A DNA stretch of 20,917 nt from Cystobasidiomycetes sp. EMM_F5 (taxonomy: Eukaryota). Below the pieces are notes generated by a model. It was not told the DNA's origin, searched no databases, and worked only from the letters and a program-made list of their open reading frames with translations. Position 1 is the first letter of the stretch. Each line of letters opens with the position of its first letter. Made by a program: the position numbers and the translations under genes. Location of the stretch: contig JBPGPT010000053.1 in NCBI GenBank assembly GCA_051047955.1, forward strand, positions 62,001 to 82,917, written 5' to 3'. Shown here in pieces: positions 1 to 20,917 of this stretch.

Positions 1-28
1 CGTTCTATGATAAGCGCTGTCGACTCAC

Positions 29-2401
29 TTGATAATCACGGCATATGCCGGAAGATTGACCCCCCATGCTAAAGTAGCGGTGCATACCAGGATATTAGTG
101 ACGTTACGCTCGAACAGACGTTCACTGAGATTTCTGTCAGATCGCAGCATTCCTGCGTGATGAATACTGCAAAACGGCTTATTGTAAGCTATGTAGTCCT
201 GGTCTGCAGAATCTCGTATTCACCCAATACCAGCGCTGACAAGGTCCTTCAGCTCGCGATTGCGACTCATAGCGATCTCACGCTTAAATGCTTCAAGAGA
301 GGGGTTGTCGCTAACGTCAAAGTACGAAGTTTCGCTCTCCTCAATTGCGCGTTCCCTCAGCATCTGAGCAGTCTTGACGGTATCCTTTCTCGCATGCACA
401 AATATCAAGACTTGGTGGCCTTCTTTGATGAGATCCAGCGTCTTATCAAATGTTGCTATGTCTAGATTGTCTCGGCTCTGCTGCGACCCCGGCTTTCCTT
501 TGGATGCTATAAAATGTTGCTCCAAAGGTACGGGCCGGAAGGAGCTGTCGAAGAAGAATAGCCCAACGTATGGATTCACTCGCAAGAAATCGGCAACGTC
601 GACAAAATTTGGCAGGGTGGCAGATAAGCCAACAATACGAATGAGAGACTGGGAAGACTCGACCTGTCGGAGTGTTCGAGCAATTATACTTTCCAAGACA
701 GCACCCCGATCTTCTGCCAGCAGATGCACCTCGTCCACTATCAGCAACTTCAACAGCTAAACGCAAATTTAGCATGATGGGAGGCAAGCTAGACCTAGTG
801 ATAGGGCCACATACAGATGCTAGTTCACCCTCGCCAGTTGTCTTCCTTGTAACAACATCCCACTTTTCAGGTGTGGTGACAATCATCTGGGTTTCGGAGA
901 TTTCCTTACGAGTGAGCTGCATATCACCCGTCAATTCGCGTACAGCAAGACCACACCAGGAGAACCTTTTTGACATTTTGACGACAATCTCGCTGGCGAG
1001 CGCCTTCATCGGCGCAACATAGACAACTTTGAAATTCTTGTTTCGCATTTTGCCGCTTTTTAGGTCGATATCGGCATACATACTCAAAGCTCGTAGTACC
1101 GTCAGGACCGCAACGTCTGTTTTGCCTGCACCTGTCGGAGCGCAGACCAGCATATTTTCGGAAGTCTCGTAGGCTGTTGGATAGACAATGGATTGCAGCC
1201 TGTTTAGTGTGTCATACGGCAGACTCTGTCGGACAAGAGGAGGTAGCTGTTTTGTCGCAAGTAAGGTAGCAGTATACGATGAAGGATGTTTCGCAAGTGT
1301 GGGAATAGTCACTTCGGAGTAATGCTAGAGTATAACCCAAGTCAGCCCGTGAACGGCTGCACGACGCAATTTTGCCAACTTCATGCTCGACCCTTGTGCT
1401 GCCGAGTGGAAGTAGCGCCTTTCCACCAGACATTGCCGAACCTGCCATTGCTGATTTTGTCGCGTATACGTGAGGGTACCTGACCTCATCGCCGACAATC
1501 GCACGGTTATTCGGGTTGACTAGAGGTCTATTGGCTGCTTCTTCCAAGTTTCTCAGGTGCATTTGTTCCAATTCATCGATACTCATACCAGGCCTCATGC
1601 CTGCCGGACATGCTATATTAGCTGAAGCAGACCGTTTCGCGCTGCTGATGCCCCCATACCATTAGTGGCATCTCTATGCTGGCGATTCCCCTTCCCACGC
1701 TGCTTTCCTAACCGTCGAGGCGTTTGTAACGAAGCATACGCTCCTTCAGCATCGCTGTCCACGGGCGCGTTCACGCCAGAACCACCGTCTTTACCGTTTT
1801 CTGCAATGTGCTCAACAGCCTGGTACGCGGTCGACGTATGTTTAGCTTCAATCCTTCGCCCTGCCAGGTGCTTGAGGAAGGCAAAAACTGACCCTGTTGG
1901 TATGCTGAACTTCATACTCATGTCTTATTCGCTCGCGTTTCGAAAGCAGGTCGGGGATAGAGTCTACGGCGTCGAAACCGAGAATGTCGAGGATATCGGA
2001 CGATATTTCATCGTCGGAACGGGTTGAAGCGGCCAATAACGTTGTCAAACGGTCGTAATTTTCAGTCGTTTGCGAGAGCCTGTATTTTGTGTTAGATCGC
2101 AATATATGAGACTTAATAACTGCACATACGCCTTCAGCCAGCTGAGAGCGTCCGAGTCATCAGAAGCCTTGCTGCGGCCATTCGTAAGATTAGCAGATTT
2201 AGGATGTTTCCGTTTAGCGTTCTGGACAAGCTGTGACAGTTCTTGGGCTACATCGTCGTCTGTGAGTGTCCGTACAGCAGTCTTGCCTGCGAGTAGCTGT
2301 TGGACTTCTGCCAGCGCATTGTCGTCATTTACGGCACTGGATGTGCTGGCCAGGATAGACTGCAGGTGAGCGAGGAATGGAGACTGCGATGGATTAGCCA
2401 T
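29..2401 (-). CDS. SLH1: Ski2-like DExH helicase Slh1/Rqt2/ASCC3, 5' part (continues beyond window start). Exons 2401-2130, 2079-1893, 1819-1660, 1600-1380, 1324-815, 756-224, 166-29
   Basis: Motifs CAPTGAGKT (I), VYVAPMKAL (Ia), [21 protein letters not shown] (II), GLSATLPN (III), [18 protein letters not shown] (V). [15 protein letters not shown] and [16 protein letters not shown] fit Slh1/ASCC3 better than Brr2. All introns are GT-AG, 50-73 nt and frame-consistent. Confidence 0.92.
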
Positions 2402-2620
2402 ATTTTGTGGAAGAGAATAGCCATCAAAAGTGCCAGTACGTTGTTGGTTTGAGGACAAGAAGAGCCAATGCTCGTTCAGAAACATATCTGATTCCAAAGT
2501 CCACCGGCTTGACCAGAGTCCAACTATGTCGGAATGACCAGAAACATGCTGTGCTGCGATATGAACGGACGACGGTGAATAAGACAAGACTGCGTCTGGG
2601 AAAGACCACTGCAGCCCGTC
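2402..2620. promoter_or_regulatory. Short divergent promoter region shared by SLH1 and BET1
   Basis: Head-to-head start codons about 220 bp apart; positional inference only. Confidence 0.55.
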
Positions 2621-3413
2621 ATGTCGAGGTTGGTTGTGGTTTGGCGGATTCCACGTCAATGGTGAAGTATGCTGAATATCCGAAACATGACTATAACGCT
2701 CCCAACGACAACAGACGAAGCTATCTAACTCCAGCAGGCCCGCCAGGCGAATCAACCCTGTCCAAGCGGAATGCACTGCTTGGAACACAAAACACATATG
2801 GTAACGGCATGTCGACCGGTACCGGATACGACAACAGCGTATCCTCTCCCTACGACATCAGTGCAGGCGGAAATTATGCGAACGCGTATGCCTCGCGCAC
2901 CCCGTCACCCTTCGTGAGACCCCCGTCGAGCAACAGCTATGCCAGCCAGAGGCAAGCCGAGGACTTGGAAGGGCAGAACGAGGAAGAGCTGGAAGGGTTG
3001 GGTGCAAAAGTCAAGCTACTCAAGGATGTACGGGCAGTTGATCAGCTCTGCAACCCAATCAGCCGACTGACCCAGCGCGACAGATTACAATAAGCATTGG
3101 AAATGAAGTTCGAGATCAGACAAAACTGCTTGGGGGCATGGTGAGCTTGCATTTCAAGTATCATGTTGGTGCTCAATGTATTGACATGATTGTCCTCAGA
3201 ATGACACCTTTGAAACGACTTCAGGCTTCTTGAGCGGTACATTTCGAAGAATGAACAAGATGGCAGCCCGGCAAGGCAGTCGATGGTGGTACTGTCCGTC
3301 TACTCGCAGTCTTCTTCTGAATGTTATTGCTGATCCTGACATCGCTGGCAGGGCTGTTGTTTCTTGTTTTGGTATTCTGGATTTTCGCATTCAGATGGTT
3401 GCATATTATCTAA
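2621..3413 (+). CDS. BET1: BET1-like Qc-SNARE (ER-Golgi), ~177 aa. Exons 2621-2628, 2715-3027, 3084-3140, 3200-3293, 3352-3413
   Basis: Spliced product contains LEGQNEEELEGLGAKVKLLKDITISIGNEVRDQTKLLGGMNDTFETTSGFLSGTFRRMNKMA (SNARE heptads) and C-terminal anchor WWYWLLFLVLVFWIFAF. The first exon is tentative; an in-frame ATG near 2659 is an alternative start. Confidence 0.85.
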
Positions 3414-3618
3414 CGGTGACATGCATGGCAATGTAGTATCATTGGGCAGTTGTCTGTGTAAATCATATTTGTAGCGATTATGCAGTCAACAGGACGTTCC
3501 GGAATCGATGAATATTATGAAAAAGTCGCCTTGTGATATAGAAGATAACTTTCACGCTTCTATCGGAGCGCTCTTGTACAACAACAATACGACTGTCGCA
3601 GTTTAAGTTCAGCTCGGC

Positions 3619-5505
3619 TTATGAAACAGCATAGACATCCAACGTCTTGATGTCGTGAACCATCTTCTGGCGAAGGTACGGCATATTGCGCTGATGAAAG
3701 TCAAATCTCCCATCTTTGCGTGAGAGGCACTCTATAAATTGCGAAGTAAAGACTCCACAGTCGAAGCCATTCTCCTGTTGCGGCGTCTTTGGGTCGAAAT
3801 AGTCTTCCCAGTCCGAGAGGTCGATAGCAGTCTTCTTCTTGTCGAGATGCTCGGCCATCACGTACTCGCGCAACGTGTTGCACACTGTCGGACTGGACCG
3901 GCCCATGGAATCGTAAAATTCAAAACGCTTCTTAGCGACGTTGATGGCGGCACAGACCCAGTGTAGCTGCCCAAGGTTGACGGGCATAATGATGATGTCT
4001 TTCTTGAAAAGGTCAAACTGAGATGATGACACGTCAGAAGATGCCGGTGTTGTGTTGTAATATGCGGATTTCTACCTTTTTTGACCACCTTCGCACCGCA
4101 GAATAGCCTTGGGTCGACATTTTCTCAAAGAAGAACGAACTATAAAAATGTATATCAAGCAGATTGTTATCGGCCTCTGTCGCTTTGCCCTTATCACGGC
4201 GTTCCTTTGCCTTTTGACTTCTCGCCAGTACGAGGTTGCCATAGAAATTGATGACTTCGTCATTTAGCCACTGTGTAGGCAGTAGTCGCGCCAGATCTCT
4301 TGAAGTCACTTCGGCGCCTGGCAGAGTGGAAATGATTCCCGATTGCTTCAGGGTCGATGTAACGATTTCTTGCATTTCGAGAGTCAGTCGATCAGGCCAC
4401 TATCATCGTTACAAGATGACAAAATCAGCTGCAGTCTTGAGATAGGTAAAAGAGCATAGCTCGCCTTTCGCTTCGGCCTCAACAGTTCTTCCAGACGTTC
4501 AGACTTTTGTTCCTCCTTTATCCGTAGACGCTCGAAGCTGAGAGCGGGGGGAGCTTTCGGGCGCGGCGTCGCTGCCGCAGCTTGTGCGTTGGACAATACT
4601 TGCTCAAACGTGCTTTCATGCGTGCGAAAGGGTTTCGGCTGTGGATTACAAGTAGTTAACTTAATATTACAGTGTGTACCCAAACGACGGTCCTCACGGT
4701 AGACTTCTGCTTGAATATGTTGATGCCGCGAAGTAGCCGTTGCCTCGTGTCATTATGGAGCGTCTTGTAGGCTTCATCTACCATTGGGTTGTACGAGAGC
4801 ATACTCTTGTCGCCTGTGAACCGGCTTTAGTACTTTTACTGGGCTGAAGAGAGTGCCATCCGTACGCAGAGCTGGGGGTTCCTGGGCGTAGAATGCGTCG
4901 ACACTGGGCCTCCCTCTGACAGACTTGCTCTGCCGCGTGGGCGTATCGTACGCTTCATACTCCATCGGGGGTGTAATTACAGCCAGGCTGCTCGACGATG
5001 CCGGCGACAGAAGACTGGCCCCGGAGCTCCCGCTGCTTGTCGATGTTCCGGTATGTAACGGCACTCGTACGTGCGTGCTCTTGACAGCCTGAAACCGCAT
5101 CTCCCTGCTCGCTTTCGCCTTTGCCGTCGCCTGATTTTTCGAGGATATCAGCCCATCGCAGCACCTCGACTGCAATATCGCCCTCACTTCTGCCTTGTAC
5201 ATGGGCGTTCTCCTGACTGATCCTTGGACAAAAGTGCCGCCATTCGTACTGATATCCCCCGCTGCCATTGCTGGAATGGCTGGCTCCTCGTCGACGTCGA
5301 TAATATCGTGTCGCCCTCTCCTGCTCCCCCTGCCCTTGCTCGGAGTCGCCAGCCCCCATCTGCGCAGTATCGACGTCAAGACGGACACGGGCTCATCGTC
5401 CGACGACGACGAGGCAGAGGTCCGCTGTCGTTTGGCGGCGGGCTGCTGAAACGACATTGATCTATCGTCGCCAGCTCGTTTGGACGTCAAAGGCGCTGGC
5501 AGCAT
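3619..5505 (-). CDS. ULP1: Ulp1-family SUMO protease (peptidase C48), ~531 aa. Exons 5505-5188, 5130-4866, 4813-4698, 4638-4465, 4399-4076, 4017-3619
   Basis: WLNDEVINFY, SSFF, VRRW, catalytic His (LHW), Asp (FYDS) and Cys (PQQENGFDCGVF). Long Ser/Arg-rich N-terminus with NLS-like PAAKRQR. The model needs one GC-AG intron (4464-4400). Confidence 0.9.
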
Positions 5506-6465
5506 ATTGTCGTGACGAGCTCGGAGCAGTCGCAGCGTCGACGAGGTTGGTGTCGCACAAGGCCTTACGACGGGTGTTGAGCTGCAGTCAAGCCAGCCAT
5601 TACGCGAGCTCAAAGGTGGAATGAATCAAGAACTGATATCACGCTGCCTGGCCTGACATACTGACACCTTGTTGATGAATTGACGCGAACGCGCTCTCAT
5701 CTCACACGGAAACGCTGAGAATCTCGGGCGAAAAGGCCAATGTGCTGTGCTTACCGGCCCCCACCCTTTGATGGACATCTAGACACGCTCGTAGTATGTC
5801 CGAACATTCGTGCATATTTTCGGGGAACCTCTTAGCAAGCGCCTCTTGGCAGTAGACTCGCACAGAAATCAAAGCAACAATCCGCAGCCCGACACCCAGC
5901 CCAAACACACAGATACTAACAGTCATTGAACGAGAGCAAGGGGCACATTCGCCGAAATTCTTGCATTGCCTGACATTGTCTGTGTACACATTGCCCTGCC
6001 AATGAAGTATCGCGCCATCAAGTGAATGCAGTATTCTGTCGTGATGACTATATCAAGTCATGCAGTGGGGGCGCATGTGCTGTGGGCAGATTGTCCAGCA
6101 GGATGCCATGTCCGGACGAAGTGCTAAAGCTATTCCATAGCCTGGAAATAGAGTAGTCCTGGGTCAAGTAACGCCGGTACTCAAGAAGAAATAGTGGAGA
6201 CTCTTTCAAGCATCACTTTCGTGCTGTGCGACACTGATTTGGGACAGGCGGGAGACTGCCGGTGTGAGTGACAGTGGAGGGACCGCCTCTACGGGCCTGC
6301 AAGCTCACCGCCCTTTAGATTTGCTCCACTGGTGTTGCCTGGAGGCCTACTCGTCATTGAAGTTCTGACCGTACTTACTCCGACAGCATCGTACTCAAGC
6401 AAGATTTCGCAGCTCCGATTGTACACTCGCTGGCCAGCCTCAGTCACTTGGACGCAAAGCACAAC

Positions 6466-7277
6466 ATGCCTCTAGCAAGATTCCTTCGTCTCGGTACGCG
6501 CAACGCTAGGTCTATACACACTTGCGATGTCACTGTATTGCGAATCTTGTGGCGACATAGACTCACCAAGAGATGGTTATTGGAGCTCTCCGTGTCGCTA
6601 CCCCAGGGCGGACGCGTCCAGACCAAGAAATACTTCACTGGTACTGAAATCAGACATACCTTCGGCGAGATCCCTTGTGGACGTCATAGCATGCGTCGCC
6701 TCTCAGTGGAATTGGACAACAAGAGCGGTGAGATCATACATATTGGACCACAAGAGGTGAGATGGCGGCATCCATCTAGATGAGCCGGATATGTTAGCTG
6801 ATCATCCAGCATCGCACACAGCAAGAGATGGCGTCAGATGCTACCGTTGTCCAATCTGCGGCACCTGTGCCGGCACAGAATCGCACTACACAGAAGCAGA
6901 AGACAGGTTCGTCTGCCAATCTTACGAAACCGTTCTCCCCAGGTCTCCCCCGGGATATCCGAACGCTGGAGGCTATGATGCAGCCAGGACCGTCTACCGG
7001 ATCGAATCAAGTTTATCGTCCACAGCATCCTCGATCTGTTCCACTTGTGAGGCCGAGAGATCCCTCAGCCGCAAGAAGCACCCGAAATGCAGATCCAAGA
7101 GCGCAAGAAACGTTGCCACAAGCTGTGAGACAGCCAAAGCCGCCTGCTGGACTGGTGCCAACGAACAGAGTGAAAAAGGTCACCACACCACTATATCTAC
7201 GTCCAGCACCAGAAGCGGTTGACCCTGCTGAAACAAGGGCGATCCATAATCAGTTTGCAGCTTGGAGCGGTTTTTAG
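6466..7277 (+). CDS. Orphan family member A, ~248 aa. Exons 6466-6756, 6822-7277
   Basis: Intron gag|GTGAGA...GCTGAT...acacAG| (65 nt, phase 0) joins ORFs 6448-6783 and 6828-7277 in frame. Exon 1 aligns by eye with exon 1 of members C and D; exon 2 is P/R/Q-rich. Confidence 0.7.
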
Positions 7278-7775
7278 AAACAGCTAAGCGTCGCCCATTC
7301 CTCGAGTGTTCCTGCCCTTGTTTACCGTGTTGAAAGAAAGCAGCGTCTGCCGACATGATAATGCGTTGGTGTACTCTTGTTACGCAATCGTATCGTACTG
7401 TCAATCAAAGTTCTCTCCATCTTCTAGACATTCATCTAATCTCAGCCGTTTTATGCTCCAGCACGAAAGAACACCGTCACTATCAGCGGCTTCATGAGAC
7501 AAGGACCACGCAGCACCCCTTTTACATCACGGGCGCTTCGAGCCGCTCACGAGGAGGTAAACAGTCACACCAGACAGGACCTAGCCACCGGCGATGCTAT
7601 CTGGTCAGGTGTACCACTTGGCGGGCGTCGTCCGATGACATTGTCACTATCGTGGCTGTTTATAAGGTCTTACATCACAGCCATGCTGGGCGGCACCCTC
7701 CTCTCTGATTTGCATCTCTCCACTGTTCCAAAATTAATCCTCAAGCCCCTACCCTCTCCACGCCAAAACGTATCA

Positions 7776-8356
7776 ATGTCTTCCACACGTGAGCGTACAT
7801 TAATAGCCCAAATCGCTCCTAGCTAGCATCAAGGTCGTAAGCATCGACAAACGAGACCCTGCTGGCGACAGAGTACCCATGGCTGCATTCCTTCTGCTTC
7901 GTTTGAAAAGCTAAACGTCGAGGTCCGAATGTTGGGTAAACGCATCACCTACATTGTTTCCGAGGCGGGTACTGTACTTCCGCTCCATAGAAGTGTGCAA
8001 CAGCAGCTGATTACGTAGCATGCTTGTGTGCACAATATCAGCCCGTAAGAAATCTTCAAACACGCTTCTACCCGAATCAACAGCAAGTCAAGCCTACGAA
8101 CATTACGTATCGGGGCGTTACAACTGTTAATCAGAGTGCGTACTTTGGACTAGCGCATTCGAGTGAGTATGGTTCACCTTCCCATGCATCTGCCTCAGGC
8201 ACGTCAAAGTCTCGCTCGACATCATCATCATCCTCACAATCTTCTTCGTACATGTCGGGATCATCAACAAACTCGACTGTGCAGAAGAAGGTTTGGGGTA
8301 CCACAGAAGAGCGAAACAATATTGCGCAGCAATTTGGTGACTTCAAGTGGACGTAA
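7776..8356 (+). CDS. Orphan family member B, truncated or highly divergent (possible pseudogene); 5' structure unresolved
   Basis: Frame at ~7872-7967 reads STHGCIPSASFEKLNVEVRMLGKRITYIVSEA, resembling the end of A exon 1 (FGEIPCGRHSMRRLSVELDNKSGEIIHIGPQE). An intron (7969-8018 GT-AG or 7965-8041 GC-AG) joins it in frame to ORF 8024-8356. The end KKV..EERNNIAQQFGDF resembles A's KKV..ETRAIHNQFAAW. Confidence 0.45.
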
Positions 8357-8630
8357 GACAGTCGAAGGGCATGTGCATTCTACCGCTGCTTTGCGTACAT
8401 TCAATTTAAACTGACTCATCCCGCTCCCGCTTGTGCGATGTTCACGATATACTTGCGTCACGTACTGCCCATGGATTCCACATATAGCTGAGATCGCTCT
8501 TCTCGTGATGTCAGATGTAAAGACTCGGAGCTGAGATCACATATCAATCGTACGTCTGCACCCGTCGACCATATCAAGTGCCCCTGGCTTTAGTGACCAC
8601 AGCGGCCGATAGCCTGAGAATTTGTTAAAG

Positions 8631-8659
8631 CTGTACAAGCGGCGATGCCGCCGGGCATC
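8631..8659 (+). promoter_or_regulatory. Conserved upstream motif of orphan C (paralogous to 10241-10268)
   Basis: ctgtacaagcggcgatgccgccgggcatc vs ctgta-aagtggctatgaccccgggcatc, 24/29 identical, 153 and 195 bp upstream of the ATGs. Confidence 0.55.
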
Positions 8660-8783
8660 ACGCCTGCCTAGAATTGGGACTGACTCCGCTCACTGTCACC
8701 TTTTCGACTACTAGTACTCACTGCATTCGCTCTTCGACTGCACGCTTGCGCACACACGCTTACATTCGTCTATCTCCCCAGAA

Positions 8784-9729
8784 ATGGACTTCAGCTCGCT
8801 GAGCATGTCCAGTCGCGGTGACCGCAGGACAATCAGCTACGCGCGCAGCATAGAACTGCTTCGCATGACTAAGCGCAGGAGGCTCGTTGGCGGATACTAC
8901 CTTGGCTTCAAGGTCCAGTTGGCAAACGGATCATCAACCCAGGTCGACCAAGGAATGAAAGAAGAGGAGCTACTGGCTATCTTCGGGTCCGAGACTATCC
9001 CGTACGTACATGCGACACAAAGCAATGTGCGTGTTCAGCTGGACCGCCATGGCGTGGTCAAGCGCCTTTTGCCCCCAGCAGTAGGTTCAACGTGTGGGCC
9101 TACTAGTTCTTGAAATGACAGTAACCACACGTACAGGCTAGAACCCCATCACCTCCAGCACCAGCTGTGCCATCGCAGCCCGGAATGGGTAAATCGCCCT
9201 TTACCAGACCTTCAGCGTACAAATCAAATCCTGGCGATCCGACTCGAAACACTGTGGAAGGCGCCTCAGGAACACCAGGACCTCAGCATCATCGCGCTTC
9301 ACCATCTGCAGTGGTGGCCTCGTCGCAGCTTCAAGCAATGCTAACTGACAATCGCAGCACGGCTGGACGTGATTTCTCCTATCCAAACCGTACAAAGCCG
9401 CCGACTGGGGAACCCCGCATGTCATCCAAGCCGGTGGGGGGCATATTCAGTTCTGAAGGCCGATGAGGTTGAAGCTGAAACCGCGAATTCGACATGCAGA
9501 GCTCCAAGAATTCGCAGACTTCCCTGAACAAAACTTTCCAGGCAGGTCAGTCACACGAGCAAATTAATCGTCCGCACCAACAAGTACGAGCACTATGACT
9601 GAGCACGATCTGACATCTCGTGTGCCAGGCGAACCTCCAAAAAAGCTGGGCAACCAGATGGCGGAACTAGTGCCACCGGGGCAACGCTTCTACCAGGTGT
9701 TTCCACCGTCCAATGTACACCACCAATGA
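8784..9729 (+). CDS. Orphan family member C, ~246 aa. Exons 8784-9080, 9137-9433, 9500-9545, 9629-9729
   Basis: Three frame-consistent GT-AG introns (56, 66, 83 nt). Clear paralogy with D: RRL...YY.G..V.L..G..TQ.DQ.M...EL.A.FG.E...NV.V.L.R.G.VKR, FSYP.RT.P, SS..SQTSLN..FQ and QR(F/Y)Y...PP. Confidence 0.75.
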
Positions 9730-9924
9730 ACGCTCAAGGGACGAGAAGCCAATGTAGGAAGACATCGCAACCCCGGATTTGCAGCGGGGCATTGCGTTTG
9801 GGTCCAATTTCCGAGACAGAGCATCTGGCTGGCCAGTTGCTGTTCCTTTAGCAAGTTTTGTCCTCTGTGTTTTCATCGCTAGCTTCAAGCGTTCTCCGCT
9901 TCTTTTCGTTGCCTGCCTTGTCGT

Positions 9925-9967
9925 GGTCGGATATAGCATTATATATAGCATTATGCTATATCCGACC
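9925..9967. repeat. Perfect 15-bp inverted repeat with an overlapping 12-bp tandem duplication
   Basis: ggtcggatatagcat (9925-9939) / atgctatatccgacc (9953-9967), 13-nt loop; atatagcattat occurs twice (9931-9954). Confidence 0.9.
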
Positions 9968-10240
9968 TTGAACACAGACCAACTTGAGCTCCAAAGCTCC
10001 CAACTGCGACCAGGACATTGAATAATTGCTGCGACGCCCAAGGGTAACGACACCTTGGATTCGGTGGACCATGGCATGCGATCCTCACGAGCTCCAGCAA
10101 CGGGCTTGAACTTTCTCTTAGCTGACGCCTTTGTGCTGCGACACATGCAACAAGTTCCAGCGCGCTGACAAAAGCGCAATTCGGTGACCAGTACACCAGA
10201 AAGGACTAACTAAGGCTGCCGTGTTCCGGGAAACAATGCT

Positions 10241-10268
10241 CTGTAAAGTGGCTATGACCCCGGGCATC
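10241..10268 (+). promoter_or_regulatory. Conserved upstream motif of orphan D (paralogous to 8631-8659)
   Basis: 24/29 identity with the C-upstream copy; shared core ccgggcatc. Confidence 0.55.
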
Positions 10269-10435
10269 GCCCTTGTCTCGCTCGACCTACAAGCGACTTC
10301 GTTCGGATTTCGCGTTTCGACTGCCTTCTACTAACACTCCCACAACGCAAATTCCGACTACCATCTTCCACAAGCACAAAACACGCGAGTCCTCGTCGAA
10401 ACGTTACAAGCATTGCCTTCGAACGTTTAGGCAAG

Positions 10436-11375
10436 ATGTTCAAAAGCCGGGGGACAAAGTCGACGGCCTCCGCAAGTAGAGTCGTGCTGGTTCGGTGTCT
10501 CTATCGCAGGCTCTTCCGTGATTACTATGCGGGCATCAATGTCCATCTGTCCGGCGAAATGACCCAGATTGATCAAGCAATGTCGAGGGATGAGCTAATT
10601 GCCGTTTTCGGAAGAGAGGTGCTGCTTCCCGAATCCACCGAACCGCTCTTAAATCTCGCACGAGCCAATGTGACAGTTGAGCTCGGTCGTCGAGGCGGAG
10701 TCAAGCGTGTTCTGATACCCAACGTAAGTCCGCGTTACGTGATCTCCTCGGCGTTGTTGACACGATGCACTCGTTTAGACACCAGCCCGGTCTTCTCCTG
10801 CTCCATCCATCTACAATCAGATCATTTCAGGATCATCAACTCAGCTAGCACCACCACCGCCACTCGCCAGATTTCCAGTATCAGACAGCAATAATGCTGG
10901 CGCGGGCAGCCGACGATCTATTGAGGATATATATGGAACTGTTGCCGGAACTGTTACTGCACGACGACCGGTGGCGACGGGCGAGTCGCAGTCTACAACA
11001 GCCCGCACTGACGCTGGCAATCCCGATACGCCTCAACAGAATTTCTCTTATCCAGGCCGTACGAGGCCTGATGTACCCCGCAAACGATCTCAACCAGTGA
11101 GTGCACCTTCGGCTGTCAGGTACAGTAGTAGCTGACAAGGCAACATTGACATGCAGAGCTCTCAAAGTTCGCAGACTTCCTTAAACAGACGCTTTCAACT
11201 AAGTAAGTCGCAAGGCCAGAACAGTCGCAATCAGCCTCCAGCTACAGCCACCACTGCAAGTCGTAGTGTAGTAACTCTCACTACGCAGGGTGGATATCCA
11301 CAACAGCCATACGTCAACCCGGCGACGCAACGATACTACAGTACGAACCCGCCAGAAGGTTTCTTCCAGCGATGA
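10436..11375 (+). CDS. Orphan family member D, ~250-274 aa. Exons 10436-10723, 10779-11096, 11157-11375 (possible further intron from 11203)
   Basis: GTAAGT (10724) and GTGAGT (11097) donors sit at the same positions and phase as in C. The acceptor context gacatgcag|agctc is identical to C. Confidence 0.75.
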
Positions 11376-11676
11376 CGGCACGGCCGAACGCGCCTGATGG
11401 ACTCCTTGCGCATTGAGGTGAGCATATCTTAGTATGGCCGTCACTCCTAGCCCCGCTAGCAACGGAGACAGCATCTCAAGCGGGGGCGCAGTTCCTTTTA
11501 TCGACTGTTATTGTATTGTTCTTTACGTCTGCCTGTTAGTCCTCGCACACGAGACTCATTCGCTCTTGTTCGTTGAGTGCCTTGTCGTATTCGGCTATGC
11601 TTTCCGTGAATCCAGACCAACTTGACCTGCGATAAGAACTGCTCAAACTGCTGCAACGGGGTCTTGACTGCCCAAT

Positions 11677-12360
11677 ATGGGCTTCAAGCACCGCGTCTAC
11701 CTCGGGGGCAGCAAGATATATGCCTGCGCCGTGTGCAAGACGCACCTGGCCACTATCGAGACCATGATGAGCCGGGTGGGTCATATTCAGAGTATGGCAT
11801 CGATAAGTAGTCTTATCAGTCATAATCACAGCGCTTCAATGGCCAGCACGGCCAGGCATTCCTGTTTGAATCCGTGTCCAATGTCGTCGAGGCTGAAGCT
11901 GAAGACCGGCAAATGACGACGGGACTGCATCGCGTGCGAGATATCCAGTGCGCAAAGTGCGGAACGACAATGGGATGGAAGTATGTGAGTCCAAAGGCTG
12001 TCGGATTTATTCCTCTTTTTGCAAGACATGCCGCTGATTGTGATGCTATCTTATTCACAACAGGAGAAGGCATACGAACCATCTCAAAAATACAAGGAAG
12101 GGAAAGCTATCCTAGAGAAAGCGCTACTCGTCGAATGCACTCCGCCCGCGTTCGCCCTCCCGTCTTCATCTGGCATACAAGAGGATGGCTCGTCTGGCCA
12201 GGTCAGCCAGGTCATCAACGTCAACCTTGCCACTCCTCTACGAGGGCAAGCGAGTACACAGAGTATGGGAATAGCAAGGAGCGCAGACAGCGGTACGGCA
12301 GTCTCCGTAAGCCCATATACCGGCAGAGCAGTCAGTTCAGGAAGTGAAGAGTCAGAGTAG
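11677..12360 (+). CDS. MOH1: Yippee family zinc-binding protein (Moh1/YPEL), ~182 aa. Exons 11677-11775, 11832-11984, 12064-12360
   Basis: MGFKHRVYL, CAVC and CAKC zinc knuckles, FNGQHGQAFLF, RQMTTGLHRVRDI, GWKY|EKAYEPSQKYKEGK. Confidence 0.92.
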
Positions 12361-12801
12361 TGGGGTATTCATGGCGGTTCAGCGGGTTTATTTTACGGCT
12401 ATATCAAGCACTTATCTTTCCATGTAGCGTTCATCAAGACTGCTTTAGCTTTAAGGTTTCTGAAGTCATGCTCTTGTACATATAGTCAGGCCAAAGGTCG
12501 CTGCTCTCGATGTATCTGCGAATTGTCTAGTCTGACCTCGTTTCTTATCAGTGAAATTTCAGTACGTGCATAGAGAGGTAATTTTCATTGCCCAAGTTCT
12601 GCGAAGAGAAATGGGTTATCGGGTTCTCCAGAAACACCGCGATCGTATGCTAAAACCCATGCTGATGCTGTAATTTACACGAAAATAATTGTTGGCTGTA
12701 CGACAACATGACCTTTGCGGCTGGATAGGCCCAATGAGCGACTCAATACTTGAAGTCTGAAGAAGCGATGGGTTTGTGGTCGAACAGGTTTGAGCGGTAT
12801 G

Positions 12802-13987
12802 TTACGCAACGACGCTCACGGCCGGCATGGAGGGATCGGAAGACAGCTTGAGTGTCTCTGCGTAATGCAGCTCGCCTGAGTTCTCGTACTGCGAAAACAG
12901 CATCAGATGATTATCCGCCCGTTTTCCGCACAACGTCTCGACTCACATTGTACATATCGAGAGCAACTTCGCAGCTCTCCCTGACCACCCGCGGACCCTT
13001 AGTACTGAACTCTTTCAGTGTCGCAAGGACGTCCTCTGTAGCGATGCTACCCAACGCTTCCGCCGCTTCATGCCTGACCATCTCATCTTCCGCCTCGTTC
13101 TCCAGCACTTTGACAAGTGAAGGCACTGATGCAGGATGGCTCATCTGACCAAAGACGTAGGCAATCTCGTGTCGGAATAGAGCACTTCCATCTGAAAAGC
13201 CGTCCGCTAGTGCTAGGACTGATTCGTCGGTAGACATGTTTCGTAGTGCAAACATTGCCCGATACCGCGCAAACAGGCTTTGGTTTGCATCGAGGAGCTG
13301 TTCTCGTAGCGCGGTCACTGACATGGCCTTATCTGAGGAAGTGTTGTGCATTGAGACGATGGACGGAGCGGGATCGATGCTATCATAGGGTGAGCGTTGT
13401 TGCTGTGCAGGTTGCGATGACGAAGACGGAGATGATGAAGATGCTTGATGATCGAAGTGGATTTTAGCCAATGCAATCTCGCACGTCTCCTTTACTGAGA
13501 CATCTTCGCCTGCTCTGTTCAAGTATTCTTCGAGTATTGGTATGGAAGCGGGCGATGAGATGGCGCCCATAGCTTCTGCTGCCTGTATTCGAATAGGGAT
13601 GAGGTCATAGTTCCAGTAAAAGGTGTACAACAGCTGACCTCATGTCTGACCATCGGATGTTGAAGTTGGTCTCTCAGCACACCTTCGAGGTAGGGTAAGG
13701 CGTGGACATCGTTGATCTGGCCAAGGACATACGCCAGCTCGTGCCCCAGCAGAGCTGAAGAGTCGGAGAAGCCTGTCAAATAAGACAAAATCAGGCCACG
13801 GAGCATATCGTTATGTCAGAATGAACCCACCTTTGCCGATAATATCAATCGCGGCGCGAGTCTTCAGGTTCCTCAGGGTAAAGAGCGCGCGGAAACGTTT
13901 CGCCAGGGCTACGTTGCCATTTGTATTGAGCAGCGTCGCTTCGAGGTCTGCGTATTGCTCGGATGTCGCAGTCAATTGGCCCGGCAT
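12802..13987 (-). CDS. LIA1: Deoxyhypusine hydroxylase, ~337 aa. Exons 13987-13831, 13772-13639, 13582-12947, 12888-12802
   Basis: HEAT-like repeats with four iron-binding HE motifs ([31 protein letters not shown]), RFRALFTL / [21 protein letters not shown]. Confidence 0.95.
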
Positions 13988-14093
13988 AGTTTGTAGAACA
14001 GTCAGAGGTTCAGAGCAGCAGCAGCGTGTGTCTACAGCTTCACAGCAGTCAGGATATCGTTTCAGCGTTGTGCTCCGAGTTGGACGCAGCAAA

Positions 14094-14130
14094 GATGCAA
14101 AAATTTCATTGAAGTTTGGCAAGATTTTCA
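14094..14130. promoter_or_regulatory. RRPE-like element(s) in the 211-bp divergent LIA1/MRT4 promoter
   Basis: gatgcaaaaatttca (minus strand TGAAATTTTT, matching AAAWTTTT) plus near-match aagattttca, lying centrally between two ribosome-biogenesis-type genes. Confidence 0.45.
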
Positions 14131-14198
14131 GGTTGATACCGGGACAACTGAGTGCAGAGCTGGCGACACATCAGGACTGAATATACGGCACTTGAACG

Positions 14199-15113
14199 AT
14201 GCCTAGATCAAGTATGGCGCATTTCTCACAGACGGATGCTCGGAGACCCCGACTGAGACGACGTTTCAAATCAAACAGAGCGGCAGACGGTGGTTGCACT
14301 GACAAAGACTGAAAAGAAGACAAAGGAAGCCAAAGGGAATCTCTTGGACAAGGTGCGAAATGATACCGTGTGTCTGCGCGGTCTCAGCTGAGAATTTGGT
14401 CGGATTCCCAGGTCAAGCAGCATGCAGACGAATTCAAGTACATCTGGGTGTTTCACATCGAAAACATGCGGACAAAGTGTCTGCAGGAAGTGAGAGATCA
14501 CTGGAAGGGTTCAAAGTAGGTGTTGCAGGTCGGGCCGTCAACATTCCCATAGCTAATTTCTAATAAATCAGAATCATGCTAGGACGTAACGCCGTCATGC
14601 GGAAAGCGTTAGGAGCAACCGTGGAGGAAGAACACAAGCCAGGGTGCTCGGTCATTGCAAATCAGCTGGAAGGAGACGTCGGACTACTCTTCACTTCTGA
14701 GACACCGCAAGTCGTCCTCGAATGGTTCGAGTCGTACAAGGTGCCAGACTACGCCAGAGCTGGCAATCTAGCGACAGAAGATTTCGTCCTGCCAGAAGGT
14801 GCAGTGCAAATCGACGGGGAGAATGCGCCTCATTCGCTTGAGCCACAACTAAGAAAGCTGGGCTTGCCTACCCGGCTACTAAAGGGCATCCCTACACTTT
14901 CAGGCGAGCACAGAGTGTGCAAAGAAGGGCAAAAACTGTCTCCAGACCAAGCACATCTCCTCAAGTTGTTTCACCGGCAAATGGCGACAGTGTGTCGTTT
15001 TTTACCGGATGTGATGCTCGTCCCGCTAATGCTGTTATCTCGTTCAGTTCCAGATAGTGCCAAAGACTTGCGTGGATCTCGAGGAGGGCAAGGTTGTGCA
15101 CGGAGATGCGTAG
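14199..15113 (+). CDS. MRT4: Ribosome assembly factor Mrt4 (uL10/P0 paralog), ~224 aa. Exons 14199-14211, 14279-14352, 14412-14515, 14572-14989, 15048-15113
   Basis: MPRSKR..V.LTKTEKK, IWVFHIENMR, GRNAVMRKALG, GDVGLLFT, DYARAG, HSLEPQLRKLGLPT, VCKEGQKL. All four introns are canonical and frame-consistent. Confidence 0.95.
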
Positions 15114-15376
15114 TGTTTTTGCGTTCCGTTTACATAGCTGTAGGTTGTCATTTGCTAGCCATCTGCTTCATCGTCGGTTTCAGTGTCAGCCGTGTACCAG
15201 TTCTTTCTGATAGTTGTTGTCATTACTACGAATCTTGCAATACACCAGAGTGTCAGGTCTTAGTCTGGCATTTCTGCAGTCTCTTTCCAAAGTATTGCGC
15301 ATCATGCTTCTCCGCTTTCCAACCATGTAATATATGTTTCACTTCTGATTCTTGCACGACACTGTGCCCGCTCAGC

Positions 15377-16528
15377 ATGCCATCAGAGCGTTACGCTCGC
15401 TTGGACGAGCCTGCTATTCGATGGTTAGACCAGAGCGGTCGCTTTACTGTTGGGCCCATCAAAGAGCTCGACGGTGCGATATTCGAGTTTGAAGGCATCG
15501 AGCACCCGAATGGGAGACTGGCTGTCCAGATGCTCACCCAGTCTGGCATCGCAAAGACCACCTTCCAGTCGCTGCGGATACTGGACAATGGCTGTGGATC
15601 GGCCTCAATATCCTCGGCCATTCAGCAGGCCAGAGCAGCGCATACGACGTCGAAAGGGTCGTTGACACCTCCGTGGACAACGAGACCCTGCCAAATCGTC
15701 GCAGGAGTAAGCTCCACCGATATCCGGATATTCAGCAAGGAGGAACTGCAAGATACCGCAAAGCGGAGAGGCTGGGTGGATCAAACAATTGAGAATATTG
15801 ACATGCAGGTGGGCAAGCTCAAATTGGTCGATGCTCTGCCTGCTCACGCTAATCCAATCTTCCCTCAGTCGCTCAGGTTTCCTAGTAGGAGCTTCACCCA
15901 TGTCTTCACCAATCTATCATTACTATTCTGCCAAGACGACGACGCAGCTGTCAAAGGTATTTCTGACGTGACTGCATAGCGTCCAACCTGGTTCAGCTGA
16001 GCAAGGCACATTCGTCTCACTACAGAGGTGTTCCGGGTCCTCAAGCCCAGCGGTGTTGCTGCATTTTCTGCCTGGCAGGAGATGGGTTGGCAACCTAAGA
16101 AGGACGACAACGCCAACGCTATTTCGCAAGCTACTCTCGGAGACCCGTGCCTCCTCTTTCCATCGAGCGGCTGGCGGCATCCTACGTATGCCCAGAACAA
16201 GCTTCGCAAACACGGTTTCGACGATATCCGTATTACGCAGTGTGTAATGGACACGTATCCGATGGATATCCTGGGTACCGTCCGTGCATCCTTCAAGGAC
16301 GTCGTTTCTCGACTCGTCCGTCTATCGGTAAAGAAGCTCTGGAATGATGGAAACGGAGAGACTGACGGCAACGCAGATTTTGAAGACTTGGTGCAGCAGA
16401 TGGTCAGTTCTTACGAGGGCGTTGAGTTTGGAGGAGAGCTGTCGCTGTGGATCATTGTCGCGAAACGACCCCCGCAAGCCATGCCTGGCACACCGACGCG
16501 CGAACAGAGTGGATTCCGATGGTCCTGA
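15377..16528 (+). CDS. Class I SAM-dependent methyltransferase (UbiE/Methyltransf_11-like), ~340 aa, substrate unknown. Exons 15377-15808, 15869-15956, 16026-16528
   Basis: Motif I LRILDNGCGSA, DMQ|SLRFPSRSFTHVFTN and EVFRVLKPSGVAAFSAW. Confidence 0.85.
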
Positions 16529-17483
16529 CTTCGAGATACCGTATCACGACCTGTTACATCAATAGTACCAGACCGAGGTGTCCTTCCACGCTGTACAAGC
16601 TGCTGCAAGGCCGGCCGTGTAGTCGGTCCTTACGAAAGCCAAGACAGGCTGTGATGAGCCCAGGGACGATAGCGCAGTCCAGCGAGATGCCGAGAGCGTT
16701 GAAACGTTGACCGACGGGACGTGGATATGCCCTAAACGCAGTCTTCTTCCGGGAAGCTGGAAAGATCAGGAGCAGTCTTTAGCAGGAAGAGCGATGCGCA
16801 AGAGTCAAGGAGACTCCCTGTATGATTTAATTACGTGTAGCATAGCTTCTGTCGGTCTTTGCCAAAGGAATGTGTCTTTGTTTACCGTTGCTTCTCCGAT
16901 TGGCATTTGACTTTGCCGTTCTTCGTGGCAGCCATGCGAGATGCGACAGGTCAACGGTCATCGCACACGTCAACGAGGACAGCAAGCAGGCAAGAAGCAG
17001 CACCACAGAAGCTCTAACAGCATCGCATAGTGCTCGAGCAGGGCATCACGTCCGTCTTTTCAGCGTCGGAATCGGATGTCAGGATGGCAGCGTGGGTAGA
17101 GAAAGAACGGCGAAAATGAGGGAATTAAGAGCTGACGATGGATTTTACAATACTTGTAATCCGTATTACTACTCTGCCCGCTCAATGGATTCTGCTCGAT
17201 TTCGTGACTCTTTCCCGTCGTTGGATCCGATGCCTTCCTCCCGAACGACGGCTGAAACACGATGCAACTCCGACGATGCTTTGATGTAATTGCAATTCAT
17301 TCCCTTTTCACAGAAGCAGTGCTCCGGCACCGTCCGTAAGGCTGCCGTCGATAGGGCATCATGAGGTTGGACTGGCGCCCTTCCCGGAAGGCGTAGGTGT
17401 AGTGGAAGCTCTGATATATCTGGAATTGGGCTGAGAGTTCACTAACATCGTGGGTGTGTTACACGAATTGTCGCGTCTTGCAG

Positions 17484-19703
17484 GTTAATCCGCTCCGGAG
17501 AGGATCCCTCACCGATCCGTTGCTTCATGCTCATGCCAGAAACACTCCTTCACACCATGCGGCAGCTGCAGCCGCTCAGGGCCTTTCCGCAAGCAACTCA
17601 TCTCAAGGCTTCAGCAGTACTGCTCCAGCGTCGGATGTCTATTCCATCACAGGCGCTGTTCGGCCGACATCGGCAATGTCGATGGGAAGCTCTCCTGCCC
17701 AACAGCGGTCGACACTATTTCCACCTCAATACGATCAGCAACAGACTCGACACAGTAGCGTTACTGATGAAACGTCTACTCTGAATGATACAGGAACTGC
17801 AGCAAATTCGTCACCTGTTCTAGGCCAGTCCACAAGGAAACTTACGGTGAAAACTCCATTTCCCCCACAACAATCCCTGACCTTTCAGCCGCGTGCTCCG
17901 AGTCCTCTACATACCACTCAGCACTATCCTCCATCAAATGCAGCACCATACCCTGGCGGCCAAAACAGCCTAAAGCGCAAATCGCTAGCGGATTCGGGCG
18001 GGCAGGGTCCTGAGCAGCTCAAGCGGCATGCTCAGGTAACATCAGCGTCAATTGGACTTGGACAACCTTCCACCAGTACCGGACCGGGGCACGACAATGC
18101 GACTGCGGCGGCATTGGCAGCGCAGCAAGAACGGCGAAGAGCCAGTCTCGCATTGTCAGAGAGTGCTGCTGCCATGGAGAGGTACGAGGCAAGCGCTGCG
18201 GCTGCTGGATCATCTGTGTATGAGTATCCACGACGATCAAGTGGACCCCTCGGCAAAGGCCAATCTCCGCTGACGCAATCAGCATACTCCTTTCCTCCGC
18301 TCCCAACGTCCGCCGGAGGAGGCATACAACCTGTGGAAGATGATCCACGGGATAACCCTTCAGCGACACTCGCCGAATACACATTTGGACGCAACACAAT
18401 TCCCAACTCGGTACGGCCACCGATGCATGCCGATCCTCACGACCACCCTCAAGCTATGTACGCAACTAATCCGCGAATTGCATTACCTTACGAGCAAGAT
18501 CCTTCTGATGCACGTATGAGCCACACTATGCCTTCAGATTCGGCTCAGACTGCTCGAACGATATTCGGTGCATCCGTTCCAGCATACAGCTCGGAAGGCG
18601 AACGGGTGGGACTCACTTCATCAACGCATGGCGTTGATCGGACCAAGTTGCATCCAGCGCCAAAGGAGACTCCCTACTCTCGATCACCTGAACTGAAGGT
18701 ATCGCACAAGATTGCTGAAAGAAAACGGAGAAAGGAGATGAAGGAGCTGTTTGACGATCTCAGAGATTCCATACCGTCTGAGCGAGGTCTCAAGAGCTCA
18801 AAGTGGGAGATTCTGAGCAAGGCTATCGATTATGTCGCCGCCTTGACGGAAGATAGAAATCAGCTTGCACAAAACATTGCAGATCTGAACAGGCATATCG
18901 CTACTCTTGAGCATATTATACACAACAATCAACAGGCGTCGAGTTCTCTATCTCGGCCGGCATCACACGATCGTGCAGGAACAAGCGTTTCTCCTCGCAA
19001 TTACCATATGTCTGTCGCGCCCTCTGACAGATCGCAAATGGGTACACCAAGTATCCACCATGCTTCGATGTCGCCTTTTGCAGCTCCCTCTGTTGTAAAT
19101 GGGCATCGCTCAGACTTTTCTCCGCGCAGCACACAACATCCGTCGCCCATGTCCCAACACGTTCAACCAACTCAAAGTGACCAGTACGGGCAGCCTCAAG
19201 CATACAGCAACATAGCACCCGAGTTCCAACAAACACATTCACCCAGCCACCATCATCCCCGACCTCCACCTCTGTATCATAGTGGGTCCGCACCCGCCGC
19301 CTTGCCTCCTGACGGCTACCCACCACATCCCGGCCTGCATCAAAGCCATTCGGGAGGCTCAACCGCAAGCGCTCCTCCACACGTACATAGTCCGCACTTT
19401 ATGTATAGTCGTCCCGCCTCGATGCACTCCCATCGAAGCAACCCTTCCACACACTCTGTACAATCCCTGCGATCCCACCACTCTCATACCCAGTCCTTCC
19501 ACGACGGGTCGCAGCCATCAGAGAGCCCACTCATACATAGTCAAGCGATGCCGGCATCTGGCCCTATTCACCTCGACCAGAATGTGCAGATGCAGACGAT
19601 GGAGGACTACAGTCCTTACGCGCAACACATTGCACCTCCTCCGCAACAGCACCCTCACCAGATGCAGATGAATCCGGATCAGACTATCATGCCATATCAA
19701 TAA
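17484..19703 (+). CDS. bHLH transcription factor of the fungal Esc1/DevR type; main exon (upstream exon(s) unresolved)
   Basis: PYSRSPELKVSHKIAERKRRKEMKELFDDLRDSIPSERGLKSSKWEILSKAIDYV followed by a heptad zipper-like stretch, with long S/P/H/Q-rich disordered flanks. ACTAAC and ttgcAG acceptor at 17483. Confidence 0.88.
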   Translation, partial: VNPLRRGSLTDPLLHAHARNTPSHHAAAAAAQGLSASNSSQGFSSTAPASDVYSITGAVRPTSAMSMGSSPAQQRSTLFPPQYDQQQTRHSSVTDETSTLNDTGTAANSSPVLGQSTRKLTVKTPFPPQQSLTFQPRAPSPLHTTQHYPPSNAAPYPGGQNSLKRKSLADSGGQGPEQLKRHAQVTSASIGLGQPSTSTGPGHDNATAAALAAQQERRRASLALSESAAAMERYEASAAAAGSSVYEYPRRSSGPLGKGQSPLTQSAYSFPPLPTSAGGGIQPVEDDPRDNPSATLAEYTFGRNTIPNSVRPPMHADPHDHPQAMYATNPRIALPYEQDPSDARMSHTMPSDSAQTARTIFGASVPAYSSEGERVGLTSSTHGVDRTKLHPAPKETPYSRSPELKVSHKIAERKRRKEMKELFDDLRDSIPSERGLKSSKWEILSKAIDYVAALTEDRNQLAQNIADLNRHIATLEHIIHNNQQASSSLSRPASHDRAGTSVSPRNYHMSVAPSDRSQMGTPSIHHASMSPFAAPSVVNGHRSDFSPRSTQHPSPMSQHVQPTQSDQYGQPQAYSNIAPEFQQTHSPSHHHPRPPPLYHSGSAPAALPPDGYPPHPGLHQSHSGGSTASAPPHVHSPHFMYSRPASMHSHRSNPSTHSVQSLRSHHSHTQSFHDGSQPSESPLIHSQAMPASGPIHLDQNVQMQTMEDYSPYAQHIAPPPQQHPHQMQMNPDQTIMPYQ

Positions 19704-20105
19704 TGACCGGGGCAAATTTTCCACGAACGCTCTTTTTCGTAGATCGCCGCACATAATCCGCCCCAAGTCAGTCGCTTCTCTGCAGTGCCAAGGGCACGAT
19801 TCAAGTAGCGTTGTTAAGATATGTCGGAATATGCGTTATGAGCGCCGTGTTGTGCGATTGTGGGCGCCTCTTGATCGTGGAAAGTTTAGCCTTCAGAGGC
19901 ACCAGTTTTAAATTGAAAATTTTCCATTTCGCCCAAACATATCGATACTAGCATACAACGAGCATACATCCCTCCCGAATTGCTACCCATCGATGCTGGC
20001 ACGCCCATGCGGAAAAACTAAAATGAGAAAAGTAAATGTGCCTGAAGCTAACCAATTGAAAGTCGAAGTGCGTATTGATGTCATTCGGCACACCGCTCCA
20101 GGAAT

Positions 20106-20774
20106 TTAGTCCTCTTCCTGCTGATAGTCAGCAAAGATGGTTCTGACATACTCGGCCTCTTTCGGCTTTGGAGTAAAGTACGCGAGCACGCTGCTGAAGA
20201 GGGAAGGAGCGGATTGCTCTTCCCAGTGAGTAGGAACTTTAGCTGGTTTGGGCTTAACGTCGTTATAGACGCGCTGAAGCTTTGTAAATGCAGGGGACTG
20301 TATGACGGGAAAAGAAAGTGTGTGTGAGTGGACATGCAAGAAGGAAGAATAAAAGGGGAGGAAGAGGAGACATACAGTGCGAACATCACGAGTGAGGATA
20401 GGAGAGCACACAATAGCATCAGTGGCTTGGATAGTAACTTCAGTCTTGGTTGGAACCGAAGCTGCGAGTTCGCTCTGGAGGGAGGAAGGGTAGTCATAGG
20501 TATTCTGCCGAAAAGGGGAAGGATGAGGAGGTCAGTACATCAAGCAAGCGAGTGATAGAGGAGAGGAAGGGTAGCGAACCAGATAGCGAGACTCTGGGAA
20601 CGTAGAGTAAGACTCGGTGTTTGCATTCTTTGCATGCCACCTGTCTCGAGAGGAGGTCGAGCAGCCGGAGAGGGGGCTGCCGCTCGACGAGGGGTAGAAT
20701 GAGGAGGAGGAGTTGACGCAGGCAGTGCTGCTAATCGTCTTGCTGCTGGAGCTGTTGCTGAACATCATCATCAT
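20106..20774 (-). CDS. Hypothetical Ser-rich protein, ~171 aa. Exons 20774-20580, 20504-20376, 20297-20106
   Basis: Two phase-0 introns (75 nt with TACTGAC; 78 nt with GTATGT and pyrimidine tract) join ORFs 20532-20774 and 20106-20411 in frame. No recognisable domain. Confidence 0.55.
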
Positions 20775-20917
20775 TGTTGTGAGTGTATATGAGTCGGGGT
20801 TGTTGATGCGTTGGGTATACTTGGCTACAGTGAGCTGAGGTAGTCTACACCTTATAGCTGATGGCTAGTAATAGCGAGCGCTGTAGTGCTGACGGCTGAT
20901 TACAAAATTTTTGTAAT

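Follow-up and report, generated by a model that had tools for sequence, protein, structure and literature searches.

Do the three genes lying between a ULP1 gene and a Yippee gene of the yeast Cystobasidiomycetes sp. EMM_F5 belong to one family, and is the domain they encode new? A first-pass annotation had answered yes to both, describing an array of genes A, C and D plus a fragment, B, that share a novel domain encoded by the first exon. The window, that is the whole stretch of DNA analyzed, is 20,917 nucleotides long, and all positions refer to it.

The locus and the C/D pair

Three same-strand ORF sets, starting at 6466 (gene A), 8784 (gene C) and 10436 (gene D), are present between the two neighbors, and this part of the annotation is borne out. 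The features are:

3619-4375, minus strand: ULP1 neighbor, Peptidase_C48 match (E 2.5e-28)
6466..6756, plus strand: gene A exon 1, 97-codon basic head, pI 11.1 (from the translation)
6757..6809, plus strand: gene A putative intron 1, 53 nt, GTGAGA...CAG, phase 0 (from the sequence)
6810..7277, plus strand: gene A exon 2, 155-codon P/S/Q/R-rich tail plus stop
7278..8783: A-C interval, area of "fragment B"; no domain copy found; S-rich open frame at 7991-8356 (plus strand)
8784..9080, plus strand: gene C exon 1, 99-codon basic head, pI 10.2
9137..9433, plus strand: gene C exon 2, tail with SPAP and FSYPxRT[KR]P motifs
9500..9545, plus strand: gene C exon 3, 46 nt, SSxxSQTSLN motif, then donor GTCAGT
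9629..9729, plus strand: gene C exon 4 and stop, QRFY...PP C-terminal motif; gene C total 246 aa
10436..10723, plus strand: gene D exon 1, 96-codon basic head, pI 10.3
10779..11096, plus strand: gene D exon 2, tail
11157..11375, plus strand: gene D exon 3 onward to stop; first 46 nt, then a perfect GTAAGT donor (11203)
11832-11984: exon of the Yippee neighbor, Pfam E 3.8e-4, weaker than the Pfam cut-off

The translations confirm first exons of 97, 99 and 96 codons and contain all the peptide strings that had been quoted for A, C and D. Each head is followed by a phase-0 GT...AG interval (53 nt in A, 56 nt in C, 55 nt in D), similar to the 56-nt Yippee intron. Judging from the sequence, these are putative introns and the three genes would be spliced. 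The heads have a pI of 10.2-11.1 and the tails a pI of 10.6-11.3 with 12-16% P and 16-25% S+T, which supports the description of a basic head on a low-complexity tail. The predicted proteins are of 252 aa for A versus 246 aa for C and 251-274 aa for D, the range for D reflecting an uncertain intron 3 acceptor (in-frame 39, 45 or 69 nt, or retained).

Fragment B does not survive as a copy of the domain. When a three-sequence HMM was run over 204 read-through tiles covering the whole window, the best non-member reached -0.5 bits and came from a tile outside the A-C interval. Smith-Waterman comparison of 7440-7967 with the A, C and D heads was at chance level (1252, 1072 and 596 of 2000 shuffles), and a Pfam scan of the interval gave no match. 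The S-rich frame at 7991-8356 has coding-like codon usage, with a margin of 0.33.

Compared as sequences, C and D are clear tandem paralogs. The heads align with a BLASTP E of 3e-19 and 42% identity (40/95), the tails with 33% over 107 aa (tblastn). DNA identity is 58-63%, including a tail stretch of 63% over 226 nt. Three intron positions are common to the two genes. Intron 2 comes after ..KP or ..QP, both genes have a 46-nt exon 3 with a GTCAGT or GTAAGT donor following, and the D donor at 11203 matches the position of intron 3 of C. The tails have kept the short motifs SPAP, FSYPxRT[KR]P, PRxxSxPSSxxSQTSLN and QR[FY]Y..PP. The earlier statement that similarity stops at the first intron therefore applies to A versus C/D but not to C versus D, which have homologous tails and two further introns in common.

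Both C and D are genuine coding genes, which arose from an old tandem duplication. Over 90 aligned head codons, positions 1, 2 and 3 differ 46, 33 and 50 times; pN is 0.43 and pS 0.62, and the divergence is saturated (dS >1.2). Despite this saturation both frames are open and all gaps are whole-codon. In codon usage, exons 1-2 of C and exon 1 of D are within the range of the window's known exons. In the tail the three codon positions differ almost equally (70, 67 and 77 of 144), suggesting that much of it may be nearly unconstrained. The duplicated unit, of ~1.6 kb, took in four exons together with promoter motifs and the conserved elements of the 3' flank, and each copy encodes a ~95-aa basic head and a 150-180-aa basic tail rich in P, S, T and Q.

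Gene A as a candidate third member

Gene A is probably a far more diverged third member of the family. Alignment of its head to C/D by hhalign gives a probability of 62% and a P of 7.5e-5 over 65 colinear columns. Its HMM score was reached by 1/5000 shuffles, and its Smith-Waterman score of 54 against C by 0/2000. Among 551 window ORFs, the A ORF is the top non-self HMM match (E 0.056, next best 2.8). In the three-sequence alignment the phase-0 intron 1 occupies the identical column in A, C and D, with the heads ending flush. As a member, gene A would be much older or faster-diverged than the pair, having kept the head and the phase-0 intron next to an unrelated-looking tail and different flanks.

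The similarity that had been described between A and C/D is moderate only: the hhalign P-value is low, but the HMM E is 0.056 and plain BLASTP finds no link from A to C or D. It is conceivable that C and D alone form the family, with A as an ORF pair that is unrelated or has no function and resembles them by chance and similar composition. The A-C BLASTP match (E 0.037) is non-colinear, the A-D match has an E of 6.1, and the Smith-Waterman score against D was equaled in 70/2000 shuffles. Codon usage gives weak frame support to A exon 1 (margin 0.034, antisense equally good), while exon 2 is coding-like (-5.87, margin 0.18). Exon 1 is absent from the NCBI-sourced proteins among the search matches; in the protein collection it occurs solely as an unspliced raw ORF of 105 aa, and the searches thus turned up no NCBI model that includes it. 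The A tail matches those of C and D at chance level (Smith-Waterman scores reached by 1127/2000 and 1987/2000 shuffles) and is without the motifs FSYPxRT[KR]P, SSxxSQTSLN and QR[FY]Y. The flank motifs of C/D were not found at A, and the AlphaFold secondary structures of the A and C heads differ. Against this stand the hhalign and shuffle statistics, the colinear alignment of ~65 residues flush with a phase-0 intron in all three genes, and the common strand, total length and head-plus-basic-tail layout. We regard an unrelated A as unlikely, though a reading to be taken seriously. What was called an array is a certain C/D pair from local tandem duplication with A as a probable distant member, B being excluded.

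Flanks of C and D and a possible membrane anchor

The conservation between C and D extends beyond the exons, into the following elements:

8651..8741, plus strand: gene C upstream motifs, common to D; CCGGGCATCAC at 8651, TTCGACTRC at 8703 and 8733
10260..10324, plus strand: gene D upstream motifs; CCGGGCATCGC at 10260, TTCGACTGC at 10316
9897..9990, plus strand: gene C 3' flank elements, common to D; 38-nt core 9897-9934, 25-nt element 9966-9990
11561..11628, plus strand: gene D 3' flank elements; 38-nt core 11561-11598 (79% to C), 25-nt element 11604-11628 (84% to C)

CCGGGCATCRC has two exact sites, both upstream of C or D. TTCGACTRC matches 17 sites when one mismatch is allowed; three of these are exact, and all three are upstream of C or D. 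Between the 3' flank elements of C is an 18-bp inverted repeat (9925-9967).

The conserved 3' flank could also be read as containing an unannotated last exon that adds a two-helix hydrophobic hairpin. C and D would then be membrane-anchored, with head and tail on the membrane surface. An open, strongly hydrophobic frame does follow both stops (C 9785-10021, D 11434-11625; Kyte-Doolittle 19-residue maxima 2.4), and this frame pair scores best of three in-register pairs (71 vs 49 and 29). By manual count, about half of the base differences in the 38-nt core are synonymous in it. Frame-compatible GT..AG pairs were read by eye in C (donor 9697 or 9715 to acceptor 9784) and in D (donor 11359 to acceptor 11491). 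The frame in C has no ATG and would be translatable only as an exon. However, the 25-nt element, 84% identical, does not have the same reading frame in the two genes, since they differ there in length by 26 nt, a palindromic insert in C included. Its conservation therefore concerns DNA or RNA, and the same could be true of the 38-nt core. T-rich untranslated sequence also translates into hydrophobic peptide. The candidate splice sites are at non-homologous positions and phases, codon usage of the hydrophobic frames is poor (-6.11, with antisense scoring better), and the current stop codons come after the conserved QR[FY]Y..PP motif. A membrane anchor appears doubtful.

Relatives, predicted fold and comparison with known systems

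The explanation that we prefer, and consider likely, is that C and D are paralogs, A probably belongs with them, and the family is an orphan; no function is implied in this. When 1.84 billion representative proteins were searched with the profile, 5 matched at E <= 0.001, four of them the locus's own products and one a repeat artefact. In Pfam-A no family reached the gathering threshold, heads and tails being scanned with E limits of 10 or 1. The sole Pfam match, AAA_lid_5, is spurious (13.9 bits vs a cut-off of 22.7). PDB sequences gave no match to the family, the ESM Atlas matched no known family and a metagenome scan found nothing. That no family is recognized thus holds in Pfam, PDB sequences, the ESM Atlas and the 1.84 billion representatives. 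At the level of sequence, the family has no detectable relative beyond the EMM_F5 genome in libraries whose coverage of other Cystobasidiomycetes proteomes had no positive control.

The genome paper of EMM_F5 reports no sister genome; annotation was by Funannotate "predict" and RNA data are unmentioned. Since this yeast lineage is without a sequenced close relative, the sequences form an orphan (taxonomically restricted) family, not a demonstrably new widespread domain, and "novel domain" was an overstatement. C and D, probably together with A, look like a real but ordinary lineage-specific family.

C and D are letter-identical in part to two NCBI hypothetical proteins of EMM_F5, KAL7004264.1 and KAL7004265.1, which means that the locus is on deposit already. 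No family or function is given in either record, and both differ from the models given here. KAL7004264.1 (181 aa) begins at Met28 of C and translates through intron 2, and KAL7004265.1 consists of a 70-aa piece of the D head plus an out-of-frame stretch. The practical value of the analysis is in annotation: the deposited C and D models look wrong, gene A appears unannotated, and the C-D comparison yields a four-exon structure backed by evolution. Otherwise it adds one further lineage-restricted family in a yeast branch with a single genome, and has no bearing on long-standing open questions. Interest would rise if relatives' genomes conserve the head, or if a new fold or a membrane anchor proves true.

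The AlphaFold model of the C head (pLDDT 46.5) is mixed alpha/beta, with the order beta-alpha-beta-beta-alpha-beta-beta; that of the A head (pLDDT 66.4) is all-beta. Both are low-confidence and their secondary structures disagree. Foldseek gave 0 matches at E <= 0.001 (best E 0.44), and the best Z in a VIA-wide fold search was 5.8, where 7-8 is the usual background. The beta-rich, OB/SH3-like, nucleic-acid-binding domain proposed in the first-pass annotation is neither backed nor contradicted by these results. The head would probably fold into a small module for interactions, and the tail would probably be disordered and carry short motifs for docking or phosphorylation. The high positive charge of both would suit a nucleic acid or some other polyanion as binding partner. 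Taken together, a folded head, a disordered tail and polyanion binding make a tentative functional guess, drawn from composition and unlikely to be correct. It is improbable that the A/C/D heads represent a new small fold from an unsampled cystobasidiomycete branch, selected through the old duplication, with C/D perhaps membrane-tethered by the hairpin exon and the tail serving as a motif-bearing linker. Very improbable indeed is that the ORFs are non-functional, as decaying duplicates or spurious gene predictions: no homologues were detected elsewhere, the AlphaFold models have low confidence and tail codon positions vary nearly equally, but at ~60% nucleotide identity C and D retain open frames in all four exons, whole-codon gaps, three common intron positions with intact GT..AG, second codon positions that change least, codon usage like that of known exons and conserved flank motifs.

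How do these proteins, as a C/D pair with a probable third member, compare with known systems? The heads are like OB/SH3-like barrels and RRM-like domains in their ~90 aa size and net positive charge. The RRM-like beta-alpha-beta-beta-alpha-beta order of elements is seen in the pLDDT-46 C model alone, the A model being all-beta. They differ from these folds in having no Pfam match or above-background structural match, and no RRM model was listed for the heads in Pfam at E <= 10. Fungal orphan families typically consist of short genes that lack homologues beyond a restricted lineage, duplicate locally in tandem, diverge fast and contain much low-complexity sequence. C and D share these traits with them as a general class, not as a homologous family. 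They differ from this class in that their duplication is old, with dS saturated, and yet the exon structure and flank motifs have been kept, which argues for a maintained function and not for recent de novo birth.

Gene models and the C-D gene pair

The DNA is fungal with short GT..AG introns, and the three genes A, C and D are positioned between a ULP1-type peptidase gene and a Yippee gene. Their models were built only from the sequence and from the comparison of C with D.

Predicted genes and conserved elements of the locus (window coordinates)
3619-4375, minus strand: Peptidase_C48 (ULP1-type) gene, Pfam E 2.5e-28
6466-6756, 6810-7277, plus strand: exons of candidate gene A, 252 aa
8651, 10260: CCGGGCATCRC, upstream of C and D, the only two exact occurrences
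8703, 8733, 10316: TTCGACTRC, upstream of C and D, three exact sites among 17 matches with one mismatch allowed
8784-9080, 9137-9433, 9500-9545, 9629-9729, plus strand: exons of gene C, 246 aa
9897-9934 (C), 11561-11598 (D): 38-nt core in the 3' flank, 79% identity
9966-9990 (C), 11604-11628 (D): 25-nt element in the 3' flank, 84% identity
10436-10723, 10779-11096, 11157-11202, then a final exon to 11375, plus strand: gene D, 251-274 aa
11832-11984, plus strand: exon of the Yippee gene, Yippee-Mis18 E 3.8e-4, under the Pfam cut-off for that one exon

The first exons encode "heads" of 97 (A), 99 (C) and 96 (D) residues, and all peptide strings quoted in the first-pass annotation were found in the translated exons. 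Each head is followed by a putative phase-0 GT..AG interval of 53, 56 and 55 nt respectively, the same size as the 56-nt Yippee intron. The last acceptor of D is uncertain (a 39-, 45- or 69-nt in-frame intron, or retention), with the homologous C-terminus kept in all versions.

The C and D heads match with a BLASTP E of 3e-19 and 40 of 95 residues identical. Similarity had been thought to stop at the first intron, but the C and D tails, the parts beyond it, also align (33% over 107 aa by tblastn; 63% nucleotide identity over 226 nt). Tail conservation consists of short islands only, among them SPAP, FSYPxRT[KR]P, PRxxSxPSSxxSQTSLN and QR[FY]Y..PP. Three intron positions are common to the two genes: intron 1 in phase 0 directly after the head, intron 2 after ..KP / ..QP, and a third after a 46-nt exon 3 that is followed by GTCAGT in C and GTAAGT in D. 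Across 90 aligned head codons the two differ at 46 first, 33 second and 50 third positions (pN 0.43, pS 0.62); divergence is saturated, with dS > 1.2, and every gap is of whole codons. In a codon-usage frame test with nine known exons of the window as its training set, C exons 1-2 and D exon 1 scored within the range of those nine. Judged by these sequence features, C and D are genuine genes and tandem paralogs of each other.

Other genes of the window, which served only for training, were a HEAT_PBS protein gene at 12911-13806 (minus), which we take to be deoxyhypusine-hydroxylase-like, an ORF at 14576-15000 (plus), the gene of a 675-aa bHLH protein at 17676-19703 (plus) and a DEAD/DEAH helicase fragment at 446-1153 (minus). 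Scanning the window against Rfam and for tRNAs gave no match.

Both C and D already have NCBI records as hypothetical proteins, under gene models other than ours. The NCBI models (P0008, P0009) conflict with the exon structure conserved between C and D (window 8784-9466, 10436-11100): one is a read-through of intron 2 and the other joins part of the D head to an out-of-frame stretch. The EMM_F5 annotation came from Funannotate 'predict', and the genome announcement mentions no RNA data (PMC12697161).

The duplicated unit takes in the flanks, with a repeat period of ~1.6 kb. The 38-nt core and 25-nt element lie ~170-260 nt downstream of the C and D stops and are more conserved (79%, 84%) than the coding sequence (58-63%). 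Possible readings of this region are a conserved element of the 3' UTR or of termination, and a last exon that the annotation lacks. A last exon for a hydrophobic hairpin is unlikely here. The frames are open in both flanks, strongly hydrophobic and two-segmented, with Kyte-Doolittle maxima of 2.4; they form the top-scoring of three in-register C/D pairs, and frame-compatible GT..AG joins would link 9696 or 9714 to 9785 in C and 11358 to 11492 in D. However, the 25-nt element falls in different frames in C and D, the candidate splice sites are non-homologous between the two genes and the codon usage is poor. A frame in the 3' flank of A was also compared, and its resemblance to the C and D frames is at chance level (954 and 231 of 3000 shuffles). 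In the C flank only, an 18-bp inverted repeat at 9925-9967 (94% complementary, 7-nt loop) incorporates the end of the 38-nt core and explains most of the 26-nt length difference from D.

Gene A and the A-C interval

Gene A is probably a distant member of the C/D family. Searched with a C+D profile, the A ORF ranked top of the window's 551 six-frame ORFs (E 0.056, 8.7 bits, colinear; next E 2.8), a score reached by one of 5000 composition-matched shuffles. Smith-Waterman alignment of A with C was colinear (A 21-84 to C 22-87) and its score of 54 was reached by none of 2000 shuffles; the A-D score of 34 was reached by 70 of 2000. Alignment of A with C/D by hhalign gave 62% probability (P 7.5e-5, 65 columns), and when the three heads are aligned together, each one stops exactly at its phase-0 intron, with no overhang. 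On the other side, BLASTP of A against C gave E 0.037 with a non-colinear match and against D E 6.1, A exon 1 shows next to no codon-usage frame preference, and its tail and flanks have nothing in common with those of C and D.

A fragment B, placed by the first-pass annotation between A and C, found no support. A three-sequence HMM, applied to 204 read-through tiles (stops as X) that span the whole window, detected only the A, C and D heads, with a best score elsewhere of -0.5 bits. The open frame at 7440-7967 resembles the three heads no better than chance, and Pfam gave no match over all interval ORFs on both strands. An A-like tail ending in the interval (...QQFGDFKW against ...NQFAAW) was rejected, since its whole-tail score was reached by 1212 of 2000 shuffles.

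The interval also contains an S-rich open frame of 121 codons at 7991-8356 (plus). Of all regions put through the codon-usage test, it shows the strongest frame preference (margin 0.33). Pfam does not match it, and against the A, C and D tails it scores at chance level. Upstream of it, a single TAG at 7824-7826 interrupts the otherwise open frame 7440-8018.

The tandem array originally described is largely real, as a certain C-D pair with A as a probable third member and without fragment B. The locus holds two, probably three, maintained genes.

Relatives of the family

The view that the family matches none already recognised was borne out: no Pfam family was found for heads or tails, the lone match being AAA_lid_5, whose 13.9 bits fall short of the 22.7 cut-off. 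A HMMER profile search of 1.84 billion representatives returned five proteins at E <= 0.001, in libraries for which the presence of other class members' proteomes is not established. Four were the locus's own products, two of them KAL7004264.1 and KAL7004265.1, hypothetical proteins of Cystobasidiomycetes sp. EMM_F5 whose gene models differ from the present ones. The fifth, P0010, a 3189-aa protein with tandem units every 51 aa, was rejected as a repeat artefact, its profile E of 4.7e-7 arising because weak per-unit matches add up. Singly, the units match the D head with BLASTP E 0.025-0.27 and the C head not at all.

Paralogs outside the window were sought through protein libraries, where the sole entry with A exon 1 is an unspliced 105-aa ORF, which speaks against A as a member. 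Word-index searches at the longer setting confirmed none of 71 candidates for the A head and none of 220 for the D head; the near setting gave three candidates for A, with only its own 105-aa ORF. PDB sequence searches gave best E values of 0.12 and 0.61, and the ESM Atlas a best score of 0.76 for C and no usable match for A.

A metagenome scan with the C/D profile produced 148 pattern matches, none confirmed. In six metagenome Yippee loci compared for synteny, none of 814 ORFs resembled a head (best E 1.4), and neither ULP1 nor Lia1 was present. The locus with the closest Yippee homologue, L001 (82% aa), offers just 381 nt of upstream sequence, without similarity to the D flank. This homologue (L001:262-540) lacks the first intron of the window's Yippee gene.

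None of the 27 genomes of the class with which the EMM_F5 isolate was compared is from a sister taxon, and its presumed family is without a genome (PMC12697161), so many of the isolate's genes can be expected to be orphans. By sequence comparison, A/C/D is an orphan family, and the yeast lineage that carries it is poorly sampled.

Predicted fold and proposed function

The head had been proposed to be beta-rich and possibly OB/SH3-like. The AlphaFold2 model of C, built from an alignment whose one further sequence was D, has pLDDT 46.5 and the order beta-alpha-beta-beta-alpha-beta-beta; that of A, built from A by itself, has seven strands at pLDDT 66.4 and pTM 0.54. The predicted structures disagree and neither is reliable. 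Fold searches used the A model only, that of C being too poor. With this low-confidence model, Foldseek against the PDB found no match at E <= 0.001 (best 0.44), and the best Z from VIA-align across 48,161 chains was 5.8, under the 7-8 given as background. These models and searches speak neither for nor against the OB/SH3 proposal. The idea that the head is itself a two-fold repeat was rejected, as all nine half-against-half comparisons were at chance; 189 of 3000 shuffles reached even the best of them, the A N-half with the C C-half.

The heads are basic (pI 10.2-11.1), and the tails are basic and of low complexity (P 12-16%, S+T 16-25%, Q+N 12-15%, pI 10.6-11.3). The head would be a small folded module for binding, and the tail would be disordered and carry short linear motifs; their charge would suit nucleic acid or another polyanion. 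The first acidic residue is at position 21 in A, 29 in D and 2 in C, and the N-termini of A and D, not C, look to us like mitochondrial presequences. Within the C/D tails, the conserved PR[MK][SR]S[KQ]P (RxxSxP) presumably resembles a basophilic-kinase or 14-3-3-type site.
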